Assembly: GCA_965198225.1 (NCBI GenBank)
Contig: CBDAOY010000008.1
Location: 128,001-192,000, forward strand
Reading direction: 5' to 3'
Length of the DNA: 64,000 bases
DNA from: Terriglobia bacterium
Lineage (GTDB): Bacteria; Acidobacteriota; Terriglobia; 20CM-2-55-15
In this document: positions 1 through 64,000 of the stretch, piece after piece
How positions within the stretch are numbered: the first letter of the stretch is position 1
Layout of the letters: every line of letters starts with the position of its first letter
Translations under genes and position numbers: made by a program
The notes under the pieces: generated by a model
Told to the model about the DNA's origin: nothing
What the model saw: only the letters and a program-made list of their open reading frames with translations
Databases searched by the model: none

Positions 1-506
1 GGACGAATGGCATTACGAAGCTCTTCTTCTGGAGTCGTTAGGCCGGAAAGCATCTGCACTACGCTGAGTCCAGTAAGAGTCCTGTGTGAGGCAAAATGCT
101 TGACGGGCGAGGCGTCGGCTTGAAACGAGCGTAAATACAAGACCCCAGAGTTAGTAGTGCCTGAGCGTAGAGCTTCCAACGCAGCGTGTTGCCGGTGGCG
201 CCACAGCAGAAAACTCCCGACCAGGAACGTCAACAAAGAGAAGGCCATCAATTCAAGCTGGACCTGTGGGGCCCACGGTACCAATCGAATCCTGGGTGTG
301 ATCCACCGCCCGAACTGAACAAGCCCACTCAGGGCGAGCAAGACAATCGCGATTGCTCTTGTGACAGGATTCGCTAGAAAGCCTAAGGGCCGGTCCGACG
401 GTTCAAGATACGACTCCTCCATCTGCCCAGAAAAATCGTATCCACAATCGCATCGGAGGGCGGCGTCGGGGTTGATGAGACCACATTGTGGGCAATCCAT
501 GGGCAT
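1..506 (-). CDS. Membrane protein with N-terminal Zn-ribbon (partial; runs off the left edge)
   Basis: Manual translation gives MPMDCPQCGLINPDAALRCDCGYDF..., two hydrophobic segments, then VLYLRSFQAD...TPEEELRNAIR. The frame is open to position 1 and has a GGGAGAG RBS upstream. It is absent from the ORF track because there is no stop in the window. Confidence 0.7.
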   Translation of the reverse strand, partial: MPMDCPQCGLINPDAALRCDCGYDFSGQMEESYLEPSDRPLGFLANPVTRAIAIVLLALSGLVQFGRWITPRIRLVPWAPQVQLELMAFSLLTFLVGSFLLWRHRQHAALEALRSGTTNSGVLYLRSFQADASPVKHFASHRTLTGLSVVQMLSGLTTPEEELRNAIR

Positions 507-591
507 GGTTGCTCTCCCAATTGACAGCCTCAGTGCCACGGAGACAAACAGGCAGTTTCGGACACGATGGCACGTTGGCATAGTGCTCAAC

Positions 592-3225
592 CTATGGCAC
601 CGGCACCCGTTCCTTCAGTTCTTCAAACCAGTTGAGGACTATGTTGATTTGGGGTTCATCCGTTTCCGGCTGTTCCGCTGGAAAGACCATCAGGAATTGT
701 TTGCCATCAGGCGTGATGTCGTAGTTTCTATAAGTGCCAACTACGAGAAACCCTTGTATTGGAAGTGGCTGCTCATTTCCAAATCCAAAAGCACCATCGG
801 TTGAAACGGCCACGCCCGTTATTCCTACCCTCCGCCTGCTCGCGCCAGCGGCCCGGTAGAACAGCTCGCTTCCGTCCGGCGACCACAGTGGGAATAAACC
901 TATATCCTGCGTAATCTGATGCCTTGCCGTTGTCGCGGGAAACGGCTGTACGAAAACCTGCCGAGATTGCCCCCCTTCACTCGAATAGTAGGCAAGCCAC
1001 TTCCCATCCGGTGAGAATAAGGAACCAAGCTCGATGGATTGTGGTAGGTCATAAAAGACTTCTGGGGTGGACCCACCATCAAGCGATAGCGTCCATATAC
1101 CGTAATCTCCGTCACGTTGTACGGCGAATGAAAGAACGTTCCCATCGGGGGACCATGATTCCGGTAAATGGCTGGTTCCTTCTTCGGCGGTAGTCAGCCG
1201 TTCGGCGCCCCCGCTTCCATCTGCTGGTTGCCACCAAATGCTCGTGCTTCCATCTCTGTCTGAAGCGAACGTAATACGTTTACTATCAGGCGTCCATATG
1301 GGTCGGCTGTTGTTGCCTTCTTGCGTTAGCTGCCGAATCGACGTGTCACCAGACACATCGTAAACCCAGATGTCGTTTTGCCCATCGTCTTCAAGTGTTT
1401 GGACCGCAAGCTGCATCCCACCCGGCGACAGGCGGGGACTCAAATACGGGGCGGGCCGCACGTTGAGGCGTTCCACCTCGCCGCTACGGTCTACGAGGGC
1501 AAGAATACGGTCGGTGGTGCCCAAGACAGAACCCACAACATAAACAAGCGAGCCACGGTCGGAAAAACCATAATTCGCAGTGCCCGTGACAGCGGTCCGC
1601 CGAACACCTTCAACAATTGGAACTGGTCCGCCCAACACTTCAAGACTGCCCACGTCAAACGGGGCAGCAAGAAGTACGTCTGCTAACGCATAAACGAGGT
1701 GGCTGGTCGCCACATAACGAGCATCGCTGCCACCTTCGATCAGCGTCCTACGCTTGCCCGTGTCCAGCGACTGCACGACAATGTGGGCCTCGTCCCACCG
1801 GGTTCCACCGCTCGTGGTTGCCAGCGTAAACAGCACCGATTCCCCATCTGGCAACATCTGGGGACCCTGAACTTGCTCCGGCGGCTCGGTTTCAACCAGC
1901 AATTCTGGCGTGCCTCCGTTGGCGGAAACACGCGTGATGCCTTCGGGCTGGCCAAACAGAATGGTGTCATCTTCGCCCCAACTCGGACCGAAGGTAGGAC
2001 CAGAGATATCGCACAGGACGACTGGCGCTCCGCCGCTGATAGAAATCCTCTTCAACTGTTGGTCGGTAACAGACCCGTAACCAACCCATTGTCCGTCCGG
2101 AGAGAAGAACGGCTCGGCTGGGTCGTCATCGGTTCCCGGAATGGGATGCGCCTCCAACTCACCCATCGAGCGGGAATAGAGTTGTCCGTTTGCGACATAA
2201 ACGAATTGACTACCGTCGGGCGACACGGCGAGAAGAGAAGCGGCTGTGCGTGTGAATCGTTGGTCCTCGGGCAGGTCGTAATCAAAGCGGGTGATGATAC
2301 GGGGTTCGGATGGCTTCACATTCCAGACTGCTACACCAACGATGATCGCGCTGATAACGGCGGTAGCTGCGATCCATCGGAGCATCGGTCGTGGCGGTGC
2401 CTGAATAACATCGGCGCCGGGCTGCACAAACAGGCCATCTGGGTCTGACAGCAACTGCTCCACCTCGACCCGCACATCCCCGACAGCCTGCCAGCGGTTC
2501 TTGGGCTCCTTTTCCAGACACCTACGTAACAATTCCTGAATCCGGGGATTGATATTGACCGGCAGGAGCGTGAAGTCGGCGTCCTTTGCAACCGCGGCAG
2601 CGATCATGTCCGTTACCGTCGGTCCTGCCCATGTCTGGCGTCCCGTCAGCATCTCGTACAGGACACACCCAAAGGCCCATACATCGGCCCTCTTATCGAC
2701 TTCCTGCCCTCGGGCCTACTCAGGGCTCATGTACGCCGCTGTTCCGAGGATCATTCCCTGCTGAGTTGCCGCCATGCTCAAGGTCGGTGACTGCGAAAGA
2801 TTCACATCCGACCCATCCCCCGCAAACGCCTTCGCCAGACCAAAATCGAGAACCTTCACCTTGCCATCCGGCGTGACCTTGATGTTTGCGGGCTTCAGAT
2901 CACGATGGATGACACCTTTTTCATGCGCAGCTTCGAGGGCCTCGGCGATCTGGAGGGCGAGCTTGAGGGACTCCTCTACCGTGATAGCACCCCTCTTCAA
3001 CCGATCCGCCAACGTGTCGCCTTCCACGAGTTCAAGGACGAGGAAGCGTGTGCCGTTATCTTCTTCCAGCCCGTAGATGGCGGCGATGTTCGGATGGTTC
3101 AGTGATGCCAGCAGCTTCGCTTCACGCCCGAGCTTGGTGTCCCGCGCACGCCAGACTTCTCCCATTCCGCCGTTGCCGAGCGGGGAGAGGATCTCGTAGC
3201 TGCCGAGTTGGGTGCCGGGGTTCAT
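592..3225 (-). pseudogene. Ser/Thr protein kinase + TM + PD40/TolB-like beta-propellers, inactivated
   Basis: HRDLKPANI, DFG and YMSPE motifs are present. An in-frame TAG at 2716-2718 replaces the Gln of the intact paralog, and the VAIK...FERE segment (23 aa) is missing. ORF 592..2652 continues in the same frame and ends NWFEELKERVPVP. Confidence 0.88.
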
Positions 3226-5404
3226 TGGTTTTCTTCGATCAGCGCCTTCCAGTTTCTTATTACTTTGATCGAACGAGGTTCAGCGGTCAGGTCGATGGCA
3301 TTGAAGATGAATCGTTCACCGTTGTCCAAGACCGCAAACTGTCGCCGGACCTCGTCCGTAACCTGTGGGGAGTCGAACAACTTTGTAGAAACGAAATCGA
3401 TATCCGTGGTCGTCTGCCGGACCGCTGCAACCATGAAACGATTGTCGGGACCGAGGTAATAGAGTTCTTGGCCATCTGGACGCCACAGCGGATGCTCACC
3501 CAACCCAACGACATGCTTGTTCCCGGGTCGAGGAAACGAATCCACGTAGACCGCGAACTCTCCGCCTTCGTCCGACGCATATGCCAGCCATTCTCCATTT
3601 GGAGACACACTGGCTTGCTGCTCTCTGAACGCAGAGCTGGCGTACGGCTCTTCTTGCCCATCTGCGAGTGAAACTATCGTGAGGTCCACTTTCGTTTCAA
3701 GACCGGCTCGACTCAAAACAAGCGTGTTGCCGTGAGGTGACCAATCCCACGCAATTGAGCTTCTCTCAAGGGGCGAACTCGACTCACTCGCGCCTATCGC
3801 CTGAACGTGAACGCCCAACCCGTCGTCTACGAACAGCAACTCGCTCCCTTCAGGTGAGAACATGGGGTGGCTCGTCCACCCATTGCCAAATGTAAACTGC
3901 CTAACGAGCGTTGTCGCCAGATTCATCAGGTAAATATTCACCGAGTTCGTACCCGGGTCCCAGCGCTCCAACGCGGCTGTGCTCCCGTCCGGGCTGACCA
4001 CGAATCCGAACGTCACCGCAGGCGTTCCAATCGAGCCTATTGATCGTCCAGCGCGGTCGTAGGCCAGCAAATGACTTTCCGGGAGCGAGCCTCCACCCGA
4101 GTACACCAGCACGTCGTCTGAAACCGAGAAGGCACTGGTCGAAAGCTCTCCGAAAGACAGTCCGAGGCCATCCGCAACATGGATTGGCTCCCCGGACAGT
4201 TCCAGCAAATCCGGGTCGAATCTCTGAGCGAAGAGCGTTCCCTGTTGGCCGAAGAATAGATAGCCATTGGCGTATTCGACCCGGGAAGCAAACTCGCCAA
4301 TTCCTGTCACCTCGGATGAATCGAGAGAGCCGGCAGACACTCTGTAGCTGCTGCTAGCCGCATCCTGCTCGAAGAACAGAAACCGCCGCCCTTCCGGAAG
4401 GAAGTGCGGGTGCATTATCAAAATGTCTTCATCCGGTAGGAGCACCGGGTTCATCTGCCCGTTGGATACCGAAGCTGGGATTGTTTGCAGCCCTACTACT
4501 TGCCGGGCGGGAGCGAGTAGTATGACACCGTCGGAATTCCAGTCCGCACCCCGTGGGTTCTCGACTTCTGTCAAAACCTGAGGGGTTCCTTCACGGTCGA
4601 GGTCCATTCGCTTCAGTGAGGGGTCGAGTTGAGGCGCGAAGAAACCGACCGACCGTCGCTGGAAAAGAACGGGAGATACGCTTCCTCAGTCCCCGGCAAC
4701 TCTCGTTGGCTTGGGGAATCGAAAGACTGCTCCCAAAGTGTGATCACTCCAGAGTCGTTGCGGGCACGAAAAATGATCGACTGCCCATCCGGCGAGACAA
4801 TCGGTTCGGGCGCAACCCCCGAAGTACTGTTCGGCGGCAGGATGGTGAGCCACTCTACAGATGGGGATGCCGCTGGGAGGAAAACCCACATTGTGGCGGA
4901 CCCAGCGAGAAAGATGGAAAGACATGCAACAGCGGTAACCCATGCCTTTTGGGGCCTCTGAGCCCGATCCGATTTTCCCTGAATCGCGTCACGTTCCCCT
5001 CCCAGACTGATCTCTTTCAGATGGAAAACGAGATCGCTCGCGCTGTGCCAGCGATCATCTGGAGTCTTCGACAGACAATGCGATAGTGTGCTCCCCAAAG
5101 CAGGTGGAGATACCGGCTGTAGCTCCGTGATCTGCTGGGGCTCGGAGTTCATGATCGCTCCGATCAGACTCGCCTGACTCGCCCCCTCAAACGCCTTCTT
5201 CCCAGTCACCACCTCGTACACCACCGCACCGAACGCGAAGATGTCGGTTCGGGCGCCGGCCTCCTTGCCCTCCAACTGCTCGGGAGCCATGTACTGGAGC
5301 GTGCCGATGATGGTCCCTTCGGCTGTGAGGGGCGCTGAGGCGTCCTGAGTGGGCATTTGGGACAGGGGCGATACTGCACCAGCATCGCCCTTCAACTTCG
5401 CCAA
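3222..5404 (-). pseudogene. 5'-truncated, frameshifted Ser/Thr kinase + PD40 propeller
   Basis: Begins at LAKL (just after DFG) and contains GTLQYMAPEQ, DIFAFG and a TM helix. It is frameshifted near 4645-4655 in a GGTC repeat. Propeller repeats (SPDG) continue to the NWKALIEENQ stop, which overlaps the next ATG. Confidence 0.85.
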
Positions 5405-7391
5405 CCAGGCGAGTTTGATCGGGGCGATCATGAATCATCAGCCCTCGCCAGTCGCCGAGGTTCAGCCGGTTTCGCCACCCTTGCTAGATCACGTCATCAA
5501 CGCATGCCTCGCCAAGAATCCTGAAGATCGGTGTCAAACCGCGATGGACCTGATGCGGGAGTTGAAATGGGTCGTCTCGATGCCGGTCTCTGACTCAGTC
5601 GAGGATGTCTCAATGGAGCAAGTGTCGGCGTCGTGGCGGTTCTTGCCGTGGGCGGTCACGGCACTCATGCTCGCAATCGCAGCGGCGGCTAGCTGGAACT
5701 TGTGGCGTGTTGAGAGCGGTCCTGGAAGGGCTGTCGCCCGCCTCGTTATCACGCTACCCGATGGCCAACGTTTCACGGGCGCGGGTGAGTCCTTTGCTCC
5801 GCCCGTCGCCGTATCCCCAGACAGGACTCAGATCGTCTATGCAGCAACCGAGGGGGGCTTGCCCCAACTGTATCGCCGCAGCCTGGATGAGTTCGACACC
5901 GTCGCGCTCCCCGGAACGGAGGGTGCAACGTCGCCCGTGTATTCGCCGGATGGGCGCTGGATTGCGTTTCATGCGAATGGCCGTTTGCAAAGAGTCCCAT
6001 TGGAAGGCGGTCCTCCAGTGACCATCTGTGAAGCTCCGAACTTCAGAGGGACGGGCATGGATTGGACCGCAAACGGCGAGATCCTGTTCACCGCAAGCGG
6101 GCTTGGCTCGGGCCTCTTCCGGGTGCCCGCGTCGGGGGGAACACCGGAACCGCTTACGACGCTGGATGTCGAGCGGGGCGAGTACGCTCATTCCTGGCCA
6201 CAGTTGCTACCGGATGGCCGGCACGTCCTCTTTTCGGTGTGGAAGGCGGGAGAACGGGCAGCGATCCTATCTTTGGACACACTCGAATGGCACGAAATCC
6301 TGCCCGACGCCGGTGGCGCTCGCTTCATTCCGACGGGCCACATCGTCTACAGAACTCCGCTTGGTTCCGTGGAGGCGCGGGCGTTTGACGCGGACACGCT
6401 CAATATCGTCGGCGATTCGGTCCCGCTGGCGGACCGTATCGACGTCATCCCCCGCGCGGGTAGTTTCAGTGCGTCGGTATCGGCGAGTGGTGTGCTTGTC
6501 TACGTTCCGGTCGATCCACGCGAGCGGACGCTCGTCTGGGTCAATCGCCAGGGGCAGTCATCGGAGGTCACCGGCGACCGTGGATCGTATGAGTTTCCTC
6601 GGGTATCGCCTGATGGGACCCGCGTATCGTTCCAGGAGGGAGAGGGAGGGATACTGTCCCCGTGGGTTATCGACCTCGAACGTGGAACGCGGACCAGGAT
6701 CACGACGGCTGAGGGATTCAACAACAAACCCGAGTGGACCCCTGACGGCACCCAAATCTCGTTTGCGAATAACAGGACGGGTCCGTGGAATCTGTATTCA
6801 AAACTGGTTGATGGAGACGCGCCAGCCACGCCGATGCTGCCGAGCGACGGCACCAACTTCCCTTATGCGTGGTCCCCAAACGGTCAATTGCTGGCGTTTT
6901 CAGACTACACCCCAGAAACCGCCGGGGACATCTGGATCATACCGACGGGCGGCGATGCCGAGCCGTTCATTGCGACTCGGTTCGAAGAAGGCTGGGCGCG
7001 GTTCTCTCGCGATGGTCGCTTCATCGCGTACGCTTCAAATGAATCGGGGCGTTTCGAGGTTTACGTACAGCCCTATCCGGTCGGTCAGCGTGTGACCATC
7101 TCAACAGAAGGTGGGGTGGAGCCGGTATGGTCGCCTGACGGTCGCGAGTTGTTCTACCGACAGGGTGACACAATGATGATTGTCGATGTGAGTACGGCTG
7201 CCGAGTTCCAAGCAGGGCGGCCGCGCGAGCTGTTCGTGGGACGGTATGAGGTTGACATCTGGACTAACTACGACATCTCGGCTGATGGAGAGCGTTTTCT
7301 GATGGTGCGCCCTGATCCGAACGCTCCGCGAGAACTGAGAGTAGTTCTGAATTGGTTCCAAGAGTTGCGCGAGCGCGTGCCCGTGGACTGA
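5403..7391 (+). pseudogene. 5'-truncated Ser/Thr kinase + TM + PD40 propeller
   Basis: Starts at QASLIGAIMN (late kinase C-lobe), then CLAKNPEDR, a TM helix, many WSPDG repeats and NWFQELRERVPVD. No kinase N-lobe or catalytic loop is present. Confidence 0.85.
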
Positions 7392-7435
7392 ATCTTTCGT
7401 CCACGCGGCGCGCTTCGCTGGCTCCGCGAAACGCT

Positions 7436-7537
7436 ATGAACATCAAGGTCCTAGATGTCGGGAAGCTCTTCATGAGTGAGGACGTTTTTCGATCCTGGTT
7501 CGATGAACTGAACCGTCTTGCCCCGAAGGGCAGATGA
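7436..7537 (+). pseudogene. Collapsed remnant of a kinase-propeller gene
   Basis: MNIKVLDVG resembles NIKV..KVLDFG, and SWFDELNRLAPKGR* resembles the family C-terminal tail. Confidence 0.5.
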
Positions 7538-7541
7538 AACC

Positions 7542-10223
7542 ATGACCCCCGGCACCCAACTCGGCAGCTACGAGATCCTCTCCCCGCTCGGCAAGGGCGG
7601 CATGGGCGAGGTGTGGCGTGCGCGGGATCAGAAACTCGGTCGCGAAGTTGCCATCAAGACCCTACCCGAAGAGTTCGCGCAGGACGAAGAACGTCTCGCC
7701 CGGTTTGAGCGCGAAGCCAAGCTGCTGGCCTCGTTGAACCATCCCAACATCGCGACGATTCACGGTCTCGAAGAACACGACGGTATGCGGTTCCTCGTCT
7801 TGGAGTTGGTCGAGGGCGATACGCTCGCGGACCGGCTGAAGCGCGGCGCGATCCCGGTTGAAGAATCCCTCAAGTTCGCCCTCCAGATCGCCGAGGCCCT
7901 CGAAGCCGCGCACGAGAAGGGTGTTATTCACCGCGACCTGAAACCCGCCAACATCAAGGTCACGCCTGACGGCAAGGTCAAGGTGCTCGATTTTGGGTTG
8001 GCGAAGGCGTTTGCCGGTGATGGGAGTGAGCCGAACCTGTCGCAGTCACCTACGCTTAGTTTGGCGGCGACGCAGCAGGGTGTGATTCTCGGTACCGCAG
8101 CCTACATGTCGCCCGAGCAAGCACGGGGTGTGACAGTAGACAAGCGAGCCGATATATGGGCTCTTGGCTGCGTCCTGTACGAAATGTTGACGGGAAAGCA
8201 GGTGTTCCAGGGCGAGTTGATGTCCGACGTGATGGCATCGGTGTTGAAGTCCGAGCCCGACTACAAAGGTTTGCCGCCGACTATCCACCCGAAGCTGCGA
8301 GAGCTCTTGCGTCGATGTCTGGAGAAGGAACCGAAGCAAAGATGGCACGATATCGGCGATGTACGGGTCGAGTTGGAGCAAGTCTTGGCCGACCCGAGCG
8401 GGACTCTGATACAGCCGGCTGGGTACCTTGGTCAGGTTCCAGCCAGAACGTCGCTGGTGTGGATCGCGGCAAGTGTACTTGTCAGTGTCGTTGTTGGTGG
8501 AATCGCGGTCTGGAATCTCAAGCCCTCGGATCCTCGGTCGGCGTGGCGGTTTACTCATAACCTACCGAAAGACCAGACGTTCACAAGTCGAGGACGTCCA
8601 GTCGTGGCCAGCTCACCCGACGGAACCAAATTCGTATATCTCGCAAATAATCAACTGTACGTGCGGTCCATGAATGACCTTACGGCTGTTCCCATTCAGG
8701 GAACTGAAGACAACATCTCTAGCCCATTCTTTTCCCGTGACGGGCAATGGATCGGCTATTGGTCTCGGGTAGACGGACAACTCAAGAAGATTCCAGTGAC
8801 TGGAGGTACCCCGATACCTTTATGTGATGCTGCGAATCCCTTCGGTGCGAGCTGGGGAGAGGACGACAACATCGTGTTTGGTCAAGACGTTGGGATCATG
8901 CGTGTTTCCGCCAGCGGCCAGGAGCCAGAACTTCTGATTGCCACCGAGGACGGTGAACAAGCTCACGGTCCTCAGATCCTCCCTGACGGGAGTGTGTTGT
9001 TCACCCTCACGAAAGGGTCGGAAGACACTCGCTGGAACGACGCCCAAATCGTCGTGCAGTCACTGGAAACGGATGTGCGCAAAACCGTGTTTGAAGGGGG
9101 TAGTGACGCCCGGTACGTACCAACGGGCCACCTCGTTTACGCTTGGGAGAACATCCTGTTTGGCGCGGGTTTCGACGTGGCCAATCTCGAACTCGTGGGA
9201 GCGGCTGTTCCGATTGTTGAAGACCTGCGGCGTGCTGATGATCCATCAGGTAACACGGCGAGTGCGAATTATGGTTTCTCCGTAGACGGAACCCTGGTCT
9301 ACGCCGTCGGAGGGTTGGACGCTGCAGACTTAAAAAGACTAATCCTGATGGACCGTGATGGCACCGTCGAGAATCTGCCGGGGCCGCCCAAAGACTACAG
9401 TCGTCCGCGGTTTTCACCGAATGGGAATCAGATAGCAGTAGAAAGCGAGGAATCTGGGGAGGACAGTATCTGGGTTTACCCTTTGGCCGGTGACACCTCG
9501 ATCCGGAGACTGACATTGGAGGGTAACAATCGATACCCGGAATGGACTCCCGATGGTGAACGCATAACCTTCGAGTCAGATCGGGCAGAGCAGCCCAATA
9601 TCTTCTGGAAACGGGCCGACGGCACGGGTGTTGCCGAGCCTCTTACCGACAGAGAGGGTGGACAAGTACCAGAGTCGTGGTCTCCCGACGGGCAGCATCT
9701 GACTTTCCGGGAGCAGAGAGACATCTGGGTCAGGACAGGCGACGCCACGCCAGAGCCATTTGCCGTTATGGAAAGTACTCAAACTGCATCGAAGTTTTCG
9801 CCCGACGGTAAATGGGTGGCATACAGCTCCAACCACGACCAGGACATATTCAAGGTTTACGTAGAGCCCTTTCCCAAGACCGGGACGCAGTATCAGATTA
9901 CAAGCAAGCCGACCGGACCTCCCGTTTGGTCACCTGACGGGCGGGAACTGGTGTATGCGGACCCGACTCACACCCTCTGGTCGGTGCCAATCTCGACAGA
10001 ACCATCCTTTAGCTTCGGAAACGCGGCACCCCTGCCACAGCCCCCAGCCGGTACGCTCCTTTTTGTCAGTGGAGTAGAAAGAAACTATGACATCAGCCCG
10101 GACGGTGAGCAGTTCCTGTTCGCATCACCGGTCCAATCGGAATCAAGGGAAACTCCAAGCTTGCAGATCAACATCGTCCTGAACTGGTTCGAAGAACTGA
10201 AGGAACGGGTGCCGGTGCCATGA
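7542..10223 (+). CDS. Intact Hanks-type Ser/Thr kinase with TM helix and PD40/TolB-like beta-propeller ectodomain
   Basis: GKGGMG, VAIK, HRDLKPAN, DFG, YMSPE and DIWALG are all intact, followed by a TM helix and SPDG repeats. The ATG at 7542 (MTPGTQLGSY) matches the paralog start. Confidence 0.93.
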   Translation: MTPGTQLGSYEILSPLGKGGMGEVWRARDQKLGREVAIKTLPEEFAQDEERLARFEREAKLLASLNHPNIATIHGLEEHDGMRFLVLELVEGDTLADRLKRGAIPVEESLKFALQIAEALEAAHEKGVIHRDLKPANIKVTPDGKVKVLDFGLAKAFAGDGSEPNLSQSPTLSLAATQQGVILGTAAYMSPEQARGVTVDKRADIWALGCVLYEMLTGKQVFQGELMSDVMASVLKSEPDYKGLPPTIHPKLRELLRRCLEKEPKQRWHDIGDVRVELEQVLADPSGTLIQPAGYLGQVPARTSLVWIAASVLVSVVVGGIAVWNLKPSDPRSAWRFTHNLPKDQTFTSRGRPVVASSPDGTKFVYLANNQLYVRSMNDLTAVPIQGTEDNISSPFFSRDGQWIGYWSRVDGQLKKIPVTGGTPIPLCDAANPFGASWGEDDNIVFGQDVGIMRVSASGQEPELLIATEDGEQAHGPQILPDGSVLFTLTKGSEDTRWNDAQIVVQSLETDVRKTVFEGGSDARYVPTGHLVYAWENILFGAGFDVANLELVGAAVPIVEDLRRADDPSGNTASANYGFSVDGTLVYAVGGLDAADLKRLILMDRDGTVENLPGPPKDYSRPRFSPNGNQIAVESEESGEDSIWVYPLAGDTSIRRLTLEGNNRYPEWTPDGERITFESDRAEQPNIFWKRADGTGVAEPLTDREGGQVPESWSPDGQHLTFREQRDIWVRTGDATPEPFAVMESTQTASKFSPDGKWVAYSSNHDQDIFKVYVEPFPKTGTQYQITSKPTGPPVWSPDGRELVYADPTHTLWSVPISTEPSFSFGNAAPLPQPPAGTLLFVSGVERNYDISPDGEQFLFASPVQSESRETPSLQINIVLNWFEELKERVPVP

Positions 10224-10244
10224 ACGGTGCTGATGGTGCGTTGA

Positions 10245-10940
10245 ATGGATGACAAGAGACCACCTTATCGCGATCACGACTTTAACAAGATTCGTAACTG
10301 CACTTTTACCTACGAATGCACACTCGACTGGGATGACCTCCGTCGGACTGAAGATCAGCAACTTCGACACTGCGACAAGTGTGAAGAGTTCGTGTATCTG
10401 TGCGAGACCGACGAAGAGTTCATAGCCCACGTCAGTGAGGGTCATTGCGTAGCGAAACTTATGCCCAGGGGAATGAAGCCGGAGCATCGGCACACATTGG
10501 GAAGGGGTGATGAAGTTGGTGCGGCAAACGAGTTGTTCTTCATTCCGAAGGAGTTGGCCAAGGACGATGCGGTTAGGGGACTGAAGGCAGACCACAGCAG
10601 TTACTGTCTCGATTGCGGTTTTCCGCTCGCTGATGGAGCGAAATGCAACGTGTGTCCACCGTCGCTTGGACCTCGGCTTCAGCGGACTGATCCGTCTGAA
10701 GAGGCCATCGACGAGATCGATCAGGAAACAGAGCAACAGCGGCTTCAGGCACACAACGATGCGTGTCTTCGCATAGCAGAGCTGAAGCCGGCGTGTCCCT
10801 ACTGTGACTCGGCTGAGAACTTGGAGTTCTTCGACAAGAGTCCTGAAAGCAAGTGCTACTTCATCTGTCGAATCTGCGCGAGATCCTCTCGACCCGAGGA
10901 CTTTGTGGCAGACGGACCATCCGACTGGATACACAAGTAA
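10245..10940 (+). CDS. Cys-rich hypothetical protein with several CxxC Zn-ribbon-like motifs
   Basis: 231-aa ORF containing HCDKC, CLDC..CNVC and CPYC..CRIC; it follows the kinase gene directly. Confidence 0.7.
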
Positions 10941-10941
10941 C

Positions 10942-11073
10942 GATGATCGGCCAGACCTTATCCCACTACAAAGTCCTCGAACAGATCGGGGGCGGCGGGA
11001 TGGGTGTGGTCTACCGTGCCGAAGACACGAAGCTGCATCGACAGGTGGCGTTGAAGTTCCTACCTCCCGACAT
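10942..11073 (+). pseudogene. Ser/Thr kinase N-terminal fragment cut by an IS6 remnant
   Basis: [42 protein letters not shown], then an abrupt switch to IS6 sequence. Confidence 0.8.
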
Positions 11074-11185
11074 GATCCAGACGGCGTGGCTGATGATCTC
11101 AGGTGGGAGTCGGTGCGTCTGGTAGCAGGAGCGTCGCGTTTTCATCCCTTCAGTCTGCACTCGGAAGACTTAACCTGGCAATTCC
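11074..11185 (-). mobile_element. IS6-family left-end remnant
   Basis: The minus strand reads GGAATTGCCAGGTTAA (IR-like) followed by [24 protein letters not shown], a typical IS6 transposase N-terminus. It resembles the copy at 13262. Confidence 0.75.
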
Positions 11186-11234
11186 GTCGGGACAATAGCC
11201 GGCACTCGTTGCGGCGCCATTGATTCAGAAAGAT

Positions 11235-11269
11235 ACAGCCCGTTTCGGAATGGTTCCGGAACGGGCTGT
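11235..11269 (-). terminator. Hairpin, probable intrinsic terminator of the secreted-protein gene
   Basis: Inverted repeat ACAGCCCGTTTCGGAA-tgg-TTCCGGAACGGGCTGT, followed on the minus strand by a T-rich stretch. Confidence 0.55.
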
Positions 11270-11345
11270 CCTGATCGCGAGAAAACCGAGCTAGTTTTGG
11301 CCGTCCTGGCCTACGACTCGTTTGTTGCGCTGCTTGACCGGCCGA

Positions 11346-11741
11346 CTATTGAAGTGCCTCCAGCTTGGCTTTGGCTTCTTCGCTAAGCCTATGATTCGTC
11401 TCAGCCACGATGCCCGCTAACGTTCTCTCCGCATCTGTAGCCGATCCATCCCCGACGATCGCCGTGAGTGCTTCTTTATCGGCTTCATTGGCTCTGTGTT
11501 CGAAGTTGTGTAGCACCATGGCGATTTTCCGAATGGCCTCACTGTTGGACGAGTCGTTGGCGATCTCCATCAACATCGCTTTGTCCGCGTCAGACGGGAA
11601 GTGTTCCAAGCCCACCAGCATCTTGGCTATCGACTTGGAGCCATCCATCTGTGCCGCCGCGGAGAACTGGGGAAACAGAGCGGTACAGAGCACCACCAAA
11701 CCGACAACGATCAAGCCTTTCTTGACAGCGTGACTGTTCAT
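11346..11741 (-). CDS. Secreted helical repeat protein
   Basis: AAGGAGGG RBS and signal peptide MNSHAVKKGLIVVGLVVLCTALFPQFSAAA. Internal ~35-aa repeats begin HFPSDADK, HRANEADK and HRLSEEAK. Confidence 0.75.
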   Translation of the reverse strand: MNSHAVKKGLIVVGLVVLCTALFPQFSAAAQMDGSKSIAKMLVGLEHFPSDADKAMLMEIANDSSNSEAIRKIAMVLHNFEHRANEADKEALTAIVGDGSATDAERTLAGIVAETNHRLSEEAKAKLEALQ

Positions 11742-11943
11742 CTTTCCCTCCTTTAATTTGTTATAGCGGTCGGAACTCCCTCCCTGCATCGACTCGAGGT
11801 TCCGACCATTCATCACCCTCGGAGATTCTTCCGAACACTCCGGTAGTCGCCTCCGACGCCTGCCATGTTGGGGCGGTTCGACGATAGCCGCTAGTTTCAA
11901 CTGGAAATCGAGTGTCAGTATACTCCTTCCTCTGCACGGAACA

Positions 11944-12063
11944 TCAGATTTTGGACCCTACAGTGGATCGATCGCTACTCGCCCGGTTACGGTTGCTCGG
12001 GACCGCTTCGCGTGCCCGGGACATCGGACTCTTCCTGGCTAGCTTTGCGTTTAGCTTTGCCAT
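11944..12063 (-). CDS. Possible 39-aa basic peptide or gene remnant
   Basis: AGGAGG RBS followed by MAKLNAKLARKSPMSRAREAVPSNRNRASSDRSTVGSKI*. Confidence 0.3.
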   Translation of the reverse strand: MAKLNAKLARKSPMSRAREAVPSNRNRASSDRSTVGSKI

Positions 12064-12115
12064 CAGCCTCCTGGCTGGCACAGGATGCGAACCCCTCTTG
12101 TTTTACACATCGCCA

Positions 12116-13159
12116 TCAGTCCAGCAAGACCTCCACATGCGCGGCAGCGGCGAGGGCATTGCCCTCGATGTTGTAGCCACCCTCCAGGAGCGAGACGAGT
12201 CGTCCGCCGGCGTAGTCATCAGCCAGATCCATGGCCGTGCGGGTCATGCGCCTGAACACGTCGTCCGTCAGGTCGAAGCATCCCAGCAGATCGTCTTGGC
12301 GGCTGTCGAAGCCGGCCGACACGATGATGAAATCCGGCCGGAACTTGGTCGCCGCAGACAGAAGCTTCGCGTCCCAGTGCCGCAGCATGTCCACATCGCG
12401 GGATCCACAATCCAGGTGAGCGTTGATGTTGAGGCCGGATCCCTCTCCCTCTCCTGTCAGGGACGGGTCGCCGGTTCCGGGGTAGGCCTGCCAGTTGTGC
12501 GTGCTGAAGAAAAGCACACTTGGGTCATCGTAGAACGCGTTTTGCGTGCCGTTCCCGTGGTGGTAGTCCCAGTCGATGACGAGCACCCGCTCGAAGCCGT
12601 GGACCCGCTGGGCATAGCGCGTCGCGACAGCGGCGTTGCTGTAGAAGCAGAAACCCTCCCCGGCACCCGTGTTGTTCGCGTGGTGCCCGGGAGGCCGGCT
12701 GGCGCAGAAGGCGTTCTTGACCTGTCCGCGAGCCACCGCGTCCACCGCACCGAGGGCGCCCGAGACGGCGAGCTCGGCGACCGGACCCGTCACCTCGATG
12801 CGGCGAACCGACTCCACGTGCTCGGGCGTGTGATGGGCTCGAATGGCGGACAGGGGATCCTCTGACAGCGAGAGTGGAATCAACTCCTGGTCGAGACCTC
12901 GCTCGGCGAACACCTCCATCATCCGGACCAGACGAAGGGCTCGCTCGGGATGCGTCTCGCCCCGGCGAGAGGGAAGCACGTGATCCAGGTACCGGACGTC
13001 GTAGACCAGCCCGGTGCCTATGGCCGGCTCCCCGAGGGTTGGAGTCTCCTCGAGGGTGGGTTTGTGTCCGAGGGCGGAGATCCGCCCGAACGCTGAGATC
13101 GCTCCGAGGCCCAGCAGCCCCTTCGAAGCGCCGGAAATGAATCCTCTTCGTGTCGTCAC
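12116..13159 (-). CDS. Histone deacetylase family amidohydrolase with twin-arginine signal
   Basis: HPE, RPPGHHA, GFC, DWDYHHGNGTQ, SAGFD and LEGGY motifs; N-terminal TRRGFI. Confidence 0.92.
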   Translation of the reverse strand: MTTRRGFISGASKGLLGLGAISAFGRISALGHKPTLEETPTLGEPAIGTGLVYDVRYLDHVLPSRRGETHPERALRLVRMMEVFAERGLDQELIPLSLSEDPLSAIRAHHTPEHVESVRRIEVTGPVAELAVSGALGAVDAVARGQVKNAFCASRPPGHHANNTGAGEGFCFYSNAAVATRYAQRVHGFERVLVIDWDYHHGNGTQNAFYDDPSVLFFSTHNWQAYPGTGDPSLTGEGEGSGLNINAHLDCGSRDVDMLRHWDAKLLSAATKFRPDFIIVSAGFDSRQDDLLGCFDLTDDVFRRMTRTAMDLADDYAGGRLVSLLEGGYNIEGNALAAAAHVEVLLD

Positions 13160-13261
13160 TTGTAGCCTCCTACCGCGTGGATCCCAACGTAGCCGCCAAC
13201 AGCAACACGTGCTACGCGGCCCTCATCATAGCATCGGTATCAGCGCACTCGGTGGGCAACG

Positions 13262-13388
13262 GGTATTGTCAGGTCAACTCCTCGGCGGGCTGACTGACGG
13301 GATGAAAACTCGCCGATCCCGCTACATTAGATATCGCTTTCCGCCAGGGATCATCAGCCACGCCGTCTGGCTCTACTATCGATTCCTC
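13262..13388 (+). mobile_element. IS6-family left-end remnant
   Basis: GGTATTGTCAGGTCAA (IR-like), then ATG at 13302 giving MKTRRSRYIRYRFPPGIISHAVWLYYRFL. Confidence 0.78.
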
Positions 13389-13421
13389 GTGGTCAGCGCG
13401 TTAGACCGCAGTTTGTCATGA

Positions 13422-13742
13422 TTACGGGATCTCGACTTCGGTATAGCTTCCCGGCGCCGCTCGATCAATCGCTTCAACGACCGATCCAACCGCCAGTTGA
13501 ATCCTGGGCCAGCTTGTGGACAGTAGGACGACCATCCCAAGACGCCGCCCTTCTAGATTCTGGTGATGTTTGAGGTTGGAGTCTGTCGTTACCAGAACCG
13601 CGTATCCCTCCCGCTCAGCCGCTTCGAGTAGCTCACCGTTCCCCAGCTTCGACCAACCGCGTTCATAGGCGGTCGATACGTCGTGGTGCGTCAGGGTTCG
13701 CCGCAGTGGGTCGGGGGTGCCTTGGTCGAACAGTATGCGCAC
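13422..13742 (-). CDS. PIN-like (DUF5615/VapC45-type) toxin
   Basis: MRILFDQ..P, GWSKLGNGELL and LVTTDSNL; adjacent to a DUF433 gene. Confidence 0.82.
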   Translation of the reverse strand: MRILFDQGTPDPLRRTLTHHDVSTAYERGWSKLGNGELLEAAEREGYAVLVTTDSNLKHHQNLEGRRLGMVVLLSTSWPRIQLAVGSVVEAIDRAAPGSYTEVEIP

Positions 13743-13970
13743 TTATACTTGAGCCAAAGCGCTCCGGCCGGCATGATCGAGAACGGCCCGGACCTGTTCA
13801 AGCGTGACTCCGGGAAACCACTCGACAAATTGCGAAGCGGAAGCTCCGTCCTCGAGATTCTCAAAAAGTGCAGCCACAGGGATCCGGGTACCGCGGAACA
13901 CCCAGGCGCCGCTGGCACGTTCCGGGTCCCTCTCGACAGCCGGACAAGAGGACCAATCAATCATGCTCAA
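13743..13970 (-). CDS. DUF433 antitoxin
   Basis: SGAWVFRGTRIPV..LFENLEDGAS...F.EWFPGV signature. Confidence 0.88.
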   Translation of the reverse strand: MSMIDWSSCPAVERDPERASGAWVFRGTRIPVAALFENLEDGASASQFVEWFPGVTLEQVRAVLDHAGRSALAQV

Positions 13971-14077
13971 ATAGTACCATCGCCGACGCGGCGGTAAGAT
14001 AACTCAGGATCCGGCGTAGCGCCGATTGGCCTTCACGAGGTTTTCCGGTCCAGATCAGGTAGTCTCTCTCGGCGGGA

Positions 14078-15583
14078 TTACCGGTTCAGACTATAGAGTC
14101 CCACCTCCGGGCTGCCGGTACCACTGCAGCCGGTCGCCCCATAGCGCAGAAACTTCTGGATTCGTTGCCCGCTGTCTACCTCGCCGGTGAAGACGTTCCC
14201 CGCCGAATCGACCGCCAAGGCGTGAATCCAATGGAACTCGCCGATCTGCCGTCCCGACCGGCCAATTCGATCCAGCTCGGTCAGGTTCTCGCGGTTGATG
14301 ACGTAGAACGTGCCGTTTGCCAGATCCGCTATGTAAAGGCAGGTCTGGCCCGGATCGGTGGACAGGGCCGCCGAACCTGCAGTACCACTTGCGGTGTGCG
14401 GAGCAACGTGGATCTCTCCCACGAATCCGCACTGGCCGGGCTCCGCGTTCGGGTTGCTGCACGGGCTCCCGACTTCGTCCACATCGAAGATCTGAATGCG
14501 GTTGTTGCCACGGTCACAGGCATACAACAGCCCATCCACACTGAGGCTCGCACAGTGGAGCGGGCTTCTGAAGAACATCGGCGTCAGATTGCCCGCCTGG
14601 TAGTCGGCGGCCCATGGGCCGGCGTCATAGGGGTCAATGTCGGTGCCGTCCGGATCGTCCACCGGGTTCTGTCCGTACGCGCCGAAGTGACCCACATACT
14701 GGCCGGTCTCGGCGTCCACAATCAGAATGCGCCGGTTTCCGTAACCATCGGCGACGTAGAGGCGGTTCGTCTCCGGGTCCACGCTCATGTCGGCCACCAG
14801 GTAGGGCTGCGGCCTTTGGTTGGGGCCCCCGTCAACGTTTTCGCTGTCGGGAGCTTCCATACCGGCATACCCGATCTGGTAAACAAAATCTCCATCGGAG
14901 GTGAACTTCAGGATGTGCGAATCATCCCCGAAGGTGGCCGCCCACGGGAACTGTCCGGTGAAGTCCTGTCCGTTTCCGGAGATGTAGACGAAGTCGTTGT
15001 GGTCCACGAAGATTCCGTGCTCGCGACCCGGCCAGAAGCATCCGTCCTCCTCTCGACATTTTTCTTCGAGGAAGCCTGGGTCCGCCGGTCCACCCCAGGC
15101 GTCGAGCAGATTTCCTTCCGTGTCGAACTTGAGCACTGAGGGTGCGGGAACGCAGCAACCGGAAATCTGTTCGGCGAAAGCTCTCGGATTTCCCAACCCG
15201 TCAACCGGTGTGCCGGCCTCGTTTGTGCCGGCCACGCCCAGACCGGCGGCGGCGCTGGACTCCAAAGCCCGGGGCCTGTGATACACCCAGACGTTGTCCT
15301 GCTGGTCGACGGCGATTCCGCCGACCTGACTGATGCGCCAGTTGTTGGGCAGAGGCTTCGGCCAGCCGGGATCAACGACGAAGCCCGGGGCCGACGCGCC
15401 TGCGGGAACCCTTGGAGCTGAGCGCTCGCCGAGGCGCCCTATGGCGCCGGTCTGGTTCAATAGCACGGCGGCTTCTCCCTGTCCCGCGTCTCCCAGTTCG
15501 GCTTCGTCAGTACCAGTACATGCGGAAGTACCCAATGCGCAGCCCAGCAGACCGGCGAAGACGATGCACCTTGCGTTTGTCAT
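14078..15583 (-). CDS. NHL-repeat beta-propeller lipoprotein (peptidyl-alpha-hydroxyglycine lyase-like)
   Basis: Lipobox GTSAC, VDPGWPKPLPNNW, YVADGYGNRR, CDRGNNRIQ and H..AVDSAGN.F.GEV. Confidence 0.82.
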   Translation of the reverse strand: MTNARCIVFAGLLGCALGTSACTGTDEAELGDAGQGEAAVLLNQTGAIGRLGERSAPRVPAGASAPGFVVDPGWPKPLPNNWRISQVGGIAVDQQDNVWVYHRPRALESSAAAGLGVAGTNEAGTPVDGLGNPRAFAEQISGCCVPAPSVLKFDTEGNLLDAWGGPADPGFLEEKCREEDGCFWPGREHGIFVDHNDFVYISGNGQDFTGQFPWAATFGDDSHILKFTSDGDFVYQIGYAGMEAPDSENVDGGPNQRPQPYLVADMSVDPETNRLYVADGYGNRRILIVDAETGQYVGHFGAYGQNPVDDPDGTDIDPYDAGPWAADYQAGNLTPMFFRSPLHCASLSVDGLLYACDRGNNRIQIFDVDEVGSPCSNPNAEPGQCGFVGEIHVAPHTASGTAGSAALSTDPGQTCLYIADLANGTFYVINRENLTELDRIGRSGRQIGEFHWIHALAVDSAGNVFTGEVDSGQRIQKFLRYGATGCSGTGSPEVGLYSLNR

Positions 15584-15848
15584 GATCCCCCCTTGGGACG
15601 TTCGACCTTCCGACGGGTCCATCCATTTCTCTTCTAGTGAAGCGGAAAAACGACAGTGTAGAATGCCGTTCCCTGATTGGCAATCCGAACTTCTCTTGGG
15701 AGAGCGGGGAGAGAGCACAGAGGGTACTGGCCGCTGCTCATACCCACTCCGAGTGACTCATGTGACACTTTGATTGCTTCAAATCCCCGCCTTCCGTAGT
15801 ATTTACGCAAGATTCACCAAACCGGCGAAGGAACGCCTTCCAATAGAA

Positions 15849-15873
15849 GTGTAGGTGCGGTCTGTGACCGCAC
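15849..15873 (+). repeat. GTAG-type REP, single copy
   Basis: GTGTAG-GTGCGGTC-tgt-GACCGCAC. Confidence 0.8.
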
Positions 15874-16055
15874 ATCTTCAGGAGGCAAGCGGTGTCGCCC
15901 GCAGCTGGCCTACGCTCAGGCCCCTGCGACGCCGACCAGCTCGGTGCTGGCGGTATGCCCGGACCGCCCGATTGGGGTCGGTCCGACCCGAGCCGGTCGT
16001 TGGTGGATATAGAAACAAAGAGTACGCACAAAACAAATGAAGAGGGAGACACGTC

Positions 16056-16748
16056 GTGACCTATAGACACATTGTTCTTGCCACAATCGCTGCCATCGCT
16101 TTGAGTTCGACCGCTGTTTGGGCCCAGGCCCAGGAATCGGAGTTTCCGCTGGGTTTCTTCGTCACCAGCACCACCCATAGCGGCAATCTCGGCGGCCTCG
16201 CCGGTGCCGACGCCGAGTGCCAGCGTCTGGCGGCCGCCGTCGGCGCGGGCAATCGCACGTGGCGCGCTTATCTCAGCACCCAGGGTGGCCGAGGAGCCGT
16301 GCCGTCCGTCAACGCACGGGATCGTATCGGCAACGGACCTTGGTACAACGCCAACGGGATCATGATAGCGGGCAACGTCGCAGATCTGCATGGCGATGTT
16401 CAGCGTGACGCCAACCTCGTCAATGTGAGAACTGCGGTAACGGAAGCTGGCGAGCTTGTGAACGGGTTTGGTCGTCCCGAGGGCACCCCGCAGGAGCACG
16501 ACATCCTTACGGGATCGGATTCGCATGGTCGGGCATTTCCGGCAGGCATGTCCAACCAGGCCGACGACCGCACTTGCAACAACTGGACGTCCGATAGCGC
16601 CGATGCCCGTGGCATGATCGGCCACCATGACCGTATGAGTGGCTGGAATACATCGTGGAATTCCTCGCACTCGACCGCGGGCTGTAGCCTGGAGGCGTTT
16701 AACGGCACCGGCGGCGCTGGACGCTTTTATTGCTTCGCCGCTAACTGA
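16056..16748 (+). CDS. Secreted endostatin/DUF1554-like lectin-fold protein
   Basis: Signal peptide, FFVTS..GNLGGLAGADAECQRLA, WRAYLS, HDILTGS, CNNWTS and FYCFA. Confidence 0.8.
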   Translation: MTYRHIVLATIAAIALSSTAVWAQAQESEFPLGFFVTSTTHSGNLGGLAGADAECQRLAAAVGAGNRTWRAYLSTQGGRGAVPSVNARDRIGNGPWYNANGIMIAGNVADLHGDVQRDANLVNVRTAVTEAGELVNGFGRPEGTPQEHDILTGSDSHGRAFPAGMSNQADDRTCNNWTSDSADARGMIGHHDRMSGWNTSWNSSHSTAGCSLEAFNGTGGAGRFYCFAAN

Positions 16749-16804
16749 CATGGCGCGAATAGGGTATCGCTCGCCAGCCGTCCGAACTGCCTCGTCGGTC
16801 TGCT

Positions 16805-16990
16805 GTTCCCGAATCGCTCCACCGCCGCCCGCGTGCTTCGGGACAGGGCGACCAGCCGGGTCGATTGCCGGGTCTTCGGCCGGTCGATCTTGCCCTGTAG
16901 AGCCGCTGTGTGACTTCGACTTGGTCGTTGTTTACGCGCTTCCACTGCAGCGCGGGGACTTCGCCGAGTCTCATCTCGGAGAAGACGGTG
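16805..16990 (-). pseudogene. Tyrosine recombinase (phage integrase) fragment
   Basis: MRLGEVPALQWKRV..EVTQRLYR, then a one-base frameshift in a G run to GKIDRPKTRQSTRLVAL (box I Arg and PKT motifs). Confidence 0.65.
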
Positions 16991-16999
16991 ATCTATCTT

Positions 17000-17563
17000 A
17001 TGAACAGGTTTCTTTTGTCGGCACTTAGTGTTGTTGCGATGTTTCTTCTGGTAAGTGGTCATCAAAGCGCCGCTCAACAAAACGAGCTTGACGCTAGTGG
17101 CTATGATCCCGAAGCACGACTTGAAGAATTGGGTATTACGCTGCCTGATCCACCCAGCCCCGTTGCTAACTACGTAAACGGTGTGCGGACCGGCAACTTG
17201 ATATTTCTAGCGGGTAAAGGGCCGCGCCGCGCTGACGGCAGTGAGATAACCGGCAAGCTGGGCGCCGGTGTCACCATCGAAGAGGGATACGAAGGTGCGC
17301 GGCTGACCGCGATTAACCAGCTGGCGGTCTTGAAAGCAATGCTGGGCGATTTGAACCGGGTTGTGCGCGTCGTGAAAGTATTGGGCATGGTCAACTCTGA
17401 TCCGTCATTTGTGGAGCAGCCCGCAGTGATTAACGGTTTTTCAGATTTGATTGTCGCCGTCTTTGGCGAGCGAGGACGCCATGCCCGCGCTGCCGTGGGT
17501 ATGGCTTCCTTACCCAGAGGCCAGGCGGTTGAAATTGAAATGATTGTAGAAGTAAGAGATTAA
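17000..17563 (+). CDS. RidA/YjgF family protein with signal peptide
   Basis: MNRFLLSALSVV leader, PVANYV, VINGFSDL, GRHARAAVG and VEIE. Confidence 0.88.
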   Translation: MNRFLLSALSVVAMFLLVSGHQSAAQQNELDASGYDPEARLEELGITLPDPPSPVANYVNGVRTGNLIFLAGKGPRRADGSEITGKLGAGVTIEEGYEGARLTAINQLAVLKAMLGDLNRVVRVVKVLGMVNSDPSFVEQPAVINGFSDLIVAVFGERGRHARAAVGMASLPRGQAVEIEMIVEVRD

Positions 17564-17672
17564 GAGGGACCAACTTCCGGTGCGTTTCTTACTTTCGGAT
17601 CTTTGATCTGGCTGACATTCGACCCGTTTCGGATGTCGATTCGGCCTCCGAGGGGCAAGTTCACGATGCCCC

Positions 17673-18848
17673 TCACCTTCGACCTCGCTTGCGCCTGGGA
17701 AACAGATCCTCCGCCGTAGCCCCGGCGAGCGCCTCGAGCGGCACGACGTCGATGCGTTTGCCCAGCGAATAACGCCGTGACCCCGGATACAACACGATCA
17801 TCTGATCGAGTCCGAGATCTTCCATAGCAATACGCATCGACGGAGTGATTGCGGGTGCGTCCGATCGCTTCACCTCCACGCCCAGGCGCCGGCCGCGCTT
17901 GAATAGAAGCAGATCCAGTTCGGCGCCCTGATGGGTCGCCCAGAAATACGCCTCGTCGGGGTCCACGGCTTTCAGGGTTTCCTCGACGGCGTAGCCTTCC
18001 CACGACGCACCGATCTTCGGATGCAGCAGCAGGTCCCTCTGAGTTCGTATACCAAGAAGCTGGTGGAGCAGGCCGCTGTCGCGCAGGTAGATCTTGGGGC
18101 TCTTGACTTGACGTTTCTTCAGGTTCTCGTGCCAGGGGGTCAACTGGCGGACCATGAACAGATCCGTCAGCAAATCCAGGTAGCGGCGGACGGTGGGCTC
18201 GCTGACACCGAGCGAGCGGGCGGGCTCGGCAGAGTTCCACACGGCGCCGTGACGGTGAGCGACCATGGACCAGTAACGTAAGAGCGCCGAGGCCGGAATC
18301 CTAATTCCAAACTGAGGCACGTCCCGTTCCAGAAACATCTGGATAAACTGTTGCCGCCAGATGAAACTGTCGTTTTCTGAGCGGGCGAGAAAAGACAGCG
18401 GAAAACCGCCTCGGCGCCAGTGGCGTTCCAATTTCCGCGTCCCGGTTTCGGACAGACTGAGACCTGACAGCACCAGGACCTCCATCCGGCCGGCCAAGGA
18501 CTCCGAACTCTGTCGCAGCAAGCCTGGCGATGCGCTACCCAGAATCAGGAAACGTGCCGGTAGCGGTTTCCTGTCGGTCAGGACGCGAAGAATCGGAAAC
18601 AACTCCGGTCGGCGCTGGACTTCGTCAATAACCACGATGCCGCGCAAGCCGGCCAGAGCCGTCATCGGCTCAGCCAGGCGAGCCAGGCTCTGAGGATGTT
18701 CGAGATCGAAGTAGTTGATTGAATCCGCCGGCAGAATCTGCCGGGCGAGCGTCGTCTTTCCGCCCTGGCGCGGGCCGATCAACGCCAATGCGCGACTCCG
18801 CTTCAAGCCTGCGCGAATCCTGCCAAGGACTTGAGATCGGGCGATCAC
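17673..18848 (-). CDS. AAA_14 + DUF4143 ATPase
   Basis: Walker A GPRQGGKTT, Walker B IDEVQ, GGFP, KIYLRDSG and C-terminal ELDLL...VEVK. Confidence 0.9.
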   Translation of the reverse strand: MIARSQVLGRIRAGLKRSRALALIGPRQGGKTTLARQILPADSINYFDLEHPQSLARLAEPMTALAGLRGIVVIDEVQRRPELFPILRVLTDRKPLPARFLILGSASPGLLRQSSESLAGRMEVLVLSGLSLSETGTRKLERHWRRGGFPLSFLARSENDSFIWRQQFIQMFLERDVPQFGIRIPASALLRYWSMVAHRHGAVWNSAEPARSLGVSEPTVRRYLDLLTDLFMVRQLTPWHENLKKRQVKSPKIYLRDSGLLHQLLGIRTQRDLLLHPKIGASWEGYAVEETLKAVDPDEAYFWATHQGAELDLLLFKRGRRLGVEVKRSDAPAITPSMRIAMEDLGLDQMIVLYPGSRRYSLGKRIDVVPLEALAGATAEDLFPRRKRGRR

Positions 18849-19003
18849 GGCAGAGATGATACCATGATATTCGAACGATCTATATTAGATAGTCATGATC
18901 TATTTCTTGAGAGACCACAGTTTAAGACATACCCTTGCCTTCCTACCAGTTCCAGCATAACAACAGCGTTACCTCAAACACCGGTCGCGTTTCGATTCGC
19001 CAA

Positions 19004-19279
19004 TCACTCAATGCGTTTATTGAGCGTGTGGCTGCTCGCACTGGGTACGTCGTCGTGCCGGAGCTCCATCGGTAGGGCGACCCGAGGCCGGTCCTTCGCC
19101 GGTCGCTCCAGCCACTCTTCAATGCCGTTAAGAACAACCAGAGCAGCGATCGCGGCATGTAGAAACCCGACAGCGGGGCTCCAGTCCGACGGAGCAAAGA
19201 AGAGCGCTGTGAAGATGACCAGCAGCCCAATTCTACGTGGAAAGGAACTCAGCGCTGAAGACATGTCGATCGTCTCCAT
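19004..19279 (-). CDS. Small hypothetical membrane protein
   Basis: 91-aa ORF with two hydrophobic segments; no recognised family. Confidence 0.35.
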   Translation of the reverse strand: METIDMSSALSSFPRRIGLLVIFTALFFAPSDWSPAVGFLHAAIAALVVLNGIEEWLERPAKDRPRVALPMELRHDDVPSASSHTLNKRIE

Positions 19280-19824
19280 AGGTTGGTCTTGTTCTTCCGC
19301 CGGGCACGGTGAACACTCTGCCGAAAGGGAATCCCCGAAGGAGCGCGGTTCCGAACAGCGTTGTCACGAGAGCCATGCTACCAGCGTAGCGCCAAGCGGG
19401 GAGCGCCACAAGGAATTGTCCCATTACGAAGGGCTCAGATTCTATGTTTCGCGTGGCGCAAAAGCTGCCGTCGCATGAAAGGTGGGGCCGGCGCCTTCTT
19501 CGCTGCCCTCAACTGGCGAATCCGAACTCCGTGTTCTGGTGTGAGAGATCACGTCCGTCAGCGCAAGGCTGGGGTTGGCATAGGAAAACAGTTGATAGAT
19601 CTCGGGTGCGGTTCCCAGGCTGATGTCCACAGTGTTCTTCATTTCTTTTATCCGATAGCTAGCTCAGTGATTCTTGGTTTTCACTGAGTGATTCAAAATC
19701 TGTTCCGATCGGGAAGGCCCTGGCTTCAGTCGGTTGACTACCGAATGGCATGAACGTTCCCCGCGCGGGCAGCGGTGACCCCAGCCTGATCTCGGGCCAA
19801 CTCGCACCCATGTCGAGAGCTTCG

Positions 19825-19995
19825 TTACTTGTTAACGAGCTTTCGAACGCCGTCGAGGATTCTCTTGCGTTCTGCTCTGACGGCCAGCTTCGCGATGCGT
19901 TGTATCTTGGGGCGGTCTCCCATTGGGAAGGCCATCAACCCCTTGCGCACTTCTGCATTCGTCCCGATCTCGATATTTGCTCGATCTACTGCCAT
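19825..19995 (-). CDS. 56-aa basic hypothetical protein
   Basis: GGAGG RBS followed by MAVDRANIEIGTNAEVRKGLMAFPMGDRPKIQRIAKLAVRAERKRILDGVRKLVNK*. It falls below the ORF-track length cutoff. Confidence 0.55.
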   Translation of the reverse strand: MAVDRANIEIGTNAEVRKGLMAFPMGDRPKIQRIAKLAVRAERKRILDGVRKLVNK

Positions 19996-20380
19996 TACGC
20001 CCTCCAGTGTGGTCGCCAGATGAGTAGCGGATCATCGCGAAACTCAACTCAGGCCGAGTTCTGGAGGGATTCTATCTGGTTTCTCTCCCGCCCGAAAGCT
20101 GTGCATGGAGGATTGCTGACTCGTCGCGCACTTCCCCTGGATTTAGTCGGTCCAGCTCGGGTAGGCTGTCATGCGTTCTGCATAACGTCGCTGGCGCCCA
20201 TCGCGTTACTGGAGGTACACCTGGCACATATGCGTAAGACGCCTATCCGCCCGAGTGACTGTTTGATTGCGTCCAACTCCCTCCTTTCGCAATAATTACC
20301 CGATTTCTCAACCAATTGGAGGAATGCCTTGAGACAGAACTGGTTGTCGTCAGGTTGGGCTGAGACTGGGCCGCTGTGAG

Positions 20381-22639
20381 ATGCCTATGATTCAGGTGTC
20401 GATGGCTTTCCTTCTGACGTTCCTGCTGGTGGGCCACGGCTTCGCCCAGTCGGATCCGGACAACCTCGGTGAGAGAGCAATTGCAGCGCGCGGCTCAACC
20501 GACTACGAAGCAATCCGCCAGGCCCACACCTACCACATCACGCGCACTACGGGCAAAATCGTCATCGACGGCAATATCGACGAGGAGGCGTGGCAGGCTG
20601 CCGAGGCTTCTGACGCCTTCCTCCAGCAGGAACCCTACATCGGACCCCCCCCTACCGAACGCACCGAGATGCGCCTGCTCTACGACGACACGAACCTGTA
20701 CGTTTCCTTCATTTGTCATCAGAAGTGGCCCATTGTCGTAAACGAACTGCGACGCGACTACTCGCCGGCCGATACAGATTCGGTCAACATTGTCTTCGAT
20801 ACTTTCGATGACGACCGCAACGGGTTCCTGTTTCAGATGAACCCCGGCAGTGCTCTGCGGGACATGCAGATCGTCGGCGGCAGCTTCAGTGCCGATTGGA
20901 ACGGCGTGTTTGACGGTCGGGCGAAGGTCCAACCTCCCGGGTGGACGGCCGAGATGGCAATCCCCCTGAAGACTCTCCGGTTCAATGCGGATCCGTCCCA
21001 GAGATGGGGTTTGAATGCGCTACGGATCACGCGGCACACGAATGAATGGGTGATGTGGAGTCTCGGGCCACGCCCCTTTCAGCTGTTCGACGTGGCCATA
21101 GCCGGTTCCCTGGAAGGACTGGAGAACATCCAACAGGGAAGCAACCTCAACATCAAACCGTTCATGGTGACCAACTACCGCCCCGATGCCACAGCCGGGT
21201 TCCTGAAGAAACACGACACGGACGTCGGATTGGACGTGAAATACGGCGTGACGTCGGAACTCACGCTGGACCTGACTGTCAACACCGATTTTTCGCAGGT
21301 CGAAGCCGATGAACAGCAGGTAAACCTGACCCGCTTCAGCCTGTTCTTCCCTGAGAAGCGGGAATTCTTTCTGGAAAACGCCGGCATCTTTCAGATCGGC
21401 GGGCAAGCCGGCTCCGGTCCCCGCGGAGGCGGCGCGGCTCGTGAAGGCGGTGGAGGCCGAGGAAACAGGGGCGAAGGCCGCCGGGACATCATCCCTTTCT
21501 TCAGCCGGCGGATCGGACTTCACAATGCACAACCGCTGCCGATCCGCGGGGGAGCTCGGCTCACCGGGAAGCTCGGGCCGTTTCAGATCGGCATGCTCAA
21601 CATGCAGGTCGGATCTCAGGGAGACATCCCGTCCGCGAACTGGACGGCCCTTAGAGTCAAACAGGAGGTCCTCTCGAATTCCGACTACGGAGGTTTTTTC
21701 TTCAATCGCTCTTCCGACGCCGACAACTGGAACCGCGCCGGTGGCGTCGACGGGACGTTCCGGTTTCTGAGAAGACGGTTGGTATTCAGCGGATTTGCGA
21801 TGAACACGTTCACGCCGTTGGAGGACAAGAAAAATCTTGCTGCCGAAATCCAGGGATCCTACACGGACCCCCTGTTCCACTTTCGCAGCTCATTCGTCAC
21901 CGTCGAGGATGAATTCAGGAACGACTTTGGATTCGTCCCGAGGGGATCCATCCGGAAGACAAGGGTAGCGGGTTCCATTCGGCCACGACCTCGCTCCGGC
22001 CCCGTTCGGGACATCGGTCCGAATTTCGAAACGAACTACGTTACCGACCAGCAGGGGCAGCTGCTCACCCGGACCCATCGCGCTGTGATCGAGGTTCGAA
22101 CCCATTCGGGAGATTCCGCTCACTTCGATCGAGAGATGAATTTCGAGCGGCTTTACGAACCGTTCGAAATCCGGGACGGGGTCCTGCTCCCTCCGGGCGA
22201 TCATGCCTTTGACGATTGGAACATGGGAGTGGCGACGTCACGCGGCCGGAAGTTCTACGGAAGCCTCGGGCACAAGACCGGCGAGTTCTGGACGGGGATG
22301 ATACGGGAAAACCGTAGCGTCGTCGGCTTCCGGCCTTCCCCTCACTTTCGAACCGAGGTCAGCTGGATCCGCAATCACGTGCAGCTTCCGGAAGGTGATT
22401 TTGAAACCGACCTGGTCCGGCTGCGGCTGAATATGCACTTTTCGCCACGGGTGCAGCTGGAAAACTTCATCCAGTACAACACAGATGCGCAGACCGTTGC
22501 CTACAACGTGCGTTTTCGGTTCATTCACCATCCGCTCAGCGATTTCTTTGTGGTTTACAACGAGACAAGGGGGATTCGAGGGAACGACGAACTGAGTCGT
22601 GCAGTCAGCATCAAATTGACCAACTTATTCGTTTTCTAG
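20381..22639 (+). CDS. CBM9-like + DUF5916 outer-membrane protein
   Basis: Signal peptide, IDGNIDEEAW, GWTAEMAIP, LDLTVNTDFSQVEAD and LFFPEKREFFLE; ends in Phe. Confidence 0.88.
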   Translation: MPMIQVSMAFLLTFLLVGHGFAQSDPDNLGERAIAARGSTDYEAIRQAHTYHITRTTGKIVIDGNIDEEAWQAAEASDAFLQQEPYIGPPPTERTEMRLLYDDTNLYVSFICHQKWPIVVNELRRDYSPADTDSVNIVFDTFDDDRNGFLFQMNPGSALRDMQIVGGSFSADWNGVFDGRAKVQPPGWTAEMAIPLKTLRFNADPSQRWGLNALRITRHTNEWVMWSLGPRPFQLFDVAIAGSLEGLENIQQGSNLNIKPFMVTNYRPDATAGFLKKHDTDVGLDVKYGVTSELTLDLTVNTDFSQVEADEQQVNLTRFSLFFPEKREFFLENAGIFQIGGQAGSGPRGGGAAREGGGGRGNRGEGRRDIIPFFSRRIGLHNAQPLPIRGGARLTGKLGPFQIGMLNMQVGSQGDIPSANWTALRVKQEVLSNSDYGGFFFNRSSDADNWNRAGGVDGTFRFLRRRLVFSGFAMNTFTPLEDKKNLAAEIQGSYTDPLFHFRSSFVTVEDEFRNDFGFVPRGSIRKTRVAGSIRPRPRSGPVRDIGPNFETNYVTDQQGQLLTRTHRAVIEVRTHSGDSAHFDREMNFERLYEPFEIRDGVLLPPGDHAFDDWNMGVATSRGRKFYGSLGHKTGEFWTGMIRENRSVVGFRPSPHFRTEVSWIRNHVQLPEGDFETDLVRLRLNMHFSPRVQLENFIQYNTDAQTVAYNVRFRFIHHPLSDFFVVYNETRGIRGNDELSRAVSIKLTNLFVF

Positions 22640-22750
22640 CGGCCTTCAAACTCTGCGAGTAGAACTACAACTTCCGACCAGTAGACGTGGGATACGGGAC
22701 AAGCCCAGCGGAGGTCTCGCTGCCTAAGACAAGCGAAACTCTAGGATCGG

Positions 22751-22819
22751 GTGTAGGTGCGCTCTATGAGCGCACGTGCTTTGGTTCGAAGACTGTGCGG
22801 TCATAGACCGCACCTACAC
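22751..22819. repeat. REP doublet (REPIN-like)
   Basis: GTGTAGGTGCGCTCTATGAGCGCAC...GTGCGGTCATAGACCGCACCTACAC, located between convergent genes. Confidence 0.88.
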
Positions 22820-22877
22820 CTCCTCGGAAGATAAGCCCCTTCCAGAGAAGGAGCCCGTTGCCCTTGGGCAAAGGTTG

Positions 22878-25241
22878 TCAGGGGCGCTCTTCGAGCGCGG
22901 CCTTGACACGTTCGGGGGTAAACGGAACCTGACGCACGCGGGCGCCCGTGCCGTCGAAGATTGCGTTCCCGATGGCTCCCGCCACGAGGGTGACAGCGGT
23001 CTCTCCGACACCCATCGCCTCCCCCTCCGATCGGTTGATCAGCACCGTTTCGATCTGGGGAATCCCAGCACCCAGGTACAAGGGGCGATACGTTCGCCAG
23101 TCGATCGACGTGATTTTCTCGTTGTCCCAGGTGACCTCTTCCAGCAGCGTCCGGCTCACGCCGTGAAGGGCGCCACCTTCCAGCTGGTTCCGCACGCCAT
23201 CGGGGTTGGAAATCGGGCCGCAATCGTTCGCAATTACGAGTCGCGAGACGGCCACTGCGCCCGTGTTCTGATCGACTTCGACTTCGGCCACCATCGCGCA
23301 ATATCCGTTACCCCCCTCGTAGAGCACGCACGAGATGCCACGACCCTCCGCGACCCCCGTTCGACGAGCGTCAGGTCGAGGCGAGGTTCGCGTTTGCCAA
23401 TTGGCGGCATTTGCCACGGCTTTCACTACTTCGATCAGGCGGGGGTCCTTCAGGTGACGGAGGCGATACTCGAGTGGATCCTGCCCGACGCTCGCCGCGA
23501 TCTCATCCATGAACGACTCGTGGGCAAACGTGTTCTGCAAGCGGGCCGGTGAGCGCAAAGGCCCCGTCCAGAAGGGCGATTGCACCGAGTGTGTCAGGAC
23601 ACGCTCGCTGGCGACGGTGCCCGTCCCTCCGCACCGTCCATCGACGCACCCCGCGACGTAGGAGGGAGCCGCGTTGCCTCTGTTGTTGAAGTTTCTGGGG
23701 TCCGATGCCGGAGACGGCGCGAAGGCGGCCGGCGCGAAGCCAGCCAGGAAACCCGTGATGACGTTGCCGGGATTGTTCGAACCCGGCCGGCCTCCAAGTC
23801 TTGGCGACCAGGATTCGTGATCCCAGCCGATGATTGTTCCGTCGGCATCCACGCCCGCGCGTTGGTCGATGACGAAAGCGACGCCGTAGTTTTCCCACGC
23901 CATCTCGTCCTTCCGTGTTAACTGAACGCGGACCGGCCTGCCCACGGCCGCCGACAAGAGCGCAGCGTCGTACGAAACGGTGTCCGCGCCGTTGACGCCG
24001 TAGCATCCAGAACCCATCCTGAAGATGACGCGCACGTTTTCGGGCGTGAGCCCCAGAACCATGGCGGCGGTCCTTTTGAGAGGGAAGACTGCCTGCGTCG
24101 CCGACCAGATCGTGGCTTCCCCGTCCCCAACATCGGCAACCGCGCAGGAGCTGCCGACCGAGCCGTGCATTTGATACGGATAGTGGTAGGTGGCTTCGAC
24201 GAGGGTGGCCGCACCGGCCAGCCGCCGATCGACGTCCTTCGAGTTCACGCGCGATGTGTCTCGCGTGGGCTTCTGATTTCGTAAGTGTTCGTAGAAGTCT
24301 TGTTGCGTCGGTAGCTCCGCCCCCTCTGTCCAGGTGACCCGCAGTCGATTGGCCGCCTGAACGGCCTGCCAGGACTTCTCGGCCACCACGCCGACGAAAT
24401 CGTTGTTGACGACGACGTCCACGAGGCCGGCCATACCTTGAACGGATCCTTCATCGACACTGACCAACGTGGATCCCACTCTCGGCGGCCTCACCACCCG
24501 TCCGTGCAACATGCCGGGCACGCGGACGTTGTGAACGTATTCGAACTGACCGGTGGCCATCGCGGGGATCTCCACCCGTGGCACCGACTGTCCAAGAACC
24601 GTCCAGTCGTCCGGGCGCCTGCGGCGTGCCCCAGGGTCGAGCTCCATGGCGAACGTCCGTCCTCCGACGAGTTCACCGTAGCTGACGCTCCGGGACGGGT
24701 CCGTCCTAGCGCTGATCGTCCCGTCACTCACGTCGAGCTGGCCGACGGGGACACCCAGCCGTGTCGACGCCCTTTCGAACAGCGCCTCACGGGCGGTCGC
24801 GCCGGCGAGGGCGAGGTTGCGTTGATTGAAATTCGTGGGATGGGACTGCGCTCCTGAAGTCGTACCCTGGTCCGGAGTGAGCGCGGTATCGCACTGGATG
24901 AGTGTCACGCGATCGAACTCTACGCCGAGCTCTTCGGCGATCAACTGTGTCTGAGCGGTGTAGAGCCCGTGTCCCAGTTCACATTTGCCCGTGTAGGCCC
25001 TCACGCCCCCGTCCGCAGCGATGGCGATCCATGAATCCAGTTGATCACTGCTCGGACCGTTAAAGCCCTGAGCCGACGCTCGAGCGGGCACCAGACCCAG
25101 TCGGGCAGGCAGTCCCGCCATACTGAAGCCGACGACCAACATGCCGGAGCGTTCGATAAACGTCCGGCGCGACATTTCCGCGCCCTCGAGAGCGACAAGC
25201 GCGTCCGGGGCCAGTGCTTTCAAGGAATCCGGAGGTCTCAT
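22878..25241 (-). CDS. Xanthine dehydrogenase-family molybdopterin subunit (IorB/nicotinate dehydrogenase-like), Tat signal
   Basis: SRRTFI, TGKCELGHG, DQGTTSG, LRSP, ESFMDE, NPDGVRNQLEGG and GVGE motifs; ATGA overlap with the upstream 2Fe-2S gene. Confidence 0.9.
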   Translation of the reverse strand: MRPPDSLKALAPDALVALEGAEMSRRTFIERSGMLVVGFSMAGLPARLGLVPARASAQGFNGPSSDQLDSWIAIAADGGVRAYTGKCELGHGLYTAQTQLIAEELGVEFDRVTLIQCDTALTPDQGTTSGAQSHPTNFNQRNLALAGATAREALFERASTRLGVPVGQLDVSDGTISARTDPSRSVSYGELVGGRTFAMELDPGARRRRPDDWTVLGQSVPRVEIPAMATGQFEYVHNVRVPGMLHGRVVRPPRVGSTLVSVDEGSVQGMAGLVDVVVNNDFVGVVAEKSWQAVQAANRLRVTWTEGAELPTQQDFYEHLRNQKPTRDTSRVNSKDVDRRLAGAATLVEATYHYPYQMHGSVGSSCAVADVGDGEATIWSATQAVFPLKRTAAMVLGLTPENVRVIFRMGSGCYGVNGADTVSYDAALLSAAVGRPVRVQLTRKDEMAWENYGVAFVIDQRAGVDADGTIIGWDHESWSPRLGGRPGSNNPGNVITGFLAGFAPAAFAPSPASDPRNFNNRGNAAPSYVAGCVDGRCGGTGTVASERVLTHSVQSPFWTGPLRSPARLQNTFAHESFMDEIAASVGQDPLEYRLRHLKDPRLIEVVKAVANAANWQTRTSPRPDARRTGVAEGRGISCVLYEGGNGYCAMVAEVEVDQNTGAVAVSRLVIANDCGPISNPDGVRNQLEGGALHGVSRTLLEEVTWDNEKITSIDWRTYRPLYLGAGIPQIETVLINRSEGEAMGVGETAVTLVAGAIGNAIFDGTGARVRQVPFTPERVKAALEERP

Positions 25242-25705
25242 GCGTTCACCTCCTCCGCGTACCGCTTGACGGCGCGCATGATTCGCACATGCGTCCCGCA
25301 CCGGCACAGCAGGCCGGACAATGCCTGCTCGATTTCGGTATCCGAGGCCTTCGGATTGCGGTCCAGAAACGCTTTCGCCGTCAGGATGATGCCGCTGATG
25401 CAGAACCCACATTGCATCGCCTGCTCTTCGATGAACGCTTCTTGAATCGCATGCGGCTCTTCGACGCTCCCGAGTCCCTCGAGTGTCGTGATTTCCGAAC
25501 CTTCAACGCTGTGGACCGGCGTGATACAGGAACGCACCGCCTGCCCCCCGACGATGACAGCGCACGATCCACACTGACCCAGCCCACAGCCGAACTTCGG
25601 CCCAAGGAGCTCGAGATCATCACTGAGCACGTACAGCAGTGGTGTTGCCGGGTCCACATCCACCGTGCGGATCCGACCGTTGACGTTCAAATTCAAGACG
25701 GCCAT
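25238..25705 (-). CDS. (2Fe-2S)-binding small subunit (IorA/CoxS-like)
   Basis: GCGLGQCGSC, QCGFC and CRCG. Confidence 0.93.
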   Translation of the reverse strand: MAVLNLNVNGRIRTVDVDPATPLLYVLSDDLELLGPKFGCGLGQCGSCAVIVGGQAVRSCITPVHSVEGSEITTLEGLGSVEEPHAIQEAFIEEQAMQCGFCISGIILTAKAFLDRNPKASDTEIEQALSGLLCRCGTHVRIMRAVKRYAEEVNA

Positions 25706-25760
25706 ATCAGCTCCTTCCGGCTACGCCAGCGTCGGCCAACCGCGTTCGAGCGGAAGCGGT

Positions 25761-26732
25761 TCAGACTGCCGCCCAACGGGGATCTTCACCGTCCAGTATC
25801 CGGACGACATCTTTCACAACCCAGCTCATGTTCTCCAGCGCGACGTCCGTCCTGGCCGCCACGTGCGGCAGCAACCTGATGTTCGGGCGTCCCCACAACG
25901 GATAGTCTTCGCCGGGCGGTTCGGGTTCGTGGACATCCAGGATGGCCATGCCCCCTGTATCGTGTACCTTTTTCGCCCACGCGGACAGGGCGGGGACGTC
26001 GATCACGAAACCCCGGGAGGTGTTGATCAAGAGGCAGGATGGCTTCAGCTGATCCAGGACCCCGGAATCGATGATCTGTCGGTTTTCCCCTCGTCCATCG
26101 ACGTGAATCGTCAGGATATCCGCGCTCCGCCAGAGGGTCTCCTTGTCCACAAACGTCACTGGCCGGGCGGGCTCCAGATTGAGCTCATCGGGACGGAGCA
26201 GATCGTTGCAGATTGCGCGCATGCCCATGCCAACGGCAGCCTTCGCCACGTGTCGTCCGATTCGACCGACACCAAGAATGCCCAGGACCAATTTATCAAG
26301 TTGCCTTCCGGCGACTTGGGCGCGCCAGCGATGGAAGTCCTCGCTGCTGATCGGCTGGTCCATGTACACGCGCGGGCGCACCGCGTCGAGGATCAGGCCA
26401 AAAACGTATTCCACTACCGCCTGGGCGTTGGCCTCGGGCGTGTAGACGACCCGGACTCCGCGTTCGCGGCACGCATCGAGGTCAATGTTGTCGAGCCCGA
26501 CGCCTGCCCTGCCGACAACTTTCAGGCGGGATGCCCCCTCGAGCAGTTGTGCGTCCACCCTGGTGTAGGTGCGCACGACCACGCCGTCGGCATCTGCGAG
26601 TTCGTCCCTCAGGGCCGGTATGTCGTCTACGGAAGGCCGCACCACCCGAGCCCGCTGATCCAGCCAGCTCTCAGCCTCCGCGTCCAGGTGTTCCAGAACG
26701 ACGACCTTGGGTTTGCCCGTTTCCTCGCTCAT
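25761..26732 (-). CDS. D-isomer-specific 2-hydroxyacid dehydrogenase (SerA-like)
   Basis: RAGVGLDNID, GVGRIG, INTSRG, LDVHEPEP and PHVAA. Confidence 0.9.
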   Translation of the reverse strand: MSEETGKPKVVVLEHLDAEAESWLDQRARVVRPSVDDIPALRDELADADGVVVRTYTRVDAQLLEGASRLKVVGRAGVGLDNIDLDACRERGVRVVYTPEANAQAVVEYVFGLILDAVRPRVYMDQPISSEDFHRWRAQVAGRQLDKLVLGILGVGRIGRHVAKAAVGMGMRAICNDLLRPDELNLEPARPVTFVDKETLWRSADILTIHVDGRGENRQIIDSGVLDQLKPSCLLINTSRGFVIDVPALSAWAKKVHDTGGMAILDVHEPEPPGEDYPLWGRPNIRLLPHVAARTDVALENMSWVVKDVVRILDGEDPRWAAV

Positions 26733-26819
26733 CGATTACGCGGTCTCGCTGTCGAGCGTTCGGAGGCAACCCGACCGCTTTCAGGCCTCGCCTGGCGCTC
26801 GTTGTTCAACGATGGGTCC

Positions 26820-27094
26820 CTAGTGGCCTGTAACGGAGATAGCGGCACCATCGCCGATGGGTCTTGCCAGTCGAGGTCGAGGAGAGAGGAGGAATTGATG
26901 CGGTTTCATCATGACGACGAACGACAAAGAGATCGACGGCAACCCCCATCGGCCCGGAGGGTTGCGGCGGAACGGCACCGTCTTCGTTGTCGCTCCTCCT
27001 CGCAATGTAGGAGCATTACCTCGTCGTCGGCTCCTAGAATCCGGTGCCGTTCCGCCGCAACGCTGGTACCGCTATCTCCGTTACAGGCCACTAG
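26820..27094 (+). mobile_element. Structured MITE-like element, copy 1 (275 bp)
   Basis: 31-bp terminal inverted repeat CTAGTGGCCTGTAACGGAGATAGCGG(C/T)ACCA; non-coding; core shared with copies at 36262 and 51442. Confidence 0.85.
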
Positions 27095-27159
27095 ACGGTC
27101 TGCCGGCGGGGAAGGGTCGGAGCGCCGGCCGTGTCCATCCTCCCGGCTCGCAATCACGT

Positions 27160-28308
27160 TCAATCCTGGTTGGGGCCCTCCGGCGCAAGACGGGCGCCGG
27201 TGCCCGGCGGTGGCGGCTCTTCGGCCACCACGGGAATCCGCAGCGTGCCAATCCCGTCGATCGTGGCCACGATCTCCTCGCCCGGCTGCAGGAACCGCTG
27301 TTCCCCGCGGACCGCCGTGCCCGCCCCGGTGCCGCCCGACGTTCCGTTGTTGATGACGTCGCCCGGATAGAGGGTGATGATCGACGAGGCGTACTCGATC
27401 AACTCGTACAGAGTGTGAATCATGTCACCCGCAGTCGCTTCCTGCATCTGCGTGTCCCCGACACTCAGCGTCTGCCTGAGGTTCTCCATCGGATCACCAT
27501 AGAATTCCTTTGGCACGATCCACGGGCCCGTGGGCGCGAAGGTGTCGTGACCTTTCCCGACGAACCAGTCGGATCGCAACGGATTTCCCCCGGCAGGGCG
27601 GCCACCGCGATCGGAGATGTCGAGCGAGACCATGTAGCCGAAGATGTAGTCCTGGGCTTCGGTCGCGGGAACATACTTTCCCGCGCGGCCGATCACGGTC
27701 GCGAGCTCGACCTCCCAGTCGATTCGGTTGCGGCCGTGCGGAATCACGACCGTATCGCCATTGCCGATGACGGCCCCTCGGCTCGGCTTGAGGAACAAGT
27801 AGGGCACCCCGCGGTTGTCCCGCCGCGCGCGTCGCGCTGCCGCTCGCTCCTCGGGGGTGCCGGACTCGTCGACGTGGCTGTAAAAATTGACTGCCGCGTT
27901 GAGGATCTTTCCCGGGTAGATGATCGGCGGGAGCGTCCGAACCTGCCCGAGGTCGTACACGAAGTCTGGCCTGGAGGCCCCGCTGAGCCGGCTGTTGTCG
28001 ACCAGGTCGTTGACGATCTCGTACAGCCGGTGCTTCAAGCCATACTCATAGCGGCCGATCAGCTCCAGCATATCGGCCGGCATCGGGATCTTCGGGTAGG
28101 CCGGATTCATCTCGAGGGCGGCGTTCGCCACGTCGAGACCCACGACCAGGCTGCCGCGCAGGACGATCCCCACCTCCGGAGCGCCATGGATCTCAAACGT
28201 CCCGACGTTGAACGGTTCGGCACTTGTCGTCGCCGGTCCACTTTGTGCCCAGAGCAGAGCGGGGCTCGTTAGGGACACGAGCAGAGTGAAGACTAGGGTG
28301 AGTCGCAT
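27160..28308 (-). CDS. Fumarylacetoacetate hydrolase family protein with signal peptide
   Basis: DWEVELA, DISDR, GKGHDTF and PGDVINNGT; hydrophobic leader. Confidence 0.9.
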   Translation of the reverse strand: MRLTLVFTLLVSLTSPALLWAQSGPATTSAEPFNVGTFEIHGAPEVGIVLRGSLVVGLDVANAALEMNPAYPKIPMPADMLELIGRYEYGLKHRLYEIVNDLVDNSRLSGASRPDFVYDLGQVRTLPPIIYPGKILNAAVNFYSHVDESGTPEERAAARRARRDNRGVPYLFLKPSRGAVIGNGDTVVIPHGRNRIDWEVELATVIGRAGKYVPATEAQDYIFGYMVSLDISDRGGRPAGGNPLRSDWFVGKGHDTFAPTGPWIVPKEFYGDPMENLRQTLSVGDTQMQEATAGDMIHTLYELIEYASSIITLYPGDVINNGTSGGTGAGTAVRGEQRFLQPGEEIVATIDGIGTLRIPVVAEEPPPPGTGARLAPEGPNQD

Positions 28309-28566
28309 GTTCCTCCTTATGAGTAGCCACCAAGTGAACAGCGTGAGGCCGGCGGCCTCTCAATCCTTCCTGCCGGTTTTACTCTCGCGCATGGGGCCTG
28401 TCAAGGGTCGAGATTGGTGCGACGCGAACGATCTTCCGGGCGTTTGGCTCCTTCCAGACCACGATTCTCGAATCGCCTGGAATTGACAGCGCCCGCTCAG
28501 GGTGATATCAATCCCCGTCTCCTACGAACAAACCCATGCTGTTCCATTAAGATGCGGAGGAAAGCG

Positions 28567-28830
28567 ATGCAGGAACCGACACCCCCACCGGAGCCGACCG
28601 ACGAGGAGCTCGATAGGTACATCCACACGCGCTACGCGTTGCTCGGCATCGACATTTCTGTACTTCCTGTGGCTAACGAGGATGCGCCGATGGATCAGGA
28701 CCGTCTGCTTGCCAACGCCCGATCCATCCTCCGTCAGGACGTAGCTGCCGCGAACTTCGAGATCGATCCGCAGTTCACGCTGCCTCAGCCGTTCCCGGCC
28801 CCGTTCACCGCCTGGACCGAAGAGGAGTAG
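28567..28830 (+). CDS. Small acidic protein upstream of amidase
   Basis: GGAGG RBS, 87 aa, 8 bp upstream of the amidase start. Confidence 0.7.
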   Translation: MQEPTPPPEPTDEELDRYIHTRYALLGIDISVLPVANEDAPMDQDRLLANARSILRQDVAAANFEIDPQFTLPQPFPAPFTAWTEEE

Positions 28831-28838
28831 TCATCGTC

Positions 28839-30431
28839 ATGAGTAAACCGAGGCTTCACCACGACCGCAACGCGACCGGGGAGACCGGTCGGCCCCAGGA
28901 CCAGGAGGTTTCCCGCCGCTGGTTCCTCAATCGCATGGCCTGGGTCTCATCGGCGACGGCAACAGGCACACTCCTGGCGAAGATCCCGGCCACCGCCAGC
29001 CCGCGAGGGGCCGGCGTCACCGAAGAAGCCTTCGCGTCCTCCGTGCGCCCCCAGGCGCTGGACGATCTCACCGAGCTGACGCTGTCGGAGACGATGTCGC
29101 TCGTTCGGAACGGGACGCTCGTTCCGGCCGATCTCGTCAATGCCTATGTGGACCGGATTGAGGCCTACGACGAAATCTACCAGGCCTACGCGGCCCGGCC
29201 AGCACGCGAAGATCTGCTCGCTCAGGCTGAGCGAATCCCTGCCGGCGGCATCAACTCCCTTCTGCGCGGGACCTGTTTCACTCCGAAGGATAATTTCTAC
29301 ACCGCGGACCTGCTGACCGAGGGAGGTTCACTGGTCTTCGAAGGCTTCCAGCCCGACTACGACGCGACCGTTGTTTCGCTGGTTCGCGCGGCCGGCGGAC
29401 TGGTGGTGGGTAAGGCTCAGATGGGGAACCTGGCCGGTGGACGTGCCCGCCGGTATGGCACGACGATTCCCACGACGCGAAACGCCTGGGCGCCAAACCA
29501 CCCGGACTACAGCCCCGCCGGGTCTTCTTCAGGGACCGGCACCGCGGTCGCGGCGCGCCTGGCGGTTGTGGGCGTCGGCACGCAAACAGGTGGGTCGGTG
29601 ATCGGTCCGGGCAACGCCCAGGGACTCACGTGCATCAAGCCGACGTTCGGCCGCATCTCGCTTCACGGGGTCATCCCACTGAGCCTGACCCGGGACCACG
29701 TCGGTCCGATGGCGCGCGATGCCTTGGACGCGGCAATCCTGCTCCAGGTACTCGCCAAGCCCGATCCGCACGATCCCCGGACCCTCGGGCTGCCCGCCCC
29801 TCCAAACTACGCCCTGGCCGCTACACCGTTCGGCGGAGAACGCCCACGGGTGCGATGGCCCACCCGGATCGGCATCTGGCCGGAATACCTGTCCGACGAC
29901 AACGAGCGCGTGAACGAGCTGCGCCGCACCTTCATCGCTGAGCTGGAGCAGAATCCGTCGGTCGAGGTCGTGCCCGACGTCACGCTGCCCGAGGAGTGGG
30001 AGGAGCTGACGTCGAGCCCGCTCGGCGGATCGCACGGGGACCCGACTGCCTTCTTCATCGAGCATCTCCGGAAGGACGTGAGGAACTTCGCCGACCGGCT
30101 GCCGCGGTTCCTGAACGGCATGCTGCAGAGCGCCGATACTTACGTGAAGGTCCAGCAGGCCCGTCACCTGCTCCTGCACCGGATGCTCACCCAGCTCTTC
30201 AACCAGTGTGACGTGGTGCTGACGAGATCGACCGGTCCTTTCGACGGGACCGGACTGCCTGTGATGTGCATGCCGATCGGTTTCGACACGGATGAAGACA
30301 GCGGCCGAAGGGTTCCCCGGGGTGTGGTGATGGCCGCGCCGCCGTTCGGTGAGGAAAGGCTCCTGGCAGTCGCGGCGGCCTACCAGGCCGTCACCGACTT
30401 CCACCGCGAGCGGCCCGAGGATCCAGTGTAG
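28839..30431 (+). CDS. Amidase-signature enzyme with Tat signal
   Basis: SRRWFL, PKDN (Lys), GSSSG, GTQTGGS, KPTFGRIS and DHVGPMAR. Confidence 0.9.
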   Translation: MSKPRLHHDRNATGETGRPQDQEVSRRWFLNRMAWVSSATATGTLLAKIPATASPRGAGVTEEAFASSVRPQALDDLTELTLSETMSLVRNGTLVPADLVNAYVDRIEAYDEIYQAYAARPAREDLLAQAERIPAGGINSLLRGTCFTPKDNFYTADLLTEGGSLVFEGFQPDYDATVVSLVRAAGGLVVGKAQMGNLAGGRARRYGTTIPTTRNAWAPNHPDYSPAGSSSGTGTAVAARLAVVGVGTQTGGSVIGPGNAQGLTCIKPTFGRISLHGVIPLSLTRDHVGPMARDALDAAILLQVLAKPDPHDPRTLGLPAPPNYALAATPFGGERPRVRWPTRIGIWPEYLSDDNERVNELRRTFIAELEQNPSVEVVPDVTLPEEWEELTSSPLGGSHGDPTAFFIEHLRKDVRNFADRLPRFLNGMLQSADTYVKVQQARHLLLHRMLTQLFNQCDVVLTRSTGPFDGTGLPVMCMPIGFDTDEDSGRRVPRGVVMAAPPFGEERLLAVAAAYQAVTDFHRERPEDPV

Positions 30432-30521
30432 GGAGCGACATTCCGTGCAAGCTCTACCACGGCATCCAAATCCGAAACTCCGCGTTTTCGGGCGCGAGAA
30501 CTTATTCCGACCCCATCTTTT

Positions 30522-30625
30522 GTGTAGGTGCGGTCTATGACCGCACGTTCTTCGAATGGCGACGATGTGCGCTCATAGAGCGCACCTACACCCCATCCTG
30601 ATGTCCGGCATAGACCGCACCTACA
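30522..30625. repeat. REP doublet plus half copy
   Basis: Doublet at 30522-30591 and a partial CATAGACCGCACCTACA at 30609-30625. Confidence 0.85.
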
Positions 30626-30695
30626 ATTTCCTGAAAACTCTCGCCTTCCGGGGGGAGCAACAACGGCTCGTGAGAAATGCGGGCTATGAGGTCCG

Positions 30696-33047
30696 TCAGC
30701 GCATGGATTCAGCCGAGAGCCGGACCGAGCAGTAGTGCGTGCCTGGCAGCACGCGTTTCCGGCGGGTTAAAGTCCCGCTCGGCCCGAGGCCACGGGTCGA
30801 TATCCAACAAGTGGGGGTAATGCCTCACTGGCCGAAGTGTAGACAGGTAGTGCAGATGCCTAAACGGGCACGAAGGCGAAAGCCGGATACGGCCAAGGCA
30901 AAGCTGGAGCCAGCTACGGAAACTTTGGAGGGCAGGGCGCCCACCGCGAGGTGGGGTCTGAAGGGCATGAGGAGAACCACCGGGTCGTAATCGACGGGAG
31001 CCATCCCGAGGATGAACCGGTCGGCCAAAGATGGGGAATGGTCGAGCCCGCACTATTGGGGCGAAGGCGCATTGGTTCCACCCCATCGCACCAAGGTGTG
31101 TGCGGGCGACACGGTGGAGAAGAGACGCGAGTGACCCAGGGAGGCCTGGTATCGTCCGGGCGGAAGGTAAGGTCGAGATGATGTGGCACCCGCAGACGAA
31201 AGGGCGGGCAACCGAGAAGACAAACATCGACCTAGAGCCCTGCGCGGTAGGTGCGGATATAAGCGAGAGCGAAATTCCGGCCATCAGGAATCGGATCGGG
31301 GAATAGTGCGTGCCTGGCAGCACGCGTTTCCGGCGGGTTAAAGTCCCGCTCGGCCCGAGGCCACGGGTCGATATCCAACAAGTGGGGGTAATGCCTTGGC
31401 CGAAGTGTAGACAGGTAGTGCAGATGCCTAAACGGGCACGAAGGCGAAAGCCGGATACGAGGCAAAGCTGGAGCCAGCTACGGAAACTTTGGAGGGCAGG
31501 GCGCCCACCCGAGTCTGAAGGGCATGAGGAGAACCACCGGGTCGTAATCGACGGGAGCCATCCCGAGGATGACCGGTCGGCCGTCGAGCCCGCTATTGGG
31601 GCGCGCATTGGATCGCACCAAGGTGTGTGCGGGCGACGGTGGAGAAGAGACGCGAGTGACCCGGCCTGGTATCGTCCGGGCGGAAGGTAAGGTCGAGATG
31701 ATGGCACCCGCAGACGAAAGGGCGGGCAACCGGATCGACCTAGAGCCCTGCGCGGTAGGTGCGGATATAAGCGAGAGGAAATTCCGGCCGACGCGGTGTC
31801 AGGAATCGGATCGGGGAATAGTACTCAGGAACGAGACGGCAAACATCCAAAAGGCCCGTTGGAGGGGGAAGTCCCCGTACTCGTGAATGTGCGAGCGATG
31901 GGAAACGCGGAGATATCGTGGAACTTGGATAGTTCCCTTCGCGGTACGAACGAAGCCGAGCCACACAGCGGCAACTGAGGAAAGCGCTTGCGGGAAAACC
32001 GCACGAGCCGTTTGATTGAGCGGACGGTGGAAGGGCCGCGGGACCACTTTCGACTCTACACTCAGGAACGAGACGGCAAACATAAGGTCTCGGATCGTGC
32101 TTCGAGCAGCGGCGCTGGCGGGTCCAAAAGGCCCGTTGGAGGGGGAAGTCCCCGTACTCAGTCGTGAATGTGCGAGCGATGGGAAACGCGGAGATATCGT
32201 GGAATTGGATAGTTCCCTTAGCGAAAGACCCAAACGCGGTACGAACGAAGCCGCCACCTGCCGCCACACAGCGAATTCCGAACGAGGAGCAACTGAGGAA
32301 AGCGGCTTGCGGGAAAACCGCACGAGCCGTTTGATTGAGCGGACGGTGGAAGGGCCGATCGGCCCGACCACTTTCGACTCTACAGGCGAGCCCGATGACC
32401 GAGATGAGCCCGGCGAGGAGCGTCAGGCTATAGGCACCTGCCAGCCCGATGACGCCAAGCGACAGCATTCCGGCGATCAGGAACGATGGGGCGGAGTAGA
32501 GGAAGTGACTGGACCAGATCTCAATCATCGACAGTCCTTCGGTCAACGCGACGATCAGTGACACGGAGATCGAGTTACAAAGGAAATACACGAACGACGC
32601 GAACACGGTGGCCGTCATCTGGGCCGACATCGTTGCCAGCGGGAGCGCACCGGAGAGCAGGTGGTACGTCCACCACGTCAGTAGCACGGTCATTGCGATC
32701 ATCCCCGTATTGAAAACCCACTGGTGCAGGACGAGTCGTTTCGATGGCAGAAACGTTTGAACCGTGACTCCGAAAACCGCCACGAGTACGGCAACTGCCG
32801 GACCCTCGCTGATGACTGCAAGAAGGACCACTGCGGTCAGGAAGGAAATTGAACTGTTCCGGAAGAGGTTCACTTTCGACCGGGCGCCGAGGACGGCGAC
32901 CGTCAGCAGCAAGAGCACCCGGATCGGCGTGATGGTCGGTTGGAGCGCCAGCGAGAAGAGCCCCGCTGCAATTCCGACGGCGCCGAACAGGCCAATCGTC
33001 CACTTGGCCGCCAGCGAAAGCTCTTGAAATCGGGTTTGGGAGTACAC
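30696..33047 (-). CDS. Multi-TM membrane sensor-like protein (MASE9-like), interrupted near its 3' end by an antisense group II twintron
   Basis: Joining 33047-32384 to 30736-30696 gives 234 aa ending ...VIGLAYYCSVRLSAESMR*. The tail of ORF-track ORF 31740..33047 is antisense intron sequence. Confidence 0.7.
30737..32383 (+). mobile_element. ORF-less group II intron, outer copy (895 nt without the inner copy)
   Basis: 5' end GCGTG; EBS1 ACTATT (31052-31057); DIII-like CGGGGAATAGT|AC...GAAGTCCCCG; D5 AAGCGGCTTGCGGGAAAACCGCACGAGCCGTTT; D6 ending TTTCGACTCTAC. About 140 nt of DIV with no RT ORF. Confidence 0.9.
31308..32059 (+). mobile_element. ORF-less group II intron, inner nested copy (752 nt)
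   Basis: A second GCGTGCCTGGCAGCACG start and a second D5/D6 ending CGACTCTAC; colinear with the outer copy but with many short deletions. Confidence 0.88.
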
Positions 33048-33350
33048 TTACGGTCCTTCCGTTCAAACTTAGTTGAGACCCGGCAACGGCGAAAATACAC
33101 CTGATGGGGCGGCAACGCCGGTGACGCCCGCCAGACGATTCCCTCCGCTTCAGAGTATCTATCGACAGGAATCAGTGATTACTTTAGGGTTTTTGGGCGG
33201 GTAACTGCATTTTTTGGAAGGAATTGCGGTGGAAAGTGGACTGGCGTGGTTCGCGGACATTTTTCCCGATAGCAGAAACTATTCGCGAAGTTTTTGCACT
33301 ATGGTTGAAATCGCCCGCGCTTTCGATCAGCGCCGACCAGGCGGCCCCCT

Positions 33351-36201
33351 CTACTGCGGCATCAGCGTCACCCGGACATAGTTCTCAATGTCGAAGTGTT
33401 TGCGGGCTGTCTCCCGGATCGATGCCGGGGTGAGGGCTTCGACCGACGCCGGGTAGGAGCGAATGCTGGCGCCGGGCGCTTCGCCCCGTTGATAGTCGAA
33501 GACGAGCTGGCTCAACAGGGTCCGGTTCTCCTGAAAGTCGGTTTCGAAGGATCGAAGCAGCGCTTCGCGTGTATCGGAAACCTCCTGTTCCGTGGGCCCT
33601 GAAGCCTTTAGCGCTTCAATTCCATCGAAGACGGTTCCCACGAGCTCCTCCGTTCGTTCGGGGTCGGACCCGAAGGTGATGATCAGTCGGTAGGTCTCCT
33701 CGGGGCGCCAGGAGTAACTGGCTCCCACACTGATGCTGTAGGTGCCGCCCAACTCCTCCCGGACCCGGTCGCGGAGTTGCGATTGCAGTGTCATCGCCAT
33801 CGCGCGGAGGCCAGTTCTCGCTGCCTGGTTCTGGTAATCGAAGGAGCCGGTAAACGCGATTCGCGTCTGACTGCGGGGCTCGATTCCCCTCGACACCGTC
33901 TCCTCGACGACGCCCCTGGGGGCCCGGACACCGATGTCCCGCCACGTTTCTTCTCTGTCGGTTGTCGGCAGACCGCCCAGGTAGCGCTCGACATAAGGCC
34001 GCATCGCGTCCTGATCGAGGCTGCCGACGAAGATGAACGTAAAGTCATCCGCATCGGCAAAACGGTCCCGGTAGAAGGCGAGGGACTCTTGGAGGTCGGC
34101 CTCGTCCAGCGTTTCGACTGTAGGGGTCCGCTCACGTGGATGGTCCTGTGTCATGATGCGGTTGTAGGCGTCACTGAATGCGGCCGCCGGATTCCGGTCT
34201 CGATTTGCGATGGCTTGCCGGTTCTGTGTCTTCCACACCTCGTAGAGCGTGTCGTCGGCCCGCGGGGCGGTAAACCTCAGGTAGATCAACTGGAACAGAG
34301 TCTCCAGATCCGCGGGCGAGCCGTTGCCGCTCACACCTTCCTCGAATGTCGAGATGAACGGTCGAACGTTGGCAACCTTGCCCGCAAGCAGCTTGTCGAG
34401 GTCGATCCCGTTCAGCTGTCCGACACCGCCAGCCGGAATCAGCGAAGAGGCGGTACTTCCAGGAATGTAATCTTCATCGCTGGCGAGCGACGTGCCTCCG
34501 GGACTGAAACCTCGGAACACGATGCGGTCTTCGTCGAAGTCGGTCGGCTTCAGCACTACGCGGACACCGTTCGCCAGGGTCCACTCGGTAATGTCCCCTT
34601 CGAGTGTTTCGGTACTGACGATTTCGGAGCCCTCGGGCATTTCGGCAAGGAGCGGCTGATCGGAAACCGTGTCCACGTATGCCGTTATCTCGGTGTCACC
34701 TGTGTCCAGGACCGCCAGCAGGGCCTCTTCGGAGGGCATCGCCAGTTCTTCCTTTTCCGGGCCGGCGACAAGAACGACCCGGTTGGAATCCTGGATCCAG
34801 TCCCGACCCACCCGGTTCACCTCGTCGATCGTGATCTGGGGGACGAAGCGCTTGTAGAGTTCGAATTCGTATGCGATGCCGGGAATCGACTCGCCGTCGA
34901 GGAAAGCACGGATGTACTCCGAGGCGTACGATCGCGACTCGCGGTTCGCCCGGTTGATGTAGGAACGCTCTATGCGACGAAGGACGCTCGTCCTCTGGCG
35001 CTCCAGCTCCGACGGGGTGAAGCCGAAGCGAGCGACGCGCTCGGCCTCGGTGGACAGGGCACCGAGTCCCCGCTCGGCTCCGTCCTCGAGCACCCCGGCC
35101 GTCAGCGCATAGACACCCTTCGAACGGATGAGCTGACCCTGGGCCGACGATGCTCTCAGGAACGGCGGGTCGGGCTGCCTGGCGAGCTCCGCAAAGCGAT
35201 CGTTGAGCATACCGTTGTAGAGGCTCTCGACAATCCGCTGCCGGTACCCGGCGATCGTCCAATCGTCCTCGACGTCCATTTTGTGGTAGACGGACACCGT
35301 GGTGGAGGAAATCTCCGGATCAGTCACGATTGAAAAGAGAGTTTCGTCGTGGTCCGGAACGGGATAAACGCTGCGCTCGCGGGGGTTTGAGGGGATCGGC
35401 AGACCCTCGAAGTGCTGCCGGGTGAGAGCCTCGACGCTTGACGCGTCGAAATCGCCGACCGCGATGACCGCCATGAGGTCGGGCCGATACCAGTCGCGGT
35501 AGAAACGCCGAACTGCATCGTGGTCGAAACTCCGCAGGCTCTCCAGCGTGCCGATCGGGAGGCGCTCGGCGTAGTGCGAGTCACTGAAGATGACTGGAAA
35601 CTGCTGGTCGCGCAGCCTTGCCGCGGCGCCCTGACCGAGTCTCCATTCCTTGATGACCACGCCGCGTTCCTGGTCGATCTCCTCCGGATCGAGCGTCAGC
35701 CCGTGAGCCCAGTCCTCCATGATCTGGAACGCTGTGGCCATGTTTTCGGCATTGTCGGTCGGGACTTCGAGCATATAGGTGGTTTCGTCGTAGGAGGTGG
35801 TCGCGTTGACGCCCGGACCGAGGCGCATTCCGATAGATTCCATGAAGTCGACGAGCGCCCCTTTCTCGAAGTGCTCGGTGCCGTTGAAGGCCATGTGCTC
35901 GAGGACGTGGGCCAAGCCGAGCTGGTCGTCGTCTTCGACGATCGACCCGACCCGGACGACGAATCGCAACTCCGCACGGTTTTCGGGCTCCTGGTTCTCG
36001 CGGATGAAGTAACGGAAGCCGTTGGCGAACTCACCAACCGTCACAGCCGGTTCCACCGGCATTTCCTGATCGAGCCCTGCTGTCGCCGCATCTTCAGGAT
36101 CTGCCGGCGACGGCACCTGCTGCGCGCTGAGCCCGGTCGGTGCCGACGCAGCCAGCAAGGCCGTCACAAGTACGAAAACAAGGGTCAGTACGGTCTCTCA
36201 T
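33351..36201 (-). CDS. M16 zinc protease (PqqL-like), apparent frameshift in the first codons
   Basis: AHVLEHMAFNGT, NATTSYDET and RLPIG motifs. An AAGGAG RBS and ATG at 36201 are out of frame with the signal peptide TVLTLVFVLVTALLAA; the GA repeat ATGAGAGACC is the likely slip site. Confidence 0.88.
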
Positions 36202-36261
36202 CGAAGACTCCTTTTGCGGATTCGCCAGCGTCCGATTCGCGACGGTCGTCCCCAAATCATA

Positions 36262-36538
36262 CTAGTGACCTGTATCAAGTGCTATCGGTACCAGCGTTCG
36301 GCCGAACGGCGTCGGATTCTAGGAGTGACGCTCGAGCCAATGCTGTTTCATTGCGAGGGCGTTACGACACGGAAGACGGCGCCGTTCCGCCGAACCCTTC
36401 GGGCCGATGGGGGTTGCGGGCGATCTCTTTGTCGGAAGCCGTCACCGATGAAAGAGCATCGCTTTCCGTCTCCCTCCTCGACCTCGCCCGCAAGACCCAT
36501 CGGCGATGGTGCCGATAGCACTTGTTACAGGCCACTAA
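36262..36538 (-). mobile_element. Structured MITE-like element, copy 2 (277 bp, inverted)
   Basis: Ends CTAGTGACCTGTATCAAGTGCTATCGGTACCA and TGGTGCCGATAGCACTTGTTACAGGCCACTAA; the interior is a reverse-complement homolog of copy 1. Confidence 0.85.
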
Positions 36539-36626
36539 ATCCGTTGTTGGCGATCAGAGCAGCTTCGGCATTTAGACGATGGCATGCGATACTGGTAGCG
36601 CCCCGCGAACTGTTTTCTTCAAACAC

Positions 36627-38480
36627 ATGCCGGAAGGTTTCTCGAAATCATCGGCCGCTGCCAAGACGCAGATCGAAAGTCCCGCACAGATACTGTCGCG
36701 AGTGTTTGGTCACGCTGCCTTTCACGGACTGCAGGAAGAGATCGTCAAGCACGTCAACGCGTCGGGTGACGCCCTGGTTCTCATGCCTACCGGCGGCGGC
36801 AAGTCTATCTGCTACCAGGTGCCGGCGCTCTGTCGGTCGGGTATGGGTGTGGTGATCTCGCCCCTGATCGCGTTGATGGAAGATCAAGTCGCGCAGCTGA
36901 AGCAGGCCGGCGTCCGCGCCGTCGCATTTACATCGAATCTCAGTCGTGACGAAGCGCGCCGGGCGCGGCGCGCCATCGAGGGAGGCGAGCTCGACCTGCT
37001 CTATGTGTCGCCGGAGCGATTGCTCGGCGAGGGCCTCCTCGACCAACTCGATAGGATGGAAATTGCACTCTTCGCCATCGACGAGGCCCATTGCGTCAGC
37101 CAGTGGGGTCACGACTTCCGCCCGGATTACCGCCAACTTGCCCAGCTGGCCGACCGGTTTCCTGCGGTTCCGCGCGTTGCCCTGACCGCAACGGCGGACG
37201 AGATCACGCGAACCGACATCATCGGTCAGCTCCGTCTCGATCAGGCGCGGCTGTTCGTGGCCAGCTTCGACCGGCCCAACATCCGCTATCGCGTGCGGGT
37301 AAAGGACAACCCGAAGCGCCAGATTCTGGACTTTATCAAGCGTGAGCATCGCGGCGAAGCCGGCATCGTTTACGCGATGAGCCGAAAGCGCGTCGAGGAG
37401 ATGGCCGGCTTCCTGGAAAAGGAAGGAATCCCGGCGCTGCATTACCATGCCGGGCTGGATGCCCAAACCCGGGTGCGGCACCACCAGAGGTTCGTGATGG
37501 AAGACGGTCTCGTGATGGTTGCGACGATCGCGTTCGGCATGGGGATCGACAAGCCGGACGTCCGCTTCGTGGCCCACATGGACATGCCGAAGTCCTTCGA
37601 GGCCTACTACCAGGAGACGGGTCGCGCCGGCCGAGATGGCCTTCCGGCCGACGCTTTCATGGTCTATGGCCTCCAGGATGTGGCCCTGCTCCGCCGGCTC
37701 ATGGATGAATCGACGGCGCCGGAGGAGGTGCGGCGCGTCGAGAGCAAGAAGCTGGAGGCGCTCCTGGGTTACTGCGAGACCGCCCGGTGCCGGCGCCAGG
37801 TCATGCTGGAGTACTTTGGCGAGGACATCGAGGCCTGCGCCAACTGCGACACCTGCCTGGAGCCCGTTGAGGTCGTAGACGGCACTAGAGAGGCACGACT
37901 TGCGCTGTCGGCAATCCATCGCTGCGGTGAGTCCTTCGGAACCCGGCACATCATCGACGTACTCAGCGGCAAGGCGACCGAGAAGGCGCAGCGCCGCCGC
38001 CACGACCGGCTCAAGGTGTTCGGCCTGGGCAGTGATCTGAGCGAGCGCCAGTGGCAGGGCGTTCTGCGGCAGCTTGTCGCGCTGGGTCTGATCCGGGTCG
38101 ATCTGGGAAATCACAGTGTCCTGCGGCTGGGCCCTACCGAACGCGTGCTGCCGGTTTTGCGGGAAGAAGCGCCGGTGACGCTGCGCCGGGAGCCGGAAGG
38201 GCGGGTCCGCACGAGACGAGCCGACCGGCAGGCCGGCTCCTCGACGGACTTCACCGGCGAAGACCAGCTCCTGTTTGAGGCGCTTCGTACCAAGCGTCGA
38301 GAAATCGCCAGTGGACAGGGGGTTCCCGCATACGTGGTGTTCAATGACGCTACCCTGGTTGAATTCGTGCGGTACCGCCCCCGCAACGAGACGGAGTTTG
38401 CCGAAATCACCGGAGTGGGCGAGGCGAAGCTCGCGCGCTACGGCGCCACTTTCCTCGAAGTCATCTCGAGGGCAGGTTGA
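36627..38480 (+). CDS. recQ: ATP-dependent DNA helicase RecQ
   Basis: [44 protein letters not shown], Zn-binding CRR..C.NCD.C, RQC and HRDC domains. Confidence 0.96.
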
Positions 38481-38539
38481 GCGGTTCGCAATCCGAGGCG
38501 CAAATGCGTGGCCTGCCGTGTGTCGGCGATGGTAGCTTC

Positions 38540-38968
38540 ATGGCAATGAGGCGCCTACACGCCATCGTGTTCGCTCTGGTCGCCCCAACTGCAGCCCTGG
38601 CGCAAACCCCTGACGTTGGTCGGCTTGCCATCGGAGGAGTCCGACCGGCCGAGGTCGTGCAGCGGGTTGCACCCCGGTACTCCGACACTGCCAGGTCTCT
38701 AGAGATCGAAGGCGTCGTCTGGATTCAAGCCAGGATCCGAATCGACGGCAGCGGCGATGAGTTTCGCGTCGTCGATGGGCTCGGTTACGGTCTGGATACC
38801 AATGCGTTGATTGCGATCCAACGGTGGAGGTTTCGTCCCGGGACGAAGGATGGCGTGCCGGCGGAGATGATTCAGAACACTTCTTTATCAGGCCCGCCCC
38901 GGGAACGGAGGACGCGCCGTTCGAACGAGGCGGGCCTGCCACGAAGAAGACACAGCTCCTTCAGTTAA
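38540..38968 (+). CDS. TonB C-terminal domain protein (3' end possibly degenerate)
   Basis: Signal peptide, PRYSDTARSLEIEGVV, GLGYGLD and WRFRPGTKDGVP. Confidence 0.7.
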   Translation: MAMRRLHAIVFALVAPTAALAQTPDVGRLAIGGVRPAEVVQRVAPRYSDTARSLEIEGVVWIQARIRIDGSGDEFRVVDGLGYGLDTNALIAIQRWRFRPGTKDGVPAEMIQNTSLSGPPRERRTRRSNEAGLPRRRHSSFS

Positions 38969-39009
38969 GAAGACGTAAGAGAATGGCGAAACCGTGCATC
39001 ACCGCTAGC

Positions 39010-39160
39010 ATGTCGTCCGGAAGTGATCGTTTTTCTCGATGACAATCGACTCAATGTAGATGCCGCCCGGGCTGTCGGGATGCAGGCGCACCTCGCAAAC
39101 GGGCCGCAAGCTGCCAGAGCAGTGCTGGATGAACGTGGCCTGATGAGTGGCGAAGTGTAG
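39010..39160 (+). pseudogene. HAD-superfamily hydrolase C-terminal remnant
   Basis: PEVIVFLDDNRLNVDAARAVGMQA (HAD motif IV); no start codon; the stop TAG falls within the REP. Confidence 0.6.
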
Positions 39161-39316
39161 GTGCGGTCTATGACCGCACAACTCGTGGTTCCGCGGGCAT
39201 TTGTGCGCTCATAGAGCGCACCTACACTTGAGGATCGGGGTTTCTCGTGAGAAGCCCCGCCACCCGATTCTCCAGCAAAGGACATTCGTTCACAGCTTCA
39301 TAGACCGCACCTACAC
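39155..39316. repeat. REP doublet plus half copy
   Basis: Doublet at 39155-39227 and a partial at 39298-39316. Confidence 0.85.
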
Positions 39317-39364
39317 CCGATCTTGGAGTTTCGTGTCCGGCGCTAGCGCTATGACAAACCCAGG

Positions 39365-40204
39365 CTAGTTCGCCGTCAACATGTTGTGCATTCCTTCGAT
39401 GTTCAGGGTGCGCCAGGCGTCAAACGATGCCCAGCCACGGTAGTCTCCAAGCGTGATGCTCTCCTGGAGCTGGGCCAGCGATCTTCCCGCCCCGACGCCC
39501 TCGGCGACGGCGTCTCTCAGCTCCTCGACATAGTGCCGGTGGTCCACTACATCGGCCGTGGTACCCACCTGGCCGTGGCCGGGTATGACGATGTCGGCTC
39601 CGAGCGCTTCCACGGTCCTCATTTCGCTCAGCCAGACCTCCAGGTCATAGCCCGCCAGGTTCCGGAAGGGAAGTCGTTTGATGCTGATGAAGTCGACGAC
39701 GAAGACTGCGTTCTCGTCCAGGAAGTGGATTACCGACATGTTGGCGGAATGGGCCGGGCCGGGATAGAACATCTCGACGTCCTTGCCGCCCAGTGTCACA
39801 AGATGCCGGTCGGAGTAGAACGTCGTTGGCGGATGGACGCCGTCTGGCACGCCCCCGCGCATGTTTTCATGCCCGACGAACTCCGCAGTGTCCGCAAACA
39901 CCTCCCCGCCGGAGGCGTGATCGGCGTCGCTGTGGCTGTAGAGCACGTAGCGAACCGGCAGTCCGAACCGATCGTCCAGTTCGGACTTGAGCCAGGTGGC
40001 AAAGTCGCGGTCGATCGTGTCTGAGAGGATGATGCCCTCCGCCGTCACGAGAAACGTGGTGAAGTGGTTGTTGTTCTGCGCCCGGTACAGGTTTCCCGTG
40101 ACGCTGACGATGCTGCGGCGTGGCTGCTGCTGGGCCCTTGCGCTCGCGGCCAACCCAAGCAGCGCGATTACGCCAACTGTAAAGATCAAACCTCTTTGCT
40201 TCAT
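39365..40204 (-). CDS. Exported MBL-fold metallo-hydrolase
   Basis: Signal peptide MKQRGLIF..., YSHSDADHASG, PAHS, VDF and IPGHG. Confidence 0.85.
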   Translation of the reverse strand: MKQRGLIFTVGVIALLGLAASARAQQQPRRSIVSVTGNLYRAQNNNHFTTFLVTAEGIILSDTIDRDFATWLKSELDDRFGLPVRYVLYSHSDADHASGGEVFADTAEFVGHENMRGGVPDGVHPPTTFYSDRHLVTLGGKDVEMFYPGPAHSANMSVIHFLDENAVFVVDFISIKRLPFRNLAGYDLEVWLSEMRTVEALGADIVIPGHGQVGTTADVVDHRHYVEELRDAVAEGVGAGRSLAQLQESITLGDYRGWASFDAWRTLNIEGMHNMLTAN

Positions 40205-40404
40205 CGTTGTGTTCTCCCTCGCGAAAAGAAAATAAGTCCATTGATATCGGTCCAGGCAAGTGATGGTGCCGATTCCTGAACGTTGCGATCCGCCCGAGGA
40301 CATTATTCCTTGACTCTCGGTGGTTAACCGAAGAAATTGCTCACTGTTCGTGACTTTCGCCATTATAGTTCGCCCCTCGGGGCGCTCGAATTGAAGGAGG
40401 ATCG

Positions 40405-41382
40405 ATGAAGGTAAAGTCGTTAACCGCTTTTGTGGCCATACTCGTGTTCGCCGCCGCAACTCTTCTGGCAGGACCGCTCGCCGAGGAGCAGAGAGGCCGT
40501 GGAGGTCGGGGTGGTCGTGGCGGCCAGCAGCGAGAGCTGACTCCCGAGCAGCAGCAGGCGCGCGCGGAAGCCCAGGCTCGCAACGCGCGGGCGATGGATG
40601 CGCTGGACTCGGTCTGGCTCGAGGAACTGACCGTTGCAGAAGTCGGCGATTACATCAACGCCGGCATGACTACAGCGCTGATCCTGACTGGGGGTGTGGA
40701 GGCCAACGGTCCCCACCTGGCGCAGGGGAAGCACAACTATGTGCTGCGCCAAACCGGCGAGTCGGTAGCGCGGGAATTAGGCAATGCCCTCATCGCCCCG
40801 ATTGTGACGCTCGAGCCCAGCGGCCGGTTCAACGGCGAAGTGAACGTCGGCAGTGCCGGGCCGATGATCTCCCAGGAGACCTACCTGGCTCTGTTGACCG
40901 ATATGGGCGACAGCCTGCGTGCCATGGGGTTCGAGAATGTTCTTTACCTCGGCGACAGCGGCAGCAACAGGCGGGGGATGCAGGGCGCGGCCAATGCGCT
41001 GAATGCCAGGTACAAGGGCGAACCTGCAAACTTCTACCACATCCCCGAGTACTACGATTACCGCTCGGTCCAGCTCTACATCCGGGACACGCTGAAGATC
41101 GAGGAGATGATGGACATGGGGAGCAGCCGCGGCTGGGCCGACCAACTTCATGAGGACTACGGAATCGACGCACTGATGGCGCTGGAGGACCCGGAAACCA
41201 TCCGTTTCGAGCAACGTGTGAAGGCCGGCCGAGCCATCATCAACGGTGTTCCGCTGGCGCCGCTCGAAAAGCTGCTCGACCACGGGCGGCAGCTCCTGGA
41301 GCTCCGGACCCGGCTGACGGTCGAGGGCATCAAAAAGGCCCTTGCCGCCCCGCCGGTGCTTTACGGGCAGCAAAACCGGTAA
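40405..41382 (+). CDS. Creatininase-family amidohydrolase with signal peptide
   Basis: WLEELT..EV, GGVEANGPHL, LGDSGSN and HEDY; GGAGG RBS. Confidence 0.82.
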   Translation: MKVKSLTAFVAILVFAAATLLAGPLAEEQRGRGGRGGRGGQQRELTPEQQQARAEAQARNARAMDALDSVWLEELTVAEVGDYINAGMTTALILTGGVEANGPHLAQGKHNYVLRQTGESVARELGNALIAPIVTLEPSGRFNGEVNVGSAGPMISQETYLALLTDMGDSLRAMGFENVLYLGDSGSNRRGMQGAANALNARYKGEPANFYHIPEYYDYRSVQLYIRDTLKIEEMMDMGSSRGWADQLHEDYGIDALMALEDPETIRFEQRVKAGRAIINGVPLAPLEKLLDHGRQLLELRTRLTVEGIKKALAAPPVLYGQQNR

Positions 41383-41429
41383 GTCACAGCCGGAGGCGGC
41401 TGGGCCGTTTCCGATCGGGACCGCCTCCG

Positions 41430-42140
41430 TTAGTCCTTGAAGTCGATCCCTTGGGTGCGGAGCCAGTCGATCCACCCGATCATCGAGGGGTTCGGCGGGC
41501 GTACCTCATAGTAGGGAATCAGCGGCCTGTATCGATCGAAGGCTCGTCGCAGCAGGTCGACCGCGTCCGGCTCACCCGATTTCCTGGGTGTAAAGTCGAC
41601 ACGCAGATCGGTTCGGCCGTAGGGCTTTCGGTCGTAGACCATCAGGCAGGCCGAGCGATGCCCGCCAGCATCACCGCCGGCGTCTCGCCCGGCGGTGATC
41701 ACACGCATCAGCCGCTCCTCGAACAGTTCCTGCTTGTTTTCTTGCCACGCGGTGTCCATGTCGGGCAGAACGCGATCGCTCGCCATCAGATTGCCCATCA
41801 CGACATAGCCTTCGCCGGTAATGGCTCCCTTGTGCTCAGGGTTCTCCACTCCGGTGTGCACCCCGACCCGGCCGTGACAATCGACGATGCCGATCTGTCG
41901 ATACTCGAAACCGTCATCGCTTTCCCTTAGTTCGGCCAGCACTTCCGAAGGTGAGCGACCTGCGGCGAGCAGGTCGAGTGCGCGTGGGCCCAGGCCGGGA
42001 TCGGTGTAGGCCTGCGTACTCACCGCGCCGACGTCGGCGCGGACGAACGGGCAGCGGGCGCCAACCGACAAGGGATTGGTCGCCTGGGCGATGCCGAGCA
42101 GCCTGTTCTCCGGGTCGCGGGCGACAACGGTGAAAGTCAC
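41430..42140 (-). CDS. DUF1028 (Ntn-hydrolase-like) protein
   Basis: MTFTVVARDP, VGAVSTQA, RQIGIVD, GGD...SA and DLRVD. Confidence 0.88.
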   Translation of the reverse strand: MTFTVVARDPENRLLGIAQATNPLSVGARCPFVRADVGAVSTQAYTDPGLGPRALDLLAAGRSPSEVLAELRESDDGFEYRQIGIVDCHGRVGVHTGVENPEHKGAITGEGYVVMGNLMASDRVLPDMDTAWQENKQELFEERLMRVITAGRDAGGDAGGHRSACLMVYDRKPYGRTDLRVDFTPRKSGEPDAVDLLRRAFDRYRPLIPYYEVRPPNPSMIGWIDWLRTQGIDFKD

Positions 42141-42143
42141 GCT

Positions 42144-43298
42144 TTATGATTCCCAGCTATCGTCTGCGCCGTCGGCGAGGGTAAACCGGGAGTCGGTGTC
42201 CAACACCCGGGCGTGTTCGGCGCGCCACCCCACACTCACGGTATCGCCTGGCTTGCCGCTGTGTACTCCAGTGACGTCGACGCGGACGACGCCCTCGCCG
42301 AGGCGAATGGTGAGGCGAGTGACGCTCCCAAGATATGCGGTGTCGACCAGCAGGCCGCTCCGGGCGAACTCCTGCTCCTGAGCCAGGGAGGAGCCGAGCA
42401 CGATGTGTTCGGGCCGGATCGAAACCAGAACCGAATCGCCCTTCGATGGCTCGAACCCGGGCGCCAGGCATCCGCGCATGGTCCCGAACGGCGTTTCGAC
42501 CGTGGTGTCTTTTCCGTTCGTGTCCCCAAGCCGGCCCTCGATGAGGTTCGCCTCGCCGATGAAGTCGGCGACATAGGCGGTCGCCGGCGCCTGGTAAATA
42601 TCGATCGGGCTGCCCTGCTGCACGACGCGCCCGTGATCCATCACCACAACGGTATCGGAGAGGTTCAGCGCCTCTTCCTGATCGTGCGTGACGTAGACGA
42701 AAGTAACACCGACCTCACGCTGCAACTTCTTGAGCTCGTTCTGCATGTGCTTGCGCATCTTCAAGTCGAGCGCCCCGAGCGGCTCGTCGAGCAGCAGGAC
42801 CCTCGGCCGCGTGACCAGCGCTCGTGCTAGTGCGACCCGCTGTTGCTGCCCGCCCGACATCTGGTTCGGATACTTGGCAAGCTGCCCGGCGAGCCCGAGC
42901 AGGTCGACCATTTCGGCGACCCGGGCCTCAATGCTGCTCCTGCACATTTTCTGCATGCGGAGTCCGAAGGCCACGTTCTCTTCGGCCGTCATGTGCGGGA
43001 AGAGCGCGTAATTCTGGAAGACCATCCGCGTGACCCGGCGGGACGGGTCTTTCTGGAAGACCGGCATGCCCGCGACCCGGATCGTGCCTTCGTCGGGCAC
43101 CTCCAGGCCCCCGATCATGCGCAGTGTAGTGGTTTTGCCGCAACCGCTTGGGCCGAGCAGCGTGACGAACCGGCCGCTCTCGACGGCCAGATCGATTCCG
43201 TCCACCGCGGCAAATGCACCGAAGCGTTTCACAACGCCGTGCAGCTCGACGTCGAGTGAGCTCACCGGACTGCTCGACTTGCCGGCACCATCGATCAC
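42144..43298 (-). CDS. Polyamine-type ABC transporter ATPase (PotA-like)
   Basis: GPSGCGKTT, MSGGQQQR, LLLDEP, VTHDQEEA and a TOBE domain. Confidence 0.93.
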   Translation of the reverse strand: MIDGAGKSSSPVSSLDVELHGVVKRFGAFAAVDGIDLAVESGRFVTLLGPSGCGKTTTLRMIGGLEVPDEGTIRVAGMPVFQKDPSRRVTRMVFQNYALFPHMTAEENVAFGLRMQKMCRSSIEARVAEMVDLLGLAGQLAKYPNQMSGGQQQRVALARALVTRPRVLLLDEPLGALDLKMRKHMQNELKKLQREVGVTFVYVTHDQEEALNLSDTVVVMDHGRVVQQGSPIDIYQAPATAYVADFIGEANLIEGRLGDTNGKDTTVETPFGTMRGCLAPGFEPSKGDSVLVSIRPEHIVLGSSLAQEQEFARSGLLVDTAYLGSVTRLTIRLGEGVVRVDVTGVHSGKPGDTVSVGWRAEHARVLDTDSRFTLADGADDSWES

Positions 43299-44370
43299 GC
43301 CGCCTTCACTTCGTTCCAGATCTCGTTCCAGCGCGACTTGTTCTCCGGCATGCCTTTGAAGACCAGCTGGTCGACCTTTGAGATGTCGATGCCGAGATCC
43401 TCCACCAGCTCTGGCTCCAACCGATCGACCGCCGCCCGGGACGCCGGCGCGTAGCGTGTCGTCCGGGCCATGAACTCGCCGTAGTCGGCACTGAGCGTGA
43501 AGTTGGCGTAATCCTGCACCAGATCCAGCTGATCGGTGCCCTTGACCGGTGTGATCGATTCACTCCGATGGCGCCCTCTTTCGGCCAGGCCCAGCCGATA
43601 TCGACGCCGGCGCTCCGCAACGGCGCCACGACGGCGAGGAAAGTCCAGGCCACCACGACTTCGCCGGATGCCAGCATGTTCTGCACGTCGGCGACGTTTC
43701 GGTAGTAGGCACGAACGAGAGGCTTTTGCGAGATCAGCAGCTTCTTGACTTCCTGGAGCTCGCTCTCCCCCATCGAGTAGGGCTCGGTGATGCCGAGCTT
43801 CAGGGCCGCAATCGCGAGAGTGTCCTCGGGCTCGTCGCGGATGGCGATGCGGCCGCCGAACTTCGGGTCGAACAGCGCGTCGAGCGAGTCCACCTCTCCG
43901 GTCTCTGCGCGGTTGAACGCCATTGCATTAGCGCCCCAGACGAATGGAACGCCGTAGAGATCGCCGTCGACACGCCATTGTGGCGACTGCCTGAACTCGT
44001 CAAATACGTGCCGGCTGTTCGTCAGCCTGGAAGGATCGAGCGGCTCGATCAACCCCGCCCGAACGGCAGGCAGCACGTAGTTCTGGGTCGGAACGATCAT
44101 GTCGTAGATTCTGGTGCCGCCGCCTCGCAGCTTGGCCATCATTTCATCCGAGCTGCTGTAGAAGGTCGATCTCAGCTCTACTCCGAGCTTTGCCCGGGCC
44201 TCGTCGATGAAACCCGGCTCGCCCCAGGTCGACCATGTAAAGAGGTCGAGAGCCTTGTCGTCGCCGCAGGCACCGGTCAGCGCCGTTCCCATCCCGGCAA
44301 GAAGGAGCTGGTTGAAGCGCCGGCGCGACATATCGCGCGGCAGCAAGATACTGATTGAATCCCGATCCAT
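43295..44370 (-). pseudogene. PotD/PotF-like substrate-binding lipoprotein with a frameshift near 43565
   Basis: Tat SRRRF, lipobox LTGAC, YGVPFVWG and WPKEGAIG. The frame changes to SESITPVKG...WNEIWNEVKAA; restoring 4 nt (GGCTGG) would give the expected IGWSE. Confidence 0.82.
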
Positions 44371-44371
44371 C

Positions 44372-45175
44372 CTAAACTCCTTGTGGCGACAGCTTCTGCG
44401 CCCGACGGAGCGACACTTCCGCAACGACGGCGAACGAAGCGCTGACGATCGTGGTGAGTGTCGCGATCGCGTTCACTTCAGGCGTGAGGCCGAATCGAAG
44501 CATTGACCAGACGACCATCGGCAGGGTGTTTTCCGTGCCGGTCGTGAAGAACGTCACGATGACCTCGTCGAACGATAATGTAAACGACATCAAACCGGCT
44601 GCGATAATAGCCGGTTTCAAGAAGGGTATCGTGATCTCCCGGAAAATGGTAAGCGTACCCGCCCCCAGGTCCCAGGCGGCTTCCTCTATCGCCCGGTCGA
44701 AGCCTGCCAGCCGGGCCGACGCGATCAAGATGACATAAGGCAGCGTCATCACGACATGACCGGCGATGACGGTCACCAGCGACAGATCGCTCCGGATCAG
44801 GTTGTAGAACGTGAGCAGGGCGATGCCGATGATCAGTCGCGGCACCATCATCGGCGTGAGGCTGAACGCCCGCAGCGCGGCTGCCGTGCGGCCGGCGTAG
44901 TGATGGATTCCCACCGCAGCAGTGATGCCAAGCGTGAGACTGATCACGAGCGTTGTCATGGCGACGATGAGGCTGTTTCCAATCGCGCCATGCATGGCGC
45001 TGTTTGCGAAGAGCCTGGCGTACCAGTCGAGCGTGAAACCGGAGAGCGGAAAACGGCTGATTGGCGAGTCGTTGAAAGAAAAAAGGGCGACCACGAAGAG
45101 CGGGGCGAACAGGAAGAACAGGACGAGTGCGGTCCAGAGGCCGAGGAAGAGCCTGGCCGTATCCCTGCGCCTCAT
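44372..45175 (-). CDS. ABC permease (PotC-like)
   Basis: SFN, GFTLDWY, EEAAWDLGA, SFDE and TLP. Confidence 0.92.
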   Translation of the reverse strand: MRRRDTARLFLGLWTALVLFFLFAPLFVVALFSFNDSPISRFPLSGFTLDWYARLFANSAMHGAIGNSLIVAMTTLVISLTLGITAAVGIHHYAGRTAAALRAFSLTPMMVPRLIIGIALLTFYNLIRSDLSLVTVIAGHVVMTLPYVILIASARLAGFDRAIEEAAWDLGAGTLTIFREITIPFLKPAIIAAGLMSFTLSFDEVIVTFFTTGTENTLPMVVWSMLRFGLTPEVNAIATLTTIVSASFAVVAEVSLRRAQKLSPQGV

Positions 45176-46017
45176 TGGGCGCCCCGAAGACGTCCGCCGC
45201 GAAGCATGAGGGCCGCCGCGACGAAGATGAATCCCATCAGCACCAGCGCGAGCGCCGAACCGAACGGATAGTCATATGTCACCCCGAATTGCTGCGCGAT
45301 GATGCTGCCGATCATGATGCTCCGCGTCCCCCCCAGAAGCTCGGGCGTGACGAAGGCTCCCATGGACGGGATGAAAACGAACAGGCATCCTGTTGCGACG
45401 CCGGGCAGGCTGAGCGGCAGGATCACCGAGAAGAACGTCCGGACGTGACCGCCGCCCAGATCCCACGCCGCTTCGAGAACGTTGGGATCGATCCTCTCCA
45501 GCACCGCGTAAAGAGGGAGGATCAGATAGGGCATGTAAATATGAACGAGGGCGATCGATACGGCGAAATCGGAATAGAGCAGCCAGGTTACAGGCTCGCT
45601 GGTCAAACCCATCGCCAGCAGAAGGCGATTGACCACGCCTTCGGTTCCCAGGATCAGCATCCAGGCGTAGGAACGGACCAGATAGCTCGTCCAGAGCGGC
45701 AGAATTACCAGCATTAGGAGCGTCAGCTTGAAATATCGAACCTTCCTGGCGAGAAAATACGCCACCGGGTACCCGATCAATAGAGAGAGCACTGTGACGA
45801 AGATCGACAATCGGATGGTCCGGGCGAACACGCCGACGTAGAGGTCCCCCGAGATCCTCCGGTAGTTGTTCAGCGTGAAGTCGGCGACGATCTGGTAATC
45901 GATGACGCGCCAGAAGCTATAGAGGACAATCGCCGCCATCGGCATGACGAAGAAAACCAGCAGCCACAGTTTCGGCGCGGCAAGGAATGCGAGGTTGGTG
46001 GTCGTCGAACGACGCAT
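45172..46017 (-). CDS. ABC permease (PotB-like)
   Basis: GYPVAY, LPLWTSYLVR, EAAWDLG and TPELLGG. Confidence 0.92.
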   Translation of the reverse strand: MRRSTTTNLAFLAAPKLWLLVFFVMPMAAIVLYSFWRVIDYQIVADFTLNNYRRISGDLYVGVFARTIRLSIFVTVLSLLIGYPVAYFLARKVRYFKLTLLMLVILPLWTSYLVRSYAWMLILGTEGVVNRLLLAMGLTSEPVTWLLYSDFAVSIALVHIYMPYLILPLYAVLERIDPNVLEAAWDLGGGHVRTFFSVILPLSLPGVATGCLFVFIPSMGAFVTPELLGGTRSIMIGSIIAQQFGVTYDYPFGSALALVLMGFIFVAAALMLRGGRLRGAQ

Positions 46018-46031
46018 GTCGGATCAGATGG

Positions 46032-47297
46032 TCACGAAGTCGCAGACTTCCCGGCAAGACTGCCGGCCACGAAATCGTCGTATACCAGTGCCTTGCTGTT
46101 GTGGGTCAGTCGTTCGTGCCCCGTTTCGGTGACGATCATGGTGTCCTCGCACAGGAAACCCTGTACGCCCTGCATGTAGTAACCGACTTCGATGTTCAGG
46201 GACATGCCGGGTTCCAGCCCGCCTTCGACCGAGGGCATCAGGAACGCGGACTTCGAGGCGTCGGCAAGCGTGACGATCGGGGGATCGTAGACGCTGATGC
46301 CAATGCCGTGGCCGCAGTGGAAGCGGTCGAAGTCCACCAGGCCGGCCGTCTGGCCGGGTTGCATCGCTGCGCGGTAGATCTCCCGCACGTCTGCGCCGGG
46401 CTTTATCAGGGCGATGGCATTCTCGACACCCTCGGACAGCGCGTCCCATATTCTCTGCTGCTCTTCGGTCGGCGTGCCCACGACGACGGCATGGGCGGTG
46501 TCGGAGTGATAGTAGCCGTAGGTGCAGCCGATGTCGTAGCGCACGATGTTGTTGCTCTCGATGATCTTGTCGGACTTGAGGATGTGTGGATACGAGGTCC
46601 GGCTGCCGCTGCCGAGGATCATGAAGCTCGGCCGGGCGTCCTGGTCGACGATCCGGCAGTGATAGTCGTGGACGATGTCACTTTCCTTCGCGCCGGGCTG
46701 AACCAGTCGGTAGGCCTGATTGATCGCCTCTTCGGTGATACGCGAGGCTTCGCGGAGACGATGGATCTCTTCCGGGGTTTTCACCATCCGAATCTCCCAC
46801 CAGACGGAGTTTCCAGGGACGAAATCCGCGTTCGGGAAGCTCCGCTTTAGCTCCGAGAAGAAGGAAGGCGACATGCCGATCTCGTCAACGGCAATGCGGC
46901 CCTTTTCGAGGCCACGTGCTTCGATCGCCGCGATCAGGCCGTCAACGGCGCGCCTGACCGTGTGAGCTCGCTCGAGGAGGGCTTTACCCTCGCTGCCGAC
47001 GCGGTCCATCTTCCTGCCCCCGGCCGGACCCCGCTTGAAGGGGCTGAAGATGTAGATGTCTTCGACCCAGGCGTCACCGTCGACGATGGCTTCGAGTTCG
47101 AGGCTGGGCGCGATGAGGGATGCCTGCGGGCTGTGGGCGGCAGCAAAAAGCGAGTAGACCTGGAAGCCCTTGTTGGCCCAGTGCGTGATGCACTCGTAGT
47201 CTGTCGCGTACATGACGTTGTCGGGAGAGGTGGCCACGATCGCATCGATACCATCCCTCGCCATGATCCGTTCCGCACGCGGCTGGTTAAACAACAT
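46032..47297 (-). CDS. M24 Xaa-Pro peptidase/creatinase-fold hydrolase
   Basis: AAAGGAG RBS, RMVKTPEEI, YDIG..Y.SD, GHGIG, NIE and ED metal ligands. Confidence 0.88.
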   Translation of the reverse strand: MLFNQPRAERIMARDGIDAIVATSPDNVMYATDYECITHWANKGFQVYSLFAAAHSPQASLIAPSLELEAIVDGDAWVEDIYIFSPFKRGPAGGRKMDRVGSEGKALLERAHTVRRAVDGLIAAIEARGLEKGRIAVDEIGMSPSFFSELKRSFPNADFVPGNSVWWEIRMVKTPEEIHRLREASRITEEAINQAYRLVQPGAKESDIVHDYHCRIVDQDARPSFMILGSGSRTSYPHILKSDKIIESNNIVRYDIGCTYGYYHSDTAHAVVVGTPTEEQQRIWDALSEGVENAIALIKPGADVREIYRAAMQPGQTAGLVDFDRFHCGHGIGISVYDPPIVTLADASKSAFLMPSVEGGLEPGMSLNIEVGYYMQGVQGFLCEDTMIVTETGHERLTHNSKALVYDDFVAGSLAGKSATS

Positions 47298-47599
47298 GGG
47301 GGCTCCTTTCGATTGCCCGCTGGGGGTGTTCCGATTCGGTAGTAGGGGCTTAGACCCCACTACCTCCGATTCTCGCTAGACCTCGAATCGGGCTGTGTCT
47401 TGCCAAAGAACGCATTCTATACAAGAGCGGCCGGAACCGGGTCAACGAATCCGATCCCCCTATGCGAGAGTTTGATTGCGCCCGACCCTCTCTTCCGTAA
47501 TACTTGCCCAGTTTTCCGGGAATGGCTCAGTTACGAAATCCGCTGCGAGGCTGAGCTCACAATGCTGGACGAGGTGCTCCAGGAACCGAAGGAGGTTGA

Positions 47600-47884
47600 A
47601 TGAGGCTGAAGATCGTTAGCACGCTTTTCCTGTGCCTCGTGCTGTTCGCTGGATGTGGAACAACACCCGCCCATGAGCCCCCCGAACCGGAGCCGACCAC
47701 AGACATCGGTCACGATAACGTGATGATCGACCTGTGGGAAGCGAACGCCATCGCGTTCGGAACCGTGGCCAGCGCCGGAGACATCGAGCAGCGTGTGGCC
47801 GAGGGCTTTTCGGCGCTTCTCATGTCGGGAGACCATGCGGATTCGACCATCGAACTCGGAAGAACCGCCGCTGGTCGCCAGTAG
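47600..47884 (+). pseudogene. Lipoprotein; internally deleted HpcH/HpaI aldolase homolog
   Basis: Lipobox FAGC. NVMIDLWEANAIAFG matches the N-terminus, and IEQRVAEGF...GRTAAGR matches the C-terminus, of the aldolase at 59057-60064. Confidence 0.6.
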
Positions 47885-48004
47885 TTCGACAACACCAGAA
47901 CTGCCGACTTAACGGCTTCTGTGGACACAACTTGATCGGGCCGCGTTCGATTCCGGTCCCAAGCGTTTAATCAGCAATCGCTAACTTACGGAAGGAAGGC
48001 CACC

Positions 48005-48502
48005 ATGATGAGGCGTAAGAGCGCATTCGTAGCTGCAATGGGCTGCCTGGCAGTTCTCGCTTTCGGATGCACTGCAACGATCGAACCCAGCGAGACCCAG
48101 TCTGAGCCGCCCGCCGAGAATGTGCGCACGGTGATTCGACCCGAGGACTACCCCTACTTCGGGTTCCCATACAGCCCCGGCATCCTTGTCGGCGACACGC
48201 TCTACATCGCCGGCCACCTGGGACGCGATCCGGAGAGCACCGAATTGGTGGAGGGCGGACTCGAAGCCGAAACGCGGCAGGCGATGGCGAACATTCGCGA
48301 GGTGCTGACCGAAGCCGGCATGGGATTCGACGACGTCGTTTCGGTGACGGCCTACATCGCGAACATCGACGACTTCCCGAGGTTCAACGCGGTTTACCGC
48401 GAGTATTTCCCGGACGACCCGCCGGCGAGGGCCACCGTGCAGGTGGCGGCGCTGAACGTGGGCGGGCAGGTCGAGCTCCAGATGATCGCGGTCAAGCAAT
48501 AG
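48005..48502 (+). CDS. RidA family lipoprotein
   Basis: Lipobox AFGC, PYSPG, FNAVYREYF, PPARATV and VELQ. Confidence 0.88.
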   Translation: MMRRKSAFVAAMGCLAVLAFGCTATIEPSETQSEPPAENVRTVIRPEDYPYFGFPYSPGILVGDTLYIAGHLGRDPESTELVEGGLEAETRQAMANIREVLTEAGMGFDDVVSVTAYIANIDDFPRFNAVYREYFPDDPPARATVQVAALNVGGQVELQMIAVKQ

Positions 48503-48506
48503 CGAG

Positions 48507-48720
48507 GTGTAGGTGCGGTCTATGACCGCACACTCCTCGAACCGAAACGATGTGCGCTCACAGAGCGCACCTACACCCGATCGTGAAGTGCGTCGCTTAC
48601 TGATTCGAACGGGCTTAGCCCGTGCCAGAGGGTTCCCTACAGATGTTGTGGCCACCAATCGGTCTATGACCGCACATTCTTCGGGGCGAAACGTTGTGCG
48701 CTCATAGAGCGCGCCTACAC
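48507..48720. repeat. Two REP doublets (second one partial)
   Basis: Doublets at 48507-48576 and 48660-48720. Confidence 0.85.
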
Positions 48721-49124
48721 TGTTTTGGATGGCGATCGTCTAAAGCCGTCAATGAAGTCTCGGGTAGCGCTTGTTGCGGTCTGGTTCCTTGGAATCCTCA
48801 CTCTGAATGGAGTGGCGCATTTGCAGAAGCCGGAGTATGGAGGAATCGGCGAAGCCTGGACTTCGTCGCCGGATGGTGACCCGGTGGAAGTGGCAGAGCA
48901 ATAGCCAGTCGGCTCCCGGCTTTTCGTCGCGTTCCGGAGATTCGATCCTGTGCCCGGTACGGACGAAATCCGAATCGGTCATTGCACTGAACTTCGACCT
49001 TTCGTAGTATTTACAAAATTTTCTCCAACGATTCTAGTTGGACCGAACCCTCGCTGCTCGGGATCGATGGCGGGGTATTGATCGGCAGCTTGGGTCGGCG
49101 AGACCCACAAGGGAGAACATCATC

Positions 49125-49946
49125 ATGCAGCACGACCATGAAGAATCGAAGGTCAGGAGGTACCGAAGAGGGGGGTTGCTCCTGATTGCCGCACTGATCG
49201 TCGTAGGGATGTGGAATCCGGTTTCAAGCGGGGAGGCCGCGCGGACCGGGTCGATCATGCAAAGCGGGACCGCCTGGGACGGAGTCTATACCGACGCCCA
49301 GGCAAGGGCCGGCGAGACGGTATTCCAGGCCAACTGCGACGTTTGTCACGGAGAGACGGCCCGGGGCGGAGGCTCGGAGGGCACGAGACTCAACGAGCCC
49401 GGTTTCTTCGAGAACTGGCGCGAGGACACCGTTGGGAGTCTTTACACGAAGGTCCGATCGACCATGCCCCGTCGCAGCCCTCCGCTGAGCGACCCGGAGT
49501 ACCTGGTTGCCGTGGCGTTCCTCCTGGAGAAGCTCGGTTTCCCCGCCGGGGACGTCGAACTGAATCCCAGTTCAGCCGGCAACATTCGAATCGAAGGCAA
49601 AGACGGTCCAAAGCCGCTGCCTCCCAATTCGCTGGTTAAAACCGCCGGTTGCATGACGCAGGTCGGTGGGGACTGGACGCTGACGATGGCCACCAATCCG
49701 ACGCGGAACAGAAATCCGGATCCGGAGAGGGCATCCACGCCGGAAGAACTGGGTGCCGCACGCGGCCTCCCGATGGGCGACCTGACGTTCAACCTCGCGA
49801 ACTTCTTCATGCTTGGCGATTTCGACCCCGCTGCCCACGAGGGTCACAGGATGCTCGCGAGAGGTGCGCTGATCAGCCGTCCCAGCGGAGATCGCATCAG
49901 CCTGACCAACATGGACATGCTGAGTCCCGGGTGTGACCCACAGTGA
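49125..49946 (+). CDS. Monoheme cytochrome c with C-terminal extra domain
   Basis: WDGVYTDAQARAG, CDVCHG and the distal Met motif TMP. Confidence 0.85.
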   Translation: MQHDHEESKVRRYRRGGLLLIAALIVVGMWNPVSSGEAARTGSIMQSGTAWDGVYTDAQARAGETVFQANCDVCHGETARGGGSEGTRLNEPGFFENWREDTVGSLYTKVRSTMPRRSPPLSDPEYLVAVAFLLEKLGFPAGDVELNPSSAGNIRIEGKDGPKPLPPNSLVKTAGCMTQVGGDWTLTMATNPTRNRNPDPERASTPEELGAARGLPMGDLTFNLANFFMLGDFDPAAHEGHRMLARGALISRPSGDRISLTNMDMLSPGCDPQ

Positions 49947-49968
49947 GCGTGATCCGTCCGACCACGGC

Positions 49969-50625
49969 CTATTGAGTCGCCTGAAGGTTGCGACCGAGCT
50001 CCCACAGGATGTTCAAGCGGGAAGCGATCGCGGTTTGCTGAGCCACGTCGACGACGTCGGCGTGGAGCGTCCCCAGGATGTCGGACAGGGTGCGCCCAGC
50101 CAGGCCCCCGATCATTGCCAATCGTTCGTCGAGGCGTCTCGCAGCGAACGCGTCTCGGTCGTAGGGGAACGTTTCGGGGTCGCGTCCCGCGAGGGAGCGG
50201 AAGATATCCCTAGCAGCGTCTTCCAGTTCGTCCGATTTCTCTCGAATATCCTGGCGGGCCCACGGATCCTCGAGCGGCGCAAAGCGGAAAGAGCGAAACT
50301 CCACGGAGAGTCGGCCCAGTTTCGCGACATCCTTCAATAGATCACGGAGCTGCCTTCCCCGCCGGTCAATCCGACCTGGAGTTCCAGTCGTCCCCGACCA
50401 TCCGGGCCCTGCCGACGAAGGAGGGGCTCCCGACAGGACGCCGTCTTCATCGAATCCAAGGGTGTCGAAATCGATGCCTCGACTCTCGTCCTCAGCCTCC
50501 CGTGCTCTCTGCTCGAACTCTCGGGCTCTCCGCATCGCCTCGACGGTGTCGGGCCACGTCTGAGCGGGAGCAAGGGAGGGGAACAGAAGGATGCACATCG
50601 GAATGGCGTAGTAGATTGCCCTCAT
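49969..50625 (-). CDS. Secreted hypothetical protein
   Basis: Signal peptide MRAIYYAIPMCILLFPSLAPA followed by a helical body. Confidence 0.6.
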   Translation of the reverse strand: MRAIYYAIPMCILLFPSLAPAQTWPDTVEAMRRAREFEQRAREAEDESRGIDFDTLGFDEDGVLSGAPPSSAGPGWSGTTGTPGRIDRRGRQLRDLLKDVAKLGRLSVEFRSFRFAPLEDPWARQDIREKSDELEDAARDIFRSLAGRDPETFPYDRDAFAARRLDERLAMIGGLAGRTLSDILGTLHADVVDVAQQTAIASRLNILWELGRNLQATQ

Positions 50626-50769
50626 CGGAGAAACCCCGGATCCGTCTGAAGCCAATGATGCGACGTTCGCGGGCGGAAGAGAAGACAAAACCGGTGGAGC
50701 CAACTGATTCCGACCGGCGCCGGCAGCTATAACGGACGCGTCTGGTGCTTCAACGAAGTGCGGGGAGTC

Positions 50770-51417
50770 TCAAAGCGCGGCGATGACCTCGACGGCGGTC
50801 TGGGGTTCCGGGCGAAACCTGTAATCCGGGTTCACTTCTACGTCGCGGATCGTGCCACCCGAATCGATGATGAATCGGGCCGGCATCGGTAAGGTCCAGC
50901 TGGCTTCGCCGTGGTTGGTTGCCAGATCGATGCCAAAGCTCAGGTAGACTTCCTGGAGATCGTCGGGCAGGCGGAAGCGAATCCCGAATCGTGCGGCCAC
51001 TTCGTTGCCCGGGTCCGACAGAATGTCGAAGGTCAGCTTGTGCCTTTCGATCATCTCCAGGCTGTGCTCGGCCAGTTGCGGTGTGACAACGACCAGCGTC
51101 GCCCCTCGTTCTTTCAAGCTTGCGACGATTCCTTGCAGAGCGTACAGCTCCGCGTTGCAGTAGGGTCACCACTTGCCCCGGAAGAAGCTCAGGACCAGGG
51201 CACCTTTCGCGAGCAGACGTTCCGATTCGACCAGTTCCCCCCGGGTGTTCGGAAGCGCAAAGTGCGGAACCGGGTCACCGACCCGGACGACGCCATCCAT
51301 GATGCCCGATGCCCGCAGGTCCTCGGTGGCCCGGTGCATGATCGCTTGTTTGTCGGGCGGGATGCGGGTCTTGGCACCCGCGCGAATCTTTTCGAGTTGT
51401 TCCGTGAGCCTCACCAC
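50770..51417 (-). CDS. AhpC/TSA peroxiredoxin-like selenoprotein (UxxC), 215 aa
   Basis: Two ORF-track pieces are in frame across TGA at 51166-51168: FFRGKW-U-PYCNAEL. The UGA sits at the first Cys of the family W-C-P-Y-C motif. Confidence 0.88.
51135..51153 (-). promoter_or_regulatory. Candidate bacterial SECIS element
   Basis: Hairpin GCGGAGC-UGUAC-GCUCUGC starting 12 nt downstream of the UGA, with GU in the apical loop. Confidence 0.72.
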
Positions 51418-51441
51418 GGCTTCCCTTTCGCTGCAGCAACG

Positions 51442-51717
51442 CTAGTGTCCTGAGTTAGAAATACGTTCACTATCTCCGATGGATGTTGCCACCCGCCGGG
51501 TGGACGTTGAACCGATCGACAACGGGGGTATGCACGCGGCCGGCTCGGCCCTCACAGCCGGCAACTTCCATCGGCCCTGCGGGTTCGGGCGGAACGGCGC
51601 TGTCTTTGGAGTCGCTCCTCCTCGCAATGAATGAGCATTAGCTCGTCGTCGCTCCACCAAATCCAGCGTCGTTGCGCTCCGAAATATAGCAAACGTACGT
51701 CTAACTCAGGACACTAG
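51442..51717 (+). mobile_element. Structured MITE-like element, copy 3 (276 bp)
   Basis: 18-bp perfect TIR CTAGTGTCCTGAGTTAGA extending imperfectly to ~32 bp; the 3' core is shared with copy 1. Confidence 0.82.
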
Positions 51718-51725
51718 GTGCATCG

Positions 51726-53222
51726 TTAGTTGTTTGCGCCCAGCTTCCGCAGCAGGTCCCCGGCCTTCTGCATCTCGGGGGAAGGGCCTCCGCGGCCCCG
51801 GCTTCTCCCTCCTCGCGTCGTCAGGGACAACGGAGTGCGGCCGTCTTTATTCTCCGCGTTCAGGTCTGCACCTCGCTCGGCAAGCAGCTGAATAACTGAA
51901 GTGAATCCACCTGCCGCCGCCCCGTGCAGGGCGGTGTCGCCGGCCTGGTTGACATCCTTCACGTCGGCACCCGCGTCGAGCAGGAGCTCGACGGCTTCCG
52001 CGACGCGGTTCTCGGAGCGGGGGAACTCGAGATATCCGCCGTCCGCCTCGGGGGCTTTGAACACATCCACCGGACGAACCTGGCGCTCGACCCGGATTCC
52101 CGCGGTCACCATCATCGGAGTCGTCCCATCCAGAATGGCGGTCGCCGGATCGGCGCCGCCGGCGATCAATGCCCGCATGATTTCGACTTCAAGATAGTTG
52201 GCGGCCACAAACAGGGGCGTCCCCCCGGCCATCTTGCTCGACAGAGCCCAGTCCAGATCACCGTGCCGACGGACCGGAGAGCCCTTCGTCATCGGCAGAT
52301 TCGGATCCGCACCGTGGGCCAGGAGCGCGTTCACCGCCTGAAGGTTTCCGCTCAGCGCGGCGGCATGCAACGAGGTGAATCCTCCGCCGGCGGCGTTGGG
52401 GTCCGCGTCCGCTTCCAGCAGCAATGACACGACCCGTTCGTGGCCGCCGAACGCTGCTACCACCAGCGCCGAGTGACCGTCGGCCGATGCGGAGTTCACT
52501 TCCGCTCCCGCCCCCAGAAGCAGACGGGCGGAATCCGTATCCCCGACCCGCGCGGCAAACAACAACGGCTTGCTTCCGCCCACCTCCAGCGGGTCCCCGA
52601 TTGCCTCCGATGTCTGTACAAAATCCCGGGTCCCCCGGTCCAGCATGACGATGAGCCCACGCGTGCTCGTGCTGGCATGGACGTCGGCGCCGTATCGGAG
52701 GAGCACCTCGACCACCTCGGCATGTTGCTGCGACACTGCCCACATCAGCGCCGTCTGCCCACGCGCACTCTCATGTGCGTTCACGTCGGCGCTGAACTCC
52801 AGGAGCGCGCTCACCGTGTCGATACTGCCCGTGCGTGCGGCCTGCATGAGCGGTGTCACTCCGGCCTCGCTGCTGGCGTCGGGATCGGCCCCGGCCTGGA
52901 GCAATGTGCCCGCCACGGCGGCGTTCCCGTTCGCCGCGGCCAGGGCGAGTGGCGTGATTCCGAGGTCGGTGGCCGCGTTCACGTTGGCACCCGAGTCGAT
53001 CAGCAGGCCCACGGTCTCCGCATCATCCCGGTAGACCGCCCAGTGCAACGCGGTCGCTCCATCGCCCTCGGTTGCATTCACGTCTGCCTGGCGTTCGAGC
53101 AGAATCCGAACGGCGGATCTGTCGCTCCGCTTGACCGCTTCCACCAGTTGAGTCTGTCCGGCAGCTGCGAGGTTGGGGGCTAGCAGGAGGAGTAAGAGAA
53201 AGGGGGAGAAGAGGCGTTTCAC
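51726..53222 (-). CDS. Exported ankyrin-repeat protein
   Basis: Signal peptide and many GxTALH/TPL..AA...GADVN repeats. Confidence 0.92.
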   Translation of the reverse strand: MKRLFSPFLLLLLLAPNLAAAGQTQLVEAVKRSDRSAVRILLERQADVNATEGDGATALHWAVYRDDAETVGLLIDSGANVNAATDLGITPLALAAANGNAAVAGTLLQAGADPDASSEAGVTPLMQAARTGSIDTVSALLEFSADVNAHESARGQTALMWAVSQQHAEVVEVLLRYGADVHASTSTRGLIVMLDRGTRDFVQTSEAIGDPLEVGGSKPLLFAARVGDTDSARLLLGAGAEVNSASADGHSALVVAAFGGHERVVSLLLEADADPNAAGGGFTSLHAAALSGNLQAVNALLAHGADPNLPMTKGSPVRRHGDLDWALSSKMAGGTPLFVAANYLEVEIMRALIAGGADPATAILDGTTPMMVTAGIRVERQVRPVDVFKAPEADGGYLEFPRSENRVAEAVELLLDAGADVKDVNQAGDTALHGAAAGGFTSVIQLLAERGADLNAENKDGRTPLSLTTRGGRSRGRGGPSPEMQKAGDLLRKLGANN

Positions 53223-53338
53223 GCTTTGTTCACGGGAGAGGGGACAGACACCTGTGTCCACACGTGACGTCATGGCTTACCTCTAGAATCCAGTTTTGGG
53301 ACAGAGGAGTCCGTCCCGTCGCTGCTCCGAACCGTTTG

Positions 53339-54661
53339 TCAATCAATGTTGAGCGGGCCCGTGCTGTCGCCGATCTTTTCGACGGGCGCACCGAGTTTGT
53401 CCAGCAGCGTCATGTGCAGGTTCGCCATCGGAGTCTCGTCAGCAAATCGGATATGGCGCCCTGGCTTGAGCCGACCTGCCCCACCACCGGCCAGCAGGAG
53501 CGGCAGTTTCTTCTGAGAATGGGCATTGCCGTCGCTCATGCCGGCACCGTAGATGATAGCGACTTGATCCAGGAGGGATCCGTCGCCGTCCGGCGTCGCC
53601 GCAAGCTTGTCCAGGTAATACTTGAACAGCGTGACGTGAAACTCGTTGATCCTGGCGCATCGCTCCATCCGTTCCGGATCGTTTCGATGGTGCGATATCG
53701 GGTGATGGGCGTCGGGTACGCCGATTTCCGGGTAGGAGCGGCCGCTCAATTCACGGCCGTACATGAACGTCGCGACGCGCGTCACGTCTCCCTGATAGCC
53801 CAGCACCTGCACGTCGAACATCAACTTCGCGTGTTCTTCAAACGTCGCCGGAATTCCGGACGGTCGGCTTACCGCCGGGAGTTCCACGTTGTATGCAGCG
53901 GCCTTCTGGATGCGCTGTTCGACGTCACGAATGTTCTCCAGGTATCCCTCGAGTTTGGAGCGATCCGCCGGGCCGACCTCCTGCTTCAGGCCGGAGACTT
54001 CCCCGAGCAGCGAATCCAGAATGCTGCCCTTCTCCTCGAGGCGGGCACGCCTGGCGACAGGGTCGGTGGTGTCATCGCCGAACAACCTTTCGAAGGCGGC
54101 CGCCGGGTCGGTCTCCATGGGCAATGGCTCCGTTGGACCGGCCCAGGAGATTGTTCCCGTGTAGATGCAACTCCCATAATCACACACGGTCCCGAACTCC
54201 ACCGACTCCAACGCAAGTTCGAGCGACGGCAATGCGGTGTCCTGGCCTAATACTCTCGCCGCGATCTGGTCCATCGACGTGCCGGCCCGGAGCTTGCGGT
54301 ACGGGAACACATCCGTGAGGAACTTGGTACTGGCTTTCGCATGCGAAAAGTCGGAAGTACCCGGCGGCGGCGGCGGGGTGCTGTCCAGCTCGCTCAACAC
54401 CAGGAGGCGATCCCGAAACGGCTCCAGCGGCTTCAGTATTCGGGTGAACTCGAAGGCCTTCCCGTCGGTCTCTGGAAACCACTGTTGGACCGTAACCCCA
54501 TTTGGTACGTATACCGCGCCGAAGCGCATCACCGGTCTGGCGGGCGTCTGGCCGAGCGCCGTCGCTGCGGGCACCATGGCATCCAGCAGCGGCAAAGCCA
54601 CCGCGGCTCCCAGGCCGCGCAGCAGCGTACGGCGGGAAATAGCCTTCTTCGTGATTATCAT
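53339..54661 (-). CDS. DUF1552 family protein, Tat-like signal
   Basis: SRRTLLRGLG..VALPLLDAM, VYVPNG, SMDQ, HHPISHH and GMSDGNAH; ATGA-coupled to the DUF1592 gene. Confidence 0.9.
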   Translation of the reverse strand: MIITKKAISRRTLLRGLGAAVALPLLDAMVPAATALGQTPARPVMRFGAVYVPNGVTVQQWFPETDGKAFEFTRILKPLEPFRDRLLVLSELDSTPPPPPGTSDFSHAKASTKFLTDVFPYRKLRAGTSMDQIAARVLGQDTALPSLELALESVEFGTVCDYGSCIYTGTISWAGPTEPLPMETDPAAAFERLFGDDTTDPVARRARLEEKGSILDSLLGEVSGLKQEVGPADRSKLEGYLENIRDVEQRIQKAAAYNVELPAVSRPSGIPATFEEHAKLMFDVQVLGYQGDVTRVATFMYGRELSGRSYPEIGVPDAHHPISHHRNDPERMERCARINEFHVTLFKYYLDKLAATPDGDGSLLDQVAIIYGAGMSDGNAHSQKKLPLLLAGGGAGRLKPGRHIRFADETPMANLHMTLLDKLGAPVEKIGDSTGPLNID

Positions 54662-57138
54662 GATGCCGTTCTCCTCATCTGAAATGGGGTGCTGTCGACG
54701 ATTCCCAGAATGATGGATGACCACCGGTAATCGGTATCCGCGGCCTCCCGCATAATCTTGCGGATGGCCGGGTGGTCGTAGTATTCGATCGTGCGGCCCA
54801 GGGCGTAAGTCAGGAGCTTCTCAGTGAAAGTTTTGACGAAATCCTCACGATGGGTCAACAAGAACTTCCGCAACCCCTCGATGCCTTCAATCTGAGAGCC
54901 ATCGGCGAAAACACCGATCGCATCGATCGGAATGCCGTCTCTTTCGGTGCGCCACCGACCGACCCCATCGAAATTCTCGAGTGCGAACCCGACCGGGTCT
55001 ATTCTGACGTGGCAAACCGCACATGCCGGGTTTGCCCGGTGAAGCGCCATCTGCTCTTTCATCGAACGGAGTTGGCCATCCTCGGTCTTCGGCTCCAGGG
55101 CCGGCACCGATGGTGGCGGGGGCGGTGGGGGCATACCCAGTATGTTTTCGAGCAGCCAAACCCCTCGAACCACCGGCGAGGTGCGGTCGGGATAAGACGT
55201 CACCATCAGGATGCTTCCCTGGCCCAGAAGACCGCCACGCTGGGTACCGCCCAACGTCACCCGCCGAAACCGTTCCCCGTAAACTCCCGGTATCTCGTAG
55301 TGCCGCGCCAGCCGCTCGTTGACGAACGTGTAGTCTGCGCTGAGCATCTCGACGACGCCCCGGTCCTCGCGCAGCTGGCTGTCGAGGAACAGTGCGGTTT
55401 CCTCGAGGAAGGCGTGGCGCAGGTTTTCGTCAAAAAGGTCAAACCGGGAGGGGTCCGGTTGCCATGCATGGACTCTCCGGACGGTCAGCCACTGGCCGGC
55501 GAAATTGTCCACCAGTGCCCTCGATCGGGGATCGTTCAGCATGCGACGGACCTGGCGCTCGAGAACCACTGGGTCTCTGAGCTCACCTCGTAGGGCCACA
55601 TCCAGGAGCTCGTTGTCCGGAATGCTGCTCCAGAGGAAGAACGACAGGCGGGACGCCAGTTCGACCTGGCTTATCTGGTGGACCGCGCCCGTGTCCGAGC
55701 CGGGCGGATCGCGTTCGATGCGGTACAGAAAGTTGAAGCTCACCAGGAGCCTCTCGATCGCCTTCTGTATTCCGGACTCGAAGTTCATCTTGCTCCGCCC
55801 GGTCTGGTAGAAGCCGAGAAGGGTTTCTACTTCTTCCTCGGTGACCGGCCGGCGATACGCGCGGCGAGCGAGTCGAGAGAGAATCGTTCTGGCGCAGGGG
55901 GCTTCTTCTACGGCGCTCGTGGGCCGGCACACAAACACCGCCCGGCGGCTCGGAGTGTCCCCCGCCCCCCCGGAAAGATACGGGCCGCCGATGTCGACGC
56001 TCGCCACCGCGGCGTTATCGTCATACAGTTCATCGAAGTGGCGGCCGAAAGTCCTCATTCCGTAGCGCGGCTGAAGAAACCCTTCATCTTCCCATGGGGT
56101 GTCGACGAACGAGACTCCGAGGGTTCGCGTTCCGGCCTGAACCGGAACACGGGCATCCAGGCCCGCGTCCGCCTCATGCATGTACTGCTCCCATTCCAGA
56201 TCTCCGACGATTTCTCCCGTCCACGTCAACGGTCCGGCCAAGCCCGGCGCCTCGCCTCCGACCGTGAATCGGCGAACGCGTTTGCCATCGACACGAACAT
56301 CGATCTGCTGCGGGGAGCCCATTCCCATGATGTAGTCGTAAGCCTGTCGACGCAGGCGCACGCGGATGATGTATTCACCGTCCAGCGGAAAGTGATGGCG
56401 AATCGCCACGCCCCCACGAGATCCGAAGGGCAGGTCTTCACTGACGCGGACGTCTTGATCCAGAACCTCGGAAACCGTGTACTGTTTGAAGCTGGGAACG
56501 ATGCCCATCGTCGGGTCACCCACGGCGAGCCGGCTGACCTTTCGAGCCGCCGACATGTAGCGTTCCAGGTGCGCCGGCGAGAGCGGCAGATTCGAGGCAA
56601 TGTTGTCGAAGCCGGCCTCGGCCTCGTCGGGAAGCGGTAGCGAGTTTCCGTCGACCTCGAGCGCAAGCAGGTCGCGGACGGCGTTCGCGTACTCGGTCTG
56701 ATTCAGGCGATGGACGCCGATCGTGCCGGGTTCCGGATTCGCGGCAGCGACGCGGTCGAGTTCGGTCTCTAACCAGGACAGAATCGAGCGGGACTCTGAC
56801 GCATCCGGCCGCGGCATGCCCGTCGGTGGCATTTGACCCGTGCCCAGCTTGTGCAGGACCTTCTCCCACACTTCCAGGTTGGCGTCCACGTGCTCGACGT
56901 CGATCCCCTCCAGCGTGAGCCCCGCGGTGAGAAGCTGCTCGTTGTGGCACGCGACGCAATTCGCGTCTACGAACTCTCGCTGTGCTGAAGCGCGTCCGGG
57001 GACCGGGCTCGATGGCTCCTGGTGCGTCCGCGTCGGTGGGTTTGCCGGAGGGCTCGCTCCCGTCGTCACCGTGCGGCCATAGCCGAACACCAGCGGAACC
57101 AATAATACCGAAAGCCAGACGGACCTCGTCATCCGCAT
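54658..57138 (-). CDS. DUF1587/1595/1592/1588/1585 cytochrome c protein
   Basis: CVACH, HRLNQTEY, LASRLSFFLWSSIPD, TSPVVRG, CAVCH and LTYALGR. Confidence 0.92.
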   Translation of the reverse strand: MRMTRSVWLSVLLVPLVFGYGRTVTTGASPPANPPTRTHQEPSSPVPGRASAQREFVDANCVACHNEQLLTAGLTLEGIDVEHVDANLEVWEKVLHKLGTGQMPPTGMPRPDASESRSILSWLETELDRVAAANPEPGTIGVHRLNQTEYANAVRDLLALEVDGNSLPLPDEAEAGFDNIASNLPLSPAHLERYMSAARKVSRLAVGDPTMGIVPSFKQYTVSEVLDQDVRVSEDLPFGSRGGVAIRHHFPLDGEYIIRVRLRRQAYDYIMGMGSPQQIDVRVDGKRVRRFTVGGEAPGLAGPLTWTGEIVGDLEWEQYMHEADAGLDARVPVQAGTRTLGVSFVDTPWEDEGFLQPRYGMRTFGRHFDELYDDNAAVASVDIGGPYLSGGAGDTPSRRAVFVCRPTSAVEEAPCARTILSRLARRAYRRPVTEEEVETLLGFYQTGRSKMNFESGIQKAIERLLVSFNFLYRIERDPPGSDTGAVHQISQVELASRLSFFLWSSIPDNELLDVALRGELRDPVVLERQVRRMLNDPRSRALVDNFAGQWLTVRRVHAWQPDPSRFDLFDENLRHAFLEETALFLDSQLREDRGVVEMLSADYTFVNERLARHYEIPGVYGERFRRVTLGGTQRGGLLGQGSILMVTSYPDRTSPVVRGVWLLENILGMPPPPPPPSVPALEPKTEDGQLRSMKEQMALHRANPACAVCHVRIDPVGFALENFDGVGRWRTERDGIPIDAIGVFADGSQIEGIEGLRKFLLTHREDFVKTFTEKLLTYALGRTIEYYDHPAIRKIMREAADTDYRWSSIILGIVDSTPFQMRRTAS

Positions 57139-57408
57139 GTGGTACCTCTCAGAGTGTCGGCTGAGACTCCTGACCGCAATCTAAGTCAGTAGAAACAGGA
57201 CGATTGCACGAATTATACGGATCGGGGAGCACCGGCGTCAATGGGACTCCAAGGTTTGAGGAATTGAAAGAACCCGTGCTGTGCCTTAGACTTTCCGTTA
57301 ATTTCAAAAGTTCCCTAACTGAAACGAGGGAATCGGGTGCGGTTGCCGAGAAGGAGATCGATCGGGCGAGGCAGCCCCTCTTGAAGACTCGAAAAACTGG
57401 AGGTAGGG

Positions 57409-58848
57409 ATGAAGATCCGAACAAGACTCCTGTGGATGCTGGCCCTGGGCGGGCTGGCTACATCGGTCGCCGGTAGCACGCAGAGCCAGGATTCCGTCGC
57501 GCAGTCGGTAGAAAGCCGTCGTTCGCACTACGCCGACATCGCGAAACAGATCTGGGACCTCGCCGAAGTCGGGTATCAGGAGGAACGAAGTTCCCAGCTT
57601 CTGCAGGCCGAGTTGGAGTCGGCGGGCTTTGATGTTCGAAGCGGCGTTGCGGGAATGCCCACGGCTTTCGTTGCGAGCTATGGCGAGGGTTCGCCGGTGA
57701 TCGGCATCCTCGCGGAGTACGACGCTCTTCCCGGACTCTCCCAGGAGGTTGCCGGCGAGCGCGCTCCTATTCCCGGACTGGGCGCCGGCCATGCTTGCGG
57801 CCATCACCTTTTCGGGACGGGTTCGGTTGCCGCGGCCGTCGCTGCGAAAGAATGGCTGCAGCGGTCCGGCACTTCCGGCACGATCCGGCTCTACGGCACG
57901 CCGGCCGAGGAAGGAGGGGCGGGCAAGGTTTACATGGTGCGCGAGAATTTGTTTGAAGATGTCGACGCTGTCCTGGCCTGGCACCCGAGCTCCGCCAACA
58001 ACGCCAGTCCGTCTACCTCGCTGGCCAATATCTCCGCCAAGTTCCGTTTTTACGGGGTTTCGGCTCATGCTGCCGGCGCGCCCGATCAGGGGCGATCCGC
58101 TCTCGACGGCGTGGAGGCCATGAACCACATGGTGAACCTGTTGCGCGAACACGTTCCCCAGGAATCGCGCATCCACTACGTGATCACCAGCGGAGGCTCG
58201 GCTCCGAACGTCGTGCCGGACTTTGCGGAGGTCTACTACTACTGCCGACACCCCGATGTCGAAGTGGCCAAGAGCACGTTCGACCGGATCGTCAAAGCGG
58301 CCGAAGGCGCAGCCATGGGTACAGGCACGACCGTCGAATACGAACGCATTCACGGCCTATACAGCATGTTGCCGAATCACTACCTCGGAAAGCTGCTCGA
58401 CAGCTCTTTGCGCGAAGTCGGCGGCTTCACCTACACGGAGGAGGAAACATCTTTTGCCGAACAGATCCTGACCACGCTGATCCAGCCGGGGATGATCGGC
58501 TCGCAGGAGCAGGTCCGGGAATGGGCGCCGACTGCCGGAAGAGGGTCGACGGACGTTGCAGATGTCAGTTGGGTGGTTCCGACCGCGCAATTCCGGACAG
58601 CGACGTGGGTGCCCGGGACCCCGGCCCACAGCTGGCAGGCCGTCGCCGCCGGAGGCACGAGCATCGGCACGAACGGGATGATGATTGCGGCCAAAACCCT
58701 GGCGGCCACGGCCGTTGAGCTGTTCAGCAACCCGAACCATGTGAAGGAGGGGCTTGCGGAGCTCGAACGTCAGCGCGGAGCGGGTTTCCGCTACGAGGCC
58801 CTGGTCGGTGACCGCGATCCCCCGCTGGACTACCGAAAGAACCCGTAA
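57409..58848 (+). CDS. abgB: M20 amidohydrolase (aminobenzoyl-glutamate hydrolase subunit B-like) with signal peptide
   Basis: EYDALPG, GHACGHH, PAEEGG, GRSALD, GSTDV.DVSW and PAHSWQ. Confidence 0.85.
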   Translation: MKIRTRLLWMLALGGLATSVAGSTQSQDSVAQSVESRRSHYADIAKQIWDLAEVGYQEERSSQLLQAELESAGFDVRSGVAGMPTAFVASYGEGSPVIGILAEYDALPGLSQEVAGERAPIPGLGAGHACGHHLFGTGSVAAAVAAKEWLQRSGTSGTIRLYGTPAEEGGAGKVYMVRENLFEDVDAVLAWHPSSANNASPSTSLANISAKFRFYGVSAHAAGAPDQGRSALDGVEAMNHMVNLLREHVPQESRIHYVITSGGSAPNVVPDFAEVYYYCRHPDVEVAKSTFDRIVKAAEGAAMGTGTTVEYERIHGLYSMLPNHYLGKLLDSSLREVGGFTYTEEETSFAEQILTTLIQPGMIGSQEQVREWAPTAGRGSTDVADVSWVVPTAQFRTATWVPGTPAHSWQAVAAGGTSIGTNGMMIAAKTLAATAVELFSNPNHVKEGLAELERQRGAGFRYEALVGDRDPPLDYRKNP

Positions 58849-58879
58849 GAAAAATGGACAGCGGGGACTTCAGGATCGA

Positions 58880-59057
58880 GTGTAGGTGCGCTCTATGAGC
58901 GCACAGTGTTTCGGTTCGAAGGATGTGCGGTCATAGACCCGCCGGCGAGCCGGTGAAGAGGTCTGGGGAATGAGAGGGCGAAACTTCAGGATCGGGTGTA
59001 GGTGCGCTCTATGAGCGCACATCTCGAAGAATGTGCGGTCATAGACCGCACCTACAC
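58880..59057. repeat. Two REP doublets
   Basis: 58880-58939 (partial) and 58996-59057, between convergent genes. Confidence 0.85.
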
Positions 59058-60064
59058 TAAGGACCCGTGGGTCGGCCGGAAAGGCGCCTTCCCGCCTTGA
59101 CGGCGTCGAAGGCATCCTGATTCCGTCGCTGCATGGTGAACACCTCGAACCCCCGCTCCATCAGGCTCTCGATCTGGTCGGGGTTGTTCGCCGGGTGGCT
59201 GCACGGCACCGTGAACTCCGTGCACGCCGCAATGACGGCCTCAACCGCGGCATCGAAGCCCACCTGGTCGCGCACCCGCTCGCCCGCGGCGTTCGTCGAG
59301 CTGAAAACACGCCCCAGAGTACCGGCGCCGACAATCAGGGTGCTGAGACCCGGAACGGCCGCGATCTCCCGCACGTTCGCGATGCCCTCTCTGCTCTCGA
59401 CGATGGCCCAGAGGACAAGCTCACCGTTGGGACTGATCGGCCACACGTCGGCTCGCTCGAGGTACTCGTCCTCCGTCAGGCCCCAGTAGGCTGCGGCCAG
59501 ACCGATGCCCTCCTCCGGGCGGGTGCCGCCCCTGGAGCGGAAGCGCATCGCGTCGATCGCCTGGCGGACCTCCTCGGCACTCTCCACTTCCTGCATCATG
59601 ATGCCGGCGTGGCCCGCGTTCAACTGGTCGACGATGCGCGCTGCGGCTGCTTCCGGGTTGTCGTGGACGATCGGAATCTTCGAGATGAACGCGTGGTCGC
59701 GCATCGATCCGCCCACGGCGAGCATGGCCTCCATATACCCCGTAAACCTCTCCGCCGAGGCGGGCCGGTAGCTGTTGTACTCGAAGTCACTGACTTTGTA
59801 ACCCACCGTCTCCCGCGCGACGTCCGCCAGCACGGGTTGCGGCAGAGCCGCTGCGGGTCCTCGCCTCGCGCCTCGTCCCCGCCTCGCGCCTCGCGCTCCC
59901 CGAGCGTCGATCGCCGGGTGGGTGACGCCGAACACCGGCAGTCCCTGCTCGTGGAGCACGATCATCGGGTTGAGCCGCTTCGTGTCCTGTTTCTGGGCCG
60001 GTCCCACCATCGGGCTTCCGAGAACGGCCAGCCCGAACACTACGACGATAAAGCTTAAACGCAT
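59057..60064 (-). CDS. HpcH/HpaI aldolase/citrate lyase family protein with signal peptide
   Basis: VESAEEV..AI..MRF, ADVWP..PNGEL and IVESREGIANV.EIAAVPG. Confidence 0.8.
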   Translation of the reverse strand: MRLSFIVVVFGLAVLGSPMVGPAQKQDTKRLNPMIVLHEQGLPVFGVTHPAIDARGARGARRGRGARRGPAAALPQPVLADVARETVGYKVSDFEYNSYRPASAERFTGYMEAMLAVGGSMRDHAFISKIPIVHDNPEAAAARIVDQLNAGHAGIMMQEVESAEEVRQAIDAMRFRSRGGTRPEEGIGLAAAYWGLTEDEYLERADVWPISPNGELVLWAIVESREGIANVREIAAVPGLSTLIVGAGTLGRVFSSTNAAGERVRDQVGFDAAVEAVIAACTEFTVPCSHPANNPDQIESLMERGFEVFTMQRRNQDAFDAVKAGRRLSGRPTGP

Positions 60065-60354
60065 CAGATCTTCCCCCCGCTGGGTCGGCATTGGCACTTT
60101 CGTGACCTGCGATGCTACGCCGGACAGGGAACCGTTGACAAGGATCTCGCGTCAGGCGGAAGCGACTAGAAAAATAGGGTCCGTCGTGACTGACTCTGTC
60201 TTTTTCGTGGGACTCTCCGTCTTCCGCCGGCGGGACAGACTTTGTTTGCTTCCAACCCCTTCCTTTCGTATTATTTGTCCGATTTCCCAACACTCGAAAG
60301 CAAACCCCTGAGAGACGGGATCGCAGCCGGCTCTCGGCAACTGCGGAGGCCGTA

Positions 60355-61161
60355 ATGACAATGAAAGCAAGTCTCAGCCTACTCATCCTGTGCGGTGTGT
60401 GCGCCCTGGCGGCGCTGCCGACGGCCTCGGCCCAGCTTCCCCCGCCGAACGCGACCGGGGTTGCGACCGGGCACATCCACCTGAACGTCGGTGATGTAGA
60501 AGCACAGAAGGAATTCTGGATCGATATGGGCGCCGAGGTGACATCGACAGGTAACCTGGAAATGCTTCGATTCCCGGGAATGTACATCTTGCTCCGGGAC
60601 CGGGAACCGACCGGTCCGTCCGACGGATCTACGGTGAACCACTTCGGGTTTTCAGTCACAGATTACGCCGCGATCCGGTCGAAGCTCATGGCCCGCAACG
60701 TCGATGTCTCGGCCGACAGGGAGGAAAATAAACAGATCACGATTCGGTCCCCGGACGGCGCACTGATCGAGTTCACAGAAGACGATTCGATCGACGTTCC
60801 GATCGCGTTTCACCACATCCACATGGACCATACGGACCAGGAGGGTATACGGGACTGGTACGTCAAGATCTTCGGAGCGGAGTCTTCTTCACGCCGCATC
60901 TGGCCCTCTGCCGTCGTCCCGGGCGGACGCGTCGACGTCCGGAAAGCCGATGCTCCGAGGGAGCCGACCCAGGGTCGAGCGGTTGACCACATCGGTTTCG
61001 AAGTCGCCGACATGGACGCATTCGCCGCCCGCCTGTGCTCCGAAGGCGTCAAATTCGACGTCGAGCCTCGTGAGATACCCCGAATCGGCCTGAAGATCGC
61101 CTTCATTACCGATCCCATCGGGACCTACATCGAGATCACCGAGGGACTGGCAGGGAAGTGA
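60355..61161 (+). CDS. Exported two-domain VOC/glyoxalase protein
   Basis: GHIHL, NHFGF, FHHIH, DHIGFEV and DPIGTYIE; signal peptide. Confidence 0.88.
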   Translation: MTMKASLSLLILCGVCALAALPTASAQLPPPNATGVATGHIHLNVGDVEAQKEFWIDMGAEVTSTGNLEMLRFPGMYILLRDREPTGPSDGSTVNHFGFSVTDYAAIRSKLMARNVDVSADREENKQITIRSPDGALIEFTEDDSIDVPIAFHHIHMDHTDQEGIRDWYVKIFGAESSSRRIWPSAVVPGGRVDVRKADAPREPTQGRAVDHIGFEVADMDAFAARLCSEGVKFDVEPREIPRIGLKIAFITDPIGTYIEITEGLAGK

Positions 61162-61239
61162 GGTCTGAACCCGTTCGAACGCACGCCCGTGCCATCTGTA
61201 TCTGAATACATTAGGCACACGTTGTGATACTCTTGGAGA

Positions 61240-61530
61240 GTGAAGCGGTACAGTTGGGATCCCCAGAAGAACGAGAGGCTGATTGAAGAGCGCGGCATTT
61301 CGTTCGAGGAGATCGTGTTTCACATCGAACGTGGCGACGAAGTGGACATTCTGGAGCACCCAAATCAGGCGCGCTACCCTGGCCAGAGGATTTCAGTCGT
61401 CATCGTCGAAGAGTACGCATACCTCGTGCCCTATTCGGAATCTGACACGGAGATCTTCCTGAAGACGATCATTCCCAGCCGCAAGGCCACAAAGAAATAC
61501 GTTGGAGATAAAGATGAGCAGACTCACTAA
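61240..61530 (+). CDS. BrnT-like toxin
   Basis: WDPQKN...RGISFE, HPN..Y..Q and FLKTIIPSRK. Confidence 0.85.
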   Translation: MKRYSWDPQKNERLIEERGISFEEIVFHIERGDEVDILEHPNQARYPGQRISVVIVEEYAYLVPYSESDTEIFLKTIIPSRKATKKYVGDKDEQTH

Positions 61531-61801
61531 GGAGGAGCGCGAAATCCTGGAAGCGTTCGAGCGCGGCGAACTGAAGTCGGTACGCGGGAAGGTGGCGGCA
61601 ATCAAGAAGCATCGTGAGTATGCGGCGTCGACGTTTCGGAAGGATCGGCGCGTCAACATCAGAATTTCGAGCCGTGACCTCGAAGCACTCCAGAAACGCG
61701 CACTGGTGGAAGGTATCCCCTATCAGACATTGATTGCGAGCGTCCTCCACAAGTTTGTGGATGGACGGCTCAGAGAAAGGGCATCGACGGAGTCGCTGTA
61801 A
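61514..61801 (+). CDS. CopG/BrnA-like antitoxin
   Basis: KDRRVNIRIS..DL...KRA..EGIPYQTLI; overlaps the toxin stop. Confidence 0.85.
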   Translation: MSRLTKEEREILEAFERGELKSVRGKVAAIKKHREYAASTFRKDRRVNIRISSRDLEALQKRALVEGIPYQTLIASVLHKFVDGRLRERASTESL

Positions 61802-61861
61802 CCTGCGACCCGGCGACAAGCTGCGAACGAATTGTGGGAACGGAAACTCCGGGCTTTCCAG

Positions 61862-61886
61862 GTGTAGGTGCGGTCTATGACCGCAC
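61862..61886 (+). repeat. GTAG-type REP, single copy
   Basis: GTGTAGGTGCGGTCTATGACCGCAC. Confidence 0.82.
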
Positions 61887-61926
61887 ATCTGCACGTCAAA
61901 GTGGGATTTCGATTCGTCGATACCGG

Positions 61927-63159
61927 TCAGTGCTGGGAGTTCTTGTAGATCCGACCGCCCTTCATGACGAACACGACGCGACCCAGGGCGCCGATGTCTT
62001 CCAGCGGATTGCCGTCGACGGCAATGATGTCGGCAAGCTTTCCGGCCTCCAGATTCCCGACTGTCTCGGAAAGGCCGAGTGCCTCGGCGGCGACAACGGT
62101 CGCGCTGACGATGGCCTGTTCCGGGCTCATTCCGTTCGCGACCCGGCGTTCGAACTCCGGGAAGGTGTTACCGGCCATACCGGCTACTGCATCCGTCCCG
62201 AACGCGATCACTACGCCTCGCTCGACCGCTTTGCGGAACACCTCCTCCCGGGGCGGCAGCAGACGGCGCGTCCACTCGAGTTGTTCTTCGTTGAACGGAA
62301 ACTTGTCGGCGTTGGCCAGGTAATAACGCGACAGGTAGAGGTTCGGCACGTAGTAGGTGCCCCGTTCCGCCATCAGGTCGATCGTCGCGTCGTCGAGCAG
62401 CGCGCCGTGCTCGATCGTCCGCGCTCCGGCGAGAATCGCCCGGCGCGCACCTTCCGCCGCGTGAGCGTGCGCCGCGACGGGCTTGCCAGCCTTGGTGGCT
62501 TCTTCGATCGCGACACTCAACTGCTCAAAGGAGTAGGTTGGGGTTCCTCCAGAGCGGCTGCTGAGGGTAGCAAATATCTTCAGGACGTCCACGTTGCCTT
62601 CCATCTGCTTGCGGACGAACTCGCGTACCGGCGTGATCAGGTCTGTCGGCGCCCTCCCGGCCTCGGCCAGTGCGCCCTCGGCCGCCGGGACCTGCCCATC
62701 CGATACCCCCTCGCCCGAAGCGAGAAGTCGCGGCCCGGGGACGACTCCCGCCTCGATGGCATCCCGCAGATCCACATCGACGAAATCCGGCGCTCCCAGG
62801 CTCCGAACGGTCGTGAAGCCGCTCTCCAGGAACTTGAGCGCATTTGCGGCTGCATGGAGCGCCGTCGCGGAGCGACGTTCACCCCGCCCGTCGAAGTGAG
62901 CCGCGATGTGGACATGGCAGTCGATCAGCCCGGGAAGGACGGTGTAGGAGCGGAGATCGACCAGGGTCGCGCCGGCTGGAATCGACCCTGACGATTCGAC
63001 GGAAACGATCTCCTCGCCCTCGACCAGAATGATGACGTCTTCGAGCACCTGCCCGTGCCCGTCGATCGCTATCCGTGTCCGGAGGGCGTAGTTCTGTGCG
63101 GATGCCGGCAGCGCCACCAGCGCCACCAGTACCCAGAGAGATGCGCGGAATAATCGCAT
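61927..63159 (-). CDS. Metal-dependent amidohydrolase (prolidase-like) with signal peptide
   Basis: PGLIDCHVH, GFTTVR, AAHAH, IEHG, FGTD and GKLADI. Confidence 0.9.
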   Translation of the reverse strand: MRLFRASLWVLVALVALPASAQNYALRTRIAIDGHGQVLEDVIILVEGEEIVSVESSGSIPAGATLVDLRSYTVLPGLIDCHVHIAAHFDGRGERRSATALHAAANALKFLESGFTTVRSLGAPDFVDVDLRDAIEAGVVPGPRLLASGEGVSDGQVPAAEGALAEAGRAPTDLITPVREFVRKQMEGNVDVLKIFATLSSRSGGTPTYSFEQLSVAIEEATKAGKPVAAHAHAAEGARRAILAGARTIEHGALLDDATIDLMAERGTYYVPNLYLSRYYLANADKFPFNEEQLEWTRRLLPPREEVFRKAVERGVVIAFGTDAVAGMAGNTFPEFERRVANGMSPEQAIVSATVVAAEALGLSETVGNLEAGKLADIIAVDGNPLEDIGALGRVVFVMKGGRIYKNSQH

Positions 63160-63203
63160 TTCGACTCCTCCTCAGAGGGGAAAACGGCGAGTCTTTCGCC
63201 AAG

Positions 63204-63243
63204 AAAAAACCCACGCCACCGTGCTCAGCACGATGGCGTGGGT
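63204..63243 (-). terminator. Rho-independent terminator after the TonB receptor gene
   Basis: Minus-strand stem-loop ACCCACGCCATCGTGCTGAGCACGGTGGCGTGGGT followed by a T run. Confidence 0.8.
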
Positions 63244-63268
63244 CGAGGTTGGTCGCTCAGCCTTCCGG

Positions 63269-64000
63269 CTAGAACGAATACTTCAGGAACAGCTGAGCCG
63301 CCCGAGCGGGTTGCAGGCTCCTCATCCCTGTCTGGTACCGGCTGGTCTGGTAGATGCGGTTTGCACCGCTTTCCCACTGGTAGAAGGAGTTGCTGTTTGC
63401 GACGTTCATGAAGTTGAACGAAATCTCAACCGCCTGAGAATCGCTGATCTGGAACTCCTTCCCGACCTTGATGTTCATGTTGTGGACATTCGGGGCCTTG
63501 AACTGGCCCTCTCCGCGCGTCGGGAACTCGATCCGGAACCGGGTCGCCAGCGGGTTGGACTGGGTCGTCCCGTTCGGAAGCGTGAACCGGGAAGGCCCAT
63601 AGGTCGGATCGCCGGCCGAAAGCCGATTCTTGACCACACCGTTGAAGGAACCCTGGTTCAGCGTGTAGCCGCTGGAAACCTTGATCCCGTAAGGCGCGTC
63701 CCACTGACCCATGAAGCTGAACGTGTAGTGCTTCCAGATGTCCTGGCTGCCGCCGTCGCCCGAGGTCAGGCTGTTCTCGGAGCCGTTGCCACGGGTATCT
63801 TCCAGACCCTTGTTGTCCGGAAACGTCGACGGCTGAATGAACCGCGCCGGATCGGTCGGGTTCCAGTCGCCGCTGATGTTGTGTTTCTGGACACCCAGGG
63901 TGCCGTAGAGCATGAAGTTGTTGCTCATGTTCTTCGTCACCGTGAAATCCCCGGCCCAGAGGTTGTTCCGGCTGTAGGTATTGTTCGTCTGCTGCCGGAC
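63269..64000 (-). CDS. TonB-dependent receptor (Oar-like), C-terminal part
   Basis: Amphipathic beta strands, FMNVAN and terminal ARAAQLFLKYSF; the frame is open beyond the window edge. Confidence 0.8.
   Translation of the reverse strand, partial: VRQQTNNTYSRNNLWAGDFTVTKNMSNNFMLYGTLGVQKHNISGDWNPTDPARFIQPSTFPDNKGLEDTRGNGSENSLTSGDGGSQDIWKHYTFSFMGQWDAPYGIKVSSGYTLNQGSFNGVVKNRLSAGDPTYGPSRFTLPNGTTQSNPLATRFRIEFPTRGEGQFKAPNVHNMNIKVGKEFQISDSQAVEISFNFMNVANSNSFYQWESGANRIYQTSRYQTGMRSLQPARAAQLFLKYSF

What the first reader, a model, noticed from the sequence alone, without database searches (positions are those of the whole stretch)
30737..32383. Self-nested, ORF-less group II intron twintron that targets its own domain III
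Seen in sequence: the order is 5' half / complete copy / 3' half, so an inner intron (31308-32059) sits inside a homologous outer intron. The inner copy still shows the uninterrupted site GGGGAATAGT|ACTCAGG, and removing the inner copy restores exactly this site in the outer one. Established: AUAGUAC is the conserved internal-loop motif of group II domain III, whereas most described bacterial twintrons insert into domain IV or the RT ORF. Inference: this intron family homes into a conserved catalytic-effector motif of group II introns, including itself. The outer intron could then splice only after the inner one has excised, and further nesting remains possible. Neither copy encodes an RT, so mobility must be supplied in trans.
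Basis: partly seen in the sequence, partly recalled or inferred. Interest (0 to 1): 0.9.

Follow-up and report, generated by a model that had tools for sequence, protein, structure and literature searches.

The report
Intron nested inside its own copy

Summary
Removing the inner copy restores GGGGAAUAGU|ACUCAGG.

It is a group II intron family ("C", ~904 nt, ORF-less), with D5/D6 at both 3' ends. Two full-length copies elsewhere in the genome carry an intact RT/maturase ORF.

- **Target:** 18 of 20 C 5' junctions in the genome lie between U and A of an (A/G)UAGUA loop. 14 are in other, deeply divergent group II introns and 4 in C itself.
- **Domain:** Rfam RF01998 places AUAGUA in the internal loop of the last hairpin before the ORF, which is domain III.
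- **Independent support:** a different MAG carries the same C-in-C nesting.

The window copy is an off-target insertion at a look-alike site (CGGA-N7-GUAGU|A). It lies antisense, 13 codons from the end of a MASE9 gene, and other samples show the empty site.

Its inner copy has 24 private deletions (EBS1, D5, D4 stem) and no private substitution. It is probably splicing-dead, or mis-assembled, and no reads confirm it.

Nested and self-invading group II introns are known (Thermosynechococcus, Methanosarcina, plant mitochondria). The domain III target is the new part.

The parts
30737..31307 (+). Outer intron, 5' part: 5' end GCGUG, domain I, domain II, and the 5' strand of domain III up to AUAGU.
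   Evidence: It matches canonical positions 1-579 with one 8-nt deletion. RF02001 (D1D4-3) gives a weak hit at 30940-31047 (24.5 bits).
31052..31056 (+). Proposed EBS1 of the outer intron (ACUAU), complementary to IBS1 AUAGU/GUAGU.
   Evidence: It is the only perfect complement of AUAGU in the intron and lies in a predicted hairpin loop. Coordinates checked. The pairing is inferred, not shown.
31308..32059 (+). Inner intron copy, 752 nt, complete at both ends but with 24 internal deletions.
   Evidence: Deletions hit the EBS1 loop (canonical 315-316), a conserved D1 hairpin (210-219), the D4 basal stem (679-682) and D5 (825).
31818..31823 (+). Intact AUAGUA loop of the inner copy's domain III. 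A further insertion would fall at 31822|31823.
31980..32059 (+). Inner D5-D6.
   Evidence: RF00029, 28.4 bits, E 0.0054, with one helix pair broken by a deletion.
32060..32383 (+). Outer intron, 3' part: A of the AUAGUA loop, the rest of domain III, the ORF-less domain IV, D5, D6, and the 3' end ...CUAC.
32298..32383 (+). Outer D5-D6: AGC triad, GAAA loop, and a bulged A 7 nt from the 3' end.
   Evidence: RF00029, 36.9 bits, E 4.7e-5, full-length model match.
30721..30736 (+). 5' exon side of the outer intron's target: CGGA at -16..-13 and GUAGU at -5..-1. The +1 A is at 32384.
   Evidence: The spacing and letters are the same as in the domain III targets.
32384..33047 (-). MASE9-domain membrane protein gene, first 221 codons, interrupted by the twintron.
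   Evidence: PF20972, 29.1 bits, E 1.1e-6.
30696..30736 (-). Last 13 codons and stop of the same gene. In the empty-site allele the protein is 234 aa.
   Evidence: in-silico join.

Best explanation
The window holds a real twintron made of two copies of one ORF-less group II intron family, here called C. C is a deletion derivative of a ~2.15-kb intron. Two full-length copies of that intron elsewhere in this genome encode an RT/maturase without an endonuclease domain, and this protein is most similar to class C (IIC) RTs.

C RNPs, using the RT in trans, reverse-splice into DNA at (A/G)UAGU|A. IBS1 probably pairs with EBS1 ACUAU(U) in domain I, and the +1 A probably acts as IBS3. A C(A/G)GA element 13-16 nt upstream probably helps recognition.

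That sequence is the J2/3 linker plus the AUAGUA internal loop of domain III. Many group II introns carry it, so C lives mainly inside other introns and inside itself.

In the window, one C copy first landed off-target at a look-alike site near the 3' end of a MASE9 gene, antisense to it. A second, closely related copy then entered the first copy's domain III loop.

Shown: the anatomy, the junctions, the family-wide target pattern, the RT copies and the empty-site allele. Inferred: the EBS/IBS pairings, trans-mobilisation and the order of events. The inner copy as assembled is probably unable to splice, so this twintron is most likely inert.
For: **Anatomy and identity**
- Nesting and exact site restoration.
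- D5-D6 at both 3' ends.
- RVT_1 (2.8e-33) and GIIM (1.5e-19) in the 475-aa ORF of the full-length copies, which align with C up to position 795 and again from D4 to the 3' end.
- Best solved relatives are IIC RTs: 7uim at 4.9e-65 and 6ar1 at 1.4e-62, against 6me0 at 4.5e-45 and LtrA at 1.6e-38.

**Target pattern**
- Of 20 C 5' ends in the genome, 14 lie in other group II introns and 4 in C itself. One is the window site and one fits nothing.
- The 14 lie between Rfam D1-D4 hits and D5 hits on the same strand.
- Host RTs fall in clusters sharing only 26-38% identity.
- RF01998 on an empty host copy shows AUAGUA as the 5' strand of an internal loop opposite GAAG, 61 nt before the ORF's ATG.
- The local MFE of C 560-682 gives a CGGGGA/UCCCCG stem and the AUAGUA loop without constraints.
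- 19 of 20 occupied sites fit C[AG]G[AC]-N7-RUA[AG]U|. Among 1672 RTAGTA sites only 29 have CRGA at that offset, and 14 of those are C's own.

**Independent data**
- Empty-site contigs join 30736 to 32384 in runs X1 and X3.
- A contig of another MAG carries a clean C-in-C inside intron B.
- C-in-C junctions occur 4 times (5' side) and 5 times (3' side) in this genome.
Against: - No run covers the inner-specific sequence or the window's own junctions, and the best share of words was 0.54. No metagenome contig holds them either.
- The inner copy's 24 deletions with no private substitution are not what ordinary decay gives.
- D5 scores are below Rfam's gathering score.
- The 5' end is GCGUG, not GUGYG.
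- The C RT has WADD where YADD is usual, so its activity is unproven.
- Only 4 of 7 host sites fold into the domain III architecture by plain MFE.
- 7 perfect empty sites in intron F and 15 non-intron sites of the extended motif are unoccupied.
- The other MAG's contig is 99.6% identical to a locus of this genome, so it is an independent assembly but not an independent lineage.
Confidence: 0.8

Rival explanations
1. The nesting in the window, or at least the odd inner copy, is an assembly or consensus artefact of a ~20-copy repeat in a long-read MAG. The true locus would hold one intron, a clean twintron, or nothing.
For: - The inner copy has 24 deletions and 1 insertion with no private substitution, and the microhomology at the deletions is only 0-2 nt.
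- Similar indel-rich, substitution-poor copies exist in intron families F, A and B.
- Two other samples have the empty site.
- The outer copy's 8-nt deletion and missing T are seen in none of the 4 runs.
Against: - Both outer junctions are exact intron ends at a site matching the family's target in 10 of 10 specified positions. The flanks are contiguous in the empty allele. A chimeric join would not do this.
- The inner junctions are exact too.
- The same architecture occurs at C6:840163-841975 and C5:62160-64012, and in another MAG with an undamaged inner copy.
- Long ORFs around the site are intact.
Confidence: 0.15
2. C has no special recognition of domain III. It needs only a short IBS1 (about 5-6 nt). 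Copies are seen in introns because insertions there are harmless, while insertions in genes are purged. Composite introns or recombination then spread them.
For: - The target is short.
- All six B copies are 100% identical in their flanking parts, so some B[C] units may be copies of one event.
- Chimeric flanks (B'/B, and the C8_902 host with the C5_501 host) show recombination through C copies.
- No upstream DNA hairpin is shared: 7 sites gave z-scores from -1.98 to +1.02.
Against: - There are at least 7 different upstream and 6 different downstream host flanks, always at the same loop position and in sense orientation.
- Only about 3% of 1672 RTAGTA sites are of this kind, yet 18 of 20 junctions are.
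- The one non-intron site also carries CGGA at -16..-13. The background for that is 15 of about 1658 sites.
Confidence: 0.25
3. The nested forms arose by DNA recombination or duplication between intron copies, not by insertion of one intron into another.
For: Partial forms exist: 5' part + full copy at C4:150750-152235, full copy + 3' part at C5:812868-814096, and internal tandem duplications in C4_97 and C5_62.
Against: Homologous recombination cannot create the junction of position 579 to position 1, or of position 904 to position 580. These junctions are exact intron termini at the family's own target. The partial forms are what recombination between the direct repeats of a twintron would leave.
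Confidence: 0.05

Closest known systems
Thermosynechococcus elongatus TeI3/TeI4 twintrons (Mohr, Ghanem & Lambowitz 2010, PMC2882425; passages read)
   Same: ORF-less derivatives sit beside ORF-containing relatives and are moved by the relatives' RT in trans. [quoted passage not shown] One ORF-less intron (TeI3i) sits inside another ORF-less one (TeI3h).
   Different: There the site is in domain IV, between the first two ATGs of the RT ORF, and the hosts are one related family. Here the site is the domain III loop and the hosts are at least 5 lineages whose RTs share 26-38% identity. Here the RT is closest to IIC RTs.
Methanosarcina acetivorans nested group II introns (Dai & Zimmerly 2003; seen only as summarised in the review PMC4424553, and in its reference list)
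   Same: Repeated site-specific homing into other group II introns, with nests several deep and no coding exons. Copies are deleted by homologous recombination, which matches the partial forms seen here.
   Different: The targets there are in the intron ORFs, according to the paper's title. The original paper was not read.
Self-invading 'zombie' twintron cox1i1149g2 in lycophyte mitochondria (Zumkeller, Gerke & Knoop 2020, PMC7049729; passages read)
   Same: An intron has inserted into itself, the inner copy is degenerate and not spliced, and further copies lie at ectopic sites.
   Different: That insertion is in domain IV, where the outer intron still splices. It is organellar and has no cognate RT.
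Trichodesmium twintron (Pfreundt & Hess 2015, PMC4649490; passages read)
   Same: A bacterial twintron whose inner intron sits in a catalytic-core domain of the host (domain I). Sequential splicing is therefore required, and was shown.
   Different: It is a single case with different introns, both ORF-containing. The target is not a conserved motif shared by many introns.
Class C (IIC) introns targeting terminators or attC sites (review PMC4424553)
   Same: The RT has no endonuclease domain and is closest to solved IIC RTs. The IBS1 is very short and there is no evident IBS2.
   Different: The ribozyme is about 880 nt, not the small IIC size (recalled figure). No terminator or attC hairpin precedes the sites. 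The review lists only three bacterial target types: homing sites, terminators and attC.

Membership tests
Group II intron | Domain V (34-nt helix, AGC triad, GNRA loop) followed by domain VI with a bulged A | tested here: met
   RF00029 gives a full-length match at 32298-32383 (36.9 bits, E 4.7e-5). This is below the gathering score of 40. The inner copy scores 28.4 bits with one pair broken.
Group II intron | 5' end GUGYG and 3' end AY | tested here: inconclusive
   The 3' end is AC. The 5' end defined by exact site restoration and by the empty-site contig is GCGUG, with C at position 2. A canonical GUGCG starts 2 nt upstream but cannot be the boundary.
Group II intron | RT/maturase ORF in domain IV (in the mobile form) | tested here: met
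   Full-length copies at C5:501714-503866 and C6:343788-345941 carry RVT_1 + GIIM ORFs at the position where C has its deletion.
Group II intron | Exact insertion without target duplication; EBS1-IBS1 pairing | tested here: met
   The empty-site contigs skip exactly 1647 nt. ACUAU(U) at canonical 316-321 can pair with 5-6 nt of every target. The pairing is inferred only.
Twintron (intron within intron) | Removal of the inner intron restores an intact outer intron | tested here: met
   The joined outer halves align end to end with single copies, differing by 3 deletion events.
Twintron (intron within intron) | Sequential splicing, inner before outer | not testable with these tools
   No RNA data are specific to this locus. 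The inner copy's deletions in EBS1, D5 and the D4 stem argue against splicing.
Class C (IIC) group II introns | RT of the class C lineage, no endonuclease domain | tested here: inconclusive
   The best PDB matches are IIC RTs, and identity to this genome's IIC intron F RT is 39%. The ORF ends after the maturase domain. No phylogeny with reference classes was made.
Class C (IIC) group II introns | Insertion just after a terminator or attC stem-loop | tested here: not met
   The sites are domain III loops. Upstream DNA folds are no better than shuffles for 7 of 7 sites. No terminator-like site lies in 30300-32600.
Domain III internal loop as target | AUAGUA forms the 5' strand of an internal loop in the hairpin between domain II and domain IV | tested here: met
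   RF01998 matches L049:1501-1582 at 41.6 bits (gathering score 35). Its consensus reads ...gGcCAUAGUAgccgcc...ggcggcGAAGGgC with structure <<<------<<<<<<...>>>>>>---->>>. MFE folds give the same for C, B, F and the C6_1004 host but not for 3 other hosts. Calling this hairpin domain III is my reading of its position.

The most novel reading that the evidence does not exclude
C is a dedicated parasite of group II introns. It would be a IIC-related lineage whose RNP reads the J2/3-domain III signature (CRGA-N7-RUAGU|A) as its homing site.

It could then invade almost any group II intron lineage, itself included, and switch the host ribozyme off until C has spliced out. This would be a fourth target type for bacterial group II introns, beside homing sites, terminators and attC.

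A bolder add-on concerns the copies with many deletions and no substitutions. They could record single faulty retrohoming events, in which the RT jumped along a nicked intron RNA template.
Probability: 0.4. Interest if true: 0.75.

Novelty: new variant of a known kind. Interest (0 to 1): 0.6.

Why it matters
Group II introns are usually thought to survive by choosing harmless sites such as terminators, attC sites, other mobile elements or domain IV of other introns. A family that aims at a conserved core motif of group II introns would differ in three ways.

- It has a target in every genome that already holds introns.
- It makes nests that can only be resolved by ordered splicing.
- It damps or controls the activity of rival introns.

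It also gives a compact, testable target (about 10 specified bases) for studying how an RT without an endonuclease domain, together with its ribozyme, chooses DNA sites. The nests, the partial forms and the chimeric flanks show how such introns reshape a genome by recombination.

Tried and rejected
- **IIC-style upstream stem-loop as target signal.** DNA folds of the 70 nt upstream of 7 sites were no better than shuffles (z from -1.98 to +1.02). Not supported.
- **Promoter or terminator scan of 30300-32600.** 0 and 0 sites.
- **Read support for the window's own nesting.** The 4 runs laid (X1, X2, X3, X11; all Logan contigs) give no cover of the inner-specific stretches 31368-31751 and 31880-32007. 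No record spans a nested junction with 31 letters on both sides; the best is a 55-nt X11 contig with 24 + 25 letters. This is neither support nor refutation.
- **Transcription.** X11 is an RNA library that holds C-family contigs but none of the unique flanks, so it says nothing about transcription of this locus.
- **Metagenome contigs.** 0 exact matches for the outer 5' junction and 0 for the C-in-C junction.
- **Lineage-wide domain III homing.**
  - In 301 sampled genomes of the phylum, the nearest RT outside G000 has at most 47% identity.
  - A junction regex over 19 fetched loci gave 3 matches, none with a C-type 5' end and none followed up.
  - Among 40 relatives only G000 and G020 hold full C copies.
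- **Whole-intron MFE fold.** Used only for local helices.
- **My first constrained fold.** The pairs were set one base off. The unconstrained result is the one used.
- **Papers.** PMC2525955 is not held. PMC12584367 (outline and abstract only), PMC1865049 and PMC4476101 added nothing on domain III targets. Searches found no paper describing homing into domain III. This covers only the held library; supplements were closed and were not asked for.
Full report
**What is in the window**

Positions 30737-32383 (+) read as the first 571 nt of an element, then a 752-nt copy of the whole element, then the last 324 nt of the first. The two copies share long blocks of 100% identity separated only by small gaps. 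The inner copy carries GGGGAATAGT|ACTCAGG uninterrupted at 31813-31829, and the outer halves end and begin with those same letters. The insert can only be GCGTG...CTCTAC. Shifting the boundary 2 nt to the canonical GTGCG at 30735 would not restore the site.

**It is a group II intron**

Rfam finds nothing at gathering score in the 64-kb window. In E-value mode it finds:
- full-length D5-D6 matches at both 3' ends, 36.9 bits at 32298-32383 and 28.4 bits at 31980-32059, against a gathering score of 40;
- a weak D1 match (RF02001, 24.5 bits).

The genome (G000, 9 contigs, 6.4 Mb) holds about 20 copies, with 20 5' ends and 21 3' ends. Most are 904 nt and 98-100% identical to each other.

Two copies, C5:501714-503866 and C6:343788-345941, are 2.15 kb. 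They align with the short form up to position 795 and again from just before D5. In between lies an open frame of 475 aa with RVT_1 (2.8e-33) and GIIM (1.5e-19) and no endonuclease part. The short form is therefore an ORF-deletion derivative, and a cognate RT is available in trans. That RT has WADD where YADD is usual, so its activity is not certain. Its best solved relatives are IIC RTs.

**Domain map of the canonical copy**

These assignments come from my reading:
- D5 at 819-852 and D6 running to 904.
- D4 closed by CUCAGU (677-682) with ACUGAG (811-816), with the ORF site at 795/796.
- D3 with basal stem CGGGGA (569-574) / UCCCCG, a 5' loop strand AUAGUA (575-580), and a branched upper part.

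The unconstrained fold of 560-682 gives this D3 by itself. The insertion point is U579|A580.

**Where the family inserts**

The flanks of the other copies are other group II introns. Rfam D1-D4 models hit upstream and D5 hits downstream on the same strand, and RT ORFs follow. The genome holds 31 maturase-domain matches and 32 RF00029 matches besides C. The RTs fall into 11 clusters with 24-38% identity between them, apart from one pair at 79%.

The 20 C 5' junctions are distributed as follows:
- 6 in intron B
- 2 in a B-like chimera
- 2 in intron D
- 1 in the IIC intron F
- 1 in the host of C6_1004
- 2 in ORF-less hosts
- 4 in C itself
- 1 at the window's outer site
- 1 at a site that fits nothing (C5:3834, near a contig end)

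Every one of the first 18 reads (A/G)UA(G/A)U|A.

For intron F there are 7 empty copies of the site. On one of them the curated model RF01998 scores 41.6 bits (gathering score 35) and shows CAUAGUA as the 5' strand of an internal loop opposite GAAG. This is in the last hairpin before the ORF, whose ATG is 61 nt further on. I take that hairpin to be domain III from its position. My memory of the Oceanobacillus iheyensis intron agrees, but that is recall, not a test. B, F and the C6_1004 host fold the same way by plain MFE. Three other hosts do not.

**Likely recognition**

The only perfect complement of AUAGU in C is ACUAU at 316-320, in a hairpin loop, so I propose it as EBS1. No IBS2-like conservation is seen at -6..-12. 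At -16..-13, however, 19 of 20 occupied sites have C(A/G)G(A/C), which is the J2/3 linker in the hosts.

The window's outer site is not an intron, yet it has CGGA at that offset and GUAGU|A. Among 1672 RTAGTA sites in the genome only 29 have CRGA there, and 14 of those are C's own. This is one observation, and only suggestive. No shared upstream DNA hairpin was found.

**The window copy**

The outer intron lies antisense in a MASE9-domain gene (PF20972), after codon 221 of 234. The 435-aa ORF listed at 31740-33047 is that gene reading on into the intron.

Contigs of two runs join 30736 directly to 32384, at depths 18.9 and 4.21, like their flanks. The insertion is therefore exact and absent from those populations.

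The two copies in the window share G at canonical position 423 together with the common letters at 99-115, a combination no other aligned copy has. They are therefore each other's nearest relatives. This fits re-insertion of the local copy or a common donor.

The inner copy has 24 deletions of 1-41 nt (153 nt in total), one insertion and no private substitution. The deletions include CA in the EBS1 loop, a conserved D1 hairpin, TCAG of the D4 stem and one D5 base. As assembled it should not splice, so the outer cannot be restored. The element would be a dead twintron.

**Independent support and its limits**

The 36-nt C-in-C junction occurs in one other species-representative genome, a 16.6-kb contig titled as a Terriglobia MAG. 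There an undamaged 904-nt copy sits at 579|580 of another copy, inside intron B. That contig is 99.6% identical to C6:839748-843511 of this genome and belongs to a genome of another genus in the same family. It is thus an independent assembly of the same element nest, by transfer or by mis-binning.

In the laid runs, loose ends show B[C] (X2) and F[C] (X11) junction sequence. Nothing confirms the window's own inner copy.

**The indel oddity**

Copies with many gaps and almost no mismatches also occur in families F, A and B. One F copy, for example, has 1 mismatch with 10 gap openings. Microhomology at the inner copy's deletions is 0-2 nt. I see two candidate causes:
- consensus errors confined to high-copy repeats, since the surrounding long ORFs are intact;
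- faulty cDNA synthesis at the time of insertion.

I cannot decide between them.

**Comparison and novelty**

Several parts of this picture are already in print:
- ORF-less introns moved in trans and inserted into related introns, including ORF-less in ORF-less, in T. elongatus.
- Nests from repeated homing into other introns, trimmed by recombination, in M. acetivorans.
- An intron inside itself with a dead inner copy in plant mitochondria.
- An inner intron in domain I in Trichodesmium.

In the passages I read, the named sites of these cases were domain IV or the ORF in three and domain I in one. The review lists three bacterial target types: homing sites, terminators and attC. Three searches found no description of homing into the domain III loop. 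What is new here is the target, a conserved core motif shared by divergent intron lineages. This makes the finding a new variant of a known kind.

Noticed in passing
G000 C9:335639-337620, C8:1093652-1095623, C5:717331-718804 (intron F copies); C5:759703-760139 (B 5' part); window 31308-32059: Several copies in four intron families differ from their canonical copy by many gaps (6-24 openings) but by only 0-7 mismatches. This is either assembly error in repeats or faulty reverse transcription.
   Followed up: partly
window 30522-30591 and about 30606-30630: There is a 25-nt inverted repeat (92% complementary) built from a GTAGGTGCGG..ACCGCAC unit. A third partial copy lies between the amidase gene and the intron. 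It looks like a REP-type intergenic repeat.
   Followed up: no
L049 (G000 C7:487300-490600), 1031-3082: Intron F starts with GTGCG right after a tRNA gene and a hairpin with a T-run, the classic IIC position. The family has 8 copies, of which 7 have an empty AUAGUA site and 1 is occupied by C.
   Followed up: partly
L050 (G000 C6:838000-844000), 1720-1800: Another ORF-containing intron (A, RT cluster 3) ends with D5-D6 only about 10-20 nt before the D1 region of intron B. This A-then-B array recurs at 5 or more loci. B shows no clear GUGYG start.
   Followed up: no
L032:2323-3750 (-), protein P0001: The C-family RT has WADD in place of the usual YADD active-site motif.
   Followed up: no
L036 / G020:C24 and G020:C9:15698-16602: A genome of a different genus in the same family holds C copies 98-100% identical, and a B[C[C]] nest 99.6% identical, to those of G000. 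This points to recent transfer or a mis-binned contig.
   Followed up: partly
G000 C4:150750-152235; C5:812868-814096; C5:3834-4942; C4:97368-98438: Partial nests occur: 5' part + full copy, full copy + 3' part, and a tandem partial duplication. These are what recombination between the direct repeats of a twintron would leave.
   Followed up: partly
flanks of C4:150750, C5:889958 versus the B loci; C8:902508 versus C5:501714: Pairs of loci share the downstream host flank but differ in the upstream one. This suggests exchange between host introns through the near-identical C copies.
   Followed up: no
window 31740-33047 (-): The 435-aa ORF here is the 234-aa MASE9 gene reading through into the antisense intron. 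It is not a real long protein.
   Followed up: yes

Follow-up and report, generated by a model that had tools for sequence, protein, structure and literature searches.

Group II Intron Copies at the Locus

The window analysed here is a 64,000-nt stretch of DNA in which a membrane-protein gene is interrupted by two nested copies of one predicted group II intron family (Table 1). The segment 30737-32383, with the inner copy inside it, is a predicted ORF-less group II intron of a family with a size of about 904-905 nt when intact. The RF00029 alignment of the outer domains V and VI covers model positions 1-77 (36.9 bits, E 3.9e-5) and ends exactly at 32383, and in these domains the AGC triad and a 2-nt bulge are present, with an A that bulges out 7 nt before the 3′ end. 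A weak match to RF02001 (24.5 bits) was found at 30940-31047. At gathering score Rfam gave no matches in the window, the thresholds being 40 bits for RF00029 and 32 bits for RF02001. Measured against the consensus termini GUGYG...AY, the 3′ AC agrees and the 5′ GCGUG agrees at four of five positions, with C at position 2. Comparison of empty and occupied sites showed that insertion is precise and leaves no target-site duplication. The minimum-free-energy fold of a whole 904-nt copy produced no credible six-domain map and was used for local hairpins only.

The inner intron lies wholly within the outer one and un-nested copies are continuous across the site, an arrangement that makes the pair a twintron. 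The nesting described in the first-pass annotation holds, with ends at 30737/32383 and 31308/32059, as do its two 16-nt 5′ exons, which agree at 12 of 16 positions and are both followed by A at +1 (32384 and 32060). The inner site lies between domain I and domain IV, the domain that bears the ORF, in an element made up of a stem, an internal loop and a second stem. This setting fits domain III, as that annotation had named it, although the name draws partly on the layout of known introns. Compared with other copies, the outer copy misses 8 nt near 31282; with this deletion and the interruption by the inner copy it is probably inactive. The inner copy differs from the outer one almost solely by many small deletions, which include the loss of 2 nt from the EBS1 loop and of 1 nt from domain V, and is therefore probably dead; its RF00029 match (31980-32059) reaches 28.4 bits. 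The deletion-rich bins 31392-31727 and 31896-31979 had no cover in four runs, which is neutral between real deletions and an assembly error. One contig of RNA run X15 joins 31307 to 32060, but its shorter side is 24 nt, un-nested copies can yield the same joint, and assembled contigs, of which this run consists, are unable to reveal splicing; we rejected it as a sign of splicing.

Lying antisense to the host gene, the intron cannot be spliced out of the host mRNA. This orientation was absent from the first-pass annotation. Intron-free host homologues with 50-58% identity, seen in genomes G002, G008 and G005, end in the AYYCS motif, the same C-terminus that the annotation had restored by removing the element.

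Table 1. Coordinates of the features at the locus (positions in the window).
Feature	Position	Strand	Remarks
Host gene, last 14 codons and stop	30696-30736	-	with the element removed, the junction encodes the AYYCS motif
Outer 5′ exon/target	30721-30736	+	IBS1 AGTAGT = 30731-30736; the final GT are exon bases
Outer intron, predicted 5′ segment	30737-31307	+	GCGUG end and domain I, through to the 5′ side of the domain-III internal loop
5′ end	30737-30754	+	GCGUG = 30737-30741; possible 5′-terminal hairpin, bases 1-6 with 13-18
EBS2 candidate CCGGTC	31017-31022	+	assignment not established
EBS1-bearing arm	31030-31091	+	closed by GAUGGGG/CCCCAUC; 3 covarying pairs (RNAalifold)
Putative EBS1 ACUAUU	31052-31057	+	apical loop of the EBS1 arm
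Self homing site inside outer copy	31292-31307	+	IBS1 AATAGT = 31302-31307; 14 empty and 4 occupied counterparts in the genome
Inner copy	31308-32059	+	752 nt; intact copies measure about 904 nt
Outer intron, predicted 3′ segment	32060-32383	+	3′ side of domain III, ORF-less domain IV, domains V and VI; ends CUAC
Domains V and VI, outer copy	32298-32383	+	RF00029 match
Host gene, first 221 codons	32384-33047	-	MASE9-type membrane domain; 32384 = +1 A of the 3′ exon

Distribution of the Intron Family

A degenerate 16-mer built from both window exons occurred 19 times in the 6.4-Mb source genome, against a rough random expectation of about 0.05. Eighteen occurrences are the domain-III site of the family itself (4 occupied, 14 empty) and the nineteenth is the host-gene site, which is occupied. 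The genome holds 20 family 5′ ends: 14 lie within other group II introns and four within the family's own introns, one is the antisense insertion in the membrane-protein gene of the window and one has an unclear setting. Matches of the host introns fall into three different Rfam D1-D4 families. The insertion sites lie 91-291 nt after the D1-D4 match; in the single host that was measured, the site precedes the start of the match to the reverse transcriptase (RT) family by 226 nt.

Two copies in the genome carry an ORF (C6:343788-345941 and C5:501714-503866); those in the window are ORF-less. The encoded protein matches RVT_1 (2.8e-33) and GIIM (1.5e-19), scores 390 bits against TIGR04416 (cut-off 300) and is without an endonuclease domain. 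Its nearest PDB matches are IIC reverse transcriptases (7uim, 1.2e-64; 6ar1, 5e-63), and the likeness to IIC is confined to the protein. Subgroup IIC introns insert after terminator-like hairpins and have an EBS1 of 3-4 bp and a small ribozyme. Assignment to this subgroup was rejected, since EBS1 spans 6 bp, the ribozyme measures about 905 nt and the insertions are found in loops of other introns or in coding DNA. In subgroup IIA the delta base beside EBS1 pairs with +1; the base 5′ of EBS1 is C (31051) and +1 is A at all sites, and this subgroup was rejected as well.

Relatives in the same intron-in-intron context were found in records titled Acidobacteriota, Desulfobacterota, Alphaproteobacteria and Nitrospinota. 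In genome G024 the family lies mostly outside recognisable introns, because the scanned sites (L072, L079, L084, L089 and L091, and likewise L093, L094, L095 and L104) had no group II match at gathering score nearby. At locus L123 an attempt to place the 5′ end failed. A phylum-wide DNA search, in which two candidates were scored per genome, detected relatives in one of 400 other genomes, a figure that implies neither rarity nor absence.

Splice Boundary and Target Recognition

The 5′ boundary predicted by the first-pass annotation, after the exonic GT and with GCGUG as the start of the intron, is confirmed by empty sites, by an empty allele, by the host homologues and by relatives. A host repeat is present in eight full-identity copies in the genome; seven are empty and read ...CATAGT↓AGCCCGG (the arrow marks the insertion point), and the eighth carries the element exactly between T and A. 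All 14 empty self-sites keep the GT. The intron-free allele of the window locus that had been sought was found in public run X2, where two contigs join 30736 to 32384 with the GT kept; the skipped piece of 1647 nt starts with GC and ends with AC, the shorter side is 200 nt and no bases at the joint are ambiguous. At the aligned position all eight distant relatives read (A/G)TAG(T/G)↓GTGTG or ↓GTGCG, and every one of 30 copies of the close family reads ↓GCGTG. Since relatives have GUGYG at the same boundary, the GCGUG start is best regarded as a U2-to-C variant of it. The start given by the first-pass annotation thus stands, but its wording 'non-canonical' was overstated, as the difference from GUGYG concerns position 2 only. 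Because the 30 GCGUG copies occupy many different sites in four genomes, their spread implies that the U2C form would be mobile; position 2 of the 5′ motif can then be C in copies that evidently went on spreading. A search of the open-access literature for GCGUG together with a group II intron returned nothing relevant.

Identification of the loop ACTATT as the putative EBS1, also made in the first-pass annotation, is supported by both pairing and covariation. The hexamer forms 48 of 54 pairs with positions -6 to -1 of nine distinct sites and no other hexamer among the intron's first 560 nt reaches 46; one pair of the stem closing the loop covaries (RNAalifold). At least five of six standard EBS1-IBS1 pairs are present in 38/38 copies and all six in 30/38, although these 38-copy counts exceed the number of independent events, as many copies arose as duplicates of host plus intron. 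Between target position -6 and the sixth EBS1 base, 35 of the 38 copies have a pair and three break it. With G in the loop this position gives C-G in 18 copies, U.G in one and a mismatch in one; with U it gives A-U in six, G.U in ten and a mismatch in two. The family thereby offers a natural case of single-base EBS1 retargeting, G going with C at -6 and U with A or G. The +1 base is A after all 21 3′ ends in the source genome and after all 14 3′ ends of relatives that have sequence beyond them.

Two other readings of these sites concern where the intron begins and why the two window targets resemble each other. An intron beginning at the canonical-looking GTGCG (30735), with its 3′ end shifted accordingly, would match the GUGYG consensus perfectly and would agree with the GT that precedes the element in 34 of 38 copies. 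The remaining four have AT, GC, GC and GG, however, so these two bases are not constant and behave as exon; GT is also retained at empty sites, the X2 allele joins 30736 to 32384 unambiguously, relatives show TAGT↓GTGYG, and the Tyr-Tyr reading required by the host homologues arises only from the 30736/32384 junction. We consider such a start to be virtually discounted. Exon GU happens to be followed by GCG, which makes the GTGCG two bases upstream coincidental, and an annotation anchored on GUGYG would put each junction two bases off and restore the host gene wrongly. Marginally less remote, yet still very improbable, is that the 12/16 identity of the sites reflects common descent and that the host-gene site is a relic of another intron's domain III. 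The frequency of family 5′ ends within other introns of the source genome (14/20) would suit such a relic, but no group II match at gathering score surrounds the host-gene site, which falls within a conserved coding C-terminus common to intron-free homologues, and an empty allele of the gene exists.

A further reading concerns the pairing of a second element with the target. In the first-pass annotation CCGGTC, for which correct coordinates were given, was proposed as EBS2; CCGGUC would pair with target positions -14 to -9 (GAYCGR) and help in the choice of site. It forms 6/6 and 5/6 pairs at the two window sites and 42/54 over nine sites, and positions -14 and -13 (GA) of the target are nearly constant among the sites compared. 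The hexamer also lies directly 5′ of the EBS1 arm, which is where a stem-less EBS2 would sit. A stem-less EBS2 is listed among the features of subgroup IIB (PMC4649490). On the other hand, two other hexamers score 50/54, and the 22-nt block around CCGGUC is identical in the window family and nine relatives while the targets of the relatives vary at -12 to -7. Furthermore, RNAalifold puts the hexamer partly in helices, the GA conservation is equally well explained if the hosts are introns with a common conserved linker, and by-hand reading of four G024 sites revealed no match in the -14 to -9 register. We therefore treat a role of CCGGUC as EBS2 as possible but doubtful, and the assignment is not established. 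The two higher-scoring hexamers were both rejected: GGUCUG near 30957 is part of the UCUGAAGG core that is also present in the RF02001 model, and UUGGUU near 31072 lies in or beside the covarying helix of the EBS1 arm.

Proposed Origin of the Nested Introns

We propose, with a probability of roughly 90%, that the locus records a mobile GCGUG intron that was reverse-spliced antisense into the host gene, was targeted by EBS1, was mobilised in trans and became nested in itself. The window intron would be an ORF-less derivative of a mobile group II intron with an endonuclease-less protein. The outer copy would have entered between T30736 and A32384 by reverse splicing, and a second copy would later have homed into the domain-III loop of the first (31307/31308), which would produce the twintron. 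The intron RNA is predicted to start with GCGUG and to end with CUAC. Its target choice would depend mainly on the 6-bp pairing of EBS1 (ACUAUU or ACUAUG) with IBS1 (NRUAGU), plus A at +1, and reverse transcriptase/maturase would be supplied in trans by the two ORF-carrying copies in the genome. In other group II introns the RUAGU↓A internal loop, which lies a short way downstream of domain I, would be the usual home of the family, and the host-gene site of the window would be an ectopic look-alike of this motif.

A wider reading, which we favour by a narrow margin, is that the family belongs to an endonuclease-less lineage that spans several phyla and is parasitic on the domain-III RUAGU↓A of introns, with self-nesting after a G-to-U change in EBS1 and a hint of a 5′ hairpin. 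The EBS1 of the lineage would be complementary to the conserved domain-III RUAGU↓A motif of other group II introns, and its members would be intron parasites whose hosts come from no fewer than four different ribozyme families. In the source genome one G-to-U substitution in EBS1 may have created the match to their own domain-III loop AAUAGU and so led to self-nesting. Such a lineage would represent a second kind of intron-in-intron specialist, with a ribozyme RNA motif as target instead of reverse-transcriptase codons. These elements would supply themselves with ever more homing sites, and splicing of a host intron would depend on the guest being removed first.

Comparison with Known Intron-in-Intron Systems

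The general kind of arrangement, twintrons and homing of introns into introns, is already known, and our search of the open-access literature found no lineage that homes into domain III of other introns. In Thermosynechococcus elongatus, a single ORF deletion has given compact ORF-less introns of the TeI3/TeI4 family; these exceed the ORF-carrying ones in number and are mobilised in trans (Mohr et al. 2010, PMC2882425). As described there, that family and the window family have in common ORF-less copies, good EBS/IBS pairing and twintrons at a conserved intron site, and one TeI3/TeI4 member likewise has a deviant 5′ base (PMC2882425). However, its inner introns insert into domain IV at a site that falls between the first and the second ATG of the ORF (PMC2882425), whereas the window family uses a ribozyme loop upstream of the ORF. 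Its hosts are related introns of the same family (PMC2882425), whereas here they match three Rfam D1-D4 families or are copies of the family itself; mobility is experimental for TeI3/TeI4 (PMC2882425) and deduced here.

The lineage of B.th.I3, M.a.I5, UA.I3 and P.l.I2 is reported to use the ORFs of other introns as homing targets, at the motif of the RT active site (PMC2504315, PMC4424553). It resembles the present family in being endonuclease-less, in occurring in distant taxa and in having an IBS1/IBS2 target that is a conserved intron motif, which leads to nested introns and a 'perpetual homing site' (PMC2504315, PMC4424553). As reported, its target is the YADD codons, whereas here it is the ribozyme RNA motif RUAGU↓A; we set the two apart by target and not by lineage sequences. 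Membership in the M.a.I5 / P.l.I2 / B.th.I3 lineage was rejected because the sites follow the D1-D4 match and precede the RT match (one host). The Trichodesmium pair T.e.I7/I8 is also a bacterial twintron in which the inner intron occupies a ribozyme domain of its host intron, but in the account given it concerns a single locus in a protein-coding gene, with two unrelated introns and the inner one in domain I (PMC4649490). Sequential splicing was demonstrated for T.e.I7/I8 (PMC4649490).

As regards the 5′ junction, C.te.I1 and fungal rRNA introns are described as splicing 1-33 nt upstream of a real GUGYG owing to an altered EBS1 (PMC4424553). In those introns, as in the window family, the apparent GUGYG is not at the real junction (PMC4424553). 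The window family differs in keeping its junction at the homologous, normal place, with a change at base 2 only. An A17-to-G change is the counterpart of this 5′-terminal U2-to-C change, and the pair of changes hints that bases 1-6 and 13-18 may form a hairpin at some stage.

Boundaries of the Intron

The element runs from GCGTG to CTCTAC, and the GT before it belongs to the exon, as the first-pass annotation had placed it; five lines of evidence concur. Of eight full-identity copies of one host repeat, seven lack the element, with ...CATAGT^AGCCCGG at the empty site (^, insertion point), and in the eighth it sits between the T and the A. The family's own site gives the same junction, GT included, in 14 empty copies. 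An intron-less allele of the window locus, the comparison suggested in that annotation, was found in the public sequencing run X2 (library type not on record), where two contigs fuse window position 30736 to 32384 with the GT kept. The skipped piece of 1647 nt starts with GC and ends with AC, the shorter side measures 200 nt and the joint is unambiguous. The occupied form is present in run X1, in a contig spanning 32362-32800.

The host gene is read from the minus strand, and its product has a MASE9-type membrane domain. Removal of the element at the GT^ boundary yields the predicted C-terminus, an AYYCS motif with nine further residues, and this motif is found at the corresponding place in intron-free homologs (50-58% identity) of three other genomes (G002, G008 and G005). 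A boundary two bases upstream would alter the first Tyr of the motif. Eight distant relatives, whose proteins are 53-80% identical to those of the window family and which are alignable across the whole intron, read ...TAG(T/G)^GTGTG (6/8) or ^GTGCG (2/8) at the aligned position, and the window family reads ...TAGT^GCGTG. The MAG record titles of the relatives name Desulfobacterales, delta proteobacterium, Terriglobales, Alphaproteobacteria, Geminicoccaceae and Nitrospinota. In the close family (source genome G000 and genomes G013, G023 and G024), 30/30 copies begin with GCGTG. Since the boundary falls after exon GT, GCGUG departs from GUGYG only in its C at position 2, and the apparent GTGCG arises by coincidence, where exon GU abuts intron GCG. 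A search of open-access text for GCGUG together with 'group II intron' returned nothing relevant. We consider the boundary question settled and ordinary; the intron-in-intron habit described below is the more interesting part.

A 72%-identical relative (L122, genome G426) begins with GUACG (A at position 3) after CATAGT, inside a D1-D4-3-type host, and also departs from GUGYG, within the same clade. A helix of intron bases 1-6 with 13-18 is possible (window 30737-30754; 5' ends of L096-L107), with 88.9% of cells paired in nine distinct sequences and two compensatory changes, a weak statistic as the observed count was reached by 23/500 shuffles. The window family has C2-G17 where relatives have U2-A17; L107 has U2.G17 and L106 C4-G15. 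Four relatives favor an alternative helix of bases 6-11 with 21-26.

Nested Organization of the Window Copy

The window (G000:C8:128001-192000) contains one copy of the intron inside another: a 570-nt stretch beginning at the 5' end of the outer copy recurs from the start of the inner copy, and the sequence from 32060 onward continues that of the second copy beyond its own 31826. Rfam gave no match at gathering score in the whole window. Its domain V-VI model (gathering score 40) matched both copies below that score; in the outer copy it aligned end to end, and the match ended exactly at the proposed 3' end.

Features of the nested intron and its upstream flank (window positions)
Feature	Position	Observation
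REP-like palindromic unit cluster	30522-30626	25-nt arms 92% complementary
Outer copy, 5' part	30737-31307	
CCGGTC (EBS2 candidate)	31017-31022	
ACTATT (EBS1)	31052-31057	
Inner copy	31308-32059	
Inner copy, domain V-VI	31980-32059	28.4 bits; one domain V base missing
Outer copy, 3' part	32060-32383	
Outer copy, domain V-VI	32298-32383	36.9 bits, E 3.9e-5

Gaps account for almost all differences between the two copies, whose mean column identity is 93% in the 5' parts and 82% in the 3' parts. Compared with its sisters, the inner copy has hardly any substitutions but about 25 deletions, each of 1-40 nt, and in one instance a helix has lost both its strands (corresponding to the 31030s and 31080s of the outer copy). 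Such a decay pattern is odd; template jumps of the reverse transcriptase could produce it, as could assembly or polishing errors within a nested repeat. The outer copy is antisense to the host gene, and therefore truncates or extends this gene rather than being spliced from it. Because it is interrupted by the damaged inner copy, the outer copy is probably a fossil. The 14-nt cores of the upstream REP-like cluster occur 287-432 times in the genome, with read depth 20-100x that of the flanks.

Recognition of the Target

Over nine distinct sites, ACTATT, the loop previously proposed as EBS1, is the single best partner of the last six exon bases (-6 to -1; 48/54 pairs). An arm closed by GAUGGGG/CCCCAUC presents it in its apical loop; among 11 sequences, three pairs covary in this closing helix and one in the loop-closing stem. 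In all 38 copies, EBS1 and the 5' exon of that copy share at least 5/6 standard pairs (6/6 in 30), though duplicated host-plus-intron units are among these copies and the counts are therefore not independent events. Two loop types occur. ACUAUG is carried by all distant relatives, G024 and five G000 copies, with C at -6 in 18/20 (exceptions one U, one G). ACUAUU is carried by 18 copies in G000, G013 and G023, with A (6) or G (10) at -6; the two mismatches fall at a single site with recombinant-looking copies. The U type is found in all four inner copies of G000 that are self-nested, and it matches the intron's own AAUAGU perfectly. The first 3' exon base is A at 21/21 G000 3' ends and at 14/14 3' ends of relatives with sequence beyond. 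EBS1 is preceded by C, which excludes a IIA-type delta pairing with +1.

AAUAGUA is present in the own domain-III loop of the window family and of L096/L097. In L099, L102, L103, L105 and L106 it is replaced by CGAGGUA, CGCGGUA or CACGGUA (alignment columns 585-592), so these loops offer no target for their own EBS1.

Stem-less IIB-type EBS2 sits just 5' of the EBS1 arm, and this is where CCGGTC lies. The annotation had named CCGGTC as EBS2, and its pairing with the two window sites holds (6/6 and 5/6). Over nine sites it forms 42/54 pairs, and the 22-nt block around it is identical in the window family and nine relatives despite targets differing at -12 to -7. RNAalifold predicted part of this block to be base-paired; a stem-less EBS2 is listed among subgroup IIB features in the available text of PMC4649490. 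On balance, we regard CCGGTC as a doubtful EBS2. Two G/U-rich hexamers (each 50/54) were dropped on structural grounds.

Introns as Insertion Sites

Among 20 5' ends found by motif scan of G000, 14 lie 91-291 nt downstream of the D1-D4 match (RF02005, RF01999 or RF02001) of another group II intron on the same strand. Four are at the family's own site, one is in the window host gene and one (C5:3834) is unassigned. In one host, an RT-family match begins 226 nt past the 3' end of the guest. In local folds of four of eight sites, the insertion point falls within (A)AUAGU^A, the 5' strand of an internal loop, with a basal stem preceding it and GAAG on the 3' side; the other four minimum-energy folds differ. 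We take this RUAGUA/GAAG loop to be the conserved domain III internal loop of well-studied introns. Same-strand D1-D4 matches lie upstream in six of the eight distant relatives; of the others, one is followed after 145 nt by a domain V-VI match and one has no match. In G426, one of two copies has an upstream intron match. None of nine G024 loci scanned has a nearby intron match, which counts against an obligate habit.

The site scan proposed earlier found the family's own site, ...GGGGAATAGT^ACTCAGG, empty in 14 copies and occupied in four. Outside it, the host-gene site of the window is the only genome match to the degenerate 16-mer, and it is occupied; this site is ectopic.

ORF-less copies and twintrons are shared with Thermosynechococcus, where proliferation of ORF-less introns is described (PMC2882425, available text). 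As far as the text of PMC2504315 and PMC4424553 shows, a known lineage homes into RT active-site codons of other introns, whereas the window family targets a putative domain-III loop. The bacterial twintron of PMC4649490 (available text) has its guest in domain I, unlike the window twintron with its guest in the putative domain-III loop. Searches of open-access text turned up no lineage described as targeting the domain-III loop of other introns.

Proposed Mobility and Spread

BLAST of the two window intron halves gave 25 and 26 matches in the genome, and the motif scan found 21 3' ends. Most copies measure about 904-922 nt and lack an ORF. An open frame is present in two copies of about 2.15 kb, always at the same point of the 3' half, and a third ORF-bearing copy is frameshifted. 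The protein has RVT_1 and GIIM domains (TIGR04416, 390 bits, cut-off 300), domain matching found no endonuclease domain, and the closest solved structures are IIC-type reverse transcriptases. Genome-wide, there are 42 matches to TIGR04416, 22 of them above the cut-off.

Insertion is precise and occurs where the target is complementary to EBS1 and +1 is A; forms with and without the ORF share one common breakpoint, and the encoded protein belongs to the RT/maturase family. The protein from the two ORF-carrying copies may splice and mobilize the ORF-less copies in trans. The intron RNA would reverse-splice into DNA, and the endonuclease-less element would prime from replication-fork primers, a use reported for endonuclease-less introns in the available text of PMC4424553.

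Several G000 copies are chimeric or rearranged (C4:150750-152235, C8:902508-903484, C4:97368-98438 and C5:3834-4942). One has the 5' flank of one host type and the 3' flank of a different type; in others, stretches of about 50 and 167 nt are duplicated internally, or a guest lacks its outer 5' half. Such forms are suggestive of template switching or of recombination between copies. Copies L070, L071 and L078 (G013:C24, G023:C2), from two other genera of the family, are 98% identical to the window copies, occupy the same host-intron site and are again self-nested, pointing to a recent horizontal spread of host and guest as one unit. Contigs of X15, an RNA library (sponge metagenome per record), join the intron to the flanks of two host introns, and the element, or DNA carried over into this library, occurs in that habitat.
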